Below are positions 1 to 64,000 of a stretch of 64,000 bases of DNA, one piece after another. The position numbers and the translations under genes are program-made. This stretch comes from an uncultured Candidatus Saccharibacteria bacterium (GTDB lineage: Bacteria > Patescibacteriota > Doudnabacteria > UBA920), in assembly GCA_964512925.1 (NCBI GenBank), contig CAZEKH010000005.1, forward strand, positions 4,325 to 68,324, written 5' to 3'. Each line of letters starts with the position of its first letter. The first letter of the stretch is position 1. The notes under the pieces are model-generated. The model ran no database searches, was not told where the DNA came from, and was given only the letters and a program-made list of their open reading frames with translations.

Positions 1-864
1 GACGCGCTGGATAAACATCCAACTGTGTTTTCCAATATTTTTGTCAGTATGGTCAGGGTCGGGGATTTGGGCGGTAATTTGGACAAAAGTTTGGAATATT
101 TAAGCATCCAGCTGCACAGGGAAGCGGACTTAAAGAGCAAAGTCAAAGGCGCGATGATTTACCCGTCAGTCATTGTCGGGGCAATGATCGTGATAGGTGT
201 TTTGATGTCAATTTTTGTTTTACCCAACTTAACTTCAGTGTTTAAAGATTTTAAAACAGATTTGCCAGCAACCACCAGGGCGGTGATGGCTTTGGCTGAC
301 TTTATGAGCGCGCACGCGGTTTTGGCGATAGGCTCGATGATTGGAACTTTTGTGGGATTTTTTTTGTTTTTGCGCACCCAGTTGGGCCAGTTGGTTTTTG
401 ACAATGTGATGCTTCGTTTTCCTATCATAAATCCCATAGTAAAAAAAGTAAATTTGGCCAGGTTTTCCCGCATCTTGGGCTCGCTTTTAAAAAGCGGCAT
501 ACCCATTGTGCAGGGTTTGGAAGTATCCGCCGATTCTTTGGGTAATGTTTTGTATAAAAATCATTGCGCCAAGGCCGCTTTAAGCGTTAAGCTGGGAAAA
601 CCATTGGCAGAAAGTTTGGGCAGTAACACTTTGCTGTTTCCAGTTTTGGTATCGCAGATGCTTCAGGTAGGAGAAGAAAGCGGCACAGTGCAGGAAATAT
701 TGGAGCAACTGGCGGTGCACTACGAAGAAGAAGTGGATACGACCCTTCGCAATATGTCTTCCATAATAGAACCTTTGCTTTTGCTGGTCATCGGCGGGGT
801 GGTGGGGATTTTAGCTATGGCTTTGATCGCGCCGATATATAACATCAGCCAGAGCATTCAATAA
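1..864 (+). CDS. pilC: type IV pilus assembly platform protein, PilC/GspF family (5'-partial; frame is open to nt 1)
   Basis: ORF 25..864 continues in-frame to the window edge; polytopic membrane protein with a GspF-like C-terminal repeat; directly followed by pilM/pilN/pilO. Confidence 0.75.
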   Translation, partial: DALDKHPTVFSNIFVSMVRVGDLGGNLDKSLEYLSIQLHREADLKSKVKGAMIYPSVIVGAMIVIGVLMSIFVLPNLTSVFKDFKTDLPATTRAVMALADFMSAHAVLAIGSMIGTFVGFFLFLRTQLGQLVFDNVMLRFPIINPIVKKVNLARFSRILGSLLKSGIPIVQGLEVSADSLGNVLYKNHCAKAALSVKLGKPLAESLGSNTLLFPVLVSQMLQVGEESGTVQEILEQLAVHYEEEVDTTLRNMSSIIEPLLLLVIGGVVGILAMALIAPIYNISQSIQ

Positions 865-885
865 ATTTTGCTATACTAAATACAT

Positions 886-1941
886 ATGCTCTCGTTTTTA
901 AAACCAAATAAAAATATTTTCGGGCTTGATATCAGTCAGGGCTCTTTAAAAATCGTTGAACTTCAAAAGTTTGGAAAAAGCGTGGGCTTGAAGAGTTTTG
1001 CCCGCGCCGAGTTTCCAAAAGGTTTGGTGATTAACGATGTTGTGACGGATAACAAAGTTTTCGCCCATATCTTGTCCCAGACAATGCAGAAACCGCAATA
1101 CGGCAAATTGGATACCAACCGCGCGGTTGTGGGGATCCCGGAGTCCAAGTCTTTTGTCAGGGTTATACAGATCCCGCTTTTGACCGATAAAGAAATTGAG
1201 AACGCGGTCTTGTTTGAAGCTGAGAATTTTATCCCTATGCCGATTGACCAGGTTTATATGGATTGGCAAAAGCTCGGCGAATCTTCCGGCAAGCTGAATA
1301 TTTTGATAATCGCAACGCCAAAAGATTTTGTTGACAAATTGCTTTCGGTTTTAGACGAATGCGGGATCGTGGTGCAAGCTTTGGAGGCTGACTCGCAAAG
1401 CGTCAGGCGTTCGGTTTTAAGCCGTGAAAATAAGGAGACTCTGCTTATAGTTGACATAGAATCCGGGTCAAGCAATTTGGTGATGGTGGAAGACGGGCAT
1501 TTACAATTTACTTCGTCGGTTCCCATTGCCGGCAATAATTTTACCGACAGCATAGCCAAATCCCTTGGCGTGTCTTTTGCCAAAGCCGAAGAGATTAAGC
1601 AAAAAGTGGGAATTGCCAATACGGCGGACTATCCCAACATACAAATAGCTCTGTTGCCGACCTTGGGGAGCCTGACTGAAGAAATAAAAGGAATTTTAAA
1701 ATTTCACCGCGAGCACTATTCGCAAAAACCGGTTTCCAGGCTGGTTTTATGCGGCGGCGGTGCGCGGCTGAAAAATCTGCCCCAATATTTTTCCGAGCAA
1801 TTTTCACAAACAGAAAACATCCGTGTCGAACTCGGTAATCCGTGGATAAATTTTCCGGAAATCAAAAATATTCCCTTGGATAATACCGAAGTTTTGGATT
1901 TTACGGGAGCTATCGGGATGGCGATGAGGAATTTTAAATAA
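886..1941 (+). CDS. pilM: type IV pilus assembly protein PilM (actin-like ATPase fold)
   Basis: 351 aa; N-terminal 'FGLDISQGSLKIVEL' and C-terminal 'LVLCGGGARL' typical of PilM; operon context. Confidence 0.8.
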   Translation: MLSFLKPNKNIFGLDISQGSLKIVELQKFGKSVGLKSFARAEFPKGLVINDVVTDNKVFAHILSQTMQKPQYGKLDTNRAVVGIPESKSFVRVIQIPLLTDKEIENAVLFEAENFIPMPIDQVYMDWQKLGESSGKLNILIIATPKDFVDKLLSVLDECGIVVQALEADSQSVRRSVLSRENKETLLIVDIESGSSNLVMVEDGHLQFTSSVPIAGNNFTDSIAKSLGVSFAKAEEIKQKVGIANTADYPNIQIALLPTLGSLTEEIKGILKFHREHYSQKPVSRLVLCGGGARLKNLPQYFSEQFSQTENIRVELGNPWINFPEIKNIPLDNTEVLDFTGAIGMAMRNFK

Positions 1942-1942
1942 T

Positions 1943-2497
1943 ATGAAAACTATCAATCTGCTGCCAAAAAACCGCCAGGAAGAGCTATTTTACGCAAACA
2001 TTCTTTATGTTTTATATCGCGTGATTTTTGTTTCGTTTTTGTGTTTTTTCGCGGTGCTGTTCAGCCAGCTGGCAACCAAAGTTTATTTATCCCGCCAGGC
2101 GGAGGATTTGAAATCGCAGATAGAATTGCTAAAGCAAAAAGCCGGAGATAGGGATATAACGGTTTTAAAACAAAAAATTCTGGAAGTCAACCAAAACATT
2201 TCCGATTATAAGACTTTGGCGACCACTTTGCCAAAATGGTCAAAGGTCATTGCCAGATTTTCCCAAATGCCTCCGGAAGGACTGCTGGTCAATTCTATGG
2301 CCATAGACGTGAACAGAAAAACCATTACCATCACTGGTTTCAGCCCAACCCGCGAGCTGGTCATTGAGCTGTTTGAAAAAATCAAAGCCGACAAAGAGTA
2401 TTTTATGGATATAAATTATCCGTTTGAAAATGTTGCAAAGGCAACCGAGGTGTCTTTCCACTTTACTTTTTCGGTAAAAGAGGAGGCTTTAAAATAA
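1943..2497 (+). CDS. pilN: PilN-like fimbrial assembly protein
   Basis: 184 aa; starts 'MKTINLLPKNRQ', single N-terminal TM, coiled coil; 1-nt spacing after pilM. Confidence 0.65.
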   Translation: MKTINLLPKNRQEELFYANILYVLYRVIFVSFLCFFAVLFSQLATKVYLSRQAEDLKSQIELLKQKAGDRDITVLKQKILEVNQNISDYKTLATTLPKWSKVIARFSQMPPEGLLVNSMAIDVNRKTITITGFSPTRELVIELFEKIKADKEYFMDINYPFENVAKATEVSFHFTFSVKEEALK

Positions 2498-3049
2498 ATG
2501 AAAAGCATATCTTCTAAAAACAAAATTTTTATTTCTTTAGGCGCGTGGCTTTTAACCTGCTTATTTTTGTTTATGATAGGTTTTAGATATCTGGAAAATT
2601 CCAATACCAGAGCCTTTGAATTTAATGGCGCGCTTTTAAAAGAAGAGCGGCAGCTGAATTTGGAGAAAGAAAGCTACGAAAAAGCCAAAAAAGATTTAAC
2701 TGAGCTGGAAAAAAGACCCATCCAGCCAGAAAACTTTTTTAGTCGCGATACCACGCTTGTCAATGAAATCAAATATTTGGAAGATTTGGGGAAAAATCTA
2801 AATTTGGATTTACAGCTGTCCGGTATCAGCGGCACAATCGGCAACGCCGCAAAATCCGTATCTCACGGCGGGCTCTTGTCTGTTCCTTATAGTATCACTG
2901 CCAAAGGCAGTTTTGCCCAGCTGGCTAAGCTGGCAGAAAATTTGGAAAATATGCCTTTTTTAACCACTATCAACGGTATGACCATATATGCCGCCGAGTT
3001 AGGCAATGTTAATATGACCATCTCGTCTAATTTTTATTTGAAAAAATAA
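2498..3049 (+). CDS. PilO-like pilus assembly protein (bitopic, coiled-coil)
   Basis: 183 aa; N-terminal TM + coiled coil; abuts pilN stop. Confidence 0.45.
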   Translation: MKSISSKNKIFISLGAWLLTCLFLFMIGFRYLENSNTRAFEFNGALLKEERQLNLEKESYEKAKKDLTELEKRPIQPENFFSRDTTLVNEIKYLEDLGKNLNLDLQLSGISGTIGNAAKSVSHGGLLSVPYSITAKGSFAQLAKLAENLENMPFLTTINGMTIYAAELGNVNMTISSNFYLKK

Positions 3050-3051
3050 AT

Positions 3052-3342
3052 ATGCCTTCAATAGTTTTAAAATTTAAAAATTTCTTTTCAACTTCCAATG
3101 GCTTGCAAAAGCAATTAAGCTTGGTGTTTGTGGCTATGCTCTTGGCTGTGATATTTTTCTGCGGTTTTAGTATTAAGAGAAGTGTGGATTTGGTGTTGAA
3201 TGTGCCAGAAGCTCCGGTAGGAAAAAAACCCGGAGTCAGGGTGGATTTTCAGGGTTATGATGCTGTCATAGACAGAATGGAAAAAGTAAAAAAATTTACT
3301 CCGAATATTAAGATAGAACGCAATCCTTTCGGCGTAAAGTAG
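3052..3342 (+). CDS. small membrane protein, last gene of the pilus cluster (PilP-like?)
   Basis: 96 aa, one TM helix; tightly packed after pilO; followed by a terminator. Confidence 0.3.
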   Translation: MPSIVLKFKNFFSTSNGLQKQLSLVFVAMLLAVIFFCGFSIKRSVDLVLNVPEAPVGKKPGVRVDFQGYDAVIDRMEKVKKFTPNIKIERNPFGVK

Positions 3343-3362
3343 GCCTAAAGCCCACTAAATTT

Positions 3363-3392
3363 CCAGCCTTGTGTTTTGGGCTGGTTTTTTTT
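3363..3392 (+). terminator. rho-independent terminator of the pil cluster
   Basis: stem CCAGCC/GGCTGG followed by T8. Confidence 0.55.
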
Positions 3393-3460
3393 ATACTAAG
3401 CATACTGATTTAGTGGTTTTTGTGATTGGAGGTTTGGCTTTTTGCCCCGCTAAATTGTAT

Positions 3461-3537
3461 GTGTCCGTAGCTCATTTGGATAGAGCGCTTGGCTTCGAAC
3501 CAAGAGGTAGTAGGTTCAAATCCTACCGGACACACCA
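3461..3537 (+). tRNA. tRNA-Arg (anticodon TCG), CCA encoded
   Basis: acceptor GTGTCCG/CGGACAC; D arm GCTC..GAGC; anticodon stem CTTGG/CCAAG with loop CTTCGAA; T arm GTAGG-TTCAAAT-CCTAC; ACCA. Confidence 0.8.
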
Positions 3538-3565
3538 TTTTAATTTTCAAATTTAGCGGGGTGAA

Positions 3566-3623
3566 GATAGAGTGTTGGTCTTCGAAACCAGTTATATAGG
3601 TTCGATTCCTACTGAGAGCGCCA
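3566..3623 (+). pseudogene. 5'-truncated tRNA-like fragment (TCG anticodon loop, T arm and ACCA present; no 5' acceptor/D-stem partner)
   Basis: TTGGT-CTTCGAA-ACCAG anticodon arm, TAGG-TTCGATT-CCTA T arm, TGAGAGC-G-CCA 3' end; upstream sequence cannot pair with the 3' acceptor strand. Confidence 0.4.
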
Positions 3624-3698
3624 TAAATTCACACAGTTGGCAGTCGTGTTGTTTTGCCTTGAATATATTTTGAATATGGGCTAAAATACTGCTATTGT

Positions 3699-3774
3699 GG
3701 GCTGGTAGCTCAGTTGGTAGAGCAGTCGGCTCTTAACCGAAAGCGCGTGGGTTCGATCCCCACCCAGCCCACCA
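3699..3774 (+). tRNA. tRNA-Lys (anticodon CTT), CCA encoded
   Basis: GGGCTGG acceptor, GCTCAGTTGGTAGAGC D arm, anticodon loop CTCTTAA, GTGGG-TTCGATC-CCCAC T arm, CCAGCCC-A-CCA. Confidence 0.85.
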
Positions 3775-3921
3775 TAAAAAAATCAGATTTGTTATTTATA
3801 GATAGAATTTTAAAGGTTTTACAAGTCAGACACCATCTGAAAAGTAAAACTTTTTTGTTTTATTTATATGATAAGTGGTGTATAATAATTTTAAAAGTAG
3901 TAAAAATTTCTAGAAAAAAAT

Positions 3922-4575
3922 ATGGATAGAGCAGAATTTTTTCAAAACAGAGTTTATGAATTACCATCCCATATCTCGCAAGCTTATTTTACTGACTTGG
4001 GAAAAAGCTATCCCTACTTACCCGGCCTAAAGCAAGAAGAACCTTCAGTTAAAGTTTATAATGAATTGAGTAGCGGGACTGATATTTTAGCTTGGAAACT
4101 TAGTGAAAACCTAAATCCTGAACATCAGGTACTTGCTATGGAAGGTCCGATAGTTGAAGTAGCGGGACCCACACCTTTGGAATTTGAATATGGAAGTACA
4201 AATGATTTTTATAGCCTTAACATAAATAGTTTAAGGCAGGGTGCCGTAGTTACAAATATTGATGCAGAAGAAGGAGTAGATGTAAGAGCAGATGCGCTGC
4301 GTATGCCTTTTCGTGAGAAATCTGTAAAAGCTCTGGTCTGTTCCAGAATTGGTTTTCAACGAAACCCAAAAAAATTTGAGCAGATGTTTAGAGAAGCCGA
4401 AAGGGTGCTTAAAGAAAAAGGCTTGTTTTTTATACAAGGGATTTATTTTGAAAATTTTAAAAAGTTGCTTCAGAAAACAAACTTACAAATTATATTATAT
4501 GAGCTTAGGATTTCCACGGATAAATATCATAAAAAAACAGTTATGAGTTCTGATGCAGTGTTCCAGAAGCAATAA
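3922..4575 (+). CDS. class I SAM-dependent methyltransferase-like protein
   Basis: 217 aa; 'VLAMEGPIVEVAGPTP' Gly-rich motif and 'ADALRMPFREKSVKALVCSRIGF' methyltransferase post-I/II-like motifs. Confidence 0.45.
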   Translation: MDRAEFFQNRVYELPSHISQAYFTDLGKSYPYLPGLKQEEPSVKVYNELSSGTDILAWKLSENLNPEHQVLAMEGPIVEVAGPTPLEFEYGSTNDFYSLNINSLRQGAVVTNIDAEEGVDVRADALRMPFREKSVKALVCSRIGFQRNPKKFEQMFREAERVLKEKGLFFIQGIYFENFKKLLQKTNLQIILYELRISTDKYHKKTVMSSDAVFQKQ

Positions 4576-4743
4576 ACTTTTATAAATTGTGACTTACCTA
4601 TTTGGCGTCATTTGGGCCTCAGAGCTTAAAAGCTTGTTAGTTTGGTTGTTTGTTTTATAAAAAACATTCCCTTCGCCGTTTGTAGGAGTCGCATCTCCCC
4701 GCCTTTGGCGGGGGAATGACAATTTAAATGCTATATTGTTTGT

Positions 4744-5715
4744 ATGCTGTATTTACTTTTAGGGTCAGATGATTTTACGAAAAAACAATATGTACATAAT
4801 TTGGCTTTAGAAAAAAAGGCTGATTTGGTTGTGTTTGAGGCAGGGGAGGAAGTATCTACCCAAAAGATGCTTGAAACGGATTTGTTTTCCAAGCCTAAGG
4901 TTTTTGTTTTGCCAGCGCTTTTAGGGGTTTTGGAAGAACAAACTTTGGAAAAACTGATTAAATCTCCAAATGTCATAGCAATAAATACTGAAAGTTTGGA
5001 CAAAAGAAAAACTGAGAACAAAAAACTGTTAGAAAGGAAAGATGTTGTTATTCAAAATTTTGTGCTGCCCCACGGTAGAGAGTTGGACGGTTGGATATTA
5101 AAACATTTTAAAGATTTAGGCGGCCATATTTCAGCCGATGGAGCGGATGAATTGGCTAAAAGGCTTGGTCGGGATGAAGCTAAAGAAACTAAAGCGGGAG
5201 GAAAAGTTATAGCTGTGGAAGAAGTTTACAGTCTTTGGCAGGCGGACAGCGAAGTGAAAAAGCTTGTAGCTTTTTGCGGGGATAAAGTTTGTACAGCCGA
5301 AGATGTAAAAAGTTTGGTTGGCTTGGATATTGAAATTGACCCGTTTCGCATCACCAATGCCCTAGCTGACGGGAAGACCGAGGAAGCTTGGGAATATCTG
5401 GAAGGTTTTTTTAAAAACCAGGGATCTAGCGACCGTAAAGCTTTGTGCATTAACCTAAACGCCCTGCTGGCAGAACAGTTTCGTAATGTCTATATGGTTC
5501 AAGGATTTTTGCAGGAAAGGACTTCTGAAGAAGAAATTTTACAGCAAACAGGCTGGAAATCGGGAAGGCTGTTTGTGATGAAAAAGATAGCTGGCAAATT
5601 TAAACCGGAAAAAGTTTTAGAAACTCTTAAAAAACTCTCAGCCCTGGATATTGAGCTAAAAACCGGCTCAATGCCGGAAAGGGTGATGCTGGACTTGATA
5701 CTTGCGCAGTTGTAG
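4744..5715 (+). CDS. holA: DNA polymerase III delta subunit
   Basis: 323 aa; N-terminus 'MLYLLLGSDDF', length and helical C-terminus match HolA. Confidence 0.7.
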   Translation: MLYLLLGSDDFTKKQYVHNLALEKKADLVVFEAGEEVSTQKMLETDLFSKPKVFVLPALLGVLEEQTLEKLIKSPNVIAINTESLDKRKTENKKLLERKDVVIQNFVLPHGRELDGWILKHFKDLGGHISADGADELAKRLGRDEAKETKAGGKVIAVEEVYSLWQADSEVKKLVAFCGDKVCTAEDVKSLVGLDIEIDPFRITNALADGKTEEAWEYLEGFFKNQGSSDRKALCINLNALLAEQFRNVYMVQGFLQERTSEEEILQQTGWKSGRLFVMKKIAGKFKPEKVLETLKKLSALDIELKTGSMPERVMLDLILAQL

Positions 5716-5753
5716 ATATATTGCACAAATTACAAATTATACAAATATTAAAC

Positions 5754-5891
5754 TGTCATCCCGGCCAAAGTTAGACGCGAGCCGGGATCCAGGGTTTGTT
5801 ACTATATTTTTGATTCGATAATCACCTTTGGTCGTTGAAATTCGTAAACCATAACCTCACCCCTAACCCCATCTCCCATATGGGAGAGGGG
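5754..5891 (+). repeat. copy A of a ~140-bp direct repeat (5' hairpin ATCCCGG/CCGGGAT, 3' palindromic element CCTCACCCCTAACC + TCTCCCATATGGGAGA)
   Basis: aligns along its length with 6449..6594. Confidence 0.7.
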
Positions 5892-5938
5892 AAAAAAGGC
5901 ATTTTGAAAGCGCGACCGTACTGTGTCGATCGCGCTGG

Positions 5939-6319
5939 TTATTTTTTGCTTAGGGTTAGGTACACTTCCCATGCCAAATTCTTGATCGTGCAAGTACTTA
6001 AATGTACCTGGATATTTTGCACCCTGAGCGCACGATATAATTGACCATACAATAGGTGGAATTTGACATAATCCATAGAAAGGATTTCGCCTAACAGCGT
6101 ATCACCGGTGAGATCGTCCCACTTTTTTCCACTTACCCGCGACACGCACTCATAAACCGCTTGAACAACCATGAACTCTGTATTTTGAGCACGCAGGTCT
6201 TTGATCGCATCGTACCAGTTTTTAAGGTCTGGTCTGCCGGGGTTTTGGACAGCAATCTGTGCGGCACGCTTAGCTTTCATTATTTCCAGTATTTCCTTTG
6301 TCGGAAGTTTTGTATCCAT
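5939..6319 (-). CDS. hypothetical protein (126 aa) carried between the direct repeats
   Basis: internal ATG of ORF 5939..6334 preceded by GGGAGGAAAAATG Shine-Dalgarno; locally higher GC than surroundings. Confidence 0.45.
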   Translation of the reverse strand: MDTKLPTKEILEIMKAKRAAQIAVQNPGRPDLKNWYDAIKDLRAQNTEFMVVQAVYECVSRVSGKKWDDLTGDTLLGEILSMDYVKFHLLYGQLYRALRVQNIQVHLSTCTIKNLAWEVYLTLSKK

Positions 6320-6448
6320 TTTTCCTCCCATCAAGTGTTCTTAGCCACTCACGGCTAGTGTGTTGCCCGGGGTTCTGCCCGGGCTCAGTACAGTAGATAA
6401 TAGATTTTATAACAAGGGGTGAAAATAGGCAAGAGAGGGTAAAATGTC

Positions 6449-6594
6449 TGTCATCCCGGAATTTTTAAGGGAAGTTAAAAATATCCGGGATCCAGGGTTT
6501 ACTAATTTATTTTTGATTCTATTATTAACTTTGGTCATTGAAATACGGAAGTTATATCCTCACTCCTAACCCCATCTCCTATATGGGAGATTGG
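6449..6594 (+). repeat. copy B of the ~140-bp direct repeat
   Basis: same order of 5' hairpin, conserved core CCGGGATCCAGGGTTT..TTTTTGATTC and 3' CCTCACTCCTAACCCCATCTCCTATATGGGAGA element. Confidence 0.7.
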
Positions 6595-6599
6595 AAAAA

Positions 6600-6630
6600 C
6601 AAAAACCCCGAACTAAATCGGGGTTTTTAA
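6600..6630. terminator. bidirectional rho-independent terminator (AAAACCCCG..CGGGGTTTT) at the 3' end of typA
   Basis: 9-bp GC stem flanked by A-run and T-run. Confidence 0.55.
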
Positions 6631-6636
6631 GTAACA

Positions 6637-8472
6637 TTATCTCGCAGCTCTTTTCCTTTGATTCGGGTCCAGGATTTTTTTGCGGATTCTTATAGACAGG
6701 GGAGTTACTTCCATTAGTTCGTCCGGACCTATATACTCCATCGCAAAGTCCATAGTGACTGGCTTATGCGGGGTTAAGATGATGGCATCGTCTGCGCCTG
6801 AAGATCTCATATTGGTAAGTTTTTTGGTTTTGCAGACATTTAGTTCTATATCTTCGCTTAAAGCGTTTTGCCCGACTACCATACCCTGGTAAACTTCCAC
6901 GGCAGGACCTATAAACAAAGTTCCGCGTTCCTGGGCATTGTTAAGACCGTAAGCGTTCGATGTTCCGCTTTCTGAGGCTATGAGCGATCCGTGGTCGTTG
7001 GCGTGTTCGTCTATCTGGTGAGCTGGTTTGTAGCTGTCAAATAAATTATTCAAAATTACTGTGCCGCGGGTGCGGGTGAGCATCAGGTTTTTAAGGCCAA
7101 TCAGTCCGCGGGTGGGGATCAGATATTCTGCGTGGATTTCTCCGGAAGGAGTGGTTTCCATAGTCTGCAGTTCTCCGCCTCTTTTACCCATTTCTTCTAT
7201 CATCACGCCTTGGTACTCGCTGGGCACATCCACTGTGGCTATTTCATATGGCTCCATCCGCACCCCATTTTCTTCGTGGTAAATAACCTGGGGCTGGGAA
7301 ACCTGGAGTTCAAAGCCTTCACGGCGCATCTGTTCTATAAGAACCGCTAAATGTAGTTCTCCTCGGCCGGAAACTAAAAAGCTTTCCGCGCCTTCGGGCG
7401 ACGGGTCAACTTTCATAGCCACATTGGTTTCCAGCTCCTTGTCCAAGCGGTCGCGGATGTTTCTGGAAGTGACAAACTTTCCTTCGCGGCCCGCAAACGG
7501 GGAAGTGTTTACGCCGAAAGTCATCTTGATGGTAGGCGGCTCTATTTCCACCGGCGGCATAGAAACCGGGTTTTGGATGTCGGTTAAGGTGTCGCCGATA
7601 TGGATGTCGTCAAACCCGCCTATAGAGACAATGTCGCCGGCCACCGCTTCGTCCGCATCCACTTTTTTTAAGCCTTCGTACATCTGGAGGGCGGAAATTT
7701 TACCAGTGGTTTTTTCGCCGTTTGGCTTAACTTGGAGGATATTTTGCGCCTTGCTGATTTTGCCGGAAAATATTTTGCCTATACCCATCCTGCCTTTGTA
7801 GTTGTCGTAAGCCAGAGCTAAGACTTGCAAAGCAAACGGTTTGTCAGTCTCGGCAAAAGGCGCGGGGATGTATTTGATGATAGTTTCAAATAGTGGAGAG
7901 ATGTCAGGGGCAGCAGAATTTTTTATCTTCGCCAACAGGCTTTCCAAATTCAAGTCAGCCAAGCCTTTTACTCCGCTGGCGTAGATGATAGGGAAGTCGG
8001 TCTGTTCGTCATTGGCATTCAGCTTTACGAAGAGGTCAAAAGTTTTATTGATGGTTTCGTCAGGGTTTGAGCCTTCTTTGTCCACTTTGTTTATGACCAC
8101 TATGGCTTTCAGTCCCAGCTGTAAAGCTTTTTTTAAGACGAACTTTGTTTGAGGCATCGGACCTTCTTTGGCGTCAACCAAAAGAAGGACTCCGTCTGCC
8201 ATTTTCAAAGTCCTTTCCACTTCGCCGCCAAAGTCCGCGTGTCCCGGGGTGTCTACAATATTGATCTTTACCCCTTTATACACCAAAGATGCGTTTTTGG
8301 CCTTGATAGTGATCCCGCGTTCTCTTTCCAGATCCATACTGTCCATTATCAAATCCGCGGTGTCGTCATTTTTGACAGTCTGGGTTTGTTTCAGCATAGC
8401 GTCCACCAAAGTGGTTTTGCCGTGGTCAACGTGGGCAATGATGGCGATGTTTCTGATGTTGTCTCTTTTCAT
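6637..8472 (-). CDS. typA: translational GTPase TypA/BipA
   Basis: 611 aa; '[16 protein letters not shown]' G1, DTPGHADF G3, NKVD G4; EF-G-like domain order. Confidence 0.9.
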   Translation of the reverse strand: MKRDNIRNIAIIAHVDHGKTTLVDAMLKQTQTVKNDDTADLIMDSMDLERERGITIKAKNASLVYKGVKINIVDTPGHADFGGEVERTLKMADGVLLLVDAKEGPMPQTKFVLKKALQLGLKAIVVINKVDKEGSNPDETINKTFDLFVKLNANDEQTDFPIIYASGVKGLADLNLESLLAKIKNSAAPDISPLFETIIKYIPAPFAETDKPFALQVLALAYDNYKGRMGIGKIFSGKISKAQNILQVKPNGEKTTGKISALQMYEGLKKVDADEAVAGDIVSIGGFDDIHIGDTLTDIQNPVSMPPVEIEPPTIKMTFGVNTSPFAGREGKFVTSRNIRDRLDKELETNVAMKVDPSPEGAESFLVSGRGELHLAVLIEQMRREGFELQVSQPQVIYHEENGVRMEPYEIATVDVPSEYQGVMIEEMGKRGGELQTMETTPSGEIHAEYLIPTRGLIGLKNLMLTRTRGTVILNNLFDSYKPAHQIDEHANDHGSLIASESGTSNAYGLNNAQERGTLFIGPAVEVYQGMVVGQNALSEDIELNVCKTKKLTNMRSSGADDAIILTPHKPVTMDFAMEYIGPDELMEVTPLSIRIRKKILDPNQRKRAAR

Positions 8473-8490
8473 AGTTTTTCAATATAGTTT

Positions 8491-8528
8491 CCCTCCCCAA
8501 GAGTTGGGGAGGGTCAAGGGAGAGGTTG
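8491..8528. repeat. GC-rich nested palindromic element (CCCTCCCCAAGAGTTGGGGAGGG + TCAAGGGAGAGGTTG)
   Basis: perfect 8-bp inner inverted repeat; same family as 5855, 31889, 32284, 59848. Confidence 0.7.
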
Positions 8529-8728
8529 AATTAAAATTCAAATTTACGAATTAAACAAATTTGCAAATGGTTACAAATATTGAGATTAAAACAATAATAA
8601 TTATTTGTAATCATCTGTAAATTTGTCCACATTTGTATATTTGACCAATTTGTAACAATCAAAAACCCCCGCCTTTGGGGGCAAACTTCCATAATCTTAA
8701 GACATTTTTGGCAAAAAGTCAAATATTT

Positions 8729-8748
8729 TGGTATAATTTTGGTATAAT
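8729..8748 (+). promoter_or_regulatory. tandem extended -10 boxes (TGGTATAAT x2) in the typA / AI-2E divergent intergenic region
   Basis: ttTGGTATAATtttGGTATAATaa. Confidence 0.3.
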
Positions 8749-8817
8749 AAAAATGGATTAAAAGTAAAATTTACATTTTTATAGAATTTTATTATTGAAA
8801 TTAGACCTTGTATTTTT

Positions 8818-9861
8818 ATGTCATATAAAAAACCTCAAATTATCGGGTTCTTTGTTTTAGCTTCTATTGTGGGCTTGGTAGTGGCTATGATGTTTTGGCC
8901 GTTTTGGCAGATGCTGGTTTTAGCCGGCATTATATCCGTGATGTTCAGCCCCTTACACAAAAAACTTTTGGACAAATATCAAAAGCCGATTTTAGCCACT
9001 AGTCTGACCGTGGGCGCGGTTTTGGTGATTTTGATTTTGCCTTTATGGTTAGTTGGCCAGCTGCTCTTTAACGAGTTGGTAAAAGTCTACCAGTCCTTTC
9101 GTTTGGGGAATCTCTCTTTTGCTTCCGAAGCTTTTTCCCAAAGGCTCCCCGAGTCTTTGCAGCATTTGCTGGTAACCTTGAACAATGACTTTTCCAGTAT
9201 GGTTTCCAAATTCAGCAGCAATGCTTTTGACTTCATCTCCAGTATGCTGTCCAATGTAGCGGGATTTTTCTTGTCCCTGTTTTTATTGATATTTATGGTT
9301 TACTATTTTTTACGCGACCGCGAAAGAATCCGGGCTTTAGTTGTAGATTTGTCGCCCATCACTACCGGCGGCTATGAGCATGTGCTTTTAATGCGCTTGG
9401 AGGCTGCGATATCCGGAGTGGTAAAGGGCGCGTTTTTAACCGCTTTGATACAGGGCTTTTGCGCATTTATCGGGTTTTGGATTTTTGGCGTGCCAAGTCC
9501 GGTACTTTGGGGCGCGGTTACGGTTTTGGCAGCCTTGGTGCCAAACGTGGGCACTTCTTTGGCCTTGGTCCCTGCGGTTTTGTATTTGCTTATCTCAGGG
9601 CATACCGGGGCGGGTATTGGGCTTGGTATATATGGCGCTTTGATAGTCGGCACAATTGACAACATTGTGGGACCAAAACTCATAGGCAATCAGGCTAAGC
9701 TTCACCCGTTGTTGGTTTTGTTGTCCGTTTTGGGCGGAATTCAGCTGTTTGGTTTTCTGGGATTTTTGTTTGGCCCGATAATTTTGTCAGTGTTGGTTAC
9801 TTTGGTGGATATATATCGTGGCGACCTAAAACCGCAGATTGACAATAATTTGATTAATTAA
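8818..9861 (+). CDS. AI-2E family transporter (UPF0118/PerM-like permease)
   Basis: 347 aa, ~8 TM helices, family-typical architecture. Confidence 0.7.
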   Translation: MSYKKPQIIGFFVLASIVGLVVAMMFWPFWQMLVLAGIISVMFSPLHKKLLDKYQKPILATSLTVGAVLVILILPLWLVGQLLFNELVKVYQSFRLGNLSFASEAFSQRLPESLQHLLVTLNNDFSSMVSKFSSNAFDFISSMLSNVAGFFLSLFLLIFMVYYFLRDRERIRALVVDLSPITTGGYEHVLLMRLEAAISGVVKGAFLTALIQGFCAFIGFWIFGVPSPVLWGAVTVLAALVPNVGTSLALVPAVLYLLISGHTGAGIGLGIYGALIVGTIDNIVGPKLIGNQAKLHPLLVLLSVLGGIQLFGFLGFLFGPIILSVLVTLVDIYRGDLKPQIDNNLIN

Positions 9862-9879
9862 TTTAACTACTAACAACAG

Positions 9880-12555
9880 ATGTTCTGGCACCAACTTACA
9901 AAAACACAGTTAGAAAATGAACTTAAAACTAATTTTGAAACAGGACTTACTTCTGAAGAAGCGCAGGTTAGGCTTAAAAAATATGGGCTAAATGCTTTGC
10001 CCGAGGCGCCGAGAGAAACTTGGCTGACAGTCTTTTTATCCCAGTTTAAAAGCCCCTTAATATATATGCTAGTGGCTTGTTCACTGGTAGTTTTTTTACT
10101 TGGGGACTCGGCTGATGCCGGGATTATTTTGGTTGTGCTGATAATTAACGCGCTTATAGGCGCGTACCAGGAAGGTAAAAGCGGAAAAATACTGGAATCT
10201 CTAAAAAAATTGTCAAAGGCTGAAGCAACGGTTTTAAGGGATGGGCGCAAAGAAGTGGTGCAAGAGCAGTTGGTGGTGCCCGGCGATATTATGCTTCTCT
10301 CAGAAGGGCAAAAAATTGTAGCTGACGGCAGAGTCATCTTTAGTAGCAGCTTGGGTATGGACGAGTCTATGCTGACAGGGGAGTCCGGTTCAGTGATGAA
10401 AAATGAAGCTGTGTTGGCAGAAGAAGTTTTAAGCGCGGCGCAGAAGCATAATATGGTGTTTAAAGGCACAAATGTGTTAACCGGAGACGGTAAGGCTGTG
10501 GCAGTGGCAACAGGACAAAAAACGGAAATGGGCAAGATAGCCCAAAGTTTGATGCTGCCTCCTGAAGAAATTCCGCTACAAAAAAATATCCGGGCATTTT
10601 CCGAACTTTTGGTAAAAGTGGTTTCCGTGATCGGGGTTTTGGTTTTTGTTTTCGGCTTGCTGATAGGCCGGGATGCAAGGGAAATGTTTTCTTTGGTCGT
10701 GTCGTTGACGGTTTCTACCATTCCCGAAGGGTTGCCTTTGGTTTTAACCGTGATCTTGGCAACGGGCGTGTACAGGATGAGCAAAAAAAATGCTTTGGTA
10801 AAAAAGATGCAGGCTGTAGAAGCCCTGGGCCAGGCGGAAGTTATTGCCGTGGACAAGACCGGGACCATCACCAAAAACGAAATGATAGTAAAAAAACTTT
10901 TTTTAGGCGATAGGATTTATGAGGTTAGCGGGAGCGGCTATGAGCCGCAAGGCGGGGTGATGCTTGCCGGTGAAAGCAAAAATCACGATGAAGATGTTTT
11001 GTGGGCTGCGGTTTTGGGTTCTTTATCAACCAAAGGCGAAGCGATTTTTCAAGAAAACGAGAGTGTTTATAAAGTGGTGGGCGATCCGACCGAGGCGGCT
11101 GTTTCTGTGTTTGGCTCCAAATTGGGCAAAAGCAGAAGAGATCTTTTGACGGTTTTTAAGGAAGTGGAAGAAATACCTTTTGATTATAAAAACAAGTATC
11201 GGGCTGTGTATTTTGAGCACGGCGGAAAATATTTATGCGCGGTTTTGGGCGCCGCAGAAGTTTTGCATAAAAATAGCGACAAATTTTTATCGGCAGGACA
11301 GCAGAAAAAGATTTCCGCTTTGGAAAGTGAAAAAATAATCGCGGCTGAAGAAGAGTTTGCAGGCAGGGGACTAAGGGCAGTTGCTGTGGGGTATAAATGG
11401 TCGGATAAAAAAGATATAGAAAATGGGATTGTTAATCTTACTTTTGCCGGTATTTTTGGCATAGAAGATTCGGTCCGTCCTGAGGCTTTAGAAGCGGTAA
11501 AAAAAGCCAGGGAGCTTGGCGTAAAAATTGTGATGATAACCGGCGATCATAAGCAAACCGCAAGATCGATAGCCAAGGAAGCAGGGATTTTTTTTGAGGG
11601 TGATGAGATTATAACCGGACAAGAACTTGCCGCCGCCAGCGATGCAAATTTAATATCGCGTCTGGAAAAAACCTCGGTGTTTGCCCGCATTACCCCTGAA
11701 GATAAAATGCGAATAATAAATCTTTACAAGCGGGGCGGTAAGATAGTGGCAATGACCGGAGACGGGGTCAATGACGCTCCGTCTTTAGTAGCGGCTGATT
11801 TAGGCGTGGCAATGGGCAGGATTGGGACTGAGGTAGCCAAGGAAGCCGGGGATATCGTGCTTTTAGATGACAATCTGATGAGCATCGTATCTGCTATTTC
11901 CGAGGGTAGAGTTATGTATCGCAATATAAAAAAGACCTTGCAATTTATTTTCTCCACCGCCTCAGCCGCGCTTTTGACTATTGTGGCTTCTCTGGCTTTC
12001 AATATGCCTCTGCCTGTTTTGGCAGTTCAAATTTTGTGGCTCAATTTGGTTACGGATCCGCTTTTAGGTATTGCTTTGGCTACGGAAAAAAGCGAGCACA
12101 ATGCAGAAATGCGCCTTACAAAAGGCTTTTCTAAACATTTTGTGGACAAGCAGATGGCTATACATATGGTGTTGGTTTCAGTGGTGATGGCAGCTGGCAC
12201 TTTGTATTTATTTAACGTGTATAGACCGGTAAACGAAACTCTCGCGAGGTCGGTTGCGTTGACTGCATTGTGCGCTTTTCAGTGGGTAAATGCTTTTAAC
12301 TGCCGGTTTTTAGAACGCAGTATTTTGAGTGTTAGAATTTTCTCAAATAAACTTGTTTGGCTAGCATTTTTTATGAATATCGGCCTGCAGATTTTTGCTT
12401 TACATACCCCGTTTATGCAAAAAATATTAAAAACCCAAGGCCTCGGCAGCAGGGAATGGGTTTTTATAGCAGTTATATCTCTGGTTATAATTATATTGGA
12501 TGAAATTAGAAAATATTTTGTCAGAAGGCCTTACCGCAAAGTCGCGACTGTGTGA
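9880..12555 (+). CDS. cation-transporting P-type ATPase (Ca2+/Mg2+ type IIA-like)
   Basis: 891 aa; DKTGTIT phosphorylation motif, TGDGVNDAPSL hinge motif, 10 TM topology. Confidence 0.85.
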   Translation: MFWHQLTKTQLENELKTNFETGLTSEEAQVRLKKYGLNALPEAPRETWLTVFLSQFKSPLIYMLVACSLVVFLLGDSADAGIILVVLIINALIGAYQEGKSGKILESLKKLSKAEATVLRDGRKEVVQEQLVVPGDIMLLSEGQKIVADGRVIFSSSLGMDESMLTGESGSVMKNEAVLAEEVLSAAQKHNMVFKGTNVLTGDGKAVAVATGQKTEMGKIAQSLMLPPEEIPLQKNIRAFSELLVKVVSVIGVLVFVFGLLIGRDAREMFSLVVSLTVSTIPEGLPLVLTVILATGVYRMSKKNALVKKMQAVEALGQAEVIAVDKTGTITKNEMIVKKLFLGDRIYEVSGSGYEPQGGVMLAGESKNHDEDVLWAAVLGSLSTKGEAIFQENESVYKVVGDPTEAAVSVFGSKLGKSRRDLLTVFKEVEEIPFDYKNKYRAVYFEHGGKYLCAVLGAAEVLHKNSDKFLSAGQQKKISALESEKIIAAEEEFAGRGLRAVAVGYKWSDKKDIENGIVNLTFAGIFGIEDSVRPEALEAVKKARELGVKIVMITGDHKQTARSIAKEAGIFFEGDEIITGQELAAASDANLISRLEKTSVFARITPEDKMRIINLYKRGGKIVAMTGDGVNDAPSLVAADLGVAMGRIGTEVAKEAGDIVLLDDNLMSIVSAISEGRVMYRNIKKTLQFIFSTASAALLTIVASLAFNMPLPVLAVQILWLNLVTDPLLGIALATEKSEHNAEMRLTKGFSKHFVDKQMAIHMVLVSVVMAAGTLYLFNVYRPVNETLARSVALTALCAFQWVNAFNCRFLERSILSVRIFSNKLVWLAFFMNIGLQIFALHTPFMQKILKTQGLGSREWVFIAVISLVIIILDEIRKYFVRRPYRKVATV

Positions 12556-12660
12556 TATGTAGCGCGCCTCTTGTTTCAGAGTAAATGTTCTGTAGTGTTT
12601 CGTACGAGACCTTGTTTCATTTCATTATACTCGGTATGGCAAATAGTTCTTAAGATCTAT

Positions 12661-13218
12661 TTACTTTTTTATTGAGAATTTTTTATTCAGCCAGATTTCG
12701 CCAAGTATCCAAACCACCAAAAAAACACTGATTAAAGGGAGAATGATTTGAAAAGGCGAATTTGGCCAGGAAATGTTATGAGCGATATGGCGGTGGATGA
12801 AGCCGATGAACAAAGCTCCCCACCAGCCCGTTTGGGAGATGGCTGTGGTGAGGAAAATTCTAAATCTGAAAATTTTTGACAAGTTTTCATATTCTGAGGC
12901 TTTGCTCAAGCCTTTTTTTATCAGGTGCAGAAATATGCCATTTAAACCTAAGAGCGCAACTAAGAAAAGTTTAACCCAAGTGAGGTTGTCTATATATCCT
13001 TTAAGATAGATCAGATTAACTCCTGAAACCACCATTCCAAGCCAGCCGGCCCATATGAGGGGTTGGGTGATGGCAGCGGTTTTTTTCACTCTATCCAGTG
13101 AAATTTTTTTCCTCAGCATTAAAATTCCGGTGGCGTCTATAACCATAACTGAACCAAAACCTAAAATCAGGAAAGTTAAGTGGAAAAAAAGCGCGATATA
13201 AAAATGTAAAGAATCCAT
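12661..13218 (-). CDS. hypothetical integral membrane protein
   Basis: 185 aa, 5-6 predicted TM helices; convergent with the ATPase gene. Confidence 0.45.
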   Translation of the reverse strand: MDSLHFYIALFFHLTFLILGFGSVMVIDATGILMLRKKISLDRVKKTAAITQPLIWAGWLGMVVSGVNLIYLKGYIDNLTWVKLFLVALLGLNGIFLHLIKKGLSKASEYENLSKIFRFRIFLTTAISQTGWWGALFIGFIHRHIAHNISWPNSPFQIILPLISVFLVVWILGEIWLNKKFSIKK

Positions 13219-13245
13219 AGTTTATTTTTATTTTTCAGTTAATAA

Positions 13246-13254
13246 TGGTATAAT
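13246..13254 (+). promoter_or_regulatory. extended -10 (TGGTATAAT) 14 nt upstream of the zwf ATG (very short leader)
   Basis: aataaTGGTATAATtataccataaatttATG. Confidence 0.35.
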
Positions 13255-13268
13255 TATACCATAAATTT

Positions 13269-14732
13269 ATGGTTCAATCTGATTTGCATAAAGAAAAAGA
13301 AATATTAGAACCGACTGTACTGACGATTTTTGGCGCGACCGGGGATTTGTCTGCGGACTACTTGATCCCGACTATTTTTCATATGCATATTGAAGGGTTG
13401 TTGCCTAAAGATTTTAGGCTGGTTGCGGTGGGACGGAGAGATTTGACAGCTAAAACTTATCTGGATTTCATACTCAAAAAGTCAGCTGTGTTAAAAAATG
13501 TTACAGAGAAGCAAAAAAAGGCAATTTTAAAATTTTTAGAATACTATCAAGGCGATTTTGAGAAGCCGGAAAGCTTTTCCGGGCTAAATGAAGTTTTGTC
13601 AGCCCGGGAAAAACCGGCGCACAGGTGTTATAACCGACTTTACTATTTTGCCACCAGCCCGCAGCAGTTTTCCGGCATTGTTCATATTTTAAAAAACTTC
13701 GGTTTGTTGACGGCGTGCGCCGGGCACAAGCGGCAGGTTAGGGTTTTGGTTGAAAAGCCTTTTGGGTTTAACTTAAAGTCAGCCCAGGTTTTAAATCAGC
13801 TCCTTTTAAAGTATTTCTCCGAAGACCAAATATACCGCATTGACCACTATTTGGGCAAAGAAACGGTGCAGAATTTGATGGTGGTGAGATTTGCCAACAG
13901 TATTTTTGAACCTTTATGGAACCGTAGCCATATTGACCATATTCAGCTAAGTGTGGTTTATGACGATACGGTCAAAAATCGGGCTGAATATTTTGACCAG
14001 GCCGGGATAGTGCGGGATATTGTGCAAAATCATCTTTTACAAATGCTGGTTTTGATGACAATGGACGAGCCTAGGGAATTAACCGCTTCGCATATACGCG
14101 ATGAAAAACTTAAAATTTTAAACAGTTTAAGATCTTTTACCGGCGAGAGTTTAAAAACCGACTTGGTCAGAGGACAGTACGAAGGCTATATCAAAGATGT
14201 AAAAAATCTCGGAAGTCAAACTGAAACTTTTTTGGCAGCCAAAATGTTTATTGATTCGCCGCGCTGGCAGGATGTGCCTATTTATATAAAAACCGGAATG
14301 GCGATGAAGAAAAAAATCACGGAAATTTCAGTGCATTTTAAAGAACCGGTCAGATGTTTGTTTCAAGGGTGCGCTTCAAATGTGCTAACTTTTCGCATTC
14401 AGCCCGACGAATCTGTACGTTTAAGGCTTAACAACAAAATTCCGGGGTTTGGGATCAAGTTGCACCAAGGAGAGTATGAGTTTGGCTACAAAGAGGCATT
14501 TTTTACGGAAATTCCTCCCGCTTATGAGAGGCTACTTCTAGATTTTATGCAGGGCGATCAACGTTTGTTTATCCGTTCAGACGAAATTGAGGCTGCCTGG
14601 AAGTTTGTAGACAGCATTACGGAAAAATGGCAGTCATTGCCGTTGTATAAATATAAGAAAAAAAGTTCGGGTTTTTCTGAAGCTGAAGAACTAATAAAAA
14701 AAGATTTAAGGGATTGGCATACTAAACTATAA
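13269..14732 (+). CDS. zwf: glucose-6-phosphate 1-dehydrogenase
   Basis: 487 aa; 'IFGATGDLS' NADP-binding motif, 'RIDHYLGKE' active-site motif. Confidence 0.9.
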   Translation: MVQSDLHKEKEILEPTVLTIFGATGDLSADYLIPTIFHMHIEGLLPKDFRLVAVGRRDLTAKTYLDFILKKSAVLKNVTEKQKKAILKFLEYYQGDFEKPESFSGLNEVLSAREKPAHRCYNRLYYFATSPQQFSGIVHILKNFGLLTACAGHKRQVRVLVEKPFGFNLKSAQVLNQLLLKYFSEDQIYRIDHYLGKETVQNLMVVRFANSIFEPLWNRSHIDHIQLSVVYDDTVKNRAEYFDQAGIVRDIVQNHLLQMLVLMTMDEPRELTASHIRDEKLKILNSLRSFTGESLKTDLVRGQYEGYIKDVKNLGSQTETFLAAKMFIDSPRWQDVPIYIKTGMAMKKKITEISVHFKEPVRCLFQGCASNVLTFRIQPDESVRLRLNNKIPGFGIKLHQGEYEFGYKEAFFTEIPPAYERLLLDFMQGDQRLFIRSDEIEAAWKFVDSITEKWQSLPLYKYKKKSSGFSEAEELIKKDLRDWHTKL

Positions 14733-14751
14733 AATATTAATTATAAATCCA

Positions 14752-15945
14752 ATGGATTCACAAAATAACAATGTTTCCTCTGAGATGCAGGTAAATACTA
14801 ATCCGGAAATTGTAGCTCCAAACAAAAGTCGGTCTGTTAAGCTGATTGGAGCTGTGCTACTGCTTTTAGCTTTAGCAGGCGGCGCTTACGCGTATATTTT
14901 TAGTCCAAGCCGGGTTTGGTCAAAATTTGTTGCCGGATCGGCAATGCGGCAGGATTCTATGAAATCCAGTTTTTTGTTTTCATATTCTGATTCAGAAGAT
15001 GAAAAGTCGGAATTAGCAGAACCGGAGGCATCTTGGCTTAAAAATGTGAATTTTTCTTTGGCCGGCAACGGCTATCAGAGTTCCAAGGATTTAAACAATC
15101 CTCAGCTGGATATGAATTTTACATATAAATTGGGTAGTGGAAACAGTAATTTTTCCACGGGTATGAGAGTTTTAATGTTAAATCGGAATATTTATTTAAA
15201 TATCCAAGACAATCCATTGTTTATGGCTTTGGGCGGGATGGCTCAGGATGGAAAAAAATACGATTGGGTAAAAATGGATATTGAAGCGATGCAAAAAATG
15301 GCAGAAGAAGAAAATCCAGACAAGCCAAAAATGGATTTTGATTTTCAAAAGCAGGTTTTGGAATATCAGCAGGTTTTGTCCAAGCATATGCCGGGCGTTG
15401 TAACAACGGAGAAATTTTTAGGTAGAGAAAAAATTTCCGGCGTTCAGACATTGCATTTTAAAAACAAGGTTGATGGGGAAAAAATGCAAAATTTAGTTAA
15501 TGAATTATTTGCCGCTATGCTAAATCAGGTCTCGCAAAATACCGAAGTTTCTGCTGAAGAAAAGGAAAAAGCCAAAAAAACATTTGGCCAGGTGATGCAG
15601 GTGGTGGGTGAAAAGGGAAAAATTTTAAATTTAGAAACCTGGGTTGGGGCTAAAGACGGCAAGTTGTATAAGTTAAAGCTTGAGTCAAACGCCCCGTCTT
15701 TAAAGTCGCTTCTTTCCAGCCAAAACAACAATTCCGACTCCTCTTTGAGTCCCGAAGAGGAAGTTTTAGCGGCATTTAGGGCAGTAGAGTTTTCCGGTAA
15801 ATTCAGTTTTGAACAGGAAAATTCTGAATATGGCATAGAAAGGGAAATAAAAGAGCCTGATAATTTTATGGATTTGGTTGAGGTTTTAAGAAAGCAGCGA
15901 ACTCAATTTCAAGCGCCAGCCGGAGAAGGTTTGAGGGTTAACTGA
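14752..15945 (+). CDS. hypothetical secreted/membrane-anchored protein
   Basis: 397 aa; N-terminal TM/signal anchor (LIGAVLLLLALAGGAYA), Asn/Ser-rich. Confidence 0.45.
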   Translation: MDSQNNNVSSEMQVNTNPEIVAPNKSRSVKLIGAVLLLLALAGGAYAYIFSPSRVWSKFVAGSAMRQDSMKSSFLFSYSDSEDEKSELAEPEASWLKNVNFSLAGNGYQSSKDLNNPQLDMNFTYKLGSGNSNFSTGMRVLMLNRNIYLNIQDNPLFMALGGMAQDGKKYDWVKMDIEAMQKMAEEENPDKPKMDFDFQKQVLEYQQVLSKHMPGVVTTEKFLGREKISGVQTLHFKNKVDGEKMQNLVNELFAAMLNQVSQNTEVSAEEKEKAKKTFGQVMQVVGEKGKILNLETWVGAKDGKLYKLKLESNAPSLKSLLSSQNNNSDSSLSPEEEVLAAFRAVEFSGKFSFEQENSEYGIEREIKEPDNFMDLVEVLRKQRTQFQAPAGEGLRVN

Positions 15946-15950
15946 TTTTT

Positions 15951-16721
15951 ATGAAAATTGACGATACTTCATGGGGCAAAGTCGCAAGTTGGTATGATCA
16001 GCTGGTAGGTGATCCTGATTCCTACCAGGCAAAAGTCATCACGCCTAACTTGTTACGTGTTTTGAGTATAAAAAAGCGCGAAAAATTTTTAGACTTGGGC
16101 TGCGGCCAGGGTTTTTTTGCCAGATTGGCTTCTAAAGAAGGCGCAGAAGTTACAGGAGTGGATATTGCCGCAGAGCTGGTTCAGATAGCAAAAAAAAGCG
16201 CTGGCAAAAATGAAAAATATTTTGTTTCATCTGCGGATCAGCTAGGTTTTTTGCAGGACAAAATATTTGATTGCGCGGCAATTGTTTTAGCTTTGCAAAA
16301 TATAAAAAATTTGTCCGGCGCTTTAGCCGAAGTTTCCCGGGTCCTAAAGCCCGGTGGCAGACTGGCGGTGGTTTTAAACCACCCAACTTTCCGCGTTCCA
16401 GGCAAATCTGCTTGGGGTTTTGACCAGGCCAGAGGCTTGCAATACCGCAGGGTTGACAGTTATCTGTCAGAATTTTCCAAAGAAATAGATATGCATCCGG
16501 GCAAAGACTTGCCGCGTCCAAAAAAATATACCTATTCATTTCATAGGCCTTTGCAGGTGTATTTCAAAGAGTTTGTTAAAAACGGTTTTGTTGTTACAAG
16601 GCTGGAAGAATGGGTTTCCCATAAAAAGTCAGACAGCGGGCCGAAAGCCGCAGCTGAAAATCAAGCCAGAAAAGAGTTTCCTTTGTTTATGTGTTTAGAA
16701 TTAAGAAAAATTAAATTTTAA
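15951..16721 (+). CDS. class I SAM-dependent methyltransferase
   Basis: 256 aa; motif I 'LDLGCGQGFF', motif II/III spacing typical. Confidence 0.7.
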   Translation: MKIDDTSWGKVASWYDQLVGDPDSYQAKVITPNLLRVLSIKKREKFLDLGCGQGFFARLASKEGAEVTGVDIAAELVQIAKKSAGKNEKYFVSSADQLGFLQDKIFDCAAIVLALQNIKNLSGALAEVSRVLKPGGRLAVVLNHPTFRVPGKSAWGFDQARGLQYRRVDSYLSEFSKEIDMHPGKDLPRPKKYTYSFHRPLQVYFKEFVKNGFVVTRLEEWVSHKKSDSGPKAAAENQARKEFPLFMCLELRKIKF

Positions 16722-16734
16722 AGAGTTAACCCAG

Positions 16735-17067
16735 ATGGAAAGTGAAGCATTTGAGAGTACAATATCCCCAGAGCGAATAAAAGAGATTACTAACTTGGCT
16801 GATACAGATTGTAAAAAATTATATCAAGTGGTTTTGTCAAAGCTAAATTTGAAAAAAATGCCTGCTGGAATTTTTGAAAAAATACAGATGGAAAACGGGC
16901 AAGTTGTATTTTTACCAAGTATATACAATGTTAATGTGGATTTTCATCAAACTGCTTTTGGAATAATTTCAGAATCAACAAGATCTATGAATCAGCCCGA
17001 AGCTGCTATGTATATAAATCAATTTAATTATTTTGTGAATTTAGGTTGGCCGAGAAACATTCATTGA
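16735..17067 (+). CDS. hypothetical protein
   Basis: 110-aa ORF, no recognisable motif. Confidence 0.3.
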   Translation: MESEAFESTISPERIKEITNLADTDCKKLYQVVLSKLNLKKMPAGIFEKIQMENGQVVFLPSIYNVNVDFHQTAFGIISESTRSMNQPEAAMYINQFNYFVNLGWPRNIH

Positions 17068-17072
17068 CGAAT

Positions 17073-17354
17073 ATGAATATTGAACAAGAAATTGAAAAAA
17101 TCACTCAGCGGAATAAAAGGGTTGAAGAAGATAAAGCCTGGGAGACCAGTTTTTTTAGACGGGGATTTATAGCGGTTATTACTTATTTAGCTGCCTGGTC
17201 GTGGCTTATGCTGATTCACGAGCCGCTTTCTTTCCTAAAAGCTTTGGTTCCGGTGTTCGGTTTTTTAATTTCCACTTTTTCTTTGCCAATTTTAAAATCC
17301 AGATGGATAAAAAATCAACTTTCCAATTCGCGCGAATTGGAAAGTGAAAGGTAA
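17073..17354 (+). CDS. hypothetical small membrane protein (start chosen at internal Met of ORF 17046..17354)
   Basis: two predicted TM helices. Confidence 0.3.
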   Translation: MNIEQEIEKITQRNKRVEEDKAWETSFFRRGFIAVITYLAAWSWLMLIHEPLSFLKALVPVFGFLISTFSLPILKSRWIKNQLSNSRELESER

Positions 17355-17886
17355 ACCTATGGAAATCGCAGTATTTGGCGGGGGGTGTTTCTGGTGTACG
17401 GAAGCCATTTTTCAAAATCTAAAAGGCGTGTCAAAAGTCTTGCCTGGCTACGCAGGCGGGCAAAAACCCAATCCCACTTATGAAGAAGTCTGTGGCGGGA
17501 ATACCGGGTATGTGGAAGTTATTTATATTGAGTTTGATCCTGAATTTATAACATTTCTGGATCTTTTAAATGTATTTTTTGCCACGCACAATCCTACAAC
17601 TTTAAATAGGCAGGGAAATGATATAGGGGAGCAGTATGCTTCTGTGGTTTTTTACGCTAACGAAATTCAGAAAACAACAGCGGAAGAATATATAAAAAAA
17701 TTAAATCATGAGAAAACTTTTGACCAGGATATAGTGACAACAGTCAGACCTTTGGATAAGTTTTATGAAGCGGAAAATTACCATAAAAATTATTTTTTAC
17801 AAAACCAAAACCAGCCTTACTGCCAGGCAATTATCTCCCCCAAAGTCGCCAAATTCCGCCAAAAATTCACGCATTTGTTGAAATAA
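17344..17886 (+). CDS. msrA: peptide-methionine (S)-S-oxide reductase MsrA (alternative start at 17359, MEIAVFGGGCFW)
   Basis: 'FGGGCFWCTEAIF' catalytic Cys motif. Confidence 0.85.
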   Translation: MKGKPMEIAVFGGGCFWCTEAIFQNLKGVSKVLPGYAGGQKPNPTYEEVCGGNTGYVEVIYIEFDPEFITFLDLLNVFFATHNPTTLNRQGNDIGEQYASVVFYANEIQKTTAEEYIKKLNHEKTFDQDIVTTVRPLDKFYEAENYHKNYFLQNQNQPYCQAIISPKVAKFRQKFTHLLK

Positions 17887-17892
17887 GGAGCA

Positions 17893-17921
17893 TTTACAAA
17901 GTGTTTGAAATAGGGTATAAT
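17893..17921 (+). promoter_or_regulatory. sigma70-like promoter for rpsO (-35 TTTACA, 17-nt spacer, -10 TATAAT)
   Basis: cattTACAaagtgtttgaaatagggTATAATc; followed by a hairpin-forming leader GCGGC..GCCGC. Confidence 0.4.
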
Positions 17922-18011
17922 CTTTAGGTAAAAATTTATTAACTACGGATGAGTCTGTAATGCGGCATACAGAAACTGCGCCGCAATTCATCTCGTAAAA
18001 AGGAATTTGGT

Positions 18012-18287
18012 ATGTTAACACCCAAGGAAAAGAACGCGATCATTAAAAAGTTTCAAACTCATAAGGACGATACTGGCAGCCCGCAGGTTCAGGCAGCCAT
18101 ATTGACCGAAGAAATCGCCCGCGTATCCGAGCATTTAAAAGAACACAGAAAAGACAACCATTCCAGAAGGGGACTTTTGAAAATGGTAGGTAACCGCAGA
18201 CGCTTGCTTCGCTATTTGAAAAACGAAGACGAAAAAGCTTATTTGAAACTTATGGATAAGTTAAAATTAAAAGTAGCGGCTGAATAA
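18012..18287 (+). CDS. rpsO: 30S ribosomal protein S15
   Basis: 91 aa; '[15 protein letters not shown]...[16 protein letters not shown]' S15 signature. Confidence 0.9.
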
Positions 18288-18288
18288 A

Positions 18289-18690
18289 ATGGATTTGCAA
18301 AATATAAATACGGAAAATTTTGAAAAAAAATGGCTGAAGCTTTCAAGGCAAATTTGCCAGGCTATATATGTTAAGCCCGAAGCCCAGGAACTCAAAGCCA
18401 GCCTTCAGAAAAACGGATTTTTAAGCCTTGAAGAAAAAAGCAAATTTATAGATATTTGCGACAAGGTAAAATATGAAGTTATAGAAACCGAGTTTGGCAA
18501 GGAAGGGACTGAAGGCTATGTGGCTTTTAGCGCCGCCTGGAGGGAGTGGTTTCAGGACAAAGGTGTGGAAAGCCAAAAAAACAGAAGCCAGCGCGACAGT
18601 GTGGACCATATAATGTTTGGCAGCACCCCCGACCCGGAACAGTTTCTAATGCATTTTGAACAGGAAATCTTAGGAAGTATGAAAGAATAA
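18289..18690 (+). CDS. hypothetical protein
   Basis: 133 aa; translationally coupled to rpsO (1-nt gap). Confidence 0.4.
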   Translation: MDLQNINTENFEKKWLKLSRQICQAIYVKPEAQELKASLQKNGFLSLEEKSKFIDICDKVKYEVIETEFGKEGTEGYVAFSAAWREWFQDKGVESQKNRSQRDSVDHIMFGSTPDPEQFLMHFEQEILGSMKE

Positions 18691-18720
18691 AAAATTCCCC
18701 TTTAAAGGGGAATTTTATTT
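18691..18720. terminator. rho-independent terminator (AATTCCCCTTTAAAGGGGAATTTT + T-run)
   Basis: perfect 9-bp stem. Confidence 0.6.
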
Positions 18721-18794
18721 TATACACAGACACAAATTTTAGAGACTGTTAAATAATTATTCTGACATTCTTGAGAATGTCAGAATAATGTGGA

Positions 18795-20483
18795 TTATGT
18801 TTTTGGTTGGTCTTTGGTGAGGTCTAGGAGGGTTGTGGCGGTCAGGCCGCTGTTGATGGGGATGCTGAAGGCAAAGGTGGAACCCTTACCTTCGCCTTCG
18901 CTTTCCGCCCAGATTTTTCCTTTATGTTGTTCAATGATGATTTTGGCAACATAGAGTCCAAGTCCAAGACCGGCGCTGTGTTTGACTGATTCTTTGCCGC
19001 GGGAAAATTTTTGGAAAATCGAGGTTTTTTCTTGTTCGCTGACTCCTTTGCCCGAGTCTTTAACAGAAAAAACAATCTGTCCGTTTCTTTCGCAGATCGC
19101 GGCTGTAACCGAACCTTTGGGTGTGTATTTCAAGGCATTGTCGATGAGATTGTTCATAACCTGGCGGATTTTTTCTTTGTCCGCCATTACTTTCGGCAAA
19201 TTTTGTTCCGGTTTGATAAAATTGAAAAGAAGTTTTTTGTCCGTTGCCATCGGGATGAGTTGGTTAAAGGCCAGTTCTGCCAGCTCCAGCATATTGGTTT
19301 CCGTAAACAAAAATTCCATTTTGCCCCGCTCAATGCGCGAGACATTGAGCATATCTTCAATCAATGAAATAAGCCCGTTGTTGGTTTGGTGGATGATGTT
19401 TAGCTGTTTTTTTTGGTCATCGGTAAATGGGCCGTAGTCTCCGGCAAGCAGGGAAGACATATACCACTTGATGGTTGCTGGAGGAGTGCGGAGCTGGTGC
19501 GAGGCAATGGAAATAAATTCCGCTCGCGCCTGGTCCAGTATTTTTAACTGCTCATTGGCGCTTTGTAATTGCCAGGTTAAAAATTGTAATTGTTCTCTTT
19601 GTTTTACTTCGCGTTTTACGCTTTTAATGAGTAGAGAGCCCAAAATTCCAAGAAGTAACAAAGTCAGCACTACAATTATACGAACATTTTCAATGGACCT
19701 AATAAATAAAATACTAACTAAAAAGAACCAAATGGTTCCAACCAACACTTGAGTGCTTAAAACTTTTATGTTAAAACTTTGATACTTTACGACCAAATAT
19801 GATAAAAAGAAAACAAAAATTGGCATACCAATCAGCCCCGCTTGTGCCAATTGCCAGTTATCTGAAAAACTGCCGATAATATTTCCCCAGGAAAAGGCTA
19901 CTAAAAATAGTATTGAACCTGCTGAAAAAGTTTTAATTTCCTGGCTTCTGGAAGTTTTTTTGCTGAAAATGCCGAAAAATAAAATACTTAAAATAATTAT
20001 CAGCTCAATAAAGTATGTAAAATATTTTGCAATAATATTTTCAATCGCAGTGCAGTCCGAAAGGTTGATGCCTATTATGTTCCATTTGGTTGAAAGAAAA
20101 AAAACAATAGGAGCATAGCCCAGTAAAATTAAAATTTTATATTTATCCTTTAAATCTTGCTTTGTACTGAATATATAGGTTAAATAAAAAGTTAAAATGT
20201 AGATTGATGGCTCAATGAGGATTTGCAGTGACCAGAAAAACATAACATCTTTGGGGGAGTTGGTTGCCCATAAAACCAAATCAAAAAGGCTCCAGGCAGA
20301 AAACAGCAAACAGATAGAAAGTAAAATTAAGCTGATTTTTTCTCCTCTGGTTTTTATATAGACAATAGCGCCGGCAAAAATTGCTATGGCTATGGCGGGG
20401 ATATGGGAATAATAAAACAAGCTTGGGGTATTGCTGGAAAAAATAAAGTATTGAGCGGGTTCCCACGGACAAAAAATATCCAT
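18795..20483 (-). CDS. sensor histidine kinase with multi-TM N-terminal sensor domain
   Basis: 562 aa; H-box 'SHQLRTPPATI', G-box 'GLGLGLYVAKIII', N-terminal ~7 TM helices. Confidence 0.8.
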   Translation of the reverse strand: MDIFCPWEPAQYFIFSSNTPSLFYYSHIPAIAIAIFAGAIVYIKTRGEKISLILLSICLLFSAWSLFDLVLWATNSPKDVMFFWSLQILIEPSIYILTFYLTYIFSTKQDLKDKYKILILLGYAPIVFFLSTKWNIIGINLSDCTAIENIIAKYFTYFIELIIILSILFFGIFSKKTSRSQEIKTFSAGSILFLVAFSWGNIIGSFSDNWQLAQAGLIGMPIFVFFLSYLVVKYQSFNIKVLSTQVLVGTIWFFLVSILFIRSIENVRIIVVLTLLLLGILGSLLIKSVKREVKQREQLQFLTWQLQSANEQLKILDQARAEFISIASHQLRTPPATIKWYMSSLLAGDYGPFTDDQKKQLNIIHQTNNGLISLIEDMLNVSRIERGKMEFLFTETNMLELAELAFNQLIPMATDKKLLFNFIKPEQNLPKVMADKEKIRQVMNNLIDNALKYTPKGSVTAAICERNGQIVFSVKDSGKGVSEQEKTSIFQKFSRGKESVKHSAGLGLGLYVAKIIIEQHKGKIWAESEGEGKGSTFAFSIPINSGLTATTLLDLTKDQPKT

Positions 20484-20495
20484 TGATGTGTTTTA

Positions 20496-21428
20496 TTAGT
20501 TAGATAAATATAACAAATATGTGCCAATAATGATGATTCCAACAGAAATGAATTTGTGTAACAGGTGTTTATAAGATATTTTTTCGTTAAATAATTTAGG
20601 CAAGAATTTTGTTAACATAATGCCTTCTAAAAAAACAAATAGCGGTTGATAACTGGAAACCACTGATACAATAGCCACTGGCGCAAGGAGTGTGGCAAAA
20701 CTGTTAGCCAAATTGCCTAAAGTATAAAAACTTTCGCTGATTACATTTAAATACAAAACTTTATGGGATCCATTTTTTACTATGTTTTTAAATTCATCCC
20801 TGGATTTTTTAGATGAAATAAAAAAAATGCTGCCAAAAATAAAAATGCCAAAATACTGCCAAAAAGTGGAAATCCAGAAATTATCCGGAACTGTTGCGAG
20901 TTTGAAGCAGACATCGTTTAAAGCAAAAAGAAAAGATGAAAGAACGGCAAATAGTAAAGACGTGGTTTTGATTTTAAATTTATTTTCTATATCAATTTCA
21001 AAGGAGATAACAATAATGCCCAAAAGAATAATAAGCGAATATAAAATTTGCTGAGACTGAAGGGTTTCATTAAGAATAAAAAAACTTAAAAAATAAGCAA
21101 AAACAGGAGTTAGTTGAAGAAGGGCTACTACTATTGAAGCTTCTTCTATATCCATGGCTTTTAAATAAAAATAGAATGCCGCTGCCCCAAAAAAGCCGGT
21201 TACAATCAATAAAAAAAACTGAGACAAAGATACGCTAAAGATTTGTTGATGGAAAAAAATTGCGATGAAAGGCAGGATTAGCGCGGAAAAAAAAGTTGAA
21301 AACAAAATTATCGCATTTACGCCTTTGCCCGAGGGGAATTTATTTAACAGGTATTTGTCTATGTGATTTATGAAGCTCCAGAGAATTGGGGCAAGAATGG
21401 CGAAAAAAAACCAGTTAGGTTGATACAT
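20496..21428 (-). CDS. DMT-superfamily (EamA-like) transporter
   Basis: 310 aa, 10 TM, two-repeat architecture. Confidence 0.55.
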   Translation of the reverse strand: MYQPNWFFFAILAPILWSFINHIDKYLLNKFPSGKGVNAIILFSTFFSALILPFIAIFFHQQIFSVSLSQFFLLIVTGFFGAAAFYFYLKAMDIEEASIVVALLQLTPVFAYFLSFFILNETLQSQQILYSLIILLGIIVISFEIDIENKFKIKTTSLLFAVLSSFLFALNDVCFKLATVPDNFWISTFWQYFGIFIFGSIFFISSKKSRDEFKNIVKNGSHKVLYLNVISESFYTLGNLANSFATLLAPVAIVSVVSSYQPLFVFLEGIMLTKFLPKLFNEKISYKHLLHKFISVGIIIIGTYLLYLSN

Positions 21429-21849
21429 TGAGAGTGTTTTTAATTGATATATCTTTTAGCAGACTTTTTTCAAAAGTTGCTTTCGTCGCGAAATTTAAGT
21501 ATTTTGAGCGAAAACTTTGAAAAAACGTAAGATATCGGAGTTATCGCTGAGGCTTTTTTCAGAAGTTTGCAGCCAAAATACTTAAATTGCAGTTGAAATG
21601 TACTTTTGAAAGAGGTCTAGTGTAAAGTTTTCGTAACTACTATGGATTTGTTAATTGGGTTTTGATTTTTTACAATTTCAAAATTTTGTAAAATATAAGC
21701 GCGCAAATACAATAAAAAAATTGAAATTATCAAGGTTAAAATGCAAAAAAAATAAACAAGTTTTTTAGTATTTTGTTTCATTAATCCGATATAAAGTAAG
21801 TACAGAAGTATTATACCACTTTTTTTGCCAGGCATACTTTTTAAAAGTA

Positions 21850-21858
21850 TGGTATAAT
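21850..21858 (+). promoter_or_regulatory. extended -10 (TGGTATAAT) 6 nt upstream of the response-regulator ATG (leaderless-type)
   Basis: agtaTGGTATAATtttttt-ATG. Confidence 0.35.
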
Positions 21859-21864
21859 TTTTTT

Positions 21865-22260
21865 ATGTCTGAAAATAGCAAAATTACTATTCTTATAGCT
21901 GAGGATGACTTGGCTATGAGGGATATTTTAACTCATAAGCTGATCTCTAAGGGCTATGAAGTTTTGGCGGCAGAGAATGGCTTATCAGCTTGGGATGTTA
22001 TACAAAAACGGCAGCCGAATCTGGTTTTGACCGATCTGATGATGCCTGAGCTGGATGGCTTTGCGCTTTTAGAAAAAATCCGCAGCCATAAAGATGAACA
22101 TATTTCCAAATTGCCAGTAATTGTACTTTCCAATCTTTGGAGCAATCAGGATATACTGAAGGCTGAAAGTCTTGGGGTAAAGGCTTTTATGATAAAAGCC
22201 TACTTTACGCCGGAAGAGATTTATGCTAAAATCAATGAAGCTTTAGGAAAAGAAAATTAA
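21865..22260 (+). CDS. single-domain response regulator (CheY-like receiver)
   Basis: 131 aa; DD..D54-equivalent 'LVLTDLMMPELDG', K-site. Confidence 0.8.
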   Translation: MSENSKITILIAEDDLAMRDILTHKLISKGYEVLAAENGLSAWDVIQKRQPNLVLTDLMMPELDGFALLEKIRSHKDEHISKLPVIVLSNLWSNQDILKAESLGVKAFMIKAYFTPEEIYAKINEALGKEN

Positions 22261-22367
22261 CAGAATGGTTTGCGGGAACAGCGAAGGATTATGTGCATAG
22301 TCCTCGTCATCACGCAAAATCATTCTGAGAAAAGGATCTAAAAGCTCCAGCTTTTAGATAAACATAA

Positions 22368-24641
22368 ATGAGCAAACAGCAAATCTCATGCAAAGTCGGC
22401 GACAACGACTATGTTTTTGAAATTGGTCAGATAAAAACCCAGGCCAATGCCGGGGTAATAGCCCGTGTTGGCGACACTATGGTTTTAGCCACTACGGTAA
22501 TGTCCGACAAATCAAGAGAGGGAATAGATTTTTTCCCGCTTTTGGTTGATTATGAAGAAAGACTTTACGCCGCAGGAAAGATCAAAGGCAGTCGCTGGAT
22601 AAAAAGAGAAGGCCGGGCTACTGACGACGCTATACTAAAGGGGCGGGTGATTGACAGAACTTTGAGACCAATGTTTCCGGAAGGAATGCGCAATGATGTG
22701 CAGATAGTCGCCACCGTGTTGTCCATTGACGGGGTAAATGAACCAGATATGGTAGCGGTTAACGCGGCTTCTATGGCTTTGACTATTTCCGATGTGCCTT
22801 TTGACGGGCCTGTGGCAGCTGTGAGAGTTGGGAAAGTGGATGGTAAATATATAGTAAATCCGACTCACGAACAGCAGGAGGTTTCTTCTATGGACCTGAT
22901 AGTTTGCGGTACTTCAGACCATATCATAATGGTTGAGATGGGAGCAAAGCTTGTTTCTGAAGAGGAGATAGTGGAAGGAGTAAAGTTTGCCCAAACTCAT
23001 TTGGCTGTTTTGGTTAAATGCCAGTTGGATTTTGCAAAGCAGGTAGGCAAAGCCAAATCTGAGCCAATAATAGTCAAGCCAAATGAACAGGTTTACGAAA
23101 AAGTCAAAAGCTTTTTGACAGAAGAGAAGATTGAAGCCGCAGTTTATGTGCAAAATATGTATGAGCGCGATGAAAAAACCGCAAAGCTTTTTAAAGAAGT
23201 AGCTGAATTTGCCAAAAAGGAATTGGGAAGCATAGAGGGGGTCAGTGTGGAGAAAGAAGCCAATGCGGTAGCGGATAAAATTTTGAAAAAATATCAGCAA
23301 AAACAGATTTTGGAAAAAGAACGGAGAGTTGACGGCAGAAAGCTGACAGAAACCCGTCCGATTTTCTGCGAAGTCGGGGTACTGCCTCGCGTTCACGGTT
23401 CTGCTATCTTTACCCGTGGAGAAACTCAGGCTTTAACTACTGTGACTTTGGGAAGCCCTGGCGACGAACAAATGCTTGACGGAATGGAAGACCCGACAGA
23501 TGGACGTTCCAAGCGCTACATTCACCACTATAACTTTCCTGGCTACAGCGTTGGCGAGGTAGCTCCTTTAAGGGGTCCGGGCAGGCGTGAGGTTGGACAC
23601 GGTATGCTGGCTGAACGGGCTGTGGAAGTGGTGGTGCCGGAAAAAGAAGCTTTTCCTTATACTTTGCGACTGGTTTCAGAAATTATGTCTTCTAACGGGT
23701 CAACTTCAATGGCTTCTACTTGCGGTTCGACTTTGGCGCTTATGGACGCTGGCGTGCCTATCAAGCACATCATCGGCGGGTGCGCTATGGGTTTGGTAAT
23801 GGACGAGTCGGATACCAGTAAATACAAAGTTTTAACCGACATTGCCGGCATTGAGGACTTTAACGGGCATATGGATTTCAAAGTGACCGGTTCTGAAGAA
23901 GGCGTTACCGCCCTCCAGTTGGATATAAAAGTAAAAGGTTTGACTTGGCAGATTTTGGAAAAAGCTTTAGAGCAGGCTAAGCCAGCGCGCAACCATATAA
24001 TCGGGAAAATGAAAGAAGCGCTTCCCGCACCAAGAGCGGAAATGTCTCCTTACGCGCCAAGGATTGTTTCGTTTAAGATTAAGCCTGACAAAATCCGCGA
24101 AGTTATCGGTAGCGGTGGAAAAACTATAAACGAAATTATTGCAAATTGTCCTGGCGTTAAAATTGACATTGAAGATGACGGCTTGGTGATGATTACTTCA
24201 ACTGACTCAGAAAGCAGCAAAAAAGCTGTTGAGTGGGTACAAAATATAGTCAAAGAAGTTCAGCCTGGAGAAATTTATGATGGCAAAGTTACGAGGCTAA
24301 TGGACTTTGGCGCCTTTGTGGAAGTTTTGCCAGGAAAAGAAGGTTTGGTTCATATTTCCCAACTTGCCAATTACCGTGTTGCCAGGGTGGAAGACGTTGT
24401 CAATGTTGGCGATGCGCTGAAAGTCCAAGTTTCAGAGATTGACGAGCAGGGTAGGATCAACCTGACCCACAAACCCTTTGCGCCTGAGCCTACCCCAGAA
24501 CAGCTGGCCAAGTCCCAAAGTGGAGACTTTCATTCCAGCGGTGGTAGTCGTGGCGGTTTTGGTTCAAGACCTGGCGGCCACTCCCGCGGCGGGTTTGGCT
24601 CCCGTCCAAGCGGCCCCAGACCCCCGAGAAGAGACTATTAA
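22368..24641 (+). CDS. pnp: polynucleotide phosphorylase with Gly/Arg-rich C-terminal tail
   Basis: 757 aa; two RNase PH domains, KH and S1 domains; tail SGGSRGGFGSRPGGHSRGGFGSRP. Confidence 0.9.
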   Translation: MSKQQISCKVGDNDYVFEIGQIKTQANAGVIARVGDTMVLATTVMSDKSREGIDFFPLLVDYEERLYAAGKIKGSRWIKREGRATDDAILKGRVIDRTLRPMFPEGMRNDVQIVATVLSIDGVNEPDMVAVNAASMALTISDVPFDGPVAAVRVGKVDGKYIVNPTHEQQEVSSMDLIVCGTSDHIIMVEMGAKLVSEEEIVEGVKFAQTHLAVLVKCQLDFAKQVGKAKSEPIIVKPNEQVYEKVKSFLTEEKIEAAVYVQNMYERDEKTAKLFKEVAEFAKKELGSIEGVSVEKEANAVADKILKKYQQKQILEKERRVDGRKLTETRPIFCEVGVLPRVHGSAIFTRGETQALTTVTLGSPGDEQMLDGMEDPTDGRSKRYIHHYNFPGYSVGEVAPLRGPGRREVGHGMLAERAVEVVVPEKEAFPYTLRLVSEIMSSNGSTSMASTCGSTLALMDAGVPIKHIIGGCAMGLVMDESDTSKYKVLTDIAGIEDFNGHMDFKVTGSEEGVTALQLDIKVKGLTWQILEKALEQAKPARNHIIGKMKEALPAPRAEMSPYAPRIVSFKIKPDKIREVIGSGGKTINEIIANCPGVKIDIEDDGLVMITSTDSESSKKAVEWVQNIVKEVQPGEIYDGKVTRLMDFGAFVEVLPGKEGLVHISQLANYRVARVEDVVNVGDALKVQVSEIDEQGRINLTHKPFAPEPTPEQLAKSQSGDFHSSGGSRGGFGSRPGGHSRGGFGSRPSGPRPPRRDY

Positions 24642-24658
24642 AAAATAAATTTTAAAAA

Positions 24659-24690
24659 CAACCCGATGTAAAATCCGGGTTGTTTTGCTT
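24659..24690 (+). terminator. rho-independent terminator after pnp (CAACCCG..CGGGTTG + TTTT)
   Basis: 7-bp stem, 10-nt loop, T-run. Confidence 0.55.
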
Positions 24691-24725
24691 TATACTTTAT
24701 ACAAAATACTTTATACTATCTTAAT

Positions 24726-26027
24726 ATGCCGTATTTTGAGATTTTGAAAAAAGCAGAACTCACCCCAGTCCTCTCTTTAGAAAATAGAGGGAGTGATATA
24801 TTCCCCCCCTCTTTAAGCAAAGAGGGCGAAGGGGGAGTTTTGGGAGCTAGGACGGGCATCATCCATACCGCGCACGGGGATATAAAGACCCCGGCGTTTT
24901 TGCCTATTGGCACCAAAGGCGCGGTAAAGGCTGTGACGGCGGAGGAGCTGAAGTTTTGGGGCGCGGACATCATCCTTGCCAATACCTACCACCTTTGGCA
25001 GCGTCCGGGCGACGCTCTCATATATAAAGCCGGGGGGCTGCATAAATTTATGAACTGGCAAGGGCCTATCTTTACTGACTCCGGGGGGTTTCAGGTTTTC
25101 TCGCTCGCAAAAATGAGAAAAGTTTTAGAATTGGGCGTGCTGTTTCAGTTTGATTTAGACGGCAGGCAGGAACTTTTGTCGCCGGAAAAATCCGTTGATA
25201 TCCAAGCTAACTTAGGCAGCGACATCTGCCTCATACTGGATGATTTTCCGGGATATCCTTGGACTTATGAGCGAAGCAAAGAATCCATTGAGCTTACAAA
25301 CCGTTGGGCTGAAAGGGCGATAAAGGAGCATAAGAGAATAGTGACTGATGGCGACCCCATTAACCCCGGCCAAAAGCTGTGGGGGATAGTTCAGGGCGCA
25401 TCTTTTCCGGACTTAAGGGAAATGTCGGCTAAAGCAATGGTTCAGTTTGGATTTGAAGGCTTTGCCATTGGCGGCGTGGCCGTGGGCGAACCTCACGAGG
25501 AGATGATGAAAGCTGTGGAGGTTACCATACCGCATTTACCGGAAAATGCCCCAAAACATCTTTTGGGCGTCGGAACGCCTTTTGACATTGTTCAGGCAGT
25601 AGCGCGTGGCTGCGATACTTTTGACTGCGTGATCCCGACTAGGGAAGCTAGGCATGGAAGACTCTATATAAATAACAAATATCAAATTTCAAATAACAAA
25701 GCAGACAACCTCTCCCTTTCTCCCTCCCCTCATGAGGGGAGGGAAGGGGTGGGGTTGCAGTTTGAAGGCTATAGTACCATCAATATCTTCAACGAAAAGT
25801 TTAAAGAAGATTTTTCCACCATAGACGATCAGTGCGATTGCTATTTGTGCCAGAACCATACCAAGTCTTACCTTAGACATTTGTTTCAAACTGGCGAGCC
25901 TTTGGCGACAAGGCTTGCAACTATGCACAACCTGAAATTTTATTTAAACTTAATGGCTAAAATCAGGAAATCCATCCAATATGATTATTTTGATGAGATG
26001 GTCTTAAACTACAAAGAAATTAAATAG
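24726..26027 (+). CDS. tgt: queuine tRNA-ribosyltransferase carrying two inserted palindromic elements
   Basis: 433 aa; 'LANTYHL', 'DSGGFQV', 'GFAIGG', Zn site CxCxxC..H (DDQCDCYLCQNH...HL). Confidence 0.85.
   Translation: MPYFEILKKAELTPVLSLENRGSDIFPPSLSKEGEGGVLGARTGIIHTAHGDIKTPAFLPIGTKGAVKAVTAEELKFWGADIILANTYHLWQRPGDALIYKAGGLHKFMNWQGPIFTDSGGFQVFSLAKMRKVLELGVLFQFDLDGRQELLSPEKSVDIQANLGSDICLILDDFPGYPWTYERSKESIELTNRWAERAIKEHKRIVTDGDPINPGQKLWGIVQGASFPDLREMSAKAMVQFGFEGFAIGGVAVGEPHEEMMKAVEVTIPHLPENAPKHLLGVGTPFDIVQAVARGCDTFDCVIPTREARHGRLYINNKYQISNNKADNLSLSPSPHEGREGVGLQFEGYSTINIFNEKFKEDFSTIDDQCDCYLCQNHTKSYLRHLFQTGEPLATRLATMHNLKFYLNLMAKIRKSIQYDYFDEMVLNYKEIK
24757..24840. repeat. nested palindromic element inside tgt codons ~12-39 (CCCCCCCTCTTTAAGCAAAGAGGGCGAAGGGGGAG with outer arms AACTCACCCC/GGGGGAGTT)
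   Basis: ~84 nt, multiple of 3, encodes LTPVLSLENRGSDIFPPSLSKEGEGGVL absent from Tgt orthologs as remembered. Confidence 0.65.
25706..25757. repeat. nested palindromic element inside tgt (CAACCTCTCCC..CCCTCCCCTCATGAGGGGAGGG..AGGGGTGGGGTTG)
   Basis: perfect 8-bp inner arms, ~11-bp outer arms; lies in a ~36-aa segment extra relative to E. coli Tgt. Confidence 0.65.
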
Positions 26028-26145
26028 TTAAGACCCTGAGTTAATTGAAGGGTAGATAGTCTCGCAAAGCGAGATCGCGCTTTGTATGAAGAGATAAGAA
26101 ATTGGCAAAATTGGCTTATTTTGGTATACTTTTTTATATATTTAT

Positions 26146-26466
26146 ATGGCTGAAAAAATTCATTTGGATTTTTTATTAAAAAAGGATTTAGTTAAAATTC
26201 CAGATCAAAGTTTAAACCCTGAAGAACAGCTCAGAAGAAAACAGATTTTAGAGATGTTAAAAGAAGCCTCTGAAAGAGGACGAATCTCTCAAAGGGAATT
26301 AAAAATTTTACAGCTGTATCATTTAGAGCAGATGAAGCCAGTGGAAATTGCAAGAAGTGAAAATGTGCATAATTCAAAAATTCATGAGATATTAAAACGC
26401 GCTAATCAAAAGCTTCGTGAATATTTTTCAAAAAAAGGGATACAATCCCCAGAAGATATAATATAA
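26146..26466 (+). CDS. small sigma-70 region-4-like HTH protein
   Basis: 106 aa; 'ISQRELKILQLYHLEQMKPVEIARSENVHNSKIHEILKRANQKLR' resembles sigma r4 HTH. Confidence 0.4.
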   Translation: MAEKIHLDFLLKKDLVKIPDQSLNPEEQLRRKQILEMLKEASERGRISQRELKILQLYHLEQMKPVEIARSENVHNSKIHEILKRANQKLREYFSKKGIQSPEDII

Positions 26467-26533
26467 TTTTATAAACAACTCAGATTTGATGGGTCACGTT
26501 AGAAATTTAAAACTAAAAATAGTTAACTAAAAT

Positions 26534-27862
26534 ATGAGTGAAAATTTAAAAAAAAATCCAGGAGATATTTCTAACGGGATGGAAAAAATTGTCAGCCTCT
26601 GCAAGAGGCGGGGATTTGTATATCCGGGAAGTGAAATATACGGCGGGCTTGCTAACTCCTGGGACTACGGCCCCCTTGGAGTGGAACTTAAAAACAACAT
26701 CAAACAGCTGTGGTGGAAAAAGTTTGTCCAACAAAGGGACGACGTTGTGGGCTTGGACGCGGCTTTGATAATGAACCCCAAAGTTTGGGAAGCATCTGGC
26801 CACGTGGGAAATTTCAACGACCCAATGGTTGAGTGTAAAAATTGTCATGAACGGTATAGGGCTGACCATATAGATACTTCAAAGCCTTGCGCGAAATGCG
26901 GCAAAACTGTTTTTACAGAAAGCCAGCAGTTCAATATGATGTTTAAAACAAACCTGGGGCCAGTGGCGGATGAAAAATCTGTTGTTTACCTCCGTCCGGA
27001 AACCGCGCAGGGGATGTTTGTGAACTTTAAAAATGTTTTAAACACTTCCAGAAAGCAGCTGCCGTTTGGGATTGCCCAGATTGGTCCGGCTTTCCGTAAC
27101 GAGATTACGCCTGGAAATTTTATATTCCGCACCCGCGAGTTTGAGCAGATGGAAATTGAATTTTTTGTAAAACCCGAAGACTGGGAAAAGTGGTTTGAGT
27201 ATTGGCTTTCACAGCAAAAAGAGTGGCTTAAGGAATTGGGAATATTTGAGCAAGCTGTTTTTGTGGAAGTACCTGAAGCAGACAGGGCACACTATAGCAA
27301 GCGCAGCATAGACACCGAATACCTCTTTCCTTTTGGCCAGAAAGAACTTTATGGTTTGGCATATAGGACTGACTATGACCTAAAAGCCCATATGGAAAAG
27401 TCCGGTCAGAGTTTGGAGTATGTGGATCCCGTGACAGGGGAAAAAAGTGTACCACATTGCATTGAGCCTACTTGGGGCGTAAACAGAACCCTGCTTGCGG
27501 TTTTGTGTTCAGCTTACGACGAGTCTGACCCCGAAAATATAACTTTAAAACTTCCATACAAACTTGCACCTTACAAAGCCGCGGTTTTTCCACTTTTGAA
27601 AAACAAGCCGGAGTTGGTCTCTAAGGCAAAAGAAATTTACGACAGTTTGCGAAAAGATTTAACGGTTGCCTGGGATGACCGGGGCAACGTGGGAAAACGC
27701 TACTATAGTCAAGACGAAATTGGCACGCCCTTTTGCATAACTGTGGACTTTGACACCATAGAAAAAGACAATATGGTCACAGTTAGAAACCGCGACACCA
27801 AACAGCAGGAGAGGGTGAAGGTTGAGGAATTAAAGGAATATATTGTAAGGGAAATTAAATAA
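26534..27862 (+). CDS. glyQS: glycine--tRNA ligase (class II, alpha2 type)
   Basis: 442 aa; N-terminal 'RRGFVYPGSEIYGG...WDYGPLGVELK' GlyRS signature. Confidence 0.9.
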   Translation: MSENLKKNPGDISNGMEKIVSLCKRRGFVYPGSEIYGGLANSWDYGPLGVELKNNIKQLWWKKFVQQRDDVVGLDAALIMNPKVWEASGHVGNFNDPMVECKNCHERYRADHIDTSKPCAKCGKTVFTESQQFNMMFKTNLGPVADEKSVVYLRPETAQGMFVNFKNVLNTSRKQLPFGIAQIGPAFRNEITPGNFIFRTREFEQMEIEFFVKPEDWEKWFEYWLSQQKEWLKELGIFEQAVFVEVPEADRAHYSKRSIDTEYLFPFGQKELYGLAYRTDYDLKAHMEKSGQSLEYVDPVTGEKSVPHCIEPTWGVNRTLLAVLCSAYDESDPENITLKLPYKLAPYKAAVFPLLKNKPELVSKAKEIYDSLRKDLTVAWDDRGNVGKRYYSQDEIGTPFCITVDFDTIEKDNMVTVRNRDTKQQERVKVEELKEYIVREIK

Positions 27863-27866
27863 TATT

Positions 27867-28136
27867 ATGTTCGCAGAAATTTTACAAAGTACAGAAAAAA
27901 CCACTAATCCTAAAGTTGATTTTTTAGGCAATCAAGTCAGACTTGCTTACTTTACTTATGTTGAAAAGTATGGGGAGTTACCAAAAGATTTAAAAGACAA
28001 TTTAACAGAATTTTATTTAAAACTTGACCTTGCAAATATCGGTCAATATACTTTGGAAGGTTTAAAAAAAGATGCAGAGTTAATTTTAGTTAGTTTGAAT
28101 AAGCCAAACGTCCAGGATACTGCTTATACTGTATAA
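27867..28136 (+). CDS. hypothetical protein
   Basis: 89-aa ORF, 4 nt after glyQS. Confidence 0.3.
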   Translation: MFAEILQSTEKTTNPKVDFLGNQVRLAYFTYVEKYGELPKDLKDNLTEFYLKLDLANIGQYTLEGLKKDAELILVSLNKPNVQDTAYTV

Positions 28137-28161
28137 ATTTAAATTTTAATCTTGAAACATA

Positions 28162-28467
28162 ATGAATGAAGGCAAAAACAAGATAACATCAGAAATTTTT
28201 TGGGAAAGTTTTCAAACCAAAAATCCTGAATTAAAAAAGTGCCTCGCAGACCTTGATGCTTATCTGCAAGTAGTTGATTTTGATCAAGTTTCAGAAATTG
28301 ACAAAGAAAGATTTGTGGAGCTAAAAACTTCCATAAGTCAATTTATTGCAGATAAAGAAATACAACACGATCGGGAGGAGTTTGTTGATACTTGGACAAA
28401 AGAATTTGAAGAATTACAACAAAAATATGGAACACCAAAGGTTGCGGCAACTTCAGCAGGAAATTAA
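28162..28467 (+). CDS. hypothetical protein
   Basis: 101-aa acidic ORF. Confidence 0.3.
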   Translation: MNEGKNKITSEIFWESFQTKNPELKKCLADLDAYLQVVDFDQVSEIDKERFVELKTSISQFIADKEIQHDREEFVDTWTKEFEELQQKYGTPKVAATSAGN

Positions 28468-29635
28468 ATATCCTATTTTAGTAAAGAAAAAAGAAAACCT
28501 GGCCTATTTGACTGGCGAGGTTTTTGATTTGCGGACACAGGAGTATCTTTTGGTAAAACCGCTGAAGTACGCGGATAAACGCGGAAGCTATACAGGGGTT
28601 GTTGGGTTTGGCAGCGGTCTGGAAAAAATTTCCTGGGCGCCAAAGTCGGACACTTTATACAACATCGGAAAATATGTGAAAGGCTATGAGAAGTTAAATC
28701 TTGAATATGGGTTTACTTTGGGGGAACATAAGTACATAAAAAGCAAGATCAAGAATTTGAGATTGCAGGTAAAAGTCCAGCCGGAACATTCTCCGGTGGA
28801 TGAGATAAGGCAGATAAAGACCCCGGATGAAATATTGAAGATTAAAAAATCAATGGAAATAGTTAAACAGGTATACAAGTATACTAGGAAGCAAGCGGTG
28901 AAGAGCGGGATGACGGAAGCAATTTTGGCAAAATACATTGAAAATTTGGGTTTAAAGTTGGGGGCAGGCGAGCTGGCGTTTCCGGCCATAGTAGCAAGCG
29001 GTAAGAACGCGGCAATGCCACACCACGTACCTACGAAAAAAAGGTTGAAGCCGGGTGAAAGCATTATTTTGGATTTTGGTTTTTTGGCCGGAGGCCAATC
29101 CGCCACTGGCGGAAAATCTTCATCTAACTACTGCAGCGATTTTACTCGTACGGTTTTTATCAAAAAAGTTCCAAAAAAGCTGGAAATAGCTTATAATCAG
29201 GTGGAGAAAGCTTATTTAGGGAGTATGGAATACATTAACTCCCCCAACCCCCGCCCGAACGCCGCAGGCGGGCAGGCCTCTTTGAAAAAGAGGGAAAAAT
29301 TCACCATCTCCTCCTCTTTGACAAAGAGGAGGCAGGGAGGAGTTCGTGCAGAGGGTGTTTACCAAAAATCAGTCGAGATTTTAGCCGAAAAAAAACTGGA
29401 TAAATATTTTATCCACTCGCTTGGCCATGGTACCGGCCTTGAGATCCACGAAAGGCCTTATTTGGGTCCAAAGTCAAAAGACATTTTAAAAGAAGGAATG
29501 GTTTTCAGTATAGAACCTGGCGTGTATTTTCCCGAGTATGGAGGGGTTCGGATAGAAGATTTGGTCTATATGGAAAATGGAAAAGTAAAAAAATTTATAG
29601 AAGTACCAACAGATTTAAAGTCTAATATTTTATGA
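28427..29635 (+). CDS. M24 family metallopeptidase (Xaa-Pro aminopeptidase-like) with in-frame palindromic insertion; start uncertain (ORF opens at 28346)
   Basis: 'HSLGHGTGLEIHERP', 'FSIEPGVY', 'VRIEDLV' M24 metal-ligand motifs. Confidence 0.65.
   Translation: MEHQRLRQLQQEIKYPILVKKKENLAYLTGEVFDLRTQEYLLVKPLKYADKRGSYTGVVGFGSGLEKISWAPKSDTLYNIGKYVKGYEKLNLEYGFTLGEHKYIKSKIKNLRLQVKVQPEHSPVDEIRQIKTPDEILKIKKSMEIVKQVYKYTRKQAVKSGMTEAILAKYIENLGLKLGAGELAFPAIVASGKNAAMPHHVPTKKRLKPGESIILDFGFLAGGQSATGGKSSSNYCSDFTRTVFIKKVPKKLEIAYNQVEKAYLGSMEYINSPNPRPNAAGGQASLKKREKFTISSSLTKRRQGGVRAEGVYQKSVEILAEKKLDKYFIHSLGHGTGLEIHERPYLGPKSKDILKEGMVFSIEPGVYFPEYGGVRIEDLVYMENGKVKKFIEVPTDLKSNIL
29237..29344. repeat. composite palindromic element inside the M24 peptidase gene (three hairpins: CCGCCCG..CGGGC, CCTCTTTGAAAAAGAGG, CCTCCTCTTTGACAAAGAGGAGG; outer arms AACTCCCCC/GGGAGGAGTT)
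   Basis: 108 nt (36 codons) encoding NSPNPRPNAAGGQASLKKREKFTISSSLTKRRQGGV. Confidence 0.65.
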
Positions 29636-29949
29636 CACGCAATTTTGAGCAGGGTCCGAATCGGGACAGAACAAATAAAGAATGGCTAAAAGTTTTTTTG
29701 ATTAAACGACAAAATATTTTAGGTTTTGTTAAGCAAATATCGTCAAAAAGAAAGTTATTTGGGGCAGAAGCTGACACGCTTATAGAACAAGGTGTAAAGA
29801 TTTTAAGAACAATCAATGAAATTACCGCCGGTCTTTCGGTAAAAGCGTCTTTGTATCCTGGATTGACTGATTTTGCAACAACATTGAAAGAGTGTGAGCA
29901 GCTAGAACAGAATTTTAGATTGTATATCCACAAACAGTCAGAGATATAA
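29632..29949 (+). CDS. hypothetical protein
   Basis: 105 aa; overlaps the M24 peptidase stop by 4 nt. Confidence 0.3.
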   Translation: MTRNFEQGPNRDRTNKEWLKVFLIKRQNILGFVKQISSKRKLFGAEADTLIEQGVKILRTINEITAGLSVKASLYPGLTDFATTLKECEQLEQNFRLYIHKQSEI

Positions 29950-29970
29950 TTAATAATTAATTGCATTTTT

Positions 29971-30600
29971 ATGCCAGAGACGGATCATAACCACGGAGAG
30001 CAGCCTGCTTTGGATATAGAGACAATTGATACAAGATTGCATTTTTTAACATCGGAATTTAGCGCTTGGATGACTAGTCAAAAGGCAGCTGATCCTGATT
30101 TTTGGGGATCATACACAGATAGTAGAATTTTGGGACTTGTTTTGCAGATTAGGAATATTGAAAAAAATATTCGGGAAAATTCGAATTATCCAAACGAGGA
30201 GACTGTTAGTTTGATAGGAAGACAGATGGAGGCGGTAATGTCTGAATATAAAAAAGTATCAGAACAAAATTTGTCAGACAAAATAACAAGGCAAGAGTTA
30301 ACTAGGGTTTTTGGCGTTGAGTTGAGTTATATGGCAGATTTGGTGTTAAGTTGTTTGAAGAAAATTGACAAATATCATAGCACAGAGAATTCCCTAGGAT
30401 CAAAAACAGCTTGGGCTCAGTTATCTTGGAATCAAATAATGAAAAAAATTAAGCCTGAAAATGTTGAAGGTCCTAAGGCTGAGTTTATAAGCAGTTTGTC
30501 TAAAATAATCAGAATGATTTTAAAATTTAACAAAGAAAAAAAGATTATTTCTCAAAAAATAATCGAAAATCTGACAAGTTTTTTAGCATATAAAAATTAA
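29971..30600 (+). CDS. hypothetical protein
   Basis: 209 aa, no recognised motif. Confidence 0.35.
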   Translation: MPETDHNHGEQPALDIETIDTRLHFLTSEFSAWMTSQKAADPDFWGSYTDSRILGLVLQIRNIEKNIRENSNYPNEETVSLIGRQMEAVMSEYKKVSEQNLSDKITRQELTRVFGVELSYMADLVLSCLKKIDKYHSTENSLGSKTAWAQLSWNQIMKKIKPENVEGPKAEFISSLSKIIRMILKFNKEKKIISQKIIENLTSFLAYKN

Positions 30601-30611
30601 ACATTTTTTAA

Positions 30612-31877
30612 ATGATATTTACGAAAAAAGTTTTACCTAACGGTTTAAAGGTTATCGAAGTGCCGTCTAGTGACGCGGAAAGCGTGGTAGTGGATTTTTT
30701 TGTAAAGACCGGTTCGCGTTCGGAGACAGAAAAAGAAAATGGTATTTCCCATTTTCTTGAACATTTTTTGTTTAAAGGTAGTAAAAAGTATCCGACAGCA
30801 ATGGCTATTTCTTCCTTGGTTGACTCCATAGGCGGGGAAATGAATGCCAACACAGGTAAAGAACATACCCAGTTTTATATCAAAGCTGCCAGTAGGCATT
30901 TTAAACTGATATTTGAAGTTCTGACCGATATGATTCAAAACCCGCTTTTAGACCCAGCAGAATTGGAGCGGGAAAAAGGCGTGATAGTTGAAGAGATAAA
31001 TATGTACAAAGACACGCCAATGTACGAGATAGAAAATATACTGGAAGGGCAGATGTGGCAGGGGGACGCTTTAGGCAGGGACATTGCTGGAACCAAAGAA
31101 ACTGTGACCAAGTTTACCAGGGAAATGTTTTTAGACTATATAAATAGGCACTATCAAACTCCAAATATGCTGCTTGGGGTTTCCGGTAGCTACGATAAAA
31201 AAGTTTTAAATGATTTGATAAGCAAGTATTGGAAAAATTATCCGAAAAATAAATTTCATAATTGGACTAAAGCAGTAGACAGTCAAAATCAATATCGTCT
31301 GAAGGTTCAGTTTAAAGAAACCGAACAGGCGCACTTGGCATTAGGTTTCAAAGGTTTTAAATATGGAGACAAAAGAAACGCGGCGCAGTCTGTTCTTTCA
31401 GCCATACTGGGCGGCGGTATGTCCTCAAGGCTTTTTTCCGAAGTTAGGGAAAAAAGGGGCCTTGCTTACTATGTCCGTGCCAGCGGCGGGTCTTACCAGG
31501 ATACCGGCGTTTTTAACATTGGAGCTGGGGTGCAAATACCTAAAATAGAAGAAGCTATAAAAGTCATTTTAGACGAACTTGAAAAGATAAAAAGCATAAA
31601 AGTAGAAGACGCGGAACTTAAAAAAGCCAAAGAATTTATAAAAGGAAAATCGGCTTTGGCGTTAGAAGACAACCAGGTGCGCTTGGACTGGTTTTTGGAA
31701 GCCGCAGCTTTTAAGCCGGAAATCTTAACCCCCAAAGAAGCCTTTGCAAAAATAGACAAAGTAACTGCCTCAGACGTGCAAAAAGTTGCCAAAGATTTGT
31801 TTCAAAAAGAAAAACTGACTTTAGCGGTCATAGGGCCATATAAGGACGAGAAGGTTTTTGATAAATTAATAAAATAG
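30612..31877 (+). CDS. M16 family zinc peptidase (insulinase-like)
   Basis: 421 aa; inverted zinc motif 'HFLEHFLFKGS' (HxxEH). Confidence 0.8.
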   Translation: MIFTKKVLPNGLKVIEVPSSDAESVVVDFFVKTGSRSETEKENGISHFLEHFLFKGSKKYPTAMAISSLVDSIGGEMNANTGKEHTQFYIKAASRHFKLIFEVLTDMIQNPLLDPAELEREKGVIVEEINMYKDTPMYEIENILEGQMWQGDALGRDIAGTKETVTKFTREMFLDYINRHYQTPNMLLGVSGSYDKKVLNDLISKYWKNYPKNKFHNWTKAVDSQNQYRLKVQFKETEQAHLALGFKGFKYGDKRNAAQSVLSAILGGGMSSRLFSEVREKRGLAYYVRASGGSYQDTGVFNIGAGVQIPKIEEAIKVILDELEKIKSIKVEDAELKKAKEFIKGKSALALEDNQVRLDWFLEAAAFKPEILTPKEAFAKIDKVTASDVQKVAKDLFQKEKLTLAVIGPYKDEKVFDKLIK

Positions 31878-31888
31878 TTGTTAAATTT

Positions 31889-31925
31889 CCTCTCCAAGTT
31901 TGGAGAGGGGTTAGGGGAGAGGTTG
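31889..31925. repeat. nested palindromic element (CCTCTCCAAGTTTGGAGAGG + GGTTAGGGGAGAGGTTG) whose 3' arm supplies the SD for the next gene
   Basis: GGGGAGAGG ends 7 nt before the ATG at 31930. Confidence 0.65.
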
Positions 31926-31929
31926 TTGT

Positions 31930-32277
31930 ATGAAACGCAAGCCATATTTAGTACATAACGCAAAAAATTTAAGAACGCGTTCAACTATATGGGAAACAAA
32001 ACTTTGGCAATATTTGAGAGGCGGTAGATTTTTTGATTATAAATTTAAAAGACAAGTTGCTATAGAAAAGTATATCGTAGATTTTTGTTGCAATGAAAAA
32101 AAGTTGATCATTGAGTTGGATGGGAGTGGATATCAATTTTCAGAAAAAGATAAAATTCGTGATAAATTTTTTGAAGGGCTAGGTTATAAAATCTTACGTA
32201 TTTGGAATAATGATATTGACAATAATTTTGACGGGGTTCCATTAAGAATTAAACAAAATTTCGATGAAAAAAAATAA
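31930..32277 (+). CDS. DUF559/Vsr-like endonuclease-domain protein
   Basis: 115 aa; 'FKRQVAIEKYIVDFCC...LIIELDGSGY...RDKFFEGLGYKILRIWNND' matches the DUF559 restriction-endonuclease-like fold pattern. Confidence 0.6.
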   Translation: MKRKPYLVHNAKNLRTRSTIWETKLWQYLRGGRFFDYKFKRQVAIEKYIVDFCCNEKKLIIELDGSGYQFSEKDKIRDKFFEGLGYKILRIWNNDIDNNFDGVPLRIKQNFDEKK

Positions 32278-32283
32278 ACAAAA

Positions 32284-32329
32284 ACAACCTCTCCAGGCCT
32301 CCGGCCACCCTCCCCAAACTTGGGGAGGG
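32284..32329. repeat. palindromic element (CAACCTCTCCAGGCCTCCGGCCA + CCCTCCCCAAACTTGGGGAGGGG) immediately 5' of nfo
   Basis: GGGGAGGGG arm lies ~9 nt upstream of the ATG giving MAVGCHVSAAGG. Confidence 0.65.
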
Positions 32330-32338
32330 GAAAGCGGT

Positions 32339-33388
32339 ATGGCTGTGGGTTGTCATGTTTCTGCGGCAGGCGGAGTGTGGAATGCGCCGAAGAATGCAAA
32401 GGATTTAAACTGCGAAACTTTCCAGATATTTACCCGTCCGCCTATGGGCGGACCTGCGCCGAAAATAGACCAGGAGGGAGTAGAGAAATTTAAGATGGAG
32501 ATGGAGAAGTATTATTCTTCATTCCATACAGAAGATGCAGAACCCCTCCCAACCTCCCCTTTGGTAAAGGGGAGGGGTAAGGTAGGTTCCCCCTCTTTTT
32601 CAAAGAGGGGGTTAGGGGGAGTTGGTTTTGTTGTTCACTGCCCGTACATTGTAAATTTTGGTTCAGCAAAGAAAACTACTTTTCACGGATCTATTTCTAT
32701 AGTTTCTGAAGAACTAAAAAGGGCTAATTCGCTTGGAGCTCGGTTTGTTATGACTCACTTAGGCAGCTTTAAGGATTTGGGCCAGGAAAAAGGTATGGTG
32801 CAGGCGCAAAAAGGTTTGGAAGAGGTTTTAAAAAAGTACGAAAGTTCTATAAAAAACAAACAGCCCTCCCAATTTCTTTTAGAGATAGCGGCAGGACAAG
32901 GTGAAGTTATAGGTGATACTTTTGAGGAACTGGCCGAGCTTATGGAGCCGCTAAAAAAATACAAAACTTTCGGGGGAATCTGCTTTGACACTCAGCATGC
33001 TTGGTCTTCGGGATATGATATAACCAAAAGCGAATGGGTAAAACAATTTGAGAAGACTATTGGCCTAAAATGGCTGCGGATGAGCCATATAAACGACTCT
33101 AAAGTTGATTTAGGCGGCAAAAAAGACCGTCACGAGCATATTGGCGAGGGGAAGATAGGAGAAAAGGGGATATATAATTTTATTCGAAATTTAAAATTGA
33201 ACCTGCCTGTCGGCAAGGCAGGGATTGAAGATTTAAACACCCTCTCTACCCGAAGCGGGTCCCTTCTCTCCCAGAAGGGAGAGATTAATAATGTTGTCTT
33301 TGACTCTTTTGCCTTGATTTTAGAAACTGAACATGATAAAGTGAAAACAGACATAAAAATCTTAAAAAAATTAAGGGAAAAAATATAA
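32339..33388 (+). CDS. nfo: endonuclease IV (AP endonuclease family 2) with two in-frame palindromic insertions; longer ORF opens at 32264
   Basis: 'VGCHVSAAGGV', 'ICFDTQHAWSSGYD', 'RMSHINDSK..DRHEHIGEGKIG', 'ALILETE' match Nfo metal-ligand blocks. Confidence 0.8.
   Translation: MAVGCHVSAAGGVWNAPKNAKDLNCETFQIFTRPPMGGPAPKIDQEGVEKFKMEMEKYYSSFHTEDAEPLPTSPLVKGRGKVGSPSFSKRGLGGVGFVVHCPYIVNFGSAKKTTFHGSISIVSEELKRANSLGARFVMTHLGSFKDLGQEKGMVQAQKGLEEVLKKYESSIKNKQPSQFLLEIAAGQGEVIGDTFEELAELMEPLKKYKTFGGICFDTQHAWSSGYDITKSEWVKQFEKTIGLKWLRMSHINDSKVDLGGKKDRHEHIGEGKIGEKGIYNFIRNLKLNLPVGKAGIEDLNTLSTRSGSLLSQKGEINNVVFDSFALILETEHDKVKTDIKILKKLREKI
32541..32625. repeat. double-hairpin element inside nfo (CCTCCCCTTTGGTAAAGGGGAGG and CCCCCTCTTTTTCAAAGAGGGGG)
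   Basis: 85 nt encoding PLPTSPLVKGRGKVGSPSFSKRGLGGVG between conserved KY..S and (I/V)xxH..Y(L/I)xN(L/F)G blocks. Confidence 0.7.
33201..33288. repeat. triple-hairpin element inside nfo (CCTGCC..GGCAGG, ACCCGAAGCGGGT, TCTCTCCCAGAAGGGAGAGA)
   Basis: ~88 nt encoding LPVGKAGIEDLNTLSTRSGSLLSQKGEI, extra relative to E. coli Nfo between GEGxIG and ILETI blocks. Confidence 0.6.
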
Positions 33389-33522
33389 AATGGAAACAAA
33401 TAGAGAAATTAGTCCTGCAAGTGTGGAAAATAGCCCTGAAGCTCAATTGCAAAAATTGGAAAACAACAGGCAGACATTGGTATCAGTTATCGAGGGATTG
33501 GAAAGGTCTGGTAACTAATATG

Positions 33523-33723
33523 GATGAAAATTTGAAAAAGGTTATTGCTTTGGTGCAAAAATCCGATCTTGACCAGACAATAAAAGATATCCTGGTTCGC
33601 GACCTTTCACAAGACGGTCTAAATGACTTTATGAAAGAGCAGATAAAAGCTTACTGCTTGTCTGAAATAGAAAAGATAGATGCTGAAATAGAAGAAGTAA
33701 AGAAAATATTAGACGAAAAATAA
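33523..33723 (+). CDS. hypothetical small protein (internal start of ORF 33421..33723)
   Basis: 67 aa acidic helical; region also holds two other <60-aa ORFs (33390, 33727). Confidence 0.25.
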   Translation, partial: DENLKKVIALVQKSDLDQTIKDILVRDLSQDGLNDFMKEQIKAYCLSEIEKIDAEIEEVKKILDEK

Positions 33724-33896
33724 TGTATGAAAGAAAAAGAGTTTTTGGAATTTCAGATTGACCCAGAAACCGAAGCCGTATTAACAGATCCTATACGACT
33801 AAAAGAGCAAAGAAAGAGAGTTGTTGCGACAGGACACGAGCCTTCAGAAGCCAAAATGCTTGGTGAAAAAGGGATGTATGATGAAGATGAGAAATA

Positions 33897-33955
33897 AACA
33901 AAACCCCCTCCTAGCCTCCCCCATTTAGGGGAGGAAGGGTATAGGGGTTTTTGTT
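33897..33955. repeat. long imperfect palindromic element (AAAACCCCCTCCTAGCCTCCCCCATTTAGGGGAGGAAGGGTATAGGGGTTTT) followed by T-run; probable terminator
   Basis: inner CCTCCCCC/GGGGGAGG arms, outer AAAACCCC/GGGGTTTT arms. Confidence 0.55.
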
Positions 33956-34009
33956 TTTTACCTATTATATGGTAAAATTACCATATAATTTGCGGCATTT
34001 GTTTAATTT

Positions 34010-35047
34010 GTGAATAGTGAATATATGAAATATCACGAGCTGGAAAGTTCAACTAAAGTAATTCTAAAGGTGATTTTTGCGGGACTGGCGCTGGCTTTTT
34101 TGTGGCAGATACGAGATATTTTGCTTTTGCTTTTGTTATCCCTTATATTTGCTTCGGCTATGGACCCGATGGTCGGGTATTTTCGGGAAAAAGGCGTACC
34201 CAGGGCTGTTTCCGTGCTTTCAGTTTATGTTTTAGTATTAGGCTTAGGGGGTTTGGTTTTGGCTATGGTGGTACCAGCGGTTTTAGAACAGATAAATTTA
34301 TTTTCCAGTTCTTTGCCAATATATTTAGGGCGGATACAGGAAAGTTTTGGTATAAATCTCAACGGCGATTTCCTTCAAACTATTCAGAATTTTTTTAACA
34401 GCACAAGTCAAGCGGGAGTGGTGAGCGGAACTTTTGGGGTGTTTAGCGGATTTTTTAGCTTTATCACAGTTTTGGTTATCTCGTTTTACCTGGTGGCGGA
34501 AGAGCGGGGGATGAAAAAGTTTGTTTCCGCGCTTTTGCCGGAACATCATCATGAGTTTACTTTAGGACTTTTAGAAAAAGTACAAAAAAAGATGGGGCTC
34601 TGGGTTTTAGGCCAGCTCATACTTAGCCTTTCTATTTTTGCTCTAACTTTGGTGGGGTTGATGTTAGTCGGTGTCATTTATGGAAAGGGTTTTGACAACC
34701 CTATTGTAGCCAATGCTTTGTTTTTAGCTTTGCTGGCAGGAGTTTTAGAGATAGTGCCTTACATTGGTCCATTTGTTTCGGCAATACCGGCTTTGATAAT
34801 TGCTTTTGTCATAAGTCCGGCTTTGGCTTTGGCAGTGGGAATTTTGTATTTGTTTATCCAAAAAATGGAAGGTTATGTTTTGGTGCCTAAAGTTATGGAG
34901 CGTACAGTCGGCACTTCGCCTTTGGCAGTTTTAGTCGCTTTGCTTGTCGGTTTTAAGCTGGCGGGTATTTTGGGGCTTTTGATTTCCATTCCTTTAGTTT
35001 CCGCAGCAACAGTGGTTTTTAACGAATTTATGGCGGAGAGGAAGTAA
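34010..35047 (+). CDS. AI-2E family transporter (second paralog)
   Basis: 345 aa, 8 TM, same family architecture as 8818..9861. Confidence 0.7.
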   Translation: MNSEYMKYHELESSTKVILKVIFAGLALAFLWQIRDILLLLLLSLIFASAMDPMVGYFREKGVPRAVSVLSVYVLVLGLGGLVLAMVVPAVLEQINLFSSSLPIYLGRIQESFGINLNGDFLQTIQNFFNSTSQAGVVSGTFGVFSGFFSFITVLVISFYLVAEERGMKKFVSALLPEHHHEFTLGLLEKVQKKMGLWVLGQLILSLSIFALTLVGLMLVGVIYGKGFDNPIVANALFLALLAGVLEIVPYIGPFVSAIPALIIAFVISPALALAVGILYLFIQKMEGYVLVPKVMERTVGTSPLAVLVALLVGFKLAGILGLLISIPLVSAATVVFNEFMAERK

Positions 35048-35103
35048 AATTTTTTTAAACTAAAATATTAAACCCCATAATTTATGGGAAAGGAACAAAC
35101 AAT

Positions 35104-35478
35104 ATGAATATAGAAAACAATATTGGAAAAGGTGTAGAAATAAAGGGTGAAAAGAGAAAAATGGTTAAATTTTATGTATATACTGTGGATGGAGAGATTG
35201 CTGATATTTGGGCTACTAGCATAAAAGACGCAAGAAGAGAAGCTGATAGAATTTGGGCAGAAAAGGGTAAGATAGATTACGAAAAACTTCCTGAGAGACA
35301 AAAGTTTTTGGCAAGCCAAAAAGATAATTTAATCATTTCAGCGAAACTACAAGACTCTTCTGGGTTTGGAGAATCAGCAGTTGCTGATACCAAGGAATGG
35401 GAGCATTTAATTTGGGGTGAAGGTGGATTTATACATGATGATGGTTCAGTTGAACTTGCTCCTGATAAAGATAGATAA
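35104..35478 (+). CDS. hypothetical protein
   Basis: 124-aa ORF. Confidence 0.3.
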   Translation: MNIENNIGKGVEIKGEKRKMVKFYVYTVDGEIADIWATSIKDARREADRIWAEKGKIDYEKLPERQKFLASQKDNLIISAKLQDSSGFGESAVADTKEWEHLIWGEGGFIHDDGSVELAPDKDR

Positions 35479-35535
35479 GCGTACTTTAATTATTTTTCAG
35501 CATTGCTGATGAGTTAGAATTATTCTAGTGCTAGA

Positions 35536-37131
35536 ATGAATAGATTTTACCTTACAACCACCCTTCCATACGTAAATTCAGACCCTCACTTGGGGTTTGC
35601 TTTGGAAATGGTTTTGGCGGACACAATAGTTCGGTTTCAAAAATTGCAGGGTAAGGAAGTTTTTTTTAATACAGGCACAGACGAGCATGGTCTTAAGATA
35701 TATCAAAAAGCTTTAGAACGAGGTATAAGCCCAAAAGAGTACTGCGACGAATATGCAGAAAAATTTAAACAGCTGATGCCAGCTTTGGGGGTTTTGCCGG
35801 AGATACATTTCATACGCACCACGGACGAACACCATATAAAAGCCTGTCAGGAGTTTTGGAAACTGGTAGATAAAAATGGCTACATAGAAAAGAAAAATTA
35901 TAAGGTCAAATATTGCGTTGGCTGCGAGCTGGAAAAAACTGAAAGCGATCTGTCAGAAGAAGGAAAATGTTTAGTGCACCCGCATTTGGAAATAGAGATT
36001 CGCGAAGAGGAAAATTATTTTTTTAAGTTTAGCGCTTTCCAAAAACCGCTTTTAGAACTTTATGAAAAACAGCCGGATTTTGTTGTGCCGGATTTTCGGT
36101 TTAACGAGATTAGAGAGTTTGTAAAAAATGGACTTTCTGACTTTTCTATCTCGCGGCTTAAAGAAAAAATGCCCTGGGGCGTGCCTGTGCCGGGCGACGA
36201 CAACCACGTTATGTATGTCTGGTTTGACGCGCTTATAAACTATGTTTCAACGTTGGGTTGGCCAGAATACCACCCCTTTAATTCCCCTCCTATTTTAGGA
36301 GGGGAGGGCCAGAATGGCGGGGAGGTTAGTAATTTATTTCAAGAATTCTGGGGGACAAAAGAAAACCCTAACGGAATACAAATTGCAGGCAAGGACAACC
36401 TCCGTCAGCAGTCTGCTATGTGGCAGGCAATGCTTATGGCTGCGGGCCTGCCGAACAGTAAACAAATCATCATCCACGGCTTTATTAACTCCGGGGGGCA
36501 GAAAATGTCCAAATCTTTGGGCAATGTAGCGGATCCTTATAAAATAATTGAAGATTTAAAAATAAAAGGATTGAATAAACAACAGGCGACAGACGCGCTT
36601 CGGTATTATTTACTCAAAGAAATTCCTACTTTTGAAGACGGGGACTACACTTGGGATAGGTTTTTGGAAGTCTATAACTCCGACCTTGCCAACGGCATTG
36701 GCAACCTAACAAGTAGGATTTTGAAAATGAGCATAGCTAATTCAATTTTTCTCTCTCCAGGCGTGGAGAGAGTCCCCGACTCGTCCGCCAAAGCTTTAGC
36801 GGAGGAGGAAGGGGGAGAGAGGTCGCATGATAGTAATTCCCCAAACGATCAAAAAATTAAAGAGTTTATTTCCTCTTACCACTTAAAACTCGCTCTTGAA
36901 GAAATCTGGAAAGATATAAAATTCTGCGATGAATACATTCAAAAAGAAGAACCATTTAAAGTCGTTAAAGTAGACCCGGAAAAAGCAAAAAAGCAGATAG
37001 AGTTTTTACTTGGTAAACTAAAAGAGATAGCAGAAAACCTGCAGCCGTTTTTACCAGACACTTCCCAGCAAATAACAAACAGTTTAAAACCGCTTTCGGG
37101 AGAAATTCCACGGTTGTTTCCGAGGATATAA
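35536..37131 (+). CDS. metG: methionine--tRNA ligase (short form) with two in-frame palindromic insertions
   Basis: 531 aa; 'TTTLPYVNSDPHLG' HIGH-type motif, 'KMSKSLGNV'. Confidence 0.9.
   Translation: MNRFYLTTTLPYVNSDPHLGFALEMVLADTIVRFQKLQGKEVFFNTGTDEHGLKIYQKALERGISPKEYCDEYAEKFKQLMPALGVLPEIHFIRTTDEHHIKACQEFWKLVDKNGYIEKKNYKVKYCVGCELEKTESDLSEEGKCLVHPHLEIEIREEENYFFKFSAFQKPLLELYEKQPDFVVPDFRFNEIREFVKNGLSDFSISRLKEKMPWGVPVPGDDNHVMYVWFDALINYVSTLGWPEYHPFNSPPILGGEGQNGGEVSNLFQEFWGTKENPNGIQIAGKDNLRQQSAMWQAMLMAAGLPNSKQIIIHGFINSGGQKMSKSLGNVADPYKIIEDLKIKGLNKQQATDALRYYLLKEIPTFEDGDYTWDRFLEVYNSDLANGIGNLTSRILKMSIANSIFLSPGVERVPDSSAKALAEEEGGERSHDSNSPNDQKIKEFISSYHLKLALEEIWKDIKFCDEYIQKEEPFKVVKVDPEKAKKQIEFLLGKLKEIAENLQPFLPDTSQQITNSLKPLSGEIPRLFPRI
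36268..36327. repeat. palindromic element inside metG (CCCCTCCTATTTTAGGAGGGG) flanked by 8-bp direct repeat GCCAGAAT
   Basis: encodes FNSPPILGGEGQNGGEVS; GCCAGAAT at ~36261 and ~36309. Confidence 0.6.
36749..36822. repeat. composite element inside metG (CTCTCTCCAGGCGTGGAGAGAG, CCGCCAAAGCTTTAGCGG, G-rich tail AGGAGGAAGGGGGAGAGAGG)
   Basis: 74 nt encoding LSPGVERVPDSSAKALAEEEGGERS. Confidence 0.55.
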
Positions 37132-37134
37132 AAT

Positions 37135-37797
37135 ATGCCTGATAAATATAAAACAATAGATCAAGCAAATTTTGAGCTAACTCAAAAAAAAGATTTAGCA
37201 AAAAAAATAACCAAACCTTTGAAAGCGGCATTTTTAGCATTGATGGATGAGCTTTCTGCAGACTTAAATAAACAGTCGGTGATAAATACAGAAAAACAAA
37301 TTTCTTTATTAAGGGTGGGGAGAAGAGCGGATCGGGATGGTTTAAGAAGTGAATATTTTAAGTTAAATTTTGAAGGGAAAGATTATTTTGTAAAAAAAAT
37401 TTATAAAAATTTTTCCCGATATGGGGGAGGCTCCCAAGAAGTTGAGGGAATGCAAGTGGCTAAAGAACTACTAAAGGATTATCCTTGGATTGAAATTCCA
37501 GACTATCAGCTCGGCTATTTTGACGGAAAAAATTCATACTTAATAAGTTCATGGAATCCTGCACTTGAAATTGATTTGGAGCAGTATTTAAAATATAAAA
37601 TTCCTAAAACAGAAAAAAATTGGAAAACGGTTCATGAAATAAAAAAAAGAGTGGGGTTAGTTTCAGAAAGATTGGAATATAAGTTTTCAGATCTAGAAGA
37701 TTATAATATATCGTATGATCCTAAAACAGATAAGTTAATACTTTTTGACTTAAAGTATTTAAAAAAACCCATTAAGAATTTTCAAACCAGTAAATGA
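37135..37797 (+). CDS. hypothetical protein
   Basis: 220 aa; 4 nt after metG stop. Confidence 0.4.
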   Translation: MPDKYKTIDQANFELTQKKDLAKKITKPLKAAFLALMDELSADLNKQSVINTEKQISLLRVGRRADRDGLRSEYFKLNFEGKDYFVKKIYKNFSRYGGGSQEVEGMQVAKELLKDYPWIEIPDYQLGYFDGKNSYLISSWNPALEIDLEQYLKYKIPKTEKNWKTVHEIKKRVGLVSERLEYKFSDLEDYNISYDPKTDKLILFDLKYLKKPIKNFQTSK

Positions 37798-37873
37798 GCC
37801 TTTGATAAAAAAATCGGCGGAGTCGGTTTGGGCTTGTTGCAACAAAAGCCCGCACCTTCTCCGCCAGGAGCTG

Positions 37874-38128
37874 TCAAATATTTGCGATGTTCTTTTTCGC
37901 TTGTTTTCTTGCTTCCAGCTCCTCCTTTTTGTAAGTTTTGTTCACGCGCATTTTTGGTGCTTTTTTTGCACCTTGAGGGATCCAAATCACTTTCAGACTG
38001 ACCCCGTCTTCTTCCACAACCAGCACTGTTCCGGCTGGCATTCGGTCGGGAACACCATCAAGCATGAAATAAGACACACCCACCTTTATTTTCTGTTTTT
38101 TGATCGACATACACATCCTTTGCCTCAA
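37874..38128 (-). CDS. hypothetical small basic protein
   Basis: 84-aa ORF (alt start MSIKKQKI); divergent from tatD; perfect palindrome GCCTCAAGTTGAGGC just upstream. Confidence 0.3.
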   Translation of the reverse strand: MRQRMCMSIKKQKIKVGVSYFMLDGVPDRMPAGTVLVVEEDGVSLKVIWIPQGAKKAPKMRVNKTYKKEELEARKQAKKNIANI

Positions 38129-38163
38129 GTTGAGGCTGAATAATTATAATTTATAAATTTTTT

Positions 38164-39219
38164 TTGTCAATGCTAATCGACACCCACGCTCACATTAACT
38201 TTAAAGCTTATGAAGACGACGCAGAGGAAGTTTTGCGCAGGGCTTTTGAGAGTGGGGTTATGGTTATAAACGTGGGGACGCAGTTGGACACTTCAGAGCA
38301 GTCTGTTAGGCTTGCTGAGAGGTACTCTAAAAAAAATATCCCTCCTCACTCCTCCCTTAATTTAAGGGAGGAAGCAGCACAATTACCCCCTCTTAAGGTA
38401 AGAGGGGGTCAGGGGGGTGATATTAAGGCGGTTTATTCCGTAGTTGGACTTCATCCCGTTCATACTTACTCCCAGCACGTAGACGAAGAAGAGAGTCATT
38501 TTAAAACGCGGGAAGAAAAGTTTGACTATGAGGCGTATAAAAAATTGGCACAAAATGATTTGGTGGTGGGGATTGGGGAATGTGGACTTGATTATTTTAG
38601 ATTGAAGATTGATGATTTAAGATTGCCAATAGAACAAATTAAAGAAAATCAGAAACAGGCATTTATGCAACAGGTGAGGCTGGCAAAGGAACTAAACAAA
38701 GCTTTGGTCATACACTGTAGGCCTTCGGAGGGGACGAGTGATGCGTATGAAGATATACTGGCAATTCTGGATTCAGAATTGCAAATTTCAAATATCAAAT
38801 TACAAAATTCAACAAACTCCGCTACACCCTCTACCCTAAACCCTAATCCCTTTCGTTTTGAGATCCACTCTTTTACTGGTACCCCCGACATAGTCCAAGA
38901 GTTTTTAAAGCGTGGCGCGTATGTGGGGCTAAATGGTATAATTACATTCGGAGACCGAAAATCAAAAAATATAGCGACGTCCGCCTCGGGCGGAGATAAG
39001 AGTGGAAACATGGACAATGTTTTGAAAACTGTCCCTTTAGACCGTATTGTCCTTGAAACTGACAGCCCGTATCTTACGCCAAAACCAAACCGGGGCAAAA
39101 GAAACGAGCCTTCCTATGTCCGTTTTGTTGCCGAACATATTGCTCAAGTAAAAAATATAGATTTTGCCCAAGTCGAAGAGCAAACCACAAAAAACGCAAT
39201 TAATTTGTTTAAGTTATAA
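38164..39219 (+). CDS. tatD: TatD-family metal-dependent DNase/hydrolase with in-frame palindromic insertion
   Basis: 351 aa; 'IDTHAHIN', 'VGLHP', 'IGECGLDY', 'ALVIHCR', 'LETDSPYL' TatD blocks. Confidence 0.8.
   Translation: MSMLIDTHAHINFKAYEDDAEEVLRRAFESGVMVINVGTQLDTSEQSVRLAERYSKKNIPPHSSLNLREEAAQLPPLKVRGGQGGDIKAVYSVVGLHPVHTYSQHVDEEESHFKTREEKFDYEAYKKLAQNDLVVGIGECGLDYFRLKIDDLRLPIEQIKENQKQAFMQQVRLAKELNKALVIHCRPSEGTSDAYEDILAILDSELQISNIKLQNSTNSATPSTLNPNPFRFEIHSFTGTPDIVQEFLKRGAYVGLNGIITFGDRKSKNIATSASGGDKSGNMDNVLKTVPLDRIVLETDSPYLTPKPNRGKRNEPSYVRFVAEHIAQVKNIDFAQVEEQTTKNAINLFKL
38335..38424. repeat. nested double-hairpin element inside tatD (CTCCCTTAATTTAAGGGAG, CCCCCTCTTAAGGTAAGAGGGGG; outer arms AATATCCCTCC/GGGGGGTGATATT)
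   Basis: 90 nt = 30 codons encoding KKNIPPHSSLNLREEAAQLPPLKVRGGQGGDIKA between RYS and VYSVVGLHP. Confidence 0.7.
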
Positions 39220-39223
39220 ATTT

Positions 39224-39691
39224 ATGGGAGAAAAACCAGATTTTTTAAGGACTGAATTTATGGCTGGGGCTAAAAGTCCAAGAGAACAGATTGAAAGAAC
39301 AATAGAACATCAGAAAGATTTGCTTTATAACATTAGTTTAAAGATTGCTGAAAAATCTGTTGATGGAAATAAAAGTACCTATGAATGGGTTCAAAATAGA
39401 CATAAATTTATATTCGAAAAAGAACTAAAATTAGCAAATACTTTTACACTTACGTCAGGGGATGAGAAATGGGAAAATCATTTAAGTACACCAATTGCTG
39501 GGCAACTTAGAGTTACAACCTTTAAAGGTGGAGAATATGCTCAAGTTGTGTCCTCCTATGGTTTTTTAAAAGTTCTGGATACACACATAACAAATTTAGA
39601 AACAGGAAAAACCGATGAGGAAATTAAAGAATATTTAATTGAAAAAGTTAAGGATATATTGGAGAATTGGGCATTGTTAATGCCAGAATAA
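39224..39691 (+). CDS. hypothetical protein (internal start of ORF 39164..39691, just after tatD stop)
   Basis: 155 aa. Confidence 0.35.
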   Translation: MGEKPDFLRTEFMAGAKSPREQIERTIEHQKDLLYNISLKIAEKSVDGNKSTYEWVQNRHKFIFEKELKLANTFTLTSGDEKWENHLSTPIAGQLRVTTFKGGEYAQVVSSYGFLKVLDTHITNLETGKTDEEIKEYLIEKVKDILENWALLMPE

Positions 39692-39774
39692 TTATAAAGT
39701 TAACTATTCAAAAAAAAATTAAAAACCCACTGCGCTGCGACGTGAAATTTAGGGACAAAACTTTTTTAATAAAA

Positions 39775-42393
39775 ATGTCAAGTAGATATAATCCACAGAA
39801 AATTGAAACTAAGTGGCCCTCCTACGCTAAAGCTACGAAGGGCAGGCAAAAGGTTTCTAAATATAAACCCCAGGAAATTGAACGTAAGTGGCAGTCACTG
39901 TGGTTTAAGAAGAAGCCTTTTTCTGCTGTGGAAAATAAGAGAAAGAAAAAATACATTTTAGTTGAGTTTCCTTACCCTTCGGGAGCGGGTTTACATATGG
40001 GGCACTTAAGGCCGTATGTGGCGGCAGATGTAACTGCTAGGTTTTTGCGCCTTACCGGGCATGAGGTTTTGTTTCCTATGGGCTGGGACGCGTTTGGGCT
40101 GCCGGCGGAAAACTACGCCATAAAAATGGGAGTGCACCCGACCATAACCACCAAGAAAAATGTGGCGAACGCAAAAAAACAAATGTTGTCGTGGGGGCTT
40201 TCTTTTGACTGGAAAAGGGAGATAAACACAACTGACCCTAACTACTACAAATGGACGCAGTGGTTGTTTTTGCAATTTTTCAAAAAAGGTTTGGCGTTTG
40301 AAAAAACCGGACTTATAAACTGGTGTCCAAAAGACAAGACAGGGCTTGCCAACGAAGAAGTAATAGACGGCAAATGCGAACGCTGCGGAACAGTAGTTGA
40401 AAAAAAAGAACTTCGCCAATGGTACCTAAAAATCACAGACTACGCTGAGAAATTATTAGCTGGTCTAAAGGATTTAACCGAATGGCCTGAAGCAGTCAAG
40501 CTTCAGCAGGAAAATTGGATAGGGAAAAAGACGGGCATAAACATTACATATGAGATTGAAGGTAAAAACAAAACAATAACTTGTTTTACCACGCGTCCTG
40601 ATACTAATTTTGGCGCAACTTTTATCGTTATTGGTCCTGAGCATCCTTTGATACAGCAAAATGAACTTGGTATTCAGAACTATGACGAAGTTAAAAGGTA
40701 TATCGAAAAAGCAAAGGAACAGACTGAGCAAGACAGGACTGCGGAGAATCGCAAAAAAACAGGAGTCTTTACTGGGCTATATTGCATAAATACTTTAAAT
40801 AACTACAAGATGCCTTTGTATGTAGCAGATTATGTTCTTGGAAATGTGGGCACAGGGGCTGTGGTCGGGGTGCCTGGGCACGACAAACGGGATTTTGAGT
40901 TTGCGCAAGTTTTTGGTATTGAAGTAAAAAGAGTTGTGCAAAAAAATGTAGACGATACTGGAATTATTGACCATATAGACAAGGTTCAAGAAGAAGAAGG
41001 GAAGATGGTAAATTCCGGTTTCTTAAATGGGCTTGATATTCACGAGGCCACTGAGAAAATAATGGACTATATGGAAAGTGAGGGTTATGGTAAAAGAGTT
41101 ACCAACTACAAACTCCGTGACTGGGTGTTTTCGCGCCAGCGTTACTGGGGAGAGCCGATACCTTTAATTCATTGCGATCCGCCAGCTGGCGGATGTGGCG
41201 TTGTGGCTGTACCGGAAAAAGATTTACCGGTTAAACTTCCAAATGTAAAAAAATACGAACCGACGGGAACAGGAGAGTCGCCGCTGGCTGGCATAGACAA
41301 ATGGGTAAATACCAAATGCCCGAAGTGCAAAGGCCCGGCTAAAAGGGAAACCAACACCATGCCTCAGTGGGCGGGCAGCTCGTGGTATTGGCTTAGGTAT
41401 TTGGACCCTAAAAATACCAAAACTTTTTCCGACATAAAAAAACAGAAATATTGGACACCGGTAGATGTGTATTTTGGCGGGATGGAACACACGACTTTAC
41501 ATTTGCTTTATTCACGTTTTTGGAATTTGTTTTTATACGACCAAAAGCTGGTTACAGAAAAAGAACCTTACAAGAGGCGTTTTCCGCACGGGATAATTTT
41601 GGGCCCAGATGGGGAAAAAATGTCTAAGAGTAGAGGCAACGTGGTGGATCCGCAGAAATTGGTCAAAGAATTTGGCGCTGACGCGGTACGTATGTATCAG
41701 CTGTTTTTAGGTCCTCACGGGGATATGATTGCTTGGAATGACCAGGGGATAGTCGGAGTGAAAAGGTTTTTGGATAGAGTTTGGAGTTGGGCACAGCAAT
41801 TGAATATTGAAGATATAAGATTGAAGATTGTAGACAGTGAGATAGTAGAACGGGAGATAAACAAACTGGTTAAGAAAATCACTGAGGACTTGGAAGCAAT
41901 GCGGTTTAATACCTGTATTTCGGCTTTTATGTCGTTTTTAAATGAAGTCAAAGACGAGCAAGTGTCTTTAGAAACAGTTAGAAAGTTTTTGATTCTTTTG
42001 AGCCCGTTTGCGCCGCATATTGCTGAAGAACTACTTGAGAGAGTTAGAGAGTTAGAGAGTAAGAGGGTGAGTAGATCAGTTAATCAGACAATCAGTAAAT
42101 CAGAAAGTCAGAAAGTCAAAACAAAACTCCCTCCAACCCCCTCTTTGTCAAAGAGGGGGAGCAAGGGGGAGTTCGCAGAGTGGCCTCAGTGGGACGAGAG
42201 TAAAATTTTAGAAGCTACAGCAGAGATCATCGTCCAGGTTAACGGCAAAGTCAAAGGCAAGGTAGTTGTGCCAAACCAAAGCAGTGAAGAAGTGGTAAAA
42301 GAAGCTATGCTGAAACTCCCGCAGTTTTCGTCTCTTGGTGAAATAAAAAGAACAATCTATGTGCCCAATAGACTTATTAACTTAGTTATTTAG
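39775..42393 (+). CDS. leuS: leucine--tRNA ligase; start uncertain (ORF opens at 39667)
   Basis: 'PYPSGAGLHMGHLRPY' HIGH motif, 'GEKMSKSRGNVVDP' KMSKS, CP1 editing domain, C-terminal 'QVNGKVKGKVVV'. Confidence 0.9.
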   Translation: MSSRYNPQKIETKWPSYAKATKGRQKVSKYKPQEIERKWQSLWFKKKPFSAVENKRKKKYILVEFPYPSGAGLHMGHLRPYVAADVTARFLRLTGHEVLFPMGWDAFGLPAENYAIKMGVHPTITTKKNVANAKKQMLSWGLSFDWKREINTTDPNYYKWTQWLFLQFFKKGLAFEKTGLINWCPKDKTGLANEEVIDGKCERCGTVVEKKELRQWYLKITDYAEKLLAGLKDLTEWPEAVKLQQENWIGKKTGINITYEIEGKNKTITCFTTRPDTNFGATFIVIGPEHPLIQQNELGIQNYDEVKRYIEKAKEQTEQDRTAENRKKTGVFTGLYCINTLNNYKMPLYVADYVLGNVGTGAVVGVPGHDKRDFEFAQVFGIEVKRVVQKNVDDTGIIDHIDKVQEEEGKMVNSGFLNGLDIHEATEKIMDYMESEGYGKRVTNYKLRDWVFSRQRYWGEPIPLIHCDPPAGGCGVVAVPEKDLPVKLPNVKKYEPTGTGESPLAGIDKWVNTKCPKCKGPAKRETNTMPQWAGSSWYWLRYLDPKNTKTFSDIKKQKYWTPVDVYFGGMEHTTLHLLYSRFWNLFLYDQKLVTEKEPYKRRFPHGIILGPDGEKMSKSRGNVVDPQKLVKEFGADAVRMYQLFLGPHGDMIAWNDQGIVGVKRFLDRVWSWAQQLNIEDIRLKIVDSEIVEREINKLVKKITEDLEAMRFNTCISAFMSFLNEVKDEQVSLETVRKFLILLSPFAPHIAEELLERVRELESKRVSRSVNQTISKSESQKVKTKLPPTPSLSKRGSKGEFAEWPQWDESKILEATAEIIVQVNGKVKGKVVVPNQSSEEVVKEAMLKLPQFSSLGEIKRTIYVPNRLINLVI
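42036..42173. repeat. composite insertion in leuS 3' region: tandem GAGAGTTA and AATCAG/AAGTCAG repeats followed by nested palindrome AACTCCCTCC..CCCCCTCTTTGTCAAAGAGGGGG..GGGGGAGTT
   Basis: encodes ERVRELESKRVSRSVNQTISKSESQKVKTKLPPTPSLSKRGSKGE between conserved APHIAEEL and WPxWDE blocks. Confidence 0.65.
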
Positions 42394-42486
42394 GTTTTTG
42401 ATTTTAGTATCGAACAAAAACAAATACAATGACAAACTTAAGAAATAAATCTTTCAATCTTAAATCATTAAATCATAAATTTTAAA

Positions 42487-43635
42487 GTGCTTCTAAATTT
42501 CCATCTTCCATCCTATTTCACCAAAAGCGTAAAAAAAGAAATTGGCGAACTTTATGCCCATAGCGCCATACTAAATATGGCATCTTCAATGATGCTTTTG
42601 TTTGAACCGATTTTTTTGTACGCGGTTTTGGGTTTTTCCATAAACCAGGTAATGCTGTTTACCGCTATCGTCTACGGGGTTTATATTGTTTTTATCCCTT
42701 GGGGAGGAAAAATCGCTTCCTTTTACGGGTACAAACACGCCATAGCATTAAGCGTGCCGTTCCAAATCATCTACTGGGCAATGCTTATAGCTTCGCAGGA
42801 TGCGAGCCATCTGGCTTTTGCCGCGGGCATATTTTACGGACTTTCCAAATCTTTATATTGGCCTGGATTTCATAGCCTGATGGCCAGGTATGCTGACCAG
42901 GGACAAGTGGGACGCGAGTTTGGCGTGGTTTACGCGCTTATAAGCATCACTCATATAGCCGGGCCGTTTTTGGCCGGATATATATCCCAAAATTTTGGCT
43001 TTACTGCCAGCTTTATAATCGTAATGATACTTCAAGCAGGAAGCCTTTTGCCTTTATTTAAGGCAAAGGAAGTTTTTTTGCCAAAGGTATATAGCTATAG
43101 TCAGACTTTGGCTTTGTATCGGCAGTTTCCGAAAAAAGCATTGGGCTACTTGGGTTTTGGGGAAGAAATGCTGGTCTTAAACATTTGGCCGATATTCATA
43201 TACATTGTAGTGAAAAACTACGAAGAAGCTGGACTTTTGGCCACTGGCTCAAGCCTTGTCGCCGCGCTCTTGGCTTTAATAGTTGGAAAAATTACGGACC
43301 AATACTCAAAAAGAATTCTCATAAAACTAGGAGCTTTTTTTACAGCAATGATTTGGATTGCAAGATACATAGCCAATTCCGCAGGTACTGTTTTTGCAAC
43401 TGACACCATGTCACGCGCCAGTAAGGAGATGGCTTTCATACCGATTTCCACTGCCACCTACATCCGCGCGGAAAATACCCACGTGGTGCCGTATGTGGTA
43501 TTCTTTGAACAGAGTTTGGCAATTGGCAAACTCCTTGCCTGTATCCTTGGCATAATTATATTCTCGCTTACTGGCAGTTTTATGGCTTTGTTTGTGCTCG
43601 GTGCTTTGTTTAGTTTGCTTTATATGTTTATTTAA
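42487..43635 (+). CDS. MFS-type transporter
   Basis: 382 aa, ~12 TM helices. Confidence 0.5.
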   Translation: MLLNFHLPSYFTKSVKKEIGELYAHSAILNMASSMMLLFEPIFLYAVLGFSINQVMLFTAIVYGVYIVFIPWGGKIASFYGYKHAIALSVPFQIIYWAMLIASQDASHLAFAAGIFYGLSKSLYWPGFHSLMARYADQGQVGREFGVVYALISITHIAGPFLAGYISQNFGFTASFIIVMILQAGSLLPLFKAKEVFLPKVYSYSQTLALYRQFPKKALGYLGFGEEMLVLNIWPIFIYIVVKNYEEAGLLATGSSLVAALLALIVGKITDQYSKRILIKLGAFFTAMIWIARYIANSAGTVFATDTMSRASKEMAFIPISTATYIRAENTHVVPYVVFFEQSLAIGKLLACILGIIIFSLTGSFMALFVLGALFSLLYMFI

Positions 43636-43697
43636 TAGCAGTTAGTAAGTAGTGGTTAGGGGTTAGGCTAGAATGATAGAAAATAGAGTTAAAAAAT

Positions 43698-44510
43698 ATG
43701 AAAGAAAAATCAAGATTAAAACCAAATGAATTATTTTTTTCTGAAAGAAGTGCGGTTGCCAGGGAGATTTTAGCTTCAAGAAATCTTGAAAGAAGTTATT
43801 CAAAAACCAATAATGAGTTTGAAATTTACAGGGATGCAATTGATTATATTGTGGGCATGGGTGGTTTAAGTCATGCGTTAAAACAAGCAAAAGATGTAGA
43901 AGGTTTGAATGTTTTAGACTTGGGTGCTGGATCAACTAAAGCAATATCGCAGTTTAGAGATTCAGAGTTTGGCAAGGGTTTAAATTTCTACGCCACAACT
44001 TTATCGCATAACTCGGCTATTTCTGAGAATTTGGGGAATGAAAATACAGCTATAACATCTATAGAATCTTTTAGATCAAAAAATATTCCTATGTCGGGTT
44101 ATGGATTGGTAATGAGTAATCATGGATTTGGCTATTCCGATAAACTAGGTCTGGCTACAGGAAATTTAAAAAACTTATTAGTTGATGGGGGGGTGTTTAA
44201 AGCAAGTATGCCTTACGATTATATAGTTAGAAAAGAAACTAGGTATGGTGATTTAATTCATAAAGAACCTGAAGTAATATATAAAATTTTACAAGAAGCA
44301 GGATTTGATGTTTTTTTGGCTAAACACGTTTTTGATGGTAATGATAATTTTGCAGTTATCACAGCTGTTAAAAATGGTAATAGCGGTTCCGCGAGAGTTA
44401 TTTATGAGGCAGATCTTTCTGACTATCTCAATCAGGCTAGAAAATTAGCTGTATCCCAGAAAGATATTGAATTTTTAGATAATCTGATAAGCCAAAACCA
44501 ACCTAATTAA
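43698..44510 (+). CDS. putative SAM-dependent methyltransferase
   Basis: 270 aa; 'LNVLDLGAGSTKA' motif I-like. Confidence 0.4.
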   Translation: MKEKSRLKPNELFFSERSAVAREILASRNLERSYSKTNNEFEIYRDAIDYIVGMGGLSHALKQAKDVEGLNVLDLGAGSTKAISQFRDSEFGKGLNFYATTLSHNSAISENLGNENTAITSIESFRSKNIPMSGYGLVMSNHGFGYSDKLGLATGNLKNLLVDGGVFKASMPYDYIVRKETRYGDLIHKEPEVIYKILQEAGFDVFLAKHVFDGNDNFAVITAVKNGNSGSARVIYEADLSDYLNQARKLAVSQKDIEFLDNLISQNQPN

Positions 44511-44595
44511 ATGAAAAAAAATAAATTCCAAATTAAATATCAGAGCATGGAGTGGTAGTTTTTGTTTGGCTTAAAGTTTTAGGCATAACATTAAG

Positions 44596-44618
44596 ATTCC
44601 CGTTTTCACGGGAATGAC
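44596..44618. repeat. TCCCG/CGGGA hairpin element (GATTCCCGTTTTCACGGGAATGAC) in the glyA leader
   Basis: same GGGAATGAC family as 4712, 48621, 49393. Confidence 0.5.
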
Positions 44619-44629
44619 AATAAGGACAT

Positions 44630-45880
44630 ATGAATTATCCAAACATCAAAAACCAAGATCCCAAACTTTACGAAATAATCAAACGCGAAGAGCAGAGGCA
44701 GAAAGAAGGTATAGAGCTTATCGCTTCGGAAAATTATGTTTCTCCGGCAGTTTTGGAAGCTATGGGCAGTATACTAACCAACAAATATTCAGAAGGCTAC
44801 CCGGGAAAAAGATATTATGGCGGCAATGAAGTTATAGACGAGGCGGAAAATTTGGCCATAGAAAGAGCTAAGCAGCTATTTCAGGCAGAGCATATAAACG
44901 TCCAGCCGCTGTCCGGCAGTCCCGCAAACCTCGCAGTTTATATGGCGCTTTTAAATCCTGGCGACAAAGTATTAGGCTTTTCCTTAGATCAGGGAGGGCA
45001 CTTGTCCCACGGACATCCTATGAATTTTTCCGGAAAGTTATATACCATAATCCCGTATTTTGTAAAAAAAGAAACTGAAGTCATAGATATGGACGAAGTG
45101 GAAGCAATAGCTTTACGCGAAAAACCGAAGATGATCTTGGCGGGTTTTTCTGCCTACTCACGTTCTTTGGATTGGAAAAGGTTTAGGGAAATAGCGGACA
45201 AGGTTGGAGCGTACTTATTTGCCGACATAGCGCACATAGCCGGGCTGATTGCCGGAAAGCAGCTTGAAAATCCTGTTCCTTACTGCGATGTGGTTTCTAC
45301 AACTACTCATAAAACTTTGCGTGGGCCAAGAGGGGCGATGATTATGTGTAAAGAAAAATTTGCATCAGCTATCGATAAAGCAGTTTTTCCGGGAGTGCAA
45401 GGCGGACCGCACGACCATATAAACGCAGCTAAAGCAGTTTCTTTTTTGGAAGCCTTAAGACCGGAATTTCAGGAGTATTCCAAACAAGTAATTTTGAACG
45501 CTCAGGCTTTGTCGTCAGTGCTTATTGGTAAAGGTTATAAAATTATTTCTGGCGGTACAGACAACCACCTGATGCTTGTGGATTTATTCGGCTCAAAAGG
45601 CATAACCGGAAAAGAAGGGGAGAAGGCTTTAGAAAGTGTTGGTATTTCCATAAACAAAAATATGGTTCCTTACGACACAAGAAAGCCTCTAGATCCTTCT
45701 GGTATTCGGCTTGGCACACCTGCGCTTACCACCCGCGGATGCAAAGAAGAAGATATAAAAATTGTTGCGGAGTTGATAGATAAGAGTTTAATGAACAAAG
45801 ATAATGCAGAAAAACTGAAATCCATAAAACAGGAAGTTAAGGAATTTTCACTTAAATTTCCTGTTCCCGCGATAGATTAA
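44630..45880 (+). CDS. glyA: serine hydroxymethyltransferase
   Basis: 416 aa; 'ELIASENY', PLP-Lys region '[12 protein letters not shown]'. Confidence 0.9.
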
Positions 45881-45989
45881 GGTTAAATACTACCATACCA
45901 CATAGTATTGTAGTATTTAACGAATAAAAAAATATATTAAATAATTTAAATCCGATATATTTAGTATTTGAAAAGTATGTCGCTGTTTT

Positions 45990-46796
45990 ATGGTCAATAA
46001 TTTATTTCAAAGTTTTATTTTAGGAGCGGTTCAGGGGCTTGGTGAGTTTTTGCCTATTTCTTCTTCCGGGCATTTGGTGCTTGTCCATGCGTTGTTTAAA
46101 AAAGATTTAGGTCTGGGTTTTGACGTTATGCTCCACTTAGGAACTCTTATTGCAGTCGTCTTTTATTTCAGGCAAGATATTTTAAACATGGCCCGCGGGT
46201 TTTGGCACAGTCTTTTTAGAAAGACAAGAGATTTAAGTAGTATTTACCAAAAATTACCCATAATGGTTCTAGTCGCCACACTGCCGGCGGTTATTTTTGG
46301 AATAATCTTAAAACCATACGCGGAAACAATATTTAGAAACCCGGTTTTAGTAGCCCTTTCTTTAGCTGTTTTTGGTATTGTGATTTGGCTTTCTGAAAAA
46401 TTCGGTAAAAAAAGTTTAGATTTAAACAGCATTACTTTGAAGAGCGCTTTGGTTATTGGTTGGTTTCAGGCTTTGGCAATTGTTCCCGGAGTTTCCAGAA
46501 GCGGCGCAACTATTGCGGCCGCTATGTTTTTGGCATATAAACGGCCAGACGCAGCGCGCTTTAGTTTTTTGCTTTCATTGCCAATAATTTTTGGCGCTGT
46601 GCTTGTTGAAGCTAATAATATTGAGCTTTCTGAAATAAATTTAGAATTAGCAGTAGGTTTTATTAGCTCCCTGTTTTTTGGTTTTTTTGCTATTAAATAT
46701 TTACTTAAATATATTTCAAAAAACAGCTTCAATGTTTTTGTCTGGTATAGGCTCGCTTTGTCAGGTTTGATTTTATTGGTATATTATTTAAAATAA
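45990..46796 (+). CDS. uppP: undecaprenyl-diphosphate phosphatase
   Basis: 268 aa; 'GLGEFLPISSSGHL' and 'PGVSRSGATI' BacA motifs. Confidence 0.85.
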   Translation: MVNNLFQSFILGAVQGLGEFLPISSSGHLVLVHALFKKDLGLGFDVMLHLGTLIAVVFYFRQDILNMARGFWHSLFRKTRDLSSIYQKLPIMVLVATLPAVIFGIILKPYAETIFRNPVLVALSLAVFGIVIWLSEKFGKKSLDLNSITLKSALVIGWFQALAIVPGVSRSGATIAAAMFLAYKRPDAARFSFLLSLPIIFGAVLVEANNIELSEINLELAVGFISSLFFGFFAIKYLLKYISKNSFNVFVWYRLALSGLILLVYYLK

Positions 46797-46813
46797 TCAC
46801 CTTAAAAAGATTG

Positions 46814-46849
46814 CTGTCAATCGTAACACATATGTGTCATAGTTGACAG
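46814..46849. promoter_or_regulatory. nested palindrome CTGTCAA..ACACATATGTGT..TTGACAG upstream of the PAP2 gene
   Basis: shares GTCAA-N-CACATATGTG-N-TTGAC architecture with 50263..50294. Confidence 0.35.
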
Positions 46850-46882
46850 GAATTTGTTTTGATGGGAATTTGAATTGAAATT

Positions 46883-47413
46883 ATGAACATTGATTTTTCA
46901 GATCAACAATATTTAGCCTGGCAGGGGAGACTGAAATCGGATAAAATTTTCCGATTGTTTTGGACTTTTTGCGCGGTGTACTTGGTAGGAGTGTTTTATC
47001 TGTCGGCGATATTTTTACTTTTTCAAGAACATAGGCGGATGCTGGTTCTGTCTGTTATTTCTTTTGTTCTGGCTAGGCTGATTTTTTCTGAGATCGTATA
47101 TCTGTTTTACAAAAGACAAAGGCCTTTTCAGCGTCTTGGGTTTTTGCCTCCCTTTTCGCCTTTGTTTTTGAGCGTGAATTTAAAACGTCCCGACAGTATG
47201 CCTTCTGGCCACGCTGCCAGTTTGGTTGCTGTGAGTTTGGTTTGCTGGTATTTTTTCCCTATTGTCGGAAGTTTGGGGTTCATTGCCTCAGTTTTAAATT
47301 CTATGGGTAGAGTGGTGTGGGGATATCATTATAACTCTGACATTTTAGCTGGTTGGGTTTTGGGCTTTTTAACCAGCGGTTTTGTGCTTTACCTAATGGA
47401 AAGAATTTGGTAA
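46883..47413 (+). CDS. PAP2-family phosphatase (type 2 phosphatidic acid/undecaprenyl-PP phosphatase fold)
   Basis: 176 aa; 'PSGHAA' and 'YHYNSD' PAP2 motifs. Confidence 0.7.
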   Translation: MNIDFSDQQYLAWQGRLKSDKIFRLFWTFCAVYLVGVFYLSAIFLLFQEHRRMLVLSVISFVLARLIFSEIVYLFYKRQRPFQRLGFLPPFSPLFLSVNLKRPDSMPSGHAASLVAVSLVCWYFFPIVGSLGFIASVLNSMGRVVWGYHYNSDILAGWVLGFLTSGFVLYLMERIW

Positions 47414-47429
47414 AATAAGGTTTAGTTTG

Positions 47430-47513
47430 GGCCGAGTGGTGGAATGGCAGACACAAACGACTCAAAATCGTTCGCTTAACGGCATGAGGGTTCGACTCCC
47501 TCCTCGGCCACCA
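47430..47513 (+). tRNA. tRNA-Leu (anticodon CAA), long variable arm, CCA encoded
   Basis: GGCCGAG acceptor, anticodon arm AACGA-CTCAAAA-TCGTT, variable arm CGCTTAACGGCATG, T arm GAGGG-TTCGACT-CCCTC. Confidence 0.85.
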
Positions 47514-47533
47514 AAATTATTTAAAATAAACAG

Positions 47534-48538
47534 ATGGACAGTGTTATTCCTGTTACACAAATACCACAAAATTCTACTAACGAATCTTCGAATTCGCTTG
47601 TTCCTTCAGGATACCCTGGAACTGCTACAACGCAGGATTTTTTAGCAAATGACAACCCGTTTCAGCCCCAAGTTCCTAATGCGCTTAAAGCGGAAGAAAA
47701 AAATCTTTCTGAAGACAGAGTTTCTTACGCTGACGCAAAAATCCAGGAAATTGAAGTTTCTAAAATAGTTGCCAACCCTTTCCAGCCAAGAAAAACTTTT
47801 AACCCGGAGGCTTTAAAGGAGTTGGCTGATTCTATCCGCGAACACGGGGTGATTCAGCCTTTGGTGGTTACCGAAACACCAAATGGTTATGAAATTGTGG
47901 TAGGGGAAAGGCGTTTTCGGGCAAGCCAGCTGGCTGGTCTTTTGAAAGTTCCAGCTATCGTAAAAAGCCAGATGGTGGACCAGACTAAGCTGGAAGTAGC
48001 GCTCATAGAAAACATCCAAAGGCAGGAGTTAAATCCTATAGAAGAAGCGATGGCCTATGACAGGCTAATGAAGACTTTTGACTTGACCCAAGACCAGGTG
48101 GCAAAGAAAGTTGGAAAGTCGAGGCCCGCAGTTGCCAACACTGTCAGGCTCTTAAACCTGCCTGCGGAAATCCAAAGAGCTTTGATAGAAGGCAAAATCA
48201 CCGAAGGGCACGCCAGGGCGCTTTTGGGGCTCATAGACAAAGACAAGATGCTTTTAATGTTTCAGAAGATCCAGGAAGAAGGTTTAAATGTGCGCCAGGT
48301 GGAGCTGAAAGTCCGCGAGCTTTCCATCCGCAGGCGGATGGACGCGGCAATGCCCGACCCAAAGCTGATGGCGCTTGAAACCGAGCTTCGCGGCCGTTTG
48401 GGCACCCAGGTGAAGATCCAAAAACAAGGCACCGGCGGCAGGATCACTATAGAATATTTTTCCGAAGACGAGCTAAATGAGATCATCCATAAAATGGCAG
48501 AAAATAAAAATCAGGATAGCCAATATTTAACGGTTTAA
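47534..48538 (+). CDS. parB: ParB/Spo0J chromosome partitioning protein with ~60-aa low-complexity N-terminal extension
   Basis: 'IVANPFQPRKTF', 'GVIQPLVVTE..YEIVVGERRFRA' ParB box, HTH 'QVAKKVGKSRPAVANTVRLL'. Confidence 0.85.
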   Translation: MDSVIPVTQIPQNSTNESSNSLVPSGYPGTATTQDFLANDNPFQPQVPNALKAEEKNLSEDRVSYADAKIQEIEVSKIVANPFQPRKTFNPEALKELADSIREHGVIQPLVVTETPNGYEIVVGERRFRASQLAGLLKVPAIVKSQMVDQTKLEVALIENIQRQELNPIEEAMAYDRLMKTFDLTQDQVAKKVGKSRPAVANTVRLLNLPAEIQRALIEGKITEGHARALLGLIDKDKMLLMFQKIQEEGLNVRQVELKVRELSIRRRMDAAMPDPKLMALETELRGRLGTQVKIQKQGTGGRITIEYFSEDELNEIIHKMAENKNQDSQYLTV

Positions 48539-48620
48539 AACATATATCCTTGGCCTTTGATTTTTAAGCTTTTTCAGATTTTACCTATTTTTTTAAGTGC
48601 TTTTTATCTCAGTCTCTGTT

Positions 48621-48644
48621 GTCATTCCCGCGAAAGCGGGAATC
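48621..48644. repeat. TCCCG/CGGGA hairpin element (GTCATTCCCGCGAAAGCGGGAATC)
   Basis: 8-bp perfect stem. Confidence 0.5.
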
Positions 48645-48704
48645 TAAGTTTGAGAGAATTTTCGGTACTAACAGATATAAACTGTTTTTCTGTGGAAAAC
48701 TGCA

Positions 48705-48733
48705 TTTGACAAGTTTTTGCTAGGGGTATAATA
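48705..48733 (+). promoter_or_regulatory. near-consensus sigma70 promoter (TTGACA-N15/17-TATAAT)
   Basis: gcatTTGACAagtttttgctaggggTATAATat. Confidence 0.55.
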
Positions 48734-48739
48734 TATATA

Positions 48740-48893
48740 AAATCTATGCAAAGAAATTTTTCCCACAACCTCATTATTTCTCTCCCGGTCGTCAAGACCT
48801 GGGTGTTTAAAATGCGGGGTAGTGTGGGAAAGAAAAGATAACAGTAGTATAAGTAAAGTTTCCACACCATACCCCGCAAAGAGCGGGTTTTTT
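48740..48893 (+). ncRNA. candidate ~150-nt small RNA between the consensus promoter and an intrinsic terminator (identity unknown)
   Basis: no credible ORF or SD; TTTCCCACAACC pairs GGTAGTGTGGGAAA with alternative partner TTTCCACACC; terminator CCCCGC-AAAGA-GCGGG + T7 at 48871..48893. Confidence 0.35.
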
Positions 48894-49010
48894 TCTGGGT
48901 AAGAGAAACTTAGAGAAATAGAATGTTAGAGAATTAGAGAGATAGAGTGTTAGAGAGGAAGAAAGTTAGCAAAGTAGATAAAATGAACTTTAAAAATTTT
49001 TTGTAGTTTT

Positions 49011-49128
49011 ACCCCCTCTCCCGTGTGGGAGAGGGTTGGGGTGAGGTTTCAGCGATGGTAATAAAACCAAGGTTTGTTATTATCAAACATTATTACCTCA
49101 CCCTAGCCCTCTCCGTGATCGGAGAGGG
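49011..49128. repeat. symmetric composite of two palindromic elements in opposite orientation around an AT-rich inner hairpin
   Basis: CCCTCTCCCGTGTGGGAGAGGG+TTGGGGTGAGGT ... ACCTCACCCTAGC+CCTCTCCGTGATCGGAGAGG. Confidence 0.65.
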
Positions 49129-49475
49129 AATCTGAAAAAGGCTTGAAATATTTATTATTTGTTCTTTAAAACTTAACACCAACCGCCCACAAAAGTTTTT
49201 CCAACAATTGATTTACTGATTATCAGATATTCTGATCAACTTGGAACTTCTTTTGTGTGCAGTCCGTTTGTTTTTATTTCTTTTCCTCCCGCTGGTCGGG
49301 ACGGACACAAGATGGAATCTCATTCCAAAGCACATAAAAACAAAAAAGGCACACGAAAGTTTGGGCAGATCTTGGCTTACCAGCCACTAAAAAATCCCGT
49401 TTTCAAAATTCGGGATTCTGCCCATAGCTATCCGGGCCGCGCAATTTGCTGGCCCATTCGTTCGAGGAGGAAAAA

Positions 49476-49679
49476 GTGGATAGACCAAAGGCATCCACGG
49501 GTGTTGGTCAAAAATTTTGTCAAAGTTGTCGTAGAACTTCAACTTTCATCACCGTGCAAGGTGACGGACATGAGATTGAAGTTTGTGAAAACTGTTTGAC
49601 AAACGGCGAACCAATATCTAGATTCAACGATCCGGATTATGCTTCGGATGTATCGGCCATGAGACTAATCATGGTCTAA
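49476..49679 (+). CDS. hypothetical small zinc-ribbon protein (GTG start after GGAGG SD)
   Basis: 67 aa; CQSC..(17)..CENC; locally GC-rich patch. Confidence 0.3.
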   Translation: MDRPKASTGVGQKFCQSCRRTSTFITVQGDGHEIEVCENCLTNGEPISRFNDPDYASDVSAMRLIMV

Positions 49680-49808
49680 CCAGCAACAGACTTAAAGAGC
49701 AAGTACTTGGGTAGTACCCTGCAATTATACCGCTCTTCAGGTCTTAACCCCGGGGTTCACCAGCTGACCACCATCGGCTAGTGGATCCCGGGCCACTCAA
49801 TTTTTTCT

Positions 49809-49846
49809 TCCTCTCCGTTATCGGAGAGGGTAGGGTGAGGTAACGG
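49809..49846. repeat. palindromic element (CCTCTCCGTTATCGGAGAGG + GTAGGGTGAGGTAACGG)
   Basis: same family, reverse orientation. Confidence 0.65.
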
Positions 49847-50013
49847 ACTCAAAATTCAAATCAGATTTATAAATCATTTAAACTTAAAATCCCCATTTTG
49901 GTTGGGAATGACGGAAAAAACATAAAAATTTCATACCCCCAAAAACCTATTAAATTTTTTGATAAGTTCTTGGGCGCATGAAAGCGCTCGATATTGGTTT
50001 TGTTGGAGGAACA

Positions 50014-50169
50014 ATGAGTGACACTAAACCGCAGGAGCCTGCAATTCGCGCCACAAATAAGGGTCTTAAAAAACCCCGACCACATTACGAGGTCGTAGTA
50101 CACCCGGAAACCCGGAGTGTGGATGTGATCCTAAAACCGTGCGAAGAATGCAAAACCTGCAAGACCTGA
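50014..50169 (+). CDS. hypothetical small Cys-rich protein (C-terminal CEECKTCKT)
   Basis: 51 aa from internal ATG with GGAGGAACAATG SD; followed by strong terminator. Confidence 0.35.
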   Translation: MSDTKPQEPAIRATNKGLKKPRPHYEVVVHPETRSVDVILKPCEECKTCKT

Positions 50170-50179
50170 CAGGTTTTTA

Positions 50180-50252
50180 GGCAGAGCCGCTACTAATTTA
50201 GTCTTTCTTAGACTTTTTTAGCAGAGGCTCTGCCACTATTTTTTTTATTTTT
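50180..50252 (+). terminator. long nested hairpin GGCAGAGCC..AGTCTTTCTTAGACT..GGCTCTGCC followed by T-rich run
   Basis: 9-bp outer stem + inner palindrome + TTTTTTTTATTTTT. Confidence 0.55.
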
Positions 50253-50262
50253 AAATTCGGGT

Positions 50263-50294
50263 GTCAAACTAGTCACATATGTGACTAGTTTGAC
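50263..50294. promoter_or_regulatory. perfect 32-bp palindrome GTCAAACTAGTCACATATGTGACTAGTTTGAC
   Basis: fully self-complementary; architecture shared with 46814..46849. Confidence 0.4.
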
Positions 50295-50308
50295 AGAGGT
50301 TGGGTTTT

Positions 50309-50330
50309 TGGTTGGGATGCTTTGGAATCC
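50309..50330 (-). pseudogene. degenerate copy of the tRNA-Pro 3' terminus
   Basis: TTTTTGGTTGGGATGCTTTGGAATCC vs tRNA TTTCTATGGTCGGGATGCTGGGAATCG. Confidence 0.4.
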
Positions 50331-50452
50331 TTTTCGCTGCGACTCGTAGCCGGGGCGTTATACTCAAGCATTCCAAATAGTCGTGCTTTTCTCATGCACT
50401 TCGATTCCAATAATTTTTATACCAAATAAAAAATACCGAAATTATTTCGGTA

Positions 50453-50473
50453 TTTTTTATTTGGTCGGGATGC
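50453..50473 (-). pseudogene. copy of the tRNA-Pro 3' terminus (acceptor 3' strand + CCA + flanking T-run), 20/21 identical
   Basis: TTTTTTATTTGGTCGGGATGC vs TTTTTTCTATGGTCGGGATGC at 50560..50580; then a non-tRNA hairpin CCCCGAC..GTCGGGG. Confidence 0.5.
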
Positions 50474-50568
50474 CCCGACGACCACTTCGTGATGTCGGGG
50501 TAAACTGGGTATTTCCAACAACCTATAACCATAGAAAAAAGCGCGACACAAGAACACACTTTTTTCTA

Positions 50569-50642
50569 TGGTCGGGATGCTGGGAATCGAACCCAGACTA
50601 CATCCACCCCATGGACGCGTACTACCACTATACTACATCCCG
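50569..50642 (-). tRNA. tRNA-Pro (anticodon GGG), CCA encoded
   Basis: reverse complement: CGGGATG acceptor, D arm GTAT-AGTGGTA-GTAC, anticodon arm CGTCC-ATGGGGT-GGATG, T arm CTGGG-TTCGATT-CCCAG, CATCCCG-A-CCA. Confidence 0.8.
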
Positions 50643-50720
50643 ATTTAAACCTTAGATTAACGATGACTTATAAACTATTTTGTTCAGGTGCTTGTCCGCC
50701 GAAGCCTCGGCGAAGGAGGA

Positions 50721-50744
50721 TACTACCACTATACTACATCCCGA
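50721..50744 (-). pseudogene. 24-nt exact copy of the tRNA-Pro 5' portion (acceptor + D arm), no T arm
   Basis: TACTACCACTATACTACATCCCGA identical to 50620..50643; then hairpin CGCCGAAGCCTCGGCG. Confidence 0.5.
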
Positions 50745-50793
50745 ATTGCAAAACAGATAATATTCTAACAAAACTTAAAGTTATGGGCAAATG

Positions 50794-50802
50794 TGGTATA
50801 AT
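50794..50802 (+). promoter_or_regulatory. extended -10 (TGGTATAAT) 6 nt before the maf ATG (leaderless-type)
   Basis: aaatgTGGTATAATttttct-ATG. Confidence 0.35.
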
Positions 50803-50808
50803 TTTTCT

Positions 50809-51384
50809 ATGCCAAAACAACTGGTTTTAGCTTCAGCCTCGCAGACCCGCAAAGAAATGCTTGATATTTTGGGTCTAAAATATAAAGTCATCCCCAGCAA
50901 GTTTGAGGAGGATTTGTCTTTAAAAATGCCGGCAGAACAGCTGGCAGTATTTTTAGCTAAAGGCAAGGCTATGGAAGTAGCTTATAGGGTGAAAAATGCG
51001 GTAGTAGTTGGAGCGGATACTTTGGCATCGTTTCGGGGAAAAGTTTTAGGCAAGCCCCACACGCCTAAAAAAGCCTTTGAAATGCTAAAAATGCTTTCAG
51101 GGCAAACTCATTTTGCCATAACAGGGCTTTGCCTAGTTGATACAGAAAATAAAAAAACATTTGCCAAAGCTTATACAGTAAAAGTTACTTTTAGGGAGTT
51201 AAGCGACAGCGAGATAAAAAGTTATATAAAAACCAAACAGCCTCTGGACAAAGCCGGAGCTTATGAGATCCGCGGTCGGGGCGCTGCATTTGTCCAAAGG
51301 TTGGAAGGGGAATACACCACAGCTGCGGGCATGCCTTTGTCCGCTTTTTGCGAAGAAGTAAAAAAGTTTGGGGTAAAACCATAG
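50809..51384 (+). CDS. maf: Maf-like nucleoside-triphosphate pyrophosphatase (start at second Met of ORF 50791..51384)
   Basis: 'LVLASASQTRKEML', 'VVGADTL', Maf fold motifs. Confidence 0.8.
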   Translation: MPKQLVLASASQTRKEMLDILGLKYKVIPSKFEEDLSLKMPAEQLAVFLAKGKAMEVAYRVKNAVVVGADTLASFRGKVLGKPHTPKKAFEMLKMLSGQTHFAITGLCLVDTENKKTFAKAYTVKVTFRELSDSEIKSYIKTKQPLDKAGAYEIRGRGAAFVQRLEGEYTTAAGMPLSAFCEEVKKFGVKP

Positions 51385-51430
51385 CTCTTTACGGAGTACG
51401 GATTGGCACGAATAGCGGATTATTATTAGG
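51385..51430. repeat. post-stop repeat TCTTTACGGAGTACGGATTGGCACGAATAGCGGATTATTATT
   Basis: second copy at 52823..52870 directly after another TAG stop. Confidence 0.55.
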
Positions 51431-51470
51431 ACTTTCGCTTATAATTGGATCCTATAAGTAATAAAAAATT

Positions 51471-52286
51471 ATGAGAAGATTGGCAACACAGACATTTGAA
51501 GCTTTATATCCAGGCCTGAAGGATAGTTTGGCAAGGGAATCCCTTAGGTCAATGTTAGAGTTAAGCAAGAAAAGCGGCGATAGGGCTCTTGATGTATATC
51601 CAAAAATATTTTGGGATAAATGGAATATAAGGCCTGAAATAAACATTGGAGATGAGGATAAAAAAAGATTATTGAAGGAAAAAGGTGTTATAATTTCCAA
51701 TCATCCGGGAATTTTGGATGTGCCTTTAATTCTTGAAGCTTTAAAGGATGAGAGTGGGAAAGTCAGAAGAAATGTGAAAATATTTATTAACTCAGAAAAC
51801 TACCCTATTTTTTCTGAGTATTTAGGTAAAGAATATTTTTTGGAAGCAAAAAGAGATTATCCTGACGCCAAAGCTCAATTGGATATAGCCATAGATTTTG
51901 TGCGGGACGGTGGAATATTCTTGATTTTTCCCAGCGGAGGTAATGAGCAGTTAAACAATGATCCTTTAGAGTTTAGATCGGGTTTTTCCTATTTGGTGGA
52001 TAAGTTAGATTCTGACACTATGATATTTGGTTTTAAGATAAACACTGACGACTTCAGGCGATTATCCTTCAAAGGAGGCGGTATGTTGCCTAGAAGCGTT
52101 GTTGCAGGGATGCATATGGTAAAAGGAACTCCAAACATAAATATGTTTAGAGGCAAAAAGCGAATCAGGATGGAAGGAAAATATTCTAAGGCTTTTGAGT
52201 GGAAAGAGGTTGTAAGGGGCAAAAATTTGATGGTAGATAAAAACCAGTCACACACTCAGCATTATCAGGAAAAATTTAAAATATGA
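51471..52286 (+). CDS. putative lysophospholipid acyltransferase-family protein
   Basis: 271 aa; 'NHPGILD' (HX4D) and 'FPSGG' motifs. Confidence 0.45.
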   Translation: MRRLATQTFEALYPGLKDSLARESLRSMLELSKKSGDRALDVYPKIFWDKWNIRPEINIGDEDKKRLLKEKGVIISNHPGILDVPLILEALKDESGKVRRNVKIFINSENYPIFSEYLGKEYFLEAKRDYPDAKAQLDIAIDFVRDGGIFLIFPSGGNEQLNNDPLEFRSGFSYLVDKLDSDTMIFGFKINTDDFRRLSFKGGGMLPRSVVAGMHMVKGTPNINMFRGKKRIRMEGKYSKAFEWKEVVRGKNLMVDKNQSHTQHYQEKFKI

Positions 52287-52822
52287 TAATAAAAGGAAAA
52301 AAGGTAAATCTGAGAACTGTGAGACTGTCAGATGCGGAGAATTTCGTAAAGTGGTTTAACGATCCCGAAGTGAACAAGTTTGTGTTTGTGCGGCAAATGA
52401 ATTTAAAAGAAGAAAAGAAGTTCATCAGAGAAAGGCTAAAAGGCAAAACCAAACAAAACCAGGTATTTTTTTGCATTGATACCAAAGACGGCGTACATAT
52501 CGGCAGTACTTCGCTGGAAATAAAAAGCCAAAGGTTAAAAGTGGCGGGTTTTGGGATAATCGTCGGCGATAAGAATTATTGGAACCAAGGCTATGGCACT
52601 GAAGCGGCCAGGCTGATTTTGGATTATGGGTTTACAAATTTGAAACTGCATCGGGTGGACTTGGATGTTTATGATTACAATAAGAGAGCCTTAAAAGTTT
52701 ACAAAAAATTGGGTTTTAAGGTTGAAGGCAGAAAAAGAGAAACGAATTTGTATAATGGCAAGTATTATGATGCTATATATATGGGAATGCTGAGTAGGGA
52801 ATGGAATGGGATTAAAACATAG
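52283..52822 (+). CDS. GNAT-family N-acetyltransferase (RimJ/RimL-like)
   Basis: 179 aa; 'VNLRTVRLSDAE' N-terminus, 'QGYGTEAARLILDYGF' motif A. Confidence 0.75.
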   Translation: MIIKGKKVNLRTVRLSDAENFVKWFNDPEVNKFVFVRQMNLKEEKKFIRERLKGKTKQNQVFFCIDTKDGVHIGSTSLEIKSQRLKVAGFGIIVGDKNYWNQGYGTEAARLILDYGFTNLKLHRVDLDVYDYNKRALKVYKKLGFKVEGRKRETNLYNGKYYDAIYMGMLSREWNGIKT

Positions 52823-52870
52823 GTCTTTACGGAGTACGGATTTGTACGGATATACGGATTATTATTTTAG
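52823..52870. repeat. post-stop repeat, copy 2 (TCTTTACGGAGTACGGATTTGTACGGATATACGGATTATTATT)
   Basis: aligns with 51385..51430 including preceding AAAACATAG. Confidence 0.55.
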
Positions 52871-52962
52871 ATATTAGGCGTAAGTCTTTAGTGATATTGC
52901 TAATTATGAGCGCGTGGCATAGCAGGTGGACATTCGTCGGGTAAAAATATATAATAAGCTCT

Positions 52963-54252
52963 ATGTTAGAGCATTTGTTTACCAACATAAAAGTCGGTTT
53001 TTTTCTTAGCCTTAGGCAGATAAAAAGATCCAGCAAAGGTACGACTTTGCTGATCATTTTTATAATGACTTTGACTTTTTTAAACCTGGTCGTGGTCAAT
53101 GGTATTTTGGTTGGGCTTTTAACCGGTTCTTTTAACCAGTTTCGCGCCAGGTATTCAGGGGACATCTTGGTTACTGCGCAGGATCGTTTGGAATACATAG
53201 AAAAAAGCCAGCAACTTATAACTTTAGCAAAAGCGCAAAAAGGCGTTTTGGCAGTTTCGGAACGAACTGTGGTCAACGGCAAAATCCGCGCGGACTTAAG
53301 TAAAAACCCCTCTGGCAAGGAAAGCCCGAACGAAAACGGCGGCTCCATAGTTGGTATAAATCCTGACGATGAAGACCAGGTAACTGGCCTTTCCCAGCTG
53401 ATGCTTAAAGGCGAGGCGCTTAGGCCGGGCGATGAAGGTTATATACTCATAGGCGCTAGTTTGATCAAAGAATATTCCAGCTTTGCGGATGCCAATTTTC
53501 CGGGTTTTACTATTTTGCGCGGCATAAAAGTGGGGGACAAAGTCAGGTTGACGGTTAATATAAAAACTTTGGAAGGCCTTCAAACAGCCAGTAAAGAGTT
53601 GGTGGTTAAGGGAATTGTTAAAAGCAAGGTAGACCAGGTTTCCCAGAGATCTTTTGTGCTAAATTCCGAACTTAGAAAAATCCTTTCCAATTCAGATTTG
53701 AACGTGCAGGAGATTGCCATAAAAACTTTGCCTGAAAATACCCAAGAAGTTTTAGCTTCGCTGAAAGCCTCTTCAGATCTTTCAAAGGTGAGAGTTCAGC
53801 TTTCAGCTGAGGCTGTACCGTCATTTCTTAGGCAGATTGCCCAGACTTTCGGCATCCTGGGCAATGTGATAGGCGGCATTGCTTTGGTGGTGGCATCCAT
53901 CACAATTTTTATTGTTATTTTTATCAATGCCGTAACCAGAAAAAAATATATCGGCATATTAAAAGGAATCGGTATTGAATCTTCAGCTATACAGATCGCT
54001 TACGTTTTCCAGGCTTTATTTTATGGATTTTTAGGCAGTTTGTTTGGTTTTTTGACTGTGTTTTTATGGCTTAGGCCGTTTTTTGACAAACATCCTTTGG
54101 ACTTTCCTTTTTCGGACGGGATTTTGGAAGCAACTGTCCCAGGCGCCCTTATCCGCGCTGGCATCCTGATGCTGATTACTTTGTTTGCCGGGCTTATACC
54201 CGCCAGGATAATTGTAAAGAAAAATACTTTAGATTCGATATTAGGAAGATAA
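52963..54252 (+). CDS. ABC transporter permease, FtsX-like (MacB/LolE type)
   Basis: 429 aa; N-terminal TM, large periplasmic domain, 3 C-terminal TM. Confidence 0.75.
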   Translation: MLEHLFTNIKVGFFLSLRQIKRSSKGTTLLIIFIMTLTFLNLVVVNGILVGLLTGSFNQFRARYSGDILVTAQDRLEYIEKSQQLITLAKAQKGVLAVSERTVVNGKIRADLSKNPSGKESPNENGGSIVGINPDDEDQVTGLSQLMLKGEALRPGDEGYILIGASLIKEYSSFADANFPGFTILRGIKVGDKVRLTVNIKTLEGLQTASKELVVKGIVKSKVDQVSQRSFVLNSELRKILSNSDLNVQEIAIKTLPENTQEVLASLKASSDLSKVRVQLSAEAVPSFLRQIAQTFGILGNVIGGIALVVASITIFIVIFINAVTRKKYIGILKGIGIESSAIQIAYVFQALFYGFLGSLFGFLTVFLWLRPFFDKHPLDFPFSDGILEATVPGALIRAGILMLITLFAGLIPARIIVKKNTLDSILGR

Positions 54253-54321
54253 AAGTTTGTATATTGTATTTTGTATTAAGTATAATGCAAAATACATAAT
54301 ACTTTATACTCTATACTAGTT

Positions 54322-54996
54322 ATGATCAAAGCAACCAACATTATAAAAACTTATGTGTCAGGAGAAGTGGTCACTCCGGTTTTAAAAGGAGTGTCTTTGG
54401 AAATTTCCGGAGGGGAGTTTGTGGCGATCATCGGACCTTCTGGCGCGGGCAAATCAACTTTGATGTACCAGTTGGGTCTTTTGGACCACCCTACTTCAGG
54501 CGAAATATATATTGATTCAGTTGAAGTAACTTCCAAAGAAAGTTCGGAGCGAACTAAGTTTCGCTTAAATTACCTGGGTTATGTGTTCCAGGACTATGCG
54601 CTGATGCCTGAGCTGACAGCTATTGAAAATGTAGCAGTCCCGATGCTGATGCAGGGTATGGAAAAATACGAGGCATATGAAAAGTCAACAATTTACCTAA
54701 AAAAAGTGGGTTTAGAGGGTAAGGAAAACAGCTTGCCGAACCAGTTGTCCGGCGGACAACAGCAGAGGGTTTCCATTGCCCGCGCCATAGCTCACGAACC
54801 CAAGATTTTGTTTGCGGACGAGCCGACAGCCAATCTTGATACCCAGACTTCCAGGGAAGTTTTAAAAGTATTTTTAGAGCTTCATAAAACAGGACAGACC
54901 ATCGTAATGGTGACGCACGAACAGGAGTTTGCCGAAATGGCCGGACGTATCATTGAACTTAAAGATGGTAATATAGTTTCTGATCGGAAGAAATAG
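54322..54996 (+). CDS. ABC transporter ATP-binding protein (MacB/LolD type)
   Basis: 'GPSGAGKST' Walker A, 'LSGGQQQRVSIARA' signature, 'ILFADEPT' Walker B. Confidence 0.85.
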   Translation: MIKATNIIKTYVSGEVVTPVLKGVSLEISGGEFVAIIGPSGAGKSTLMYQLGLLDHPTSGEIYIDSVEVTSKESSERTKFRLNYLGYVFQDYALMPELTAIENVAVPMLMQGMEKYEAYEKSTIYLKKVGLEGKENSLPNQLSGGQQQRVSIARAIAHEPKILFADEPTANLDTQTSREVLKVFLELHKTGQTIVMVTHEQEFAEMAGRIIELKDGNIVSDRKK

Positions 54997-55080
54997 ACAT
55001 ATTAACAAGGAATCTGCAGGTGTGTTATACTATTGAGTGCGAGAAAAGGTCGATAAGTTATATTAACTTTTTGAAAAAAA

Positions 55081-55446
55081 ATGACAAAAAAATTAGCAAT
55101 GGTTTTCGGGGTAGTTTTTGTGCTTGTTGGTTTGTTGGGATTTGTTTCCAATCCGATAGTCGGAGAAGGAAAAATTTTTCACACCAACCTTGCTCATAAC
55201 TTGGTGCACATTCTTTTAGGAGCAGTTTTGTTGTTAGGTATGAACAAGGGCGCTATGGTTTTGAAAGTTGTTGGCGCAGTGTACCTTTTAGTTGCCGTTT
55301 TGGGTTTTGTGATGGGCGGAGATATGCTTTTGGGACTGGTTGAGATAAACAGCGCGGATAACTGGCTTCATTTGGTTTTGGGTGTTGTGCTTTTTGCCTC
55401 CTCATTTGCAGGAGAATCAAATAGTTCTGCAGCACCACAAATTTAG
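55081..55446 (+). CDS. small membrane protein (DUF4383-like)
   Basis: 121 aa, 4 TM, 'GLLGF' motif. Confidence 0.45.
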   Translation: MTKKLAMVFGVVFVLVGLLGFVSNPIVGEGKIFHTNLAHNLVHILLGAVLLLGMNKGAMVLKVVGAVYLLVAVLGFVMGGDMLLGLVEINSADNWLHLVLGVVLFASSFAGESNSSAAPQI

Positions 55447-55454
55447 TTTTTAAA

Positions 55455-55487
55455 CAAAACCCCGCGAAAAATGCGGGGTTTTGTTGT
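55455..55487 (+). terminator. rho-independent terminator (AAAACCCCGCGAAAAATGCGGGGTTTT)
   Basis: 8-bp GC stem + T-run. Confidence 0.6.
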
Positions 55488-55496
55488 TTACAATCT

Positions 55497-56528
55497 ATGG
55501 GAATTTTTTTTAAAAAATATTTAATTTATATAATCCTGGTTTTTTTAGCGATTTTGTTTGTTTCAAAAGTCGTAGTTTTAAGGCAACCCAAAGAAAGTAT
55601 CGCGCCTGTCGGGCAAGTAGAAAAAAAATTTTATTCCATAAATGGACTGGAAGTTTCCAAAGAAGTATCCGTAAAAAGGCCTTTTGCTGTGATGGTGGAA
55701 AACCATCCGGACTCTCGCCCTCAGTCTGGGTTGTCAGCGGCGGATGTGGTCTATGAGACTTTGGCAGAAGGCGGTATAACCAGATTTTTAGCCCTTTACC
55801 AATCCGAAAATGCTGCGGAAATTGGACCTGTTAGAAGCGCGCGGGACTATTTTGCCGAGATTGCGGATGAGTGGGGCGCGGTATATGCCCACGTGGGTGG
55901 GAGTAATGAAGTTATCGCTGAACTAAAAGCAGGGAAGTATAAAAATGTATTTGACTTAAATGAATATTTTAGCGGCCAATATTTTTTTCGAAAAGAAGGG
56001 GTTCAGGCTCCCCACAATGTTTTTACTACTTCTAAACTTTTAGAAAAGGCTCGTGAAGAAAAGAAAATTTCCGATTTGCTTGAAAACCGGAAATTTTGGA
56101 AATTTAAAGCTGATTTTACTTCTGCCAGCAGCACAGTTTCAAAAATCCAAGTGGATTTCTCCAGACCAGGGTATGAAGTTTTATGGCATTACGATCAAAA
56201 CGCCAATAGTTATCTGAGGGATATATATTTTGAGCCTGATATAGATTTGGTCAACAAGAAAAGAATTGAAGCAAAAAATGTGATTGTTATGTTGGTTGAA
56301 GCAAAACAAGTACCTAAAGATCCTTTACTTAGAATAAATATGGATTTGTTTTCCGGCGGCAAGGCCTTGGTATTTTTAGACGGCCAAGTACAAATAGGGC
56401 AGTGGAAGAAAGAAAATGGCAAGACTGTTTTTTTAGATGAAAAAGGATTGGAGTTTAACTTGAACAGGGGTAAGATTTGGATTGAAGTTTTGCCGAAAGA
56501 CAGAGAAAAATATTTGGTTTGGGAGTAG
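55497..56528 (+). CDS. DUF3048-domain lipoprotein-like protein (YerB-like)
   Basis: 343 aa; 'RPFAVMVENHPDSRPQSGLSAADVVYETLAEGGITRF' matches the DUF3048 core. Confidence 0.55.
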   Translation: MGIFFKKYLIYIILVFLAILFVSKVVVLRQPKESIAPVGQVEKKFYSINGLEVSKEVSVKRPFAVMVENHPDSRPQSGLSAADVVYETLAEGGITRFLALYQSENAAEIGPVRSARDYFAEIADEWGAVYAHVGGSNEVIAELKAGKYKNVFDLNEYFSGQYFFRKEGVQAPHNVFTTSKLLEKAREEKKISDLLENRKFWKFKADFTSASSTVSKIQVDFSRPGYEVLWHYDQNANSYLRDIYFEPDIDLVNKKRIEAKNVIVMLVEAKQVPKDPLLRINMDLFSGGKALVFLDGQVQIGQWKKENGKTVFLDEKGLEFNLNRGKIWIEVLPKDREKYLVWE

Positions 56529-56576
56529 CATTTATATGTTATAATATAAATCTTTAAGCATTAACATAAATATAAA

Positions 56577-56759
56577 ATGCCACAACTTTCTTGCAAAACA
56601 ATGGGCGTGTCCGGGTGCGATTTTACAGCCCACGGAGAAACAGACGAAGAAGTAGTTTCAAATCTGATCAGCCACGCCAGAGAGGCTCATGCTGATATTG
56701 TTTCCGAAAAAGACGACGAAACGCTTTCCGGCGAAATGATGCCTAACATCAGCGAATAA
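56577..56759 (+). CDS. DUF1059-family small protein
   Basis: 60 aa; 'LSCKTMGVSGCDFTAHGETDEE...HAREAHA'. Confidence 0.5.
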   Translation: MPQLSCKTMGVSGCDFTAHGETDEEVVSNLISHAREAHADIVSEKDDETLSGEMMPNISE

Positions 56760-56770
56760 AATCGCATAAA

Positions 56771-56797
56771 AAAATTCCTCCTAAAGGAGGAATTTTT
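56771..56797. terminator. bidirectional rho-independent terminator (AAATTCCTCCTAAAGGAGGAATTTTTT)
   Basis: 9-bp stem flanked by A- and T-runs; convergent genes. Confidence 0.6.
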
Positions 56798-56814
56798 TGA
56801 AGTGAAATGAGAAT

Positions 56815-56988
56815 TTATTTAGCTTTAGCCTTGGTTTTGATGCATCTTGTGCAGGCTTTGACTCTTTTTCCGTCAAATATCGCGTATTGGAGGTTTGGCA
56901 GGAGTCTTCTTATGGAAGGCCTCATAGAGTGGGAACGTTTGATGGTTCGGCTATAGATTTTACCGCAGACTGCGCACATTCTTGGCAT
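56815..56988 (-). CDS. rpmB: 50S ribosomal protein L28 (start MPRMCAVCGK within ORF 56815..57051)
   Basis: 'CAVCGK..RSHS...RRLLPNLQ' L28 signature. Confidence 0.7.
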   Translation of the reverse strand: MPRMCAVCGKIYSRTIKRSHSMRPSIRRLLPNLQYAIFDGKRVKACTRCIKTKAKAK

Positions 56989-57005
56989 AAAGTTATTGAA
57001 AATTT

Positions 57006-57037
57006 TCCGCCAGAGGCGGATCCCGCCTTGCGGGAAA
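57006..57037. repeat. double hairpin TCCGCCAGAGGCGGA + TCCCGCCTTGCGGGA + A-run (GGATCCCGCYTTGCGGGAAAA motif, copy 1)
   Basis: motif recurs twice in tandem at 59762..59809. Confidence 0.5.
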
Positions 57038-57105
57038 AAATTAAAAATCAAAATGTAAAATTATTACTTTGTATAGATTAACATAGTTTGGTATAATGGT
57101 CAAGG

Positions 57106-57216
57106 TTTAGGCAATTGACCTAATTATTCTAATTACCCTAATTGACCTAAACAATCCCCAATGTTCAAAGTATTATTTGTTTAGAATAATTAGGTGAATT
57201 AGAAATTAGGAATTTA
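57106..57216. repeat. ~110-bp AT-rich inverted-repeat element (CTAATTATTCTAATT..CTAATTGACCTAAACAATCC..TTAGAATAATTAGG..AGAAATTAGG) in 5' leader of the M50 protease gene
   Basis: second copy at 62381..62476. Confidence 0.55.
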
Positions 57217-57251
57217 CAGTAAAAATTTTTTATAAAATCTAATATTTATAA

Positions 57252-57884
57252 ATGGATCTAATCATCACTTTCGCTATCCTTTTGTTTTCCGCCATCGTGC
57301 ATGAGGTCTCGCACGGGCTGATGGCTGAATATTTGGGCGACCCGACAGCCAGGCAGGAGGGCAGGATAACCCTAAACCCAATCTCCCACATAGACCCTTT
57401 TGGTAGCATAATTTTGCCCGCGCTTTTGTATTTTGGTTCCGCGGGATTTGCGCCTTCTCAGCGCGTTGTTTTTGGCTATGCCAAACCCGTGCCCGTGGAT
57501 ATGTACAGGCTTACAAGGTTTAAAAGCCGGCAGTGGGGGTTTGCTTTGGTCAGTTTTGCCGGACCTTTTTCAAACCTAGTGTTAGCTGTGTTTTTTGCTT
57601 TGCTTATAAAAATAGGACTGGTGAACGAAATTTCCGCCCCGATCTTAGTGTCCGCTATTGTTATAAACCTCTCTTTAGCTATTTTTAACCTCATCCCTAT
57701 ACCACCTTTGGATGGCAGTAAAATTCTACTGGCTTTTTTGCCCTATGAATCTTGGTATGTAAAGGCTTTGCAGTTTGAACGTTTCGGATTTATTTTAATA
57801 TATGTTTTCATTAGTAGTGGAATAATGGATCGCATCCTTTGGCCTGTGGTAGACGCGTTTTTCCGGTTTTTTGGACTAGGTTGA
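57252..57884 (+). CDS. site-2 protease family (M50) zinc metalloprotease
   Basis: 210 aa; 'HEVSHG' HExxH in TM1, 'LNPISHIDPFG', LDG motif. Confidence 0.7.
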   Translation: MDLIITFAILLFSAIVHEVSHGLMAEYLGDPTARQEGRITLNPISHIDPFGSIILPALLYFGSAGFAPSQRVVFGYAKPVPVDMYRLTRFKSRQWGFALVSFAGPFSNLVLAVFFALLIKIGLVNEISAPILVSAIVINLSLAIFNLIPIPPLDGSKILLAFLPYESWYVKALQFERFGFILIYVFISSGIMDRILWPVVDAFFRFFGLG

Positions 57885-58039
57885 CATTTTAAAGAAAAAA
57901 GTTATAATATAGGTAACTAAATACAGAAACCATTCACAGATCACAGATAGGTTCAGATAGCACAGATCAAAAAGATTTGTAAAATTTGCTCCAATTTGTG
58001 TATTTGTGAATAATAACCTTATTTAGTCGAGTTTTTGGG

Positions 58040-58105
58040 AATACCACCCCGCCCTGCGGGCACCCCTCCTATATTTAGGCGGGGAAAATCCGAAAGGTTT
58101 CCGGA
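58040..58105. repeat. hairpin cluster in rpsL leader (CCCGCCCTGCGGG, CCCCTCCTATATTTAGGCGGGG, ATCCGAAAGGTTTCCGGAT)
   Basis: CCCCTCCTAT(A)TTTAGG core identical to metG element at 36281. Confidence 0.45.
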
Positions 58106-58189
58106 TAGTACCAAAAAAGCGAAGTAGACAAGAACTGATTGTCGATCAGTTTTTATTGTGTCAATAGACTTAACATTTAAGGAAAAACT

Positions 58190-58603
58190 ATGCCAACAAT
58201 CAACCAGTTAGTCAGGCGAGGACGAAGCCCGCTTAAAGCCAAGAGAAAGTCTCCGGCTTTGCAGTTTCGTATGAACCTTTTAAAAAACAGGGAAGTGCCG
58301 ATGAAAACAGGAATTCCGTTTATGCGCGGAGTGTGCCTGAAAGTGTATACCACTACGCCAAAAAAGCCGAACTCGGCTTTGCGTAAAGTTGCCAAGGTCA
58401 AACTGACCAATGGAATGGAAGTTATCGCGTACATCCCAGGGGTTGGCCACAACCTCCAGGAACACTCAGTGGTAATGATCCGCGGCGGACGCGTTAAAGA
58501 TTTGCCTGGTGTCAGGTACCATATTGTTCGCGGAAAACTAGATACTCTCGGAGTCGACGGGAGAAAGAGATCAAGAAGCAAATACGGAACCAAAAGAAAG
58601 TAA
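58190..58603 (+). CDS. rpsL: 30S ribosomal protein S12 with ~15-aa insertion after the PAL motif
   Basis: 'PTINQLVR', '[16 protein letters not shown]', '[25 protein letters not shown]'. Confidence 0.9.
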
Positions 58604-58684
58604 ATCAGTAAAATCAGATATTAGTAAATCAGATCATTTTTTACTGATCTACTGATAAACTGACAAACTGATAACTAAAAACTT

Positions 58685-59269
58685 ATGCCAAGAAAATCAC
58701 GAAATTACGACAAACATGTGCCAGAACCGGATCCGAAATACGGGTCGGTTAAATATGCCAAGTTTATCAATTACATCATGGAGCGCGGAAAGAAAAATGT
58801 TGCGCGCAAGATTTTTTACGATGCTTTGGATATAGTGGAAGAGAAAGTTAAAGCTTTGCAGCCGCAGGGCGGGGCTAAAACAGGTGCCCCTGCAAAAGCC
58901 GGCGCAGATAAAACCGGAGAAAAACCGGCAAAAGAAGAAAAGACTGTGGCTTTGGACGGCCGCCAAGTTTTTGATATTGCTTTGAAGAATGTGGGCCCCT
59001 TGATGGAACTAAAAAGCCGCCGCGTAGGCGGAGCTAACTACCAGGTTCCTATGGAAGTTGTTGAACCAAGAAGAACAGTTCTCGCTATGCGCTGGATACT
59101 GGCTTCCTGCCGCGCCAAAAAAGGCGTGCCAATGGCAATGAGACTGGCTACTGAAATTGTGGATGCTTACCAGAAACAGGGAGCTTCCATCAAAAAGCGT
59201 GAAGATGTGCACCGTATGGCAGAAGCCAACAAAGCCTTTGCCCACTTTGCAAGGTTTAACCGCAGATAA
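58685..59269 (+). CDS. rpsG: 30S ribosomal protein S7 with ~32-aa Ala/Lys/Gly/Pro-rich insertion
   Basis: 'KSRRVGGANYQVP', 'ALAMRWI', 'KKREDVHRMAEANKAFAHF'. Confidence 0.9.
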   Translation: MPRKSRNYDKHVPEPDPKYGSVKYAKFINYIMERGKKNVARKIFYDALDIVEEKVKALQPQGGAKTGAPAKAGADKTGEKPAKEEKTVALDGRQVFDIALKNVGPLMELKSRRVGGANYQVPMEVVEPRRTVLAMRWILASCRAKKGVPMAMRLATEIVDAYQKQGASIKKREDVHRMAEANKAFAHFARFNRR

Positions 59270-59485
59270 ACTACAGAACTACGAATTTGGAAACACTACA
59301 GATACCTACAGAAGTAAAGGAAGTATTTAGATATAGTGTTCGAATTTACGAATAGGACGAATCTGCGAATGATTGCGAATAAGATTTTCTTGATGATACT
59401 TTGATGAAAAGTATGAAAAAATAATAAAAAAAGTCCCACACCCGTCCGTTGAGTGAAACGAGTGTGGGGGCAGGAAAAGTGGTTT

Positions 59486-59635
59486 CTATAGAAAATCTGC
59501 TAGATATCGTGCCACGCCATAGGATGCTAGTACCTTGAAGGTCCATACAGCGACGGTTATCGGTTTTTCCTTCCAGCAGACGACGGTTATTATCACACCG
59601 TAAAACAAACCTGACTGGATGTAGTTTGGGTCCAT
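59486..59635 (-). CDS. hypothetical 50-aa membrane peptide with AAGGAG SD
   Basis: internal Met of ORF 59486..59710; preceded by CTTTACAAAACTCTCTCTCTGATATTTTT box shared with gene 62104..62316. Confidence 0.35.
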   Translation of the reverse strand: MDPNYIQSGLFYGVIITVVCWKEKPITVAVWTFKVLASYGVARYLADFL

Positions 59636-59761
59636 TAAATACTCCTTTTCAGGAGTAAAAATATCAGAGAGAGAGTTTTGTAAAGGCTGGTAGGAAATTT
59701 TGAACAACAAATTTTAAATCAAATTTGAATTTCAAAATTCATTGAAAATTGTCCGGCAAAG

Positions 59762-59809
59762 TCGGATCCCGCTTTGCGGGAAAATCGGATCCCGCTTTGC
59801 GGGAAAAAT
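59762..59809. repeat. tandem 24-bp direct repeat (TCGGATCCCGCTTTGCGGGAAAA x2), each a TCCCGC/GCGGGA hairpin
   Basis: two adjacent identical units; related single unit at 57021..57037. Confidence 0.65.
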
Positions 59810-59847
59810 TGTAAAATTAAAAAATTGAAAATTAATTAAATACTTAT

Positions 59848-59884
59848 CAACCTCTCCCTGGCCCTCCCCAGGTCTTGGGGAGGG
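59848..59884. repeat. nested palindromic element (CAACCTCTCCCTGG + CCCTCCCCAGGTCTTGGGGAGGG) 18 nt upstream of fusA
   Basis: perfect 8-bp inner inverted repeat. Confidence 0.7.
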
Positions 59885-59902
59885 AAACTATAAAGCAAAT
59901 CT

Positions 59903-62026
59903 ATGGCACGCGAATATTCTATTGAAGTTACTAGAAATATTGGTATCATTGCGCACATTGATGCTGGTAAAACCACTACTACGGAAGGTGTGCTTTTTAA
60001 CACTGGGCAAAAACACAAGATCGGAGCGGTGCACGAAGGCGAAACCACGACTGACTGGATGGAGCAGGAAAAAGAGCGCGGTATAACCATCACCGCGGCT
60101 GCTATCACCTGTTACTGGACCCCTCAGCACGTAAAGCTGGCTCCGGAAACTAAATATAAGATCAACATCATTGACACTCCGGGTCACGTGGATTTTACCG
60201 TGGAAGTGGAACGCAGTTTACGAGTTTTGGACGGCGCAGTTACCGTGTTTGACGGAAAAATGGGCGTGGAGCCGCAATCTGAAACTGTGTGGAGGCAGGC
60301 TGACAAATACGGCGTGCCGCGCATTTGCTCTATCAACAAAATCAACCAAACCGGCGGGGACTTTTACAAGTCTTTGGATTCTATCCATAAACGACTGTCT
60401 CCCAATGCAATGCCAATACAAATCCCGGTTGGGTTTGAAAAAGACATTTGCGGCGTGGTGGATTTGATCCAGATGAAGTCTTACACCTATAAGGATTACA
60501 CGGATAAGCAATTTATAGTCGGCGAAATACCGGCAGATATGTTGGAAAAAGCAAAAGAATGGAGAAATAAACTGGTTGAAAAAGTGGTTGAGTACGACGA
60601 TGCGATGATGGAAAAGTATCTAAGCGGAGTTGAGCTGACTGAAAACGAGCTTTTAACCACCATTCGCAAAGCCACCCAGTCCGGCCAGTTTTTCCCGGTA
60701 ATCGGCGGCGACAACCGCGGTATCATCGTGCAGATGATGCTGGACGCGGTGGTAAACTTCCTTCCAAGCCCGGTAGACCGTGGCCCAGTGAAGGGCGTAA
60801 ATCCGGATACCGAAGCTGAAGAAATAAGAAAGCCGTCTGACGACGAGCCGTTTTCAGCTCTGGCTTTTAAAATCGCCACCGATCCTTTTGTGGGACGACT
60901 GGCTTTCTTCCGCGTATACTCCGGCCATTTGGAAGCTGGAAACTATATTTTGAACGCAACCACCGGCAACAAAGAGCGCGTGGGACGTATCGTGCGGATG
61001 CGCGCCAACGAAAGAGATGAAGTAAAAGAAGTTTTTGCCGGCGACATCTGCGCTTTAGTCGGACCTAAAGATACATTGACAAGCCACACTTTGTGCGACG
61101 AAAAGCATCCTATACTTTTGGGCGCTATCAAATTTGCTGATCCGGTTATCTCTATGTCTATTGAACCGAAGACCAAGGCTGACCAGGAAAAGATGGGTAT
61201 TGCGATGCAGAAGCTGGCGGAAGAAGATCCGACTTTTAAAGTCTCTACCAACGAAGAAACCCAGCAGACTATCATCGCGGGTATGGGCGAACTGCACCTA
61301 GAAATTTTAGTGGACAGGATGCGCCGCGAGTTTAAGGTGGAAGCCAATGTCGGGGAGCCGGAAGTGGCATATAAAGAAACTATCAAAAAGACCGCAGAAG
61401 CTGAAAGCAAATACATCCGCCAGTCTGGCGGACGCGGACAGTACGGCCACGTATACCTTCGCATTGAACCTCAGGAACGCGGCAAGGGGTATGAATTCTT
61501 GGACGAGATCGTGGGCGGTGTGATCCCGAAAGAATACATCAAGCCAATAGATAAAGGCATCCAGGAGTCTGCGGCCAACGGCGTTATTGCCGGATATCCT
61601 TTGGTTGACTTTAAGATCGCTTGTTATGACGGAAGCTACCACGAAGTTGACTCTTCGGAAATGGCTTTCAAAATCGCGGCGTCCAAGGGACTTCAGGAAG
61701 TTGCTAAGAGGGCAGACCCCATCCTTCTTGAGCCAATTATGAAAGTGGAAGTTATTACCCCGGAAGCCAATATGGGAGATGTTATAGGCGACCTAAACGC
61801 CAAACGCGCAAAAATAGACGAGATGACTGACAGAATGCATCTTAAAGTCATCAAAGCTCAGGTGCCTTTGGCTGAAATGTTCGGTTATGCTACAACCTTG
61901 AGAAGCATGACTCAGGGACAAGCTTCCTATACTATGGAATTTGACCACTACGAAGAAGTAGGAAAAAATATCACTGCCAAAATAGTAGAAAAGAGGCAGG
62001 GGATAAATGTGAGAAAGGGCATGTAA
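59903..62026 (+). CDS. fusA: elongation factor G
   Basis: 707 aa; 'AHIDAGKTT', 'DTPGHVDF', 'NKID' (as NKIN), domains II-V. Confidence 0.92.
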
Positions 62027-62103
62027 ATAGCAGGGGGTAGGGTTTAGGATGTATTAAAAAAACGGGCCAGGTAACTACCGGACCCGCGTTGGGAACGACA
62101 CCG

Positions 62104-62316
62104 TTATAATTCGATGTCATAGAGCACAATGGCATTTCGTGAACCAACCTGTCCGATATCACGCACAACCGTAGTTTGATCTAGCATTTTGGCCAATGCT
62201 TTGCGTGCGAGTTTGGGTGACTTGCCCGGTATTAAAGCTATTGTTGCTGTTGTACTTTTTCTTTTTCTTTGTTTTCTTTGTCCCACAGTTGTAAACAAGA
62301 AAATGTAAAGAGGCAT
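62104..62316 (-). CDS. hypothetical small basic protein antisense within the fusA-tuf spacer
   Basis: 70 aa; AAGGAGTTCGC-ATG SD; upstream CTTTACAAAACCCCTCTCTCTGATATTTTT box; T-run after hairpin downstream. Confidence 0.4.
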   Translation of the reverse strand: MPLYIFLFTTVGQRKQRKRKSTTATIALIPGKSPKLARKALAKMLDQTTVVRDIGQVGSRNAIVLYDIEL

Positions 62317-62380
62317 GCGAACTCCTTTTCTCGATCATTCTAAAAATATCAGAGAGAGGGGTTTTGTAAAGACTTTGTTG

Positions 62381-62476
62381 AATTATTCTAATTATTCTAA
62401 TTGACCTAAACAAATCCTAAAATTGGAGTTTAGAAATTATTTAGAATAATCAGAAATTAGGTCAATTAGAAATTTA
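62381..62476. repeat. ~95-bp AT-rich inverted-repeat element, copy 2 (CTAATTGACCTAAACAAATCC ... TTAGGTCAATTAG) ending 5 nt before the ATG at 62482
   Basis: terminal 13-bp inverted repeat; aligns with 57106..57216. Confidence 0.55.
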
Positions 62477-62481
62477 CTTTT

Positions 62482-62841
62482 ATGTCCTCACTTCAAGACA
62501 TCATCAAAATAGCTAAGACTGAAAAAGGGAAGTTTTTTGTGATGGATGAAAAGGGCGAGGCAAAACTAGTTATACTGCCTTTTGAGGAGTACCAAAAGCT
62601 GTTGTTAGGAAAGTTAAAAGAACAGGTGCAGGATGTGGAAAAGATCAACGAAGAGATAACCAAAGCTCAGATAGAAAGCGGACAGGTCAATGTGGAAAGG
62701 TATTTGGTTTCAAAGCCAAAGGTTCAAGAAAACTTTCGGGCGTTTACTCAGCCCAAAGTTGAAACTGCGGACTTGCGCGAGGAAGTCATAGACCCCAGTT
62801 TTGACTTCGAAGCCCCGAAAATGGACTTGGACAGTTTTTGA
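62482..62841 (+). CDS. hypothetical protein
   Basis: 119 aa acidic ORF. Confidence 0.4.
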   Translation: MSSLQDIIKIAKTEKGKFFVMDEKGEAKLVILPFEEYQKLLLGKLKEQVQDVEKINEEITKAQIESGQVNVERYLVSKPKVQENFRAFTQPKVETADLREEVIDPSFDFEAPKMDLDSF

Positions 62842-63053
62842 CAGAATGCGGAAAATATTTTAAAATTCATTTGTAAAAATTAATTAATTCTACTTTAAAA
62901 ATCTAAACGGATTTTGTTCCTGGATTCGTCCCGATGTACATCGGGATAAAAAAGAGATCCCCTTGGCACTGCTGCCCAATCGATAGGCGGTGGTGACTAG
63001 GGAATCTCGGACAGAGCCTGAAAAAGATTTTAAAATTAGACCAAAGGAAAAAA

Positions 63054-64000
63054 ATGGCAGACAAGTTTGATAGAAGCAAAGTGCACGTCAACGTCGGAAC
63101 CATCGGTCACGTTGACCACGGAAAAACCACTTTGACAGCCGCGATCACTTCCGTGCTCGCAAGAAAGTATTCCGACATTAAGACCAAAGCTTACGACCAG
63201 ATCGACAACGCTCCGGAAGAAAAAGCCCGCGGTATTACCATCAACACCGCTCACGTCGAGTACCACTCTGAAAAGAGACACTATGCCCACGTGGACTGTC
63301 CTGGTCACGCTGACTATATCAAGAACATGATCACCGGCGCCGCCCAGATGGACGGAGCTATCTTGGTTGTTTCAGCAACAGACGGACCAATGCCTCAGAC
63401 CCGCGAACACATCTTGCTCGCTCGTCAGGTGGGCGTGCCTTATATCGTGGTGTTTATGAACAAATGCGATATGGTGCAGGACAAAGAGCTTTTGGACTTG
63501 GTTGAGGAAGAAATCCGCGACCTTTTGACCAAATACGAATTCCCAGGCAAAGACACCCCGATCATCAGGGGATCTGCTTTGAAAGCTTTGGAAGGCGACA
63601 CTTCTGAAATGGGCGAAGGCGCTATTATGAAGCTGGTTGAAGCTTTGGATACTTTCATCCCGGATCCGGTTCGCGACACTGAAAAGCCATATTTGATGCC
63701 TATTGAAGACATCTTCTCCATAGAAGGACGCGGCACAGTGGTAACAGGAAGAATAGAACGCGGTACAGTCAATGTCGGCGATGAAATCGAAATCGTCGGT
63801 ATAAGGCCAACTTCCAAAACCGTAGTTACCGGTATTGAAATGTTTAACAAACAGTTAGACTCTGGTATGGCGGGGGACAACGCAGGAGTACTGCTTCGCG
63901 GCACTAAAAAAGAAGAAGTTGAGCGCGGCCAGGTTTTGGCCAAGCCAGGTTCTATCACCCCGCATACTGATTTTGAAGCTGAAATCTATGTTTTGACCAA
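63054..64000 (+). CDS. tuf: elongation factor Tu (3'-partial, runs off window end)
   Basis: '[32 protein letters not shown]', 'DCPGHADY', 'NKCD' G-motifs; no stop in frame before nt 64000. Confidence 0.92.

What the first reader, a model, noticed from the sequence alone, without database searches (positions are those of the whole stretch)
50300..50745. tRNA-Pro(GGG) surrounded by serial partial copies of both its ends
Downstream of the minus-strand tRNA 3' end there are two further copies of T-run + TGGTYGGGATGC, at ~50453 (20/21 identical) and a more decayed one at ~50309. Upstream, a 24-nt exact copy of the 5' acceptor/D-arm (50721..50744) is fused to an unrelated hairpin. This pattern is typical of repeated integration/excision at a tRNA attachment site.
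Basis: partly seen in the sequence, partly recalled or inferred. Interest (0 to 1): 0.7.

Follow-up and report, generated by a model that had tools for sequence, protein, structure and literature searches.

The report
Scarred tRNA-Pro gene, nuclease-cassette debris
An intact proline tRNA gene sits among leftover pieces of older copies of itself, most likely debris of small selfish nuclease cassettes and tRNA-in-tRNA insertions that repeatedly hit tRNA genes in these tiny bacteria, not scars of an integrating virus or island.

Summary
tRNA-Pro(GGG) lies at 50569-50642 (-). Upstream is an exact 24-nt copy of its 5' end, fused to a GC hairpin. Downstream are two significant copies of its 3' end (19/21, and 18/20 with one gap), each with ACCA and an A-tract.

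The integrase reading is not supported. No recombinase lies within about 12 kb, the gaps are 107 and 153 nt, and a 5' copy does not fit.

I collected 68 distinct Patescibacteria tRNA-Pro(GGG) loci. About 17 show the same polarity: 5' fragments only upstream, 3' fragments only downstream, all within 350 nt. In the fresher cases a whole tRNA-Pro, with a paired leader and trailer, sits inside another tRNA-Pro, often between positions 35 and 36. The split halves still complement each other.

In relatives, about 90-aa GIY-YIG nuclease genes lie exactly between a tRNA 5' fragment plus GC hairpins and the complete tRNA (Pro, Gln, Leu, Ser, Ala). One is tandemly amplified in a population variant. The window's pieces are homologous to such outer halves but carry no nuclease gene.

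Best reading: decayed scars of nuclease-driven breakage, duplication and replacement of the tRNA gene. The closest known analogue is phage T4/T6 SegB. The mechanism is inferred, not shown.

The parts
50762..50790 (-). Promoter-like site (TTGCCC, 17-nt spacer, TG-extended TAGAAT) just upstream of the 5' partial copy. It is the likely start of the transcript that carries the 5' copy, the hairpin and the tRNA.
   Evidence: a consensus scan only. No second promoter-like site was reported between the 5' copy and the tRNA.
50721..50747 (-). 5' partial copy (F5): tRNA nucleotides 1-23 (acceptor 5' strand and D arm) plus 4 nt of 5' flank.
   Evidence: 24/24 exact, with 0 expected by chance. 26/27 over the extended repeat. 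nhmmer hit to tRNA-Pro profile positions 1-23, E=0.001.
50689..50720 (-). GC hairpin (stem 50695-50714) inserted after the D-stem GTA, followed by remnants of an older anticodon stem. Together with F5 this forms the 5' half of a dead outer tRNA-Pro.
   Evidence: Fold. 78% identity over 55 nt to the outer 5' half of L033. The same insert position is seen in L027, L033 and L017. Related double hairpins form the leader of GIY-YIG cassettes in L023, L090 and L097 and occur in the outer halves of L077 and L020.
50569..50642 (-). Complete tRNA-Pro(GGG) gene with the CCA end encoded. It is identical to the inner tRNA of the nested loci L024, L027, L028, L033 and L082.
50528..50572 (.). Palindrome 1 (14+14 nt arms, 17-nt loop) that begins at the tRNA's own ACCA. 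It looks like a bidirectional terminator.
   Evidence: inverted repeat I6; fold. 80% identity over 51 nt to the terminator behind the displaced 3' fragment of L034.
50462..50528 (-). 3' partial copy 1 (D2). It consists of a T-loop/T-stem remnant (..ACCCAG), an inserted TTTA + CCCCGAC..GTCGGGG hairpin (50473-50500), and then the acceptor 3' strand with ACCA (50462-50473, exact) and an A-tract.
   Evidence: The same block occurs in L028, L024 and L010, each time just behind another tRNA 3' end. 91% identity over 35 nt to L028.
50421..50465 (.). Palindrome 2 (perfect 22+22 nt arms, 1-nt loop) that begins at the ACCA of copy D2. It looks like a second terminator.
   Evidence: inverted repeat I1; fold.
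50309..50377 (-). 3' partial copy 2 (D3). The core at 50309-50330 is a decayed T-loop end plus acceptor 3' strand plus ACCA. It is preceded on the minus strand by an imperfect hairpin (50321-50377).
   Evidence: 18/20 matched positions plus 1 gap against the tRNA 3' end; 0.05% of random windows score as high. Inverted repeat I9; fold.

Best explanation
The tRNA-Pro(GGG) gene is intact and is probably the only working part. The pieces around it are the remains of older tRNA-Pro copies that were broken and replaced in place.

Anatomy:
- The upstream piece is the 5' half of a dead 'outer' copy. It keeps the old promoter, so the present tRNA is probably transcribed through it and released by RNase P.
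- The downstream pieces are displaced 3' ends. Each still carries its ACCA, its A-tract and a terminator palindrome.

Process (inferred). In this bacterial group, small GIY-YIG nuclease cassettes live inside tRNA genes. They bring, or induce duplication of, the tRNA part they disrupt. Breaks and repair then produce partial duplications, tandem amplification and whole tRNA genes nested inside older ones. The nuclease gene and most inserted DNA are later deleted, which leaves short fragments and GC hairpin footprints. The window shows this end state.

Shown versus inferred. Shown: the anatomy, the polarity, homology to fresher nested loci, and nuclease genes sitting in the same gaps in relatives. 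Inferred: that a nuclease caused the events in this genome, and that the fragments are now functionless.
For: Polarity and closeness of fragments. In 68 distinct tRNA-Pro(GGG) loci, about 17 have partial tRNA-Pro hits. 5' fragments (profile positions 1 to 23-31) occur only upstream. 3' fragments (positions 24/34/42 to 71) occur only downstream. All are on the same strand and within 350 nt.

The outer halves form one split gene:
- Perfectly complementary outer acceptor 7-mers occur in 10 of 59 loci. The control averaged 2.5, with a maximum of 6 in 200 trials.
- The joined halves of L082 and L028 are called a tRNA by ARAGORN.

Filled versus empty site. L078 has an intact tRNA-Pro(CGG). L067, whose flanks are 84-87% identical, has that gene split at 35/36 by a different tRNA-Pro(CGG). 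In L077 and L043, removing the insert restores the loops ATGG|GGT and CTCG|GGT.

Homology of the window's pieces:
- F5 plus hairpin to L033: 78% over 55 nt.
- D2 to L028: 91% over 35 nt.
- Terminator to L034: 80% over 51 nt.
- D2 also occurs in L024 and L010.

Nuclease link:
- GIY-YIG ORFs (Pfam E about 1e-17) lie between a tRNA 5' fragment plus GC hairpins and the full tRNA. This is seen in L023 and L090 (Pro), L097 (Gln), L014 (Leu), L039 and L077 (Ser) and L067 (Ala).
- A degraded copy lies between the full tRNA and a displaced 3' fragment in L034.
- The unit is tandemly duplicated in L098 compared with L097.
- The cassette's double hairpin recurs, without the ORF, inside the outer halves of L077 and L020.

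Specificity: the other three tRNAs in the window have no copies.

Precedent: the GIY-YIG nuclease SegB cuts inside tRNA genes and drives homing and segmental amplification of tRNA regions (PMC2330249, PMC13096335).
Against: - The window has no GIY-YIG gene or detectable remnant (tblastn best E=7.5, far from the tRNA).
- Its hairpin is of the 'T-CC..GGA-C' type, shared with L027, L033 and L017. That type is linked to the cassettes only by position and analogy.
- It lacks the leader-trailer helix of the fresh nests (duplex -15 kcal/mol, z=-0.1).
- The ~90-aa proteins are a bare catalytic domain, and neither cleavage nor homing has been shown for them.
- Some fragment pieces are better conserved between genomes than neutral relics should be, given that parB DNA is only about 69% identical. 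This suggests either selection on the transcript or recent horizontal spread.
- The nearest sequenced relative has only 53% Maf identity, so no recent before-and-after comparison exists for this lineage.
Confidence: 0.6

Rival explanations
1. Integrase att-site scars. Phages or islands integrated repeatedly into the 3' end of the tRNA gene. Each time the 3' end was duplicated, and the elements were later deleted.
For: Direct repeats of the tRNA 3' end downstream decay with distance from the gene. The 2.2 kb between the tRNA and parB is non-coding or carries only tiny ORFs, and it is not conserved in relatives.
Against: - No integrase or recombinase lies within about 12 kb.
- The gaps are 107 and 153 nt here, and under 350 nt in all ~17 related loci with fragments.
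- The 5' copy and the complementary split halves are not products of 3'-end att duplication.
- Nothing matched in IMG/VR or in phage records.
Confidence: 0.08
2. Plain local duplication and decay. The tRNA-plus-terminator unit was duplicated in tandem by slippage or unequal recombination. The redundant copies then eroded by deletion, and gene conversion kept the ends identical. No selfish element was involved.
For: The spacings of 101-153 nt are typical of tandem tRNA arrays. Each 3' copy keeps its own terminator arm. The 24-nt 5' copy is identical to the gene, although its homologues in other genomes differ from theirs, which suggests gene conversion.
Against: - It does not explain why fragments obey a strict 5'-upstream and 3'-downstream polarity with complementary outer halves that differ from the inner gene.
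- It does not explain the recurrent breakpoints at about 22-24, 35/36 and 42/43.
- It does not explain why nuclease genes sit in the gaps.
- The copies show no residual full-length tRNA similarity.
Confidence: 0.15
3. A functional composite RNA. The outer pieces are kept because the whole transcript folds into a tRNA-like scaffold or leader/trailer that helps processing or expression of the inner tRNA. In fresh nests the outer might even be a tRNA whose 'intron' is another tRNA.
For: - 12-13 of 63 loci have strong leader-trailer helices (dG -34 to -64) whose sequences differ between loci, with some compensatory changes such as TGCCC/GGGCA to TGTTTT/AAAACA.
- In nests such as L028 and L082 only a ~35-nt paired leader separates the outer 5' half from the inner tRNA, so the nest is probably one transcription unit.
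- Outer arms are pristine in L082 and L028.
- Short pieces are conserved across distant genomes.
Against: - The window has no such helix.
- Many outer halves have ruined T loops or D arms, or hairpin insertions (L033, L024, L027, L077, L067).
- In the L028 type, removing the insert leaves an 8-nt loop.
- No ribozyme or other known RNA family was detected.
- The inverted-repeat arms in L033 and L024 are decaying.
Confidence: 0.12

Closest known systems
Phage T4/T6 SegB, a free-standing GIY-YIG homing endonuclease in the tRNA gene cluster (PMC2330249; PMC13096335)
   Same: A GIY-YIG nuclease gene is embedded among tRNA genes. SegB cuts inside tRNA genes at the T-loop motif, homes together with neighbouring tRNA genes, and drives recombination-dependent segmental amplification that leaves truncated copies. 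SegB homologues are enriched next to tRNAs. The relatives examined here show nuclease genes inside partial tRNA duplications and a tandem copy-number variant.
   Different: The cases here are chromosomal, in Patescibacteria. The proteins are about 90 aa, a catalytic domain only, with no DNA-binding domain. The gene sits inside a single tRNA gene, with a 5' fragment and a conserved double-hairpin leader. No activity has been shown. The window itself has lost the nuclease gene, or never had one.
tRNA-targeting integrative elements (phage, ICE or genomic-island attL/attR repeats)
   Same: Partial tRNA copies occur as direct repeats. The incoming DNA restores the gene and pushes the old end away.
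   Different: There is no integrase, the gaps are about 100-150 nt rather than kilobases, 5' fragments occur as well, and whole tRNA genes are nested within split ones.
Disrupted archaeal tRNA genes: split or intron-containing tRNAs, and the Caldiarchaeum tRNA-Thr 5' fragment next to a recombinase element (PMC3293823)
   Same: A 5' tRNA fragment lies upstream of an intact copy and is attributed to a mobile element. Halves of a tRNA gene are separated by inserted DNA.
   Different: These are bacteria. No bulge-helix-bulge motif is visible and no splicing endonuclease is known. The insert carries a complete second tRNA, and there is no recombinase.
Group I introns at position 35/36 of Patescibacteria tRNA genes (PMC13011429)
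   Same: The phylum is the same, and so is the unusual insertion point, between anticodon nucleotides 35 and 36, in L077, L043 and L067.
   Different: The inserts are only about 100-130 nt, contain a tRNA rather than a ribozyme core, and give no group I intron hit in Rfam.

Membership tests
Integrase att-site duplication at a tRNA gene | A tyrosine or serine recombinase gene next to the tRNA or inside the repeat-bounded segment | tested here: not met
   Pfam on ORFs from 38164 to 62026 finds only housekeeping families. The small ORFs have no PHROG hit.
Integrase att-site duplication at a tRNA gene | Direct repeats of the tRNA 3' part downstream of the gene | tested here: met
   Copies at 50453-50473 and 50309-50330.
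Integrase att-site duplication at a tRNA gene | A kilobase-scale element between the repeats | tested here: not met
   The spacings are 107 and 153 nt here, and under 350 nt in all related loci.
Nested or split tRNA-Pro locus of Patescibacteria (as defined here) | A complete tRNA flanked on the same strand by a 5' fragment upstream and a 3' fragment downstream | tested here: met
Nested or split tRNA-Pro locus of Patescibacteria (as defined here) | Outer acceptor strands complementary to each other | tested here: met
   CGGGATG at -101 and CATCCCG+A at +100. In the window they also equal the inner gene, so this is less diagnostic than in L033 or L082.
Nested or split tRNA-Pro locus of Patescibacteria (as defined here) | Outer pieces homologous to those of other nested loci | tested here: met
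   Similarity to L033, L028, L034, L024 and L010.
Nested or split tRNA-Pro locus of Patescibacteria (as defined here) | A long leader-trailer helix around the inner tRNA | tested here: not met
   Window duplex -15.3 kcal/mol, z=-0.1, against -34 to -64 in 12-13 other loci.
tRNA-embedded GIY-YIG cassette (SegB-like) | A GIY-YIG ORF between the tRNA fragment and the complete tRNA | tested here: not met
   tblastn with the L023 protein finds nothing near the tRNA in the window. The ORF is present in L023, L090, L097, L014, L039, L077 and L067.
tRNA-embedded GIY-YIG cassette (SegB-like) | A 5' tRNA fragment that ends in the D-stem 3' strand and is followed by GC hairpin(s) | tested here: met
   The window has ..GGTAGTA|T-hairpin-C. 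Compare L023, L097 and L090 (..GTAGT|double hairpin) and L077 and L020. The hairpin sequence type differs.
tRNA-embedded GIY-YIG cassette (SegB-like) | Site-specific cleavage of the intact tRNA gene and homing | not testable with these tools
   Requires biochemistry or crosses. The only support is copy-number polymorphism between L097 and L098.
Group I intron in a tRNA gene | A ribozyme core detectable by a covariance model | tested here: not met
   No RF00028 or other intron hit in the window at E<=10, nor in 14 nested loci at gathering score.
Tandem tRNA gene array with pseudogenes | Copies retain full-length tRNA similarity | tested here: not met
   Only one tRNA hit in 48500-50850, even at E<=10. 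nhmmer finds only the 23-nt 5' piece.

The most novel reading that the evidence does not exclude
Patescibacteria may carry a previously undescribed family of selfish elements that live inside tRNA genes. It would have two forms:
- About 90-aa GIY-YIG nuclease genes with a conserved double-hairpin leader, which split a tRNA gene and supply a replacement copy of the disrupted part.
- 'tRNA-within-tRNA' nests, in which a whole tRNA with a paired leader and trailer is inserted at 35/36 of another.

These elements would replace the gene instead of splicing out of it. In the freshest nests (L082, L028) the outer tRNA may even still be used, which would make the inner tRNA an intron removed by tRNA-processing enzymes.
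Probability: 0.35. Interest if true: 0.8.

Novelty: new variant of a known kind. Interest (0 to 1): 0.6.

Why it matters
If this reading is right, several things follow:
- tRNA genes in these ultra-small genomes are a battleground for tiny nuclease cassettes. Such cassettes solve the problem of sitting in an essential gene by carrying a spare copy rather than by self-splicing.
- That would extend SegB-type biology, so far known from T-even phages, to bacterial chromosomes.
- It would explain tRNA fragments and odd hairpin-interrupted pseudo-tRNAs in genomes assembled from metagenomes.
- It would warn annotators that such fragments do not mark islands or prophages.
- The nested loci also offer a natural test of whether bacteria can use split or tRNA-interrupted tRNAs.

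Tried and rejected
- Phage similarity for 48540-50790: only generic tRNA hits.
- IMG/VR scans with the tRNA core pattern and with the D2 pattern: 0 hits.
- Rfam at E<=10 over the region, and at gathering score over 14 nested loci: only tRNAs, no intron, tmRNA or sRNA family.
- Pfam and PHROGs on the small ORFs of the 2.2-kb gap: nothing except a sub-threshold zinc-finger hit.
- Integrase search within about 12 kb: none.
- tblastn for GIY-YIG in the window: none.
- ARAGORN in intron mode did not call the outer tRNAs. Manual joining did.
- Leader-trailer helix in the window: absent.
- Further 3' copies at 49896 and 49293: not significant.
- Close relatives of this genome: none. The best Maf homologue is 53% identical, so junctions could only be compared with distant genomes.
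- tmRNA-like or permuted tRNA reading of the fold: rejected. There is no G3:U70 pair, no ARAGORN tmRNA call, and the alternative pairing simply reflects the duplicated acceptor strand.
- Literature searches for nested tRNA genes in bacteria found no description.

Full report
**What is in the window.** ARAGORN and Rfam find one tRNA-Pro(GGG) at 50569-50642 on the minus strand, with CCA encoded. Almost all neighbouring genes run on the plus strand and are housekeeping:
- Upstream: LeuRS, MFS, SHMT, BacA, PAP2, tRNA-Leu and ParB.
- Downstream: Maf, acyltransferase, GNAT, FtsX/ABC, S7 and EF-G.

The tRNA lies at the right end of the largest non-coding stretch of the window, 48540-50790. An independent Logan contig is identical from 50278 onwards. 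The nearest Maf homologue in 5.8 billion proteins is only 53% identical, so this lineage has no close sequenced relative.

- 5' copy: 50721-50744 repeats 50620-50643 exactly. It covers 23 tRNA nucleotides plus 1 flank nucleotide, and 0 matches are expected by chance. The repeat is 26/27 when extended. An 8-bp GC hairpin follows.
- 3' copy D2: 50453-50473 matches the tRNA 3' end plus flank at 19/21, and the 12 tRNA nucleotides are exact.
- 3' copy D3: 50309-50329 matches at 18/20 with one gap and extends into the T loop.
- Significance: both downstream copies are significant for their position (0 of about 20,000 random windows, and 0.05% of them).
- Rejected candidates: the sites at 49896 and 49293 are not significant.
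- Control: the other three tRNAs of the window have no copies.

That sequence is the first arm of palindromic terminators which begin at ACCA: 50528-50572 behind the gene and 50421-50465 behind D2. Each 3' copy therefore kept its own terminator.

**Relatives.** L002 has the same synteny (SHMT, BacA, tRNA-Leu, ParB ... Maf; Maf 50% identical). It also has tRNA-Pro(GGG) with a 5' partial copy plus hairpin upstream and 3' partial copies downstream, and these follow its own acceptor sequence. Scanning species-representative genomes and JGI metagenomes with the tRNA core pattern gave 85 loci, of which 68 are distinct.

A tRNA-Pro profile search shows partial hits in about 17 of the 68. They obey a strict rule: 5' fragments only upstream, 3' fragments only downstream, same strand, all within 350 nt. 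Ten of 59 loci have perfectly complementary outer acceptor strands, against a control mean of 2.5 and a maximum of 6. These strands often differ from the inner gene: outer CGGGCTG/CAGCCCG around inner CGGGATG. Joined outer halves of L082 and L028 are called a tRNA by ARAGORN. The outer pieces are therefore one tRNA gene split by an insert that carries another complete tRNA-Pro.

**Nest anatomy.**
- In 12-13 of 63 loci the inner tRNA's leader and trailer form a long helix.
- In L077 (two nests: GGG inside GGG, and CGG inside CGG) and in L043, removing the insert restores the 7-nt anticodon loop, which places the insertion between positions 35 and 36.
- L078 has an intact tRNA-Pro(CGG). In L067, whose flanks are 84-87% identical, the orthologous gene is split at 35/36 by a different tRNA-Pro(CGG) and has lost part of its body. 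This is a filled-versus-empty pair. It shows that the nests arise by DNA insertion and that the outer copy can be dead.
- Many outer halves have ruined T loops or carry GC hairpin insertions.
- No ribozyme or other RNA family is detected.

**The nuclease link.** In L023 a GIY-YIG ORF (Pfam E=1.8e-17) fills the gap between a 22-nt 5' fragment plus two GC hairpins and the full tRNA-Pro. All six GIY-YIG genes in the fetched loci lie no more than 46 nt upstream of a same-strand tRNA. Five have a 5' fragment of that same tRNA type (Pro, Leu, Ser, Ser, Ala) in front of them. L034 has a degraded copy between the full tRNA and a displaced 3' fragment.

Homologues found by protein search show the same layout:
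- L090: ParB ... 5' fragment, double hairpin, GIY-YIG, tRNA-Pro.
- L097: two serial 5' fragments, the same double hairpin, GIY-YIG, tRNA-Gln, then an exact 14-nt 3' fragment 163 nt downstream.
- L098: the unit of fragment, hairpins and ORF is tandemly duplicated.

The double hairpin is nearly identical between the Pro and Gln cassettes. It also recurs, without the ORF, inside the outer halves of L077 and L020. Hairpin-interrupted outer halves therefore look like cassette footprints.

**Placing the window.**
- Its 5' copy plus hairpin is 78% identical over 55 nt to the outer 5' half of L033, and its insert position matches L027, L033 and L017.
- D2 is a T-loop remnant, an inserted hairpin and the acceptor strand. 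It is shared with L028, L024 and L010.
- The terminator matches the one behind L034's displaced fragment.
- The inner tRNA is identical to that of L024, L027, L028, L033 and L082.
- The window has no leader-trailer helix and no GIY-YIG gene.

I read it as an old, eroded member of this class. It has a live tRNA transcribed from the promoter-like site upstream of the dead 5' half, with two displaced 3' ends behind it.

**Comparison with what is known.** The closest system is phage SegB. It is a GIY-YIG homing endonuclease inside the T4/T6 tRNA cluster. It cuts tRNA genes at the T-loop motif, homes with neighbouring tRNAs, and drives recombination-dependent segmental amplification. Integrase att duplication shares only the downstream 3' repeats. 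Archaeal split tRNAs and the Caldiarchaeum 5' fragment are analogues in outcome, not in mechanism. Group I introns share the 35/36 site but not the content. I found no description of tRNA-in-tRNA nests or tRNA-embedded mini GIY-YIG cassettes in bacteria.

**What remains open.**
- Nuclease activity and causation in this genome are inferred.
- Some fragment pieces are more conserved than neutral DNA should be.
- The helices show some compensatory change.

A function of the composite transcript, or recent horizontal spread, therefore cannot be excluded.

Noticed in passing
window 48706-48895: A promoter-like site is followed by a 31-codon ORF (48746-48841, MQRNFSHNLIISLPVVKTWVFKMRGSVGKKR) and then a long hairpin and terminator. 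L002:3200-3285 has a counterpart (MQKFFSPINVSILPVFVKTVVWIRQRG) with the conserved DNA core CTCCCGGTC..GTCAAGACC. This may be a conserved small protein or sRNA downstream of parB.
   Followed up: partly
window 50262-50295: A perfect 34-nt palindrome with no loop (TGTCAAACTAGTCACAT|ATGTGACTAGTTTGACA). The independent Logan contig ends exactly at its centre. It contains TTGACA boxes on both strands, so it could be an operator or a divergent promoter.
   Followed up: no
window ~49013-49050, 49098-49132, 49808-49845: Three copies of a GC-rich hairpin motif (CCTCTCC..GGAGAGGG followed by TWGGGTGAGG). Two of them are in inverted orientation about 50 nt apart, which looks like a small repeat family. 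A pattern search with a fixed 7-nt loop did not recover these three copies; it found only similar CTCCCC..GGGGAGGG hairpins at 8491 and 59862.
   Followed up: partly
window 49446-49679 and 49978-50169: Two mini-ORFs with CxxC...CxxC zinc-ribbon signatures lie in the otherwise non-coding gap. The first is weakly similar to L002:3945-4145 (E=3e-4 pairwise). Neither has a Pfam or PHROG family.
   Followed up: partly
L009, L026, L029, L055 versus window, L014, L034, L007, L033, L025, L027: The orientation of the tRNA-Pro module relative to parB flips between genomes. In some it lies directly after parB on the same strand. In others it is convergent and 1-2.2 kb away, and the intervening DNA is not conserved.
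   Followed up: partly
L077 (oriented +93..+202 and +804..+913): Two nests in one genome, Pro-GGG inside Pro-GGG and Pro-CGG inside Pro-CGG, share an outer 3' half that is 94% identical over 111 nt. The scaffold itself has therefore been copied.
   Followed up: partly
L097 versus L098 (1113-1817): The same flanks carry either one or two tandem units of [tRNA-Gln 5' fragment + double hairpin + GIY-YIG ORF]. Each variant was seen in several samples, so this is a natural copy-number polymorphism.
   Followed up: yes
outer halves of L020, L037, L043, L077, L010, L028, L024; window 50473-50504: GC hairpins of the form CCCCG..CGGGG followed by TAAA, or its reverse complement TTTA+CCCCG..CGGGG, are inserted at many positions of dead tRNA halves (10/11, 43/44, T loop, 65/66). 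They could be collapsed older nests or a small palindromic element family.
   Followed up: partly
L028, L033, L024, L027, L082, L053 junctions: These loci share a conserved junction, A[CTTG-helix..tRNA..helix-TGAA]GGT. Removing the insert leaves an 8-nt loop, and CTT can pair with AAG to extend the helix. Its meaning is unknown.
   Followed up: partly

Follow-up and report, generated by a model that had tools for sequence, protein, structure and literature searches.

What occupies the 633 bp that separate rpsG from fusA in the genome of an uncultured member of the Patescibacteria (candidate phyla radiation, CPR), and why should a small gene point against its neighbours there? The question is raised by a stretch of 64,000 nucleotides, hereafter the window, in which the local gene order is rpmB (minus strand), an M50 peptidase gene, rpsL, rpsG, the 633-bp spacer, fusA, a 455-bp spacer, ORF119 and tuf. 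Amongst 132 loci of other bacteria, the rpsG-fusA gap has a median length of ~65 bp and falls below 200 bp in 109, so that the spacer of the window is unusual. An expanded rpsG-fusA spacer holding a minus-strand small open reading frame (ORF) had been pointed out in a preliminary description of this DNA, and both the expansion and the ORF were borne out. The coordinates of the features discussed below are collected in Table 1.

Table 1. Features of the str region and its spacers, in positions of the window.
Feature	Position	Strand	Remark
M50 peptidase gene	57252-57884		
rpsL	58190-58603		
rpsG (S7)	58685..59269	+	context
Word repeats after rpsG stop: ACTACAGA / TACGAAT / GCGAAT	59270..59400	+	
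ORF49 intrinsic terminator (predicted)	59425..59468	-	13-bp stem 59435-59468, then T7
ORF49 MDPNYIQSGLFYGVIITVVCWKEKPITVAVWTFKVLASYGVARYLADFL	59486..59635	-	hydrophobic orphan, 49 aa plus stop codon
ORF49 Shine-Dalgarno AAGGAG	59642..59647	-	6 nt before ATG
Putative promoter box, copy 1 CTTTACAAAACTCTCTCTCTGATATTTTT	59657..59685	-	exact match
Two-hairpin module	59735..59807	.	between box and fusA; copy of rpmB leader (56989-57038, 86%)
Hairpin AACCTCTCCCTGGCCCTCCCCAGGTCTTGGGGAGGGAAACTATA	59852..59892	+	10 nt before fusA ATG
fusA (EF-G)	59903..62026	+	context
ORF70 intrinsic terminator (predicted) CGGGUCCGG..CCUGGCCCG	62056..62086	-	stem ~62063-62086, then U7
ORF70 MPLYIFLFTTVGQRKQRKRKSTTATIALIPGKSPKLARKALAKMLDQTTVVRDIGQVGSRNAIVLYDIEL	62104..62316	-	basic orphan protein, 70 aa
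ORF70 Shine-Dalgarno AAGGAG	62322..62327	-	5 nt before ATG
Putative promoter box, copy 2 CTTTACAAAACCCCTCTCTCTGATATTTTT	62342..62371	-	TTTACA-16-TATTTT with TG
Inverted-repeat module TTCTAATTGACCTAA / TTAGGTCAATTAGAA	62381..62477	.	between ORF70 and ORF119
ORF119	62482..62841	+	context; 119 aa, between fusA and tuf
tuf	from 63056		

In EF-G, the public genomes nearest to the window are 81-84% identical to it, and in S7 the identity is at most 77%; a relative labelled Candidatus Doudnabacteria shares 70% S7 identity. The organism itself is also represented by three Logan contigs (runs SRR14271332 and SRR14271336), as their identity to the window is 99.95-100%. Two relatives, L167 (GCA_038203095.1) and L168 (ERZ12298642), have fusA genes with a third-codon identity to that of the window of 0.43-0.45, which is near saturation. 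Searches against Rfam returned four tRNAs only, and no rRNA, for the whole window, and no match at E <= 1 between positions 57500 and 64000.

The spacer ORF, ORF49, lies where it had been placed, and its length is 49 aa plus a stop codon rather than the 50 aa first given. A second minus-strand ORF, ORF70, had been described as lying between fusA and tuf; the ORF is present, and it does not adjoin tuf, as the clade-conserved ORF119, with a weak RelB-like N-terminus, intervenes. Both ORF49 and ORF70 have the AGGAGG-like Shine-Dalgarno (SD) sequence AAGGAG, 6 nt and 5 nt, respectively, before the ATG, and both are followed on the minus strand by a hairpin stem and a T7 tract, the composition of a rho-independent terminator. 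The predicted transcripts would be ~225 and ~280 nt long and end before rpsG and fusA, respectively. Neither ORF overlaps any plus-strand coding sequence; the only RNA to which the transcripts would be antisense is read-through from the str gene upstream. The description of the ORFs as antisense genes thus holds for their strand and does not hold for the str coding sequences, as both ORFs are intergenic and have predicted terminators of their own.

What the plus strand might contribute to these spacers was addressed by a promoter and terminator scan, which found no plus-strand terminator after rpsG or fusA and no plus-strand promoter inside either unit; tuf has its own promoters. A looser search returned one weak plus-strand promoter candidate on the ORF49 side, TTGCGA-18-TACTTT with a TG extension at 59369-59402 (8 of 12 positions matched), and none near ORF70.

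The product of ORF49 reaches a maximum of 1.87 in a 15-residue Kyte-Doolittle window, and its AF2 model, made with no alignment, is one long helix with a pLDDT of 84. The membrane nature that the preliminary description gave to ORF49 is thus suggested by hydrophobicity, together with the single-helix model. The corresponding model of ORF70 (pLDDT 60, likewise with no alignment) is unreliable, and neither model was usable for a fold search. On the 5' side of ORF49, the bases ACTCCT at 59656-59651 would be able to pair with the SD in a 7-bp hairpin, provided that the exact start site leaves them in the transcript; the sequence concerned, ACTCCTGAAAAGGAGT, has a folding energy of -9.6 kcal/mol (z -3.2).

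Whether the two frames are coding was approached with a codon model. For both ORFs the annotated frame was the best of six, and the scores themselves were low, being near the 5th percentile for segments of real genes; 13-16% of shadow ORFs scored as high. The AT/GC skew reverses across both ORFs, as expected for minus-strand coding, with an AT skew of -0.28 to -0.35 across ORF70. ORF49 is not amongst the genes called in the Logan assembly. In a collection of 5.8 billion proteins, ORF49 had no match and ORF70 matched only itself, and Pfam gave no match for either. An exhaustive HMMER search of 1.84 billion representative proteins yielded no credible homologue of ORF70; its two weak matches, to repeat proteins of 1262 and 1506 aa, were treated as spurious, as BLASTP did not reproduce them. 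The best-of-six frames and the skew reversal speak for the two ORFs being genes; the low codon scores, the lack of homologues from which purifying selection on the proteins might be read, and the Logan gene calls speak against it.

The two ORFs have in common a short box located before the AAGGAG, with the pattern CTTTACAAAAC(C/T)nTGATATTTTT. Copy 1 consists of C-TTTACA (-35), an AAAC(TC)4T spacer, TGATATTTT (extended -10) and a final T, and copy 2 differs from it by one substitution and one extra base, which agrees with the near-identical box and AAGGAG previously reported before both ORFs. The 17-nt core of the box occurs exactly twice in the 64 kb, where shuffled sequences lead one to expect 0.4 occurrences within 3 mismatches. 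The full box, with its two copies in the window, had zero matches in any shuffle.

Judged by its sequence, the box reads as a sigma-70-type promoter with a TTTACA -35 element, a CT-repeat spacer and the extended -10 element TGATATTTT. The -35 matches TTGACA at five of six positions, and in both window copies TGATATTTT has A at position 2, T at position 6 and a preceding TGn, as extended -10 elements do; the -10 elements of the box in relatives are TGATATTCT, TGGTATTCT or TGTTATTTT. The distance from TTTACA to the -10 is 15 nt in copy 1 and 16 nt in copy 2, under the 17-nt optimum, and is 15, 19, 17 and 17 nt in the copies of L167 and L168, the variation coming from the CT tract. With an extended -10, a promoter can do with a weak or mis-spaced -35 element. 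A plain sigma-70 promoter leaves the conservation of the CT spacer unexplained. A function of the box as a plus-strand element was rejected, as the plus-strand reading has neither a terminator nor structure. The 18-mer of the box had four matches in viral contigs, all without the -35 context and consistent with chance.

The preliminary description had proposed that the box be looked for in relatives, and it was found there, in two copies each in L167 and L168. In L167 it appears twice on the minus strand as CCTTTACAAAAC(TC)nTGATATTCT; the copy in the rpsG-fusA spacer heads a 59-aa ORF, and the copy between the M50 peptidase gene and rpsL heads a 53-aa ORF with two hydrophobic segments. In L168, the copy in the rpsG-fusA spacer heads a 90-aa ORF and that upstream of rpsL a 120-aa ORF. 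Alignment of the six copies (two each from the window, L167 and L168) gave 26 invariant columns, all confined to the box. Neither the upstream nor the downstream flanks could be aligned, and the similarity ends at the box edges in all six; the box as part of a longer repeat, including the longer plus-strand repeat that would have undone the initial reading, was rejected on these grounds. All six copies are opposite in strand to the str genes and lie within the spacers that run from the M50 peptidase gene to tuf, and they precede six mutually unrelated SD-led ORFs. The central new result is thus that the box is kept across genomes while its cargo ORFs differ. Because these 26 columns are invariant despite the fusA third-codon identity of 0.43-0.45, the box, including its CT spacer, is either under selection or recently transferred.

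Eleven copies of a looser form of the box, CTTTACA-N10-18-T[G/T]nTAnnnT, were found in 190 kb of loci from seven genomes of the clade. All 11 are on the strand opposite to the str genes, and downstream of each, at no more than 11-96 nt, there is an SD with a start codon.

The use of these spacers extends beyond the genomes with the strict box. Between the M50 peptidase gene and tuf, minus-strand ORFs of ~45-135 aa are present in L001, L034, L084, L167, L168 and L170-L176, and most of them carry an SD and a terminator. An all-versus-all comparison of 25 mini-gene products revealed no similarity, and searches of 30 products with Pfam, PHROGs and PADLOC gave nothing above threshold; no phage or defence family was found amongst them by the latter two. 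The best family match was LydA-holin, for ORF65 of L001, at 18 bits where the cut-off is 28.4. Diverged homologues of ORF49 or ORF70 were sought amongst the positionally equivalent ORFs of L001, L084 and L034, and the idea was rejected for lack of similarity. Small ORFs with two hydrophobic segments are found in the same spacer of L001 and L084, and in the M50-rpsL spacer of L167; most mini-genes of the clade, like ORF70, are not hydrophobic. The spacer is tight in some relatives (198 bp in L002, 177 bp in L169 and 31 bp in L176), and mini-gene insertions have therefore been gained and lost.

Scanning metagenomes with S7 yielded a single close contig, and its insert is a different one. Expanded rpsG-fusA gaps also occur in more distant Patescibacteria, where small plus-strand insertions of other kinds sit in them, amongst them GxxExxY, four-helix-bundle (23S rRNA intervening-sequence protein family) and VapB-like genes. 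The units themselves have no repeats at their flanks, and neither an integrase nor a transposase was found with them. What the preliminary description missed is the pattern across the clade, in which orphan mini-genes without relation to one another occupy these spacers, in a genome that makes little other use of an SD; its observation was confirmed, and its interpretation is partly supported.

The manner in which these ORFs are led separates them from the genes around them. In the 64-kb window, the combination of a strong SD, an ATG and an open frame in intergenic DNA is found only at ORF49 and ORF70, and a strong SD precedes about 1 in 60 of the long genes. In the relatives, 18 of 21 minus-strand orphan mini-genes have a strong SD versus 3 of 75 called plus-strand genes, a contrast that may be inflated by gene callers, which favour small ORFs having an SD; the unbiased scan of the window itself supports it. 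The leaders of housekeeping genes, in the window as in the relatives, are A/T-rich, G-poor and without an SD. Some Parcubacteria are reported to have lost the anti-SD motif (PMC9297842).

Besides the two units, the spacers contain several elements that recur elsewhere in the window. The two-hairpin module downstream of rpsG, which includes a 50-nt copy of the rpmB leader, includes the palindrome TCCCGCTTTGCGGGA twice, 23 bp apart (59764-59807). The hairpin before fusA is near-identical to one in the typA leader (8483-8525), at the same distance to the ATG, and the family of dispersed hairpins of which it is a member flanks a DUF559 gene. Its interpretation as a conserved leader of EF-G and BipA was rejected, since it is missing before fusA in 13 relatives; for the same reason it is taken to be a lineage-specific insertion. 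The ~100-nt inverted-repeat module between ORF70 and ORF119 has a counterpart at 57113-57220, in the leader upstream of the M50 peptidase gene, and several other intergenic modules of 30-100 nt are reused in the window.

Taken together, these observations make it reasonably likely, in our judgement, that ORF49 and ORF70 are two self-contained SD-led small-protein genes, driven by a conserved promoter of the clade and placed in an insertion hot spot head-on to the str genes. The box would be a clade-specific, selectively maintained sigma-70-type promoter with the extended -10 TGATATTYT that fires against the str genes, and each window copy would head one monocistronic unit, with a start of transcription expected ~7 nt past TATTTT, near 59650 and 62335. 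The transcript would then pass the AAGGAG SD, the ATG and the 49-aa hydrophobic or 70-aa basic ORF before ending at the intrinsic terminator, short of rpsG or fusA. The units would thereby occupy spacers in which, across the clade, opposite-strand mini-genes of unrelated sequence share one promoter-SD-ORF-terminator architecture. We infer promoter activity, start site, translation and any effect on or from the transcription of the str genes from sequence. ORF49 and ORF70 are probably co-regulated via the same promoter type; of the co-regulated pair originally proposed, the shared regulatory module was found, and the co-regulation itself is what we infer from it.

The fact that the 30-bp box alone is conserved across genomes, with unrelated ORFs downstream, could also point to an antisense promoter as the conserved part, acting through a regulatory RNA or through transcription as such, with the ORFs incidental or only weakly selected. 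Head-on firing into read-through from rpsG or fusA would in that case insulate or tune the downstream str genes. This would suit the position of all box copies, always head-on in str-region spacers, and the weak coding scores of ORF49 and ORF70; with no plus-strand terminator after rpsG or fusA, read-through would indeed collide with the units. An RNA-only function would need neither an SD nor an open frame, however, and 11 of 11 promoters are followed by an SD, a start codon and an ORF of 49-120 aa, in genomes where the SD is otherwise rare, and the terminators would confine the transcripts to the spacer. For these reasons we regard the antisense-promoter explanation as improbable, both in its general form and as insulation or tuning of the str genes. 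Insertion without any role linked to the str genes deserves similar scrutiny, i.e., neutral or selfish, moron-like or mobile-promoter-like units settling in a permissive hot spot, the two window copies being a recent local duplication of the promoter. The GxxExxY, four-helix-bundle and VapB-like genes in the expanded gaps of other Patescibacteria and the reuse of other 30-100-nt intergenic modules in the window are in keeping with it, as is the documented reuse of promoters before unrelated genes (PMC3575422). The units nonetheless lack flanking repeats, an integrase or a transposase, the scan of viral contigs for the box gave chance matches only, and the strict association with strand and SD suggests a function. 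Additionally, 26 invariant columns where synonymous sites are near saturation would need selection or very recent transfer. We accordingly give little credence to neutral or selfish insertion, and little to a recent local duplication as the source of the two window copies.

A narrower proposal concerns ORF49, which might resemble the small membrane peptides of type I toxins and be countered by antisense RNA from the plus strand, either rpsG read-through or a transcript from the candidate promoter at 59369-59402. The peptide is hydrophobic and only 49 aa long, a possible 5' hairpin pairs its SD, a weak plus-strand promoter candidate faces it in convergent orientation, and small two-segment hydrophobic ORFs recur in the str-region spacers of L001, L084 and L167. 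Against this, no dedicated antisense sRNA unit was found; the candidate promoter, with its 8 of 12 matching positions, lacks a terminator, and the anti-SD arm would not be transcribed if transcription starts at the usual distance. Neither ORF70 nor most mini-genes of the clade are hydrophobic, and no family match was obtained, the best being the LydA-holin match at 18 bits, under the cut-off of 28.4. A toxin role for ORF49 thus seems very unlikely. Reading the two ORFs as SD-led small-protein genes under a clade promoter, one may go further and suppose that the (CT)n spacer makes the dedicated promoter phase-variable or supercoiling-sensitive, and that it expresses fast-turnover, SD-translated orphan proteins in inverse coupling to ribosomal-gene transcription, as a second, SD-dependent translation regime beside that of housekeeping genes, which initiate without an SD. 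This extension is speculative and we doubt that it holds; if the inverse coupling were true, the head-on placement in the str region would be a built-in growth-state switch.

If the units are expressed, uncultured Patescibacteria would have a promoter type kept by selection down to its spacer sequence and, by implication, a regulator or switching mechanism as yet unknown. Expression would likewise point to a hot spot that repeatedly installs unrelated orphan small proteins amongst genes that rank with the cell's most highly expressed and most conserved, and to a sharp split at one locus, with housekeeping genes lacking an SD on one side and SD-led accessory mini-genes on the other. Such a split bears on translation initiation in these reduced genomes and on the way in which gene finders should handle them. 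The units also provide concrete targets for metatranscriptomics and metaproteomics of CPR small proteins. Without expression, the conservation of the 30-bp block would still call for an explanation.

No description of this head-on mini-gene arrangement was found in the literature, and the arrangement resembles several known systems in part. Type I toxin-antitoxin systems with a convergent antisense RNA include TxpA/RatA and BsrG/SR4 in Bacillus. ORF49 is comparable in being small and hydrophobic, with a strong SD that is possibly masked by a hairpin and with a possible convergent plus-strand transcript facing it; it differs in that there is no defined antitoxin RNA gene here and no family match. 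Excludon-type long antisense transcripts are found in Listeria, and here too the expression of neighbours could be disturbed by transcription of the opposite strand inside a gene cluster, but the transcripts predicted here are short and would be terminated before the neighbouring coding sequences.

Phase-variable promoters with repeats between the -35 and -10 elements include the TA repeats of Haemophilus hif and the homopolymers of Neisseria porA and opc. The box resembles them in the (CT)n of its spacer, with lengths of 15-19 nt amongst the six copies, and differs in that its tract is short, at 4-7 units. Between independent assemblies there was no difference in box length, each covered copy being identical in the three Logan contigs from two runs.

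Putative mobile promoters and the reuse of promoters in prokaryotes were described by Nijveen, Matus-Garcia and van Passel in 2012 (PMC3575422). As in that work, a highly similar promoter stands before non-homologous genes within and between genomes; the block here is only ~30 bp in length, was not found in association with mobile elements and is limited to the spacers of one genomic neighbourhood and to one orientation. Phage 'morons' are independent promoter-ORF-terminator units located between the genes of a co-oriented cluster. The units of the str region would be like them in having their own promoter, one small ORF and their own terminator, wedged between conserved neighbours, and in that the cargo at the same position differs between genomes. 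Unlike morons, they reside in chromosomal housekeeping DNA and not in a prophage, they would be transcribed against their neighbours, and one conserved type of putative promoter is common to their unrelated cargos.

Among relatives, a strong Shine-Dalgarno site was found at 18 of the 21 minus-strand orphan mini-genes of the str region, compared with 3 of the 75 plus-strand genes. Across the whole window and loci L167-L176 of other genomes, nearly all housekeeping genes lacked a Shine-Dalgarno site. Housekeeping leaders in the same set were A/T-rich, with short words repeated, and several -10 boxes lay only 7-10 nt upstream of ATG, a leaderless-like layout.

The rpmB 5' leader consisted of a 50-nt two-hairpin module with a duplicate (86%) in the rpsG-fusA spacer, where its palindrome TCCCGCYTTGCGGGA occurred twice, 23 bp apart. 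Because similar ATCCCGC..GCGGGAT palindromes recur in the str-region spacers of relatives, this element may be an operator. Additionally, fusA and typA/bipA were both preceded, at equal distance from the ATG, by a near-identical 45-nt hairpin (AACCTCTCCCT..CCCTCCCCA..TGGGGAGGGAAACTATA), a member of a dispersed CCCTCCCC/GGGGAGGG family, copies of which also flanked the DUF559 gene (31930-32277); this leader was not found upstream of fusA in 13 relatives. The words ACAGATACCTACAGA, TACGAAT and TACGGAT were repeated immediately 3' of the rpsG stop and again in several relatives, the remainder of the spacer giving no alignment. S7 itself (58685-59269; 194 aa) carried a ~30-residue Ala/Lys/Gly/Pro-rich insertion, QPQGGAKTGAPAKAGADKTGEKPAKEEK, missing from the 170-174 aa versions of some relatives.

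Coordinates of features in the window and in loci (L-numbers) of clade relatives or other Patescibacteria
Feature	Location	Strand	Coordinates
Two-hairpin module	rpmB		56989-57038
Two-hairpin module	rpsG-fusA spacer		59735-59807
Similar palindromes	L001; L167; L176		~3811; ~8182; ~10028
Hairpin leader	before fusA	+	59852-59892
Hairpin leader, twin	before typA/bipA	-	8483-8525
Hairpin family, further members	window		near 25722, 31889, 32308, 32553, 33915, 49014, 49107, 49810
Short word repeats	window; L002; L003		59270-59400; 3803-3960; 1260-1330
Short word repeats	L172, upstream of fusA
Inverted-repeat module	upstream of M50 peptidase gene		57113-57220
Inverted-repeat module	upstream of ORF119		62381-62477
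fusA-tuf gene	window; L001; L034; L084	+	62482-62841; 6234-6605; 2355-2732; 5472-5771
Tandem promoters	upstream of tuf		62838-62866; 63008-63036
Related -10 block	before fusA		59791-59818
Other spacer genes	L002; L174; L031; L152	+	6252-6623; 7739-8131; 3558-3950; 1796-2158

The clade keeps a plus-strand gene of 99-145 aa between fusA and tuf (ORF119 in the window), the product of which was weakly RelB/Phd-like at its N-terminus, where a Pfam match of E 0.003 fell below the cut-off, and carried a conserved C-terminal motif, DLREEVIDPSF. Upstream of both ORF119 and the M50 peptidase gene lay a module of ~100 nt that contained a long inverted repeat (TTCTAATTGACCTAA / TTAGGTCAATTAGAA), the two copies being 73-88% identical. 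Two promoters resembling each other stood in tandem upstream of tuf (TTGACA/CGGACA-17-TAAAAT, with 79% identity across 28 nt), and a related -10 block was found before fusA.

The corresponding spacers of the str region in other Patescibacteria are occupied on the plus strand by GxxExxY genes and by four-helix-bundle genes of the 23S rRNA intervening-sequence protein family, which suggests that these spacers are a general insertion hot spot.
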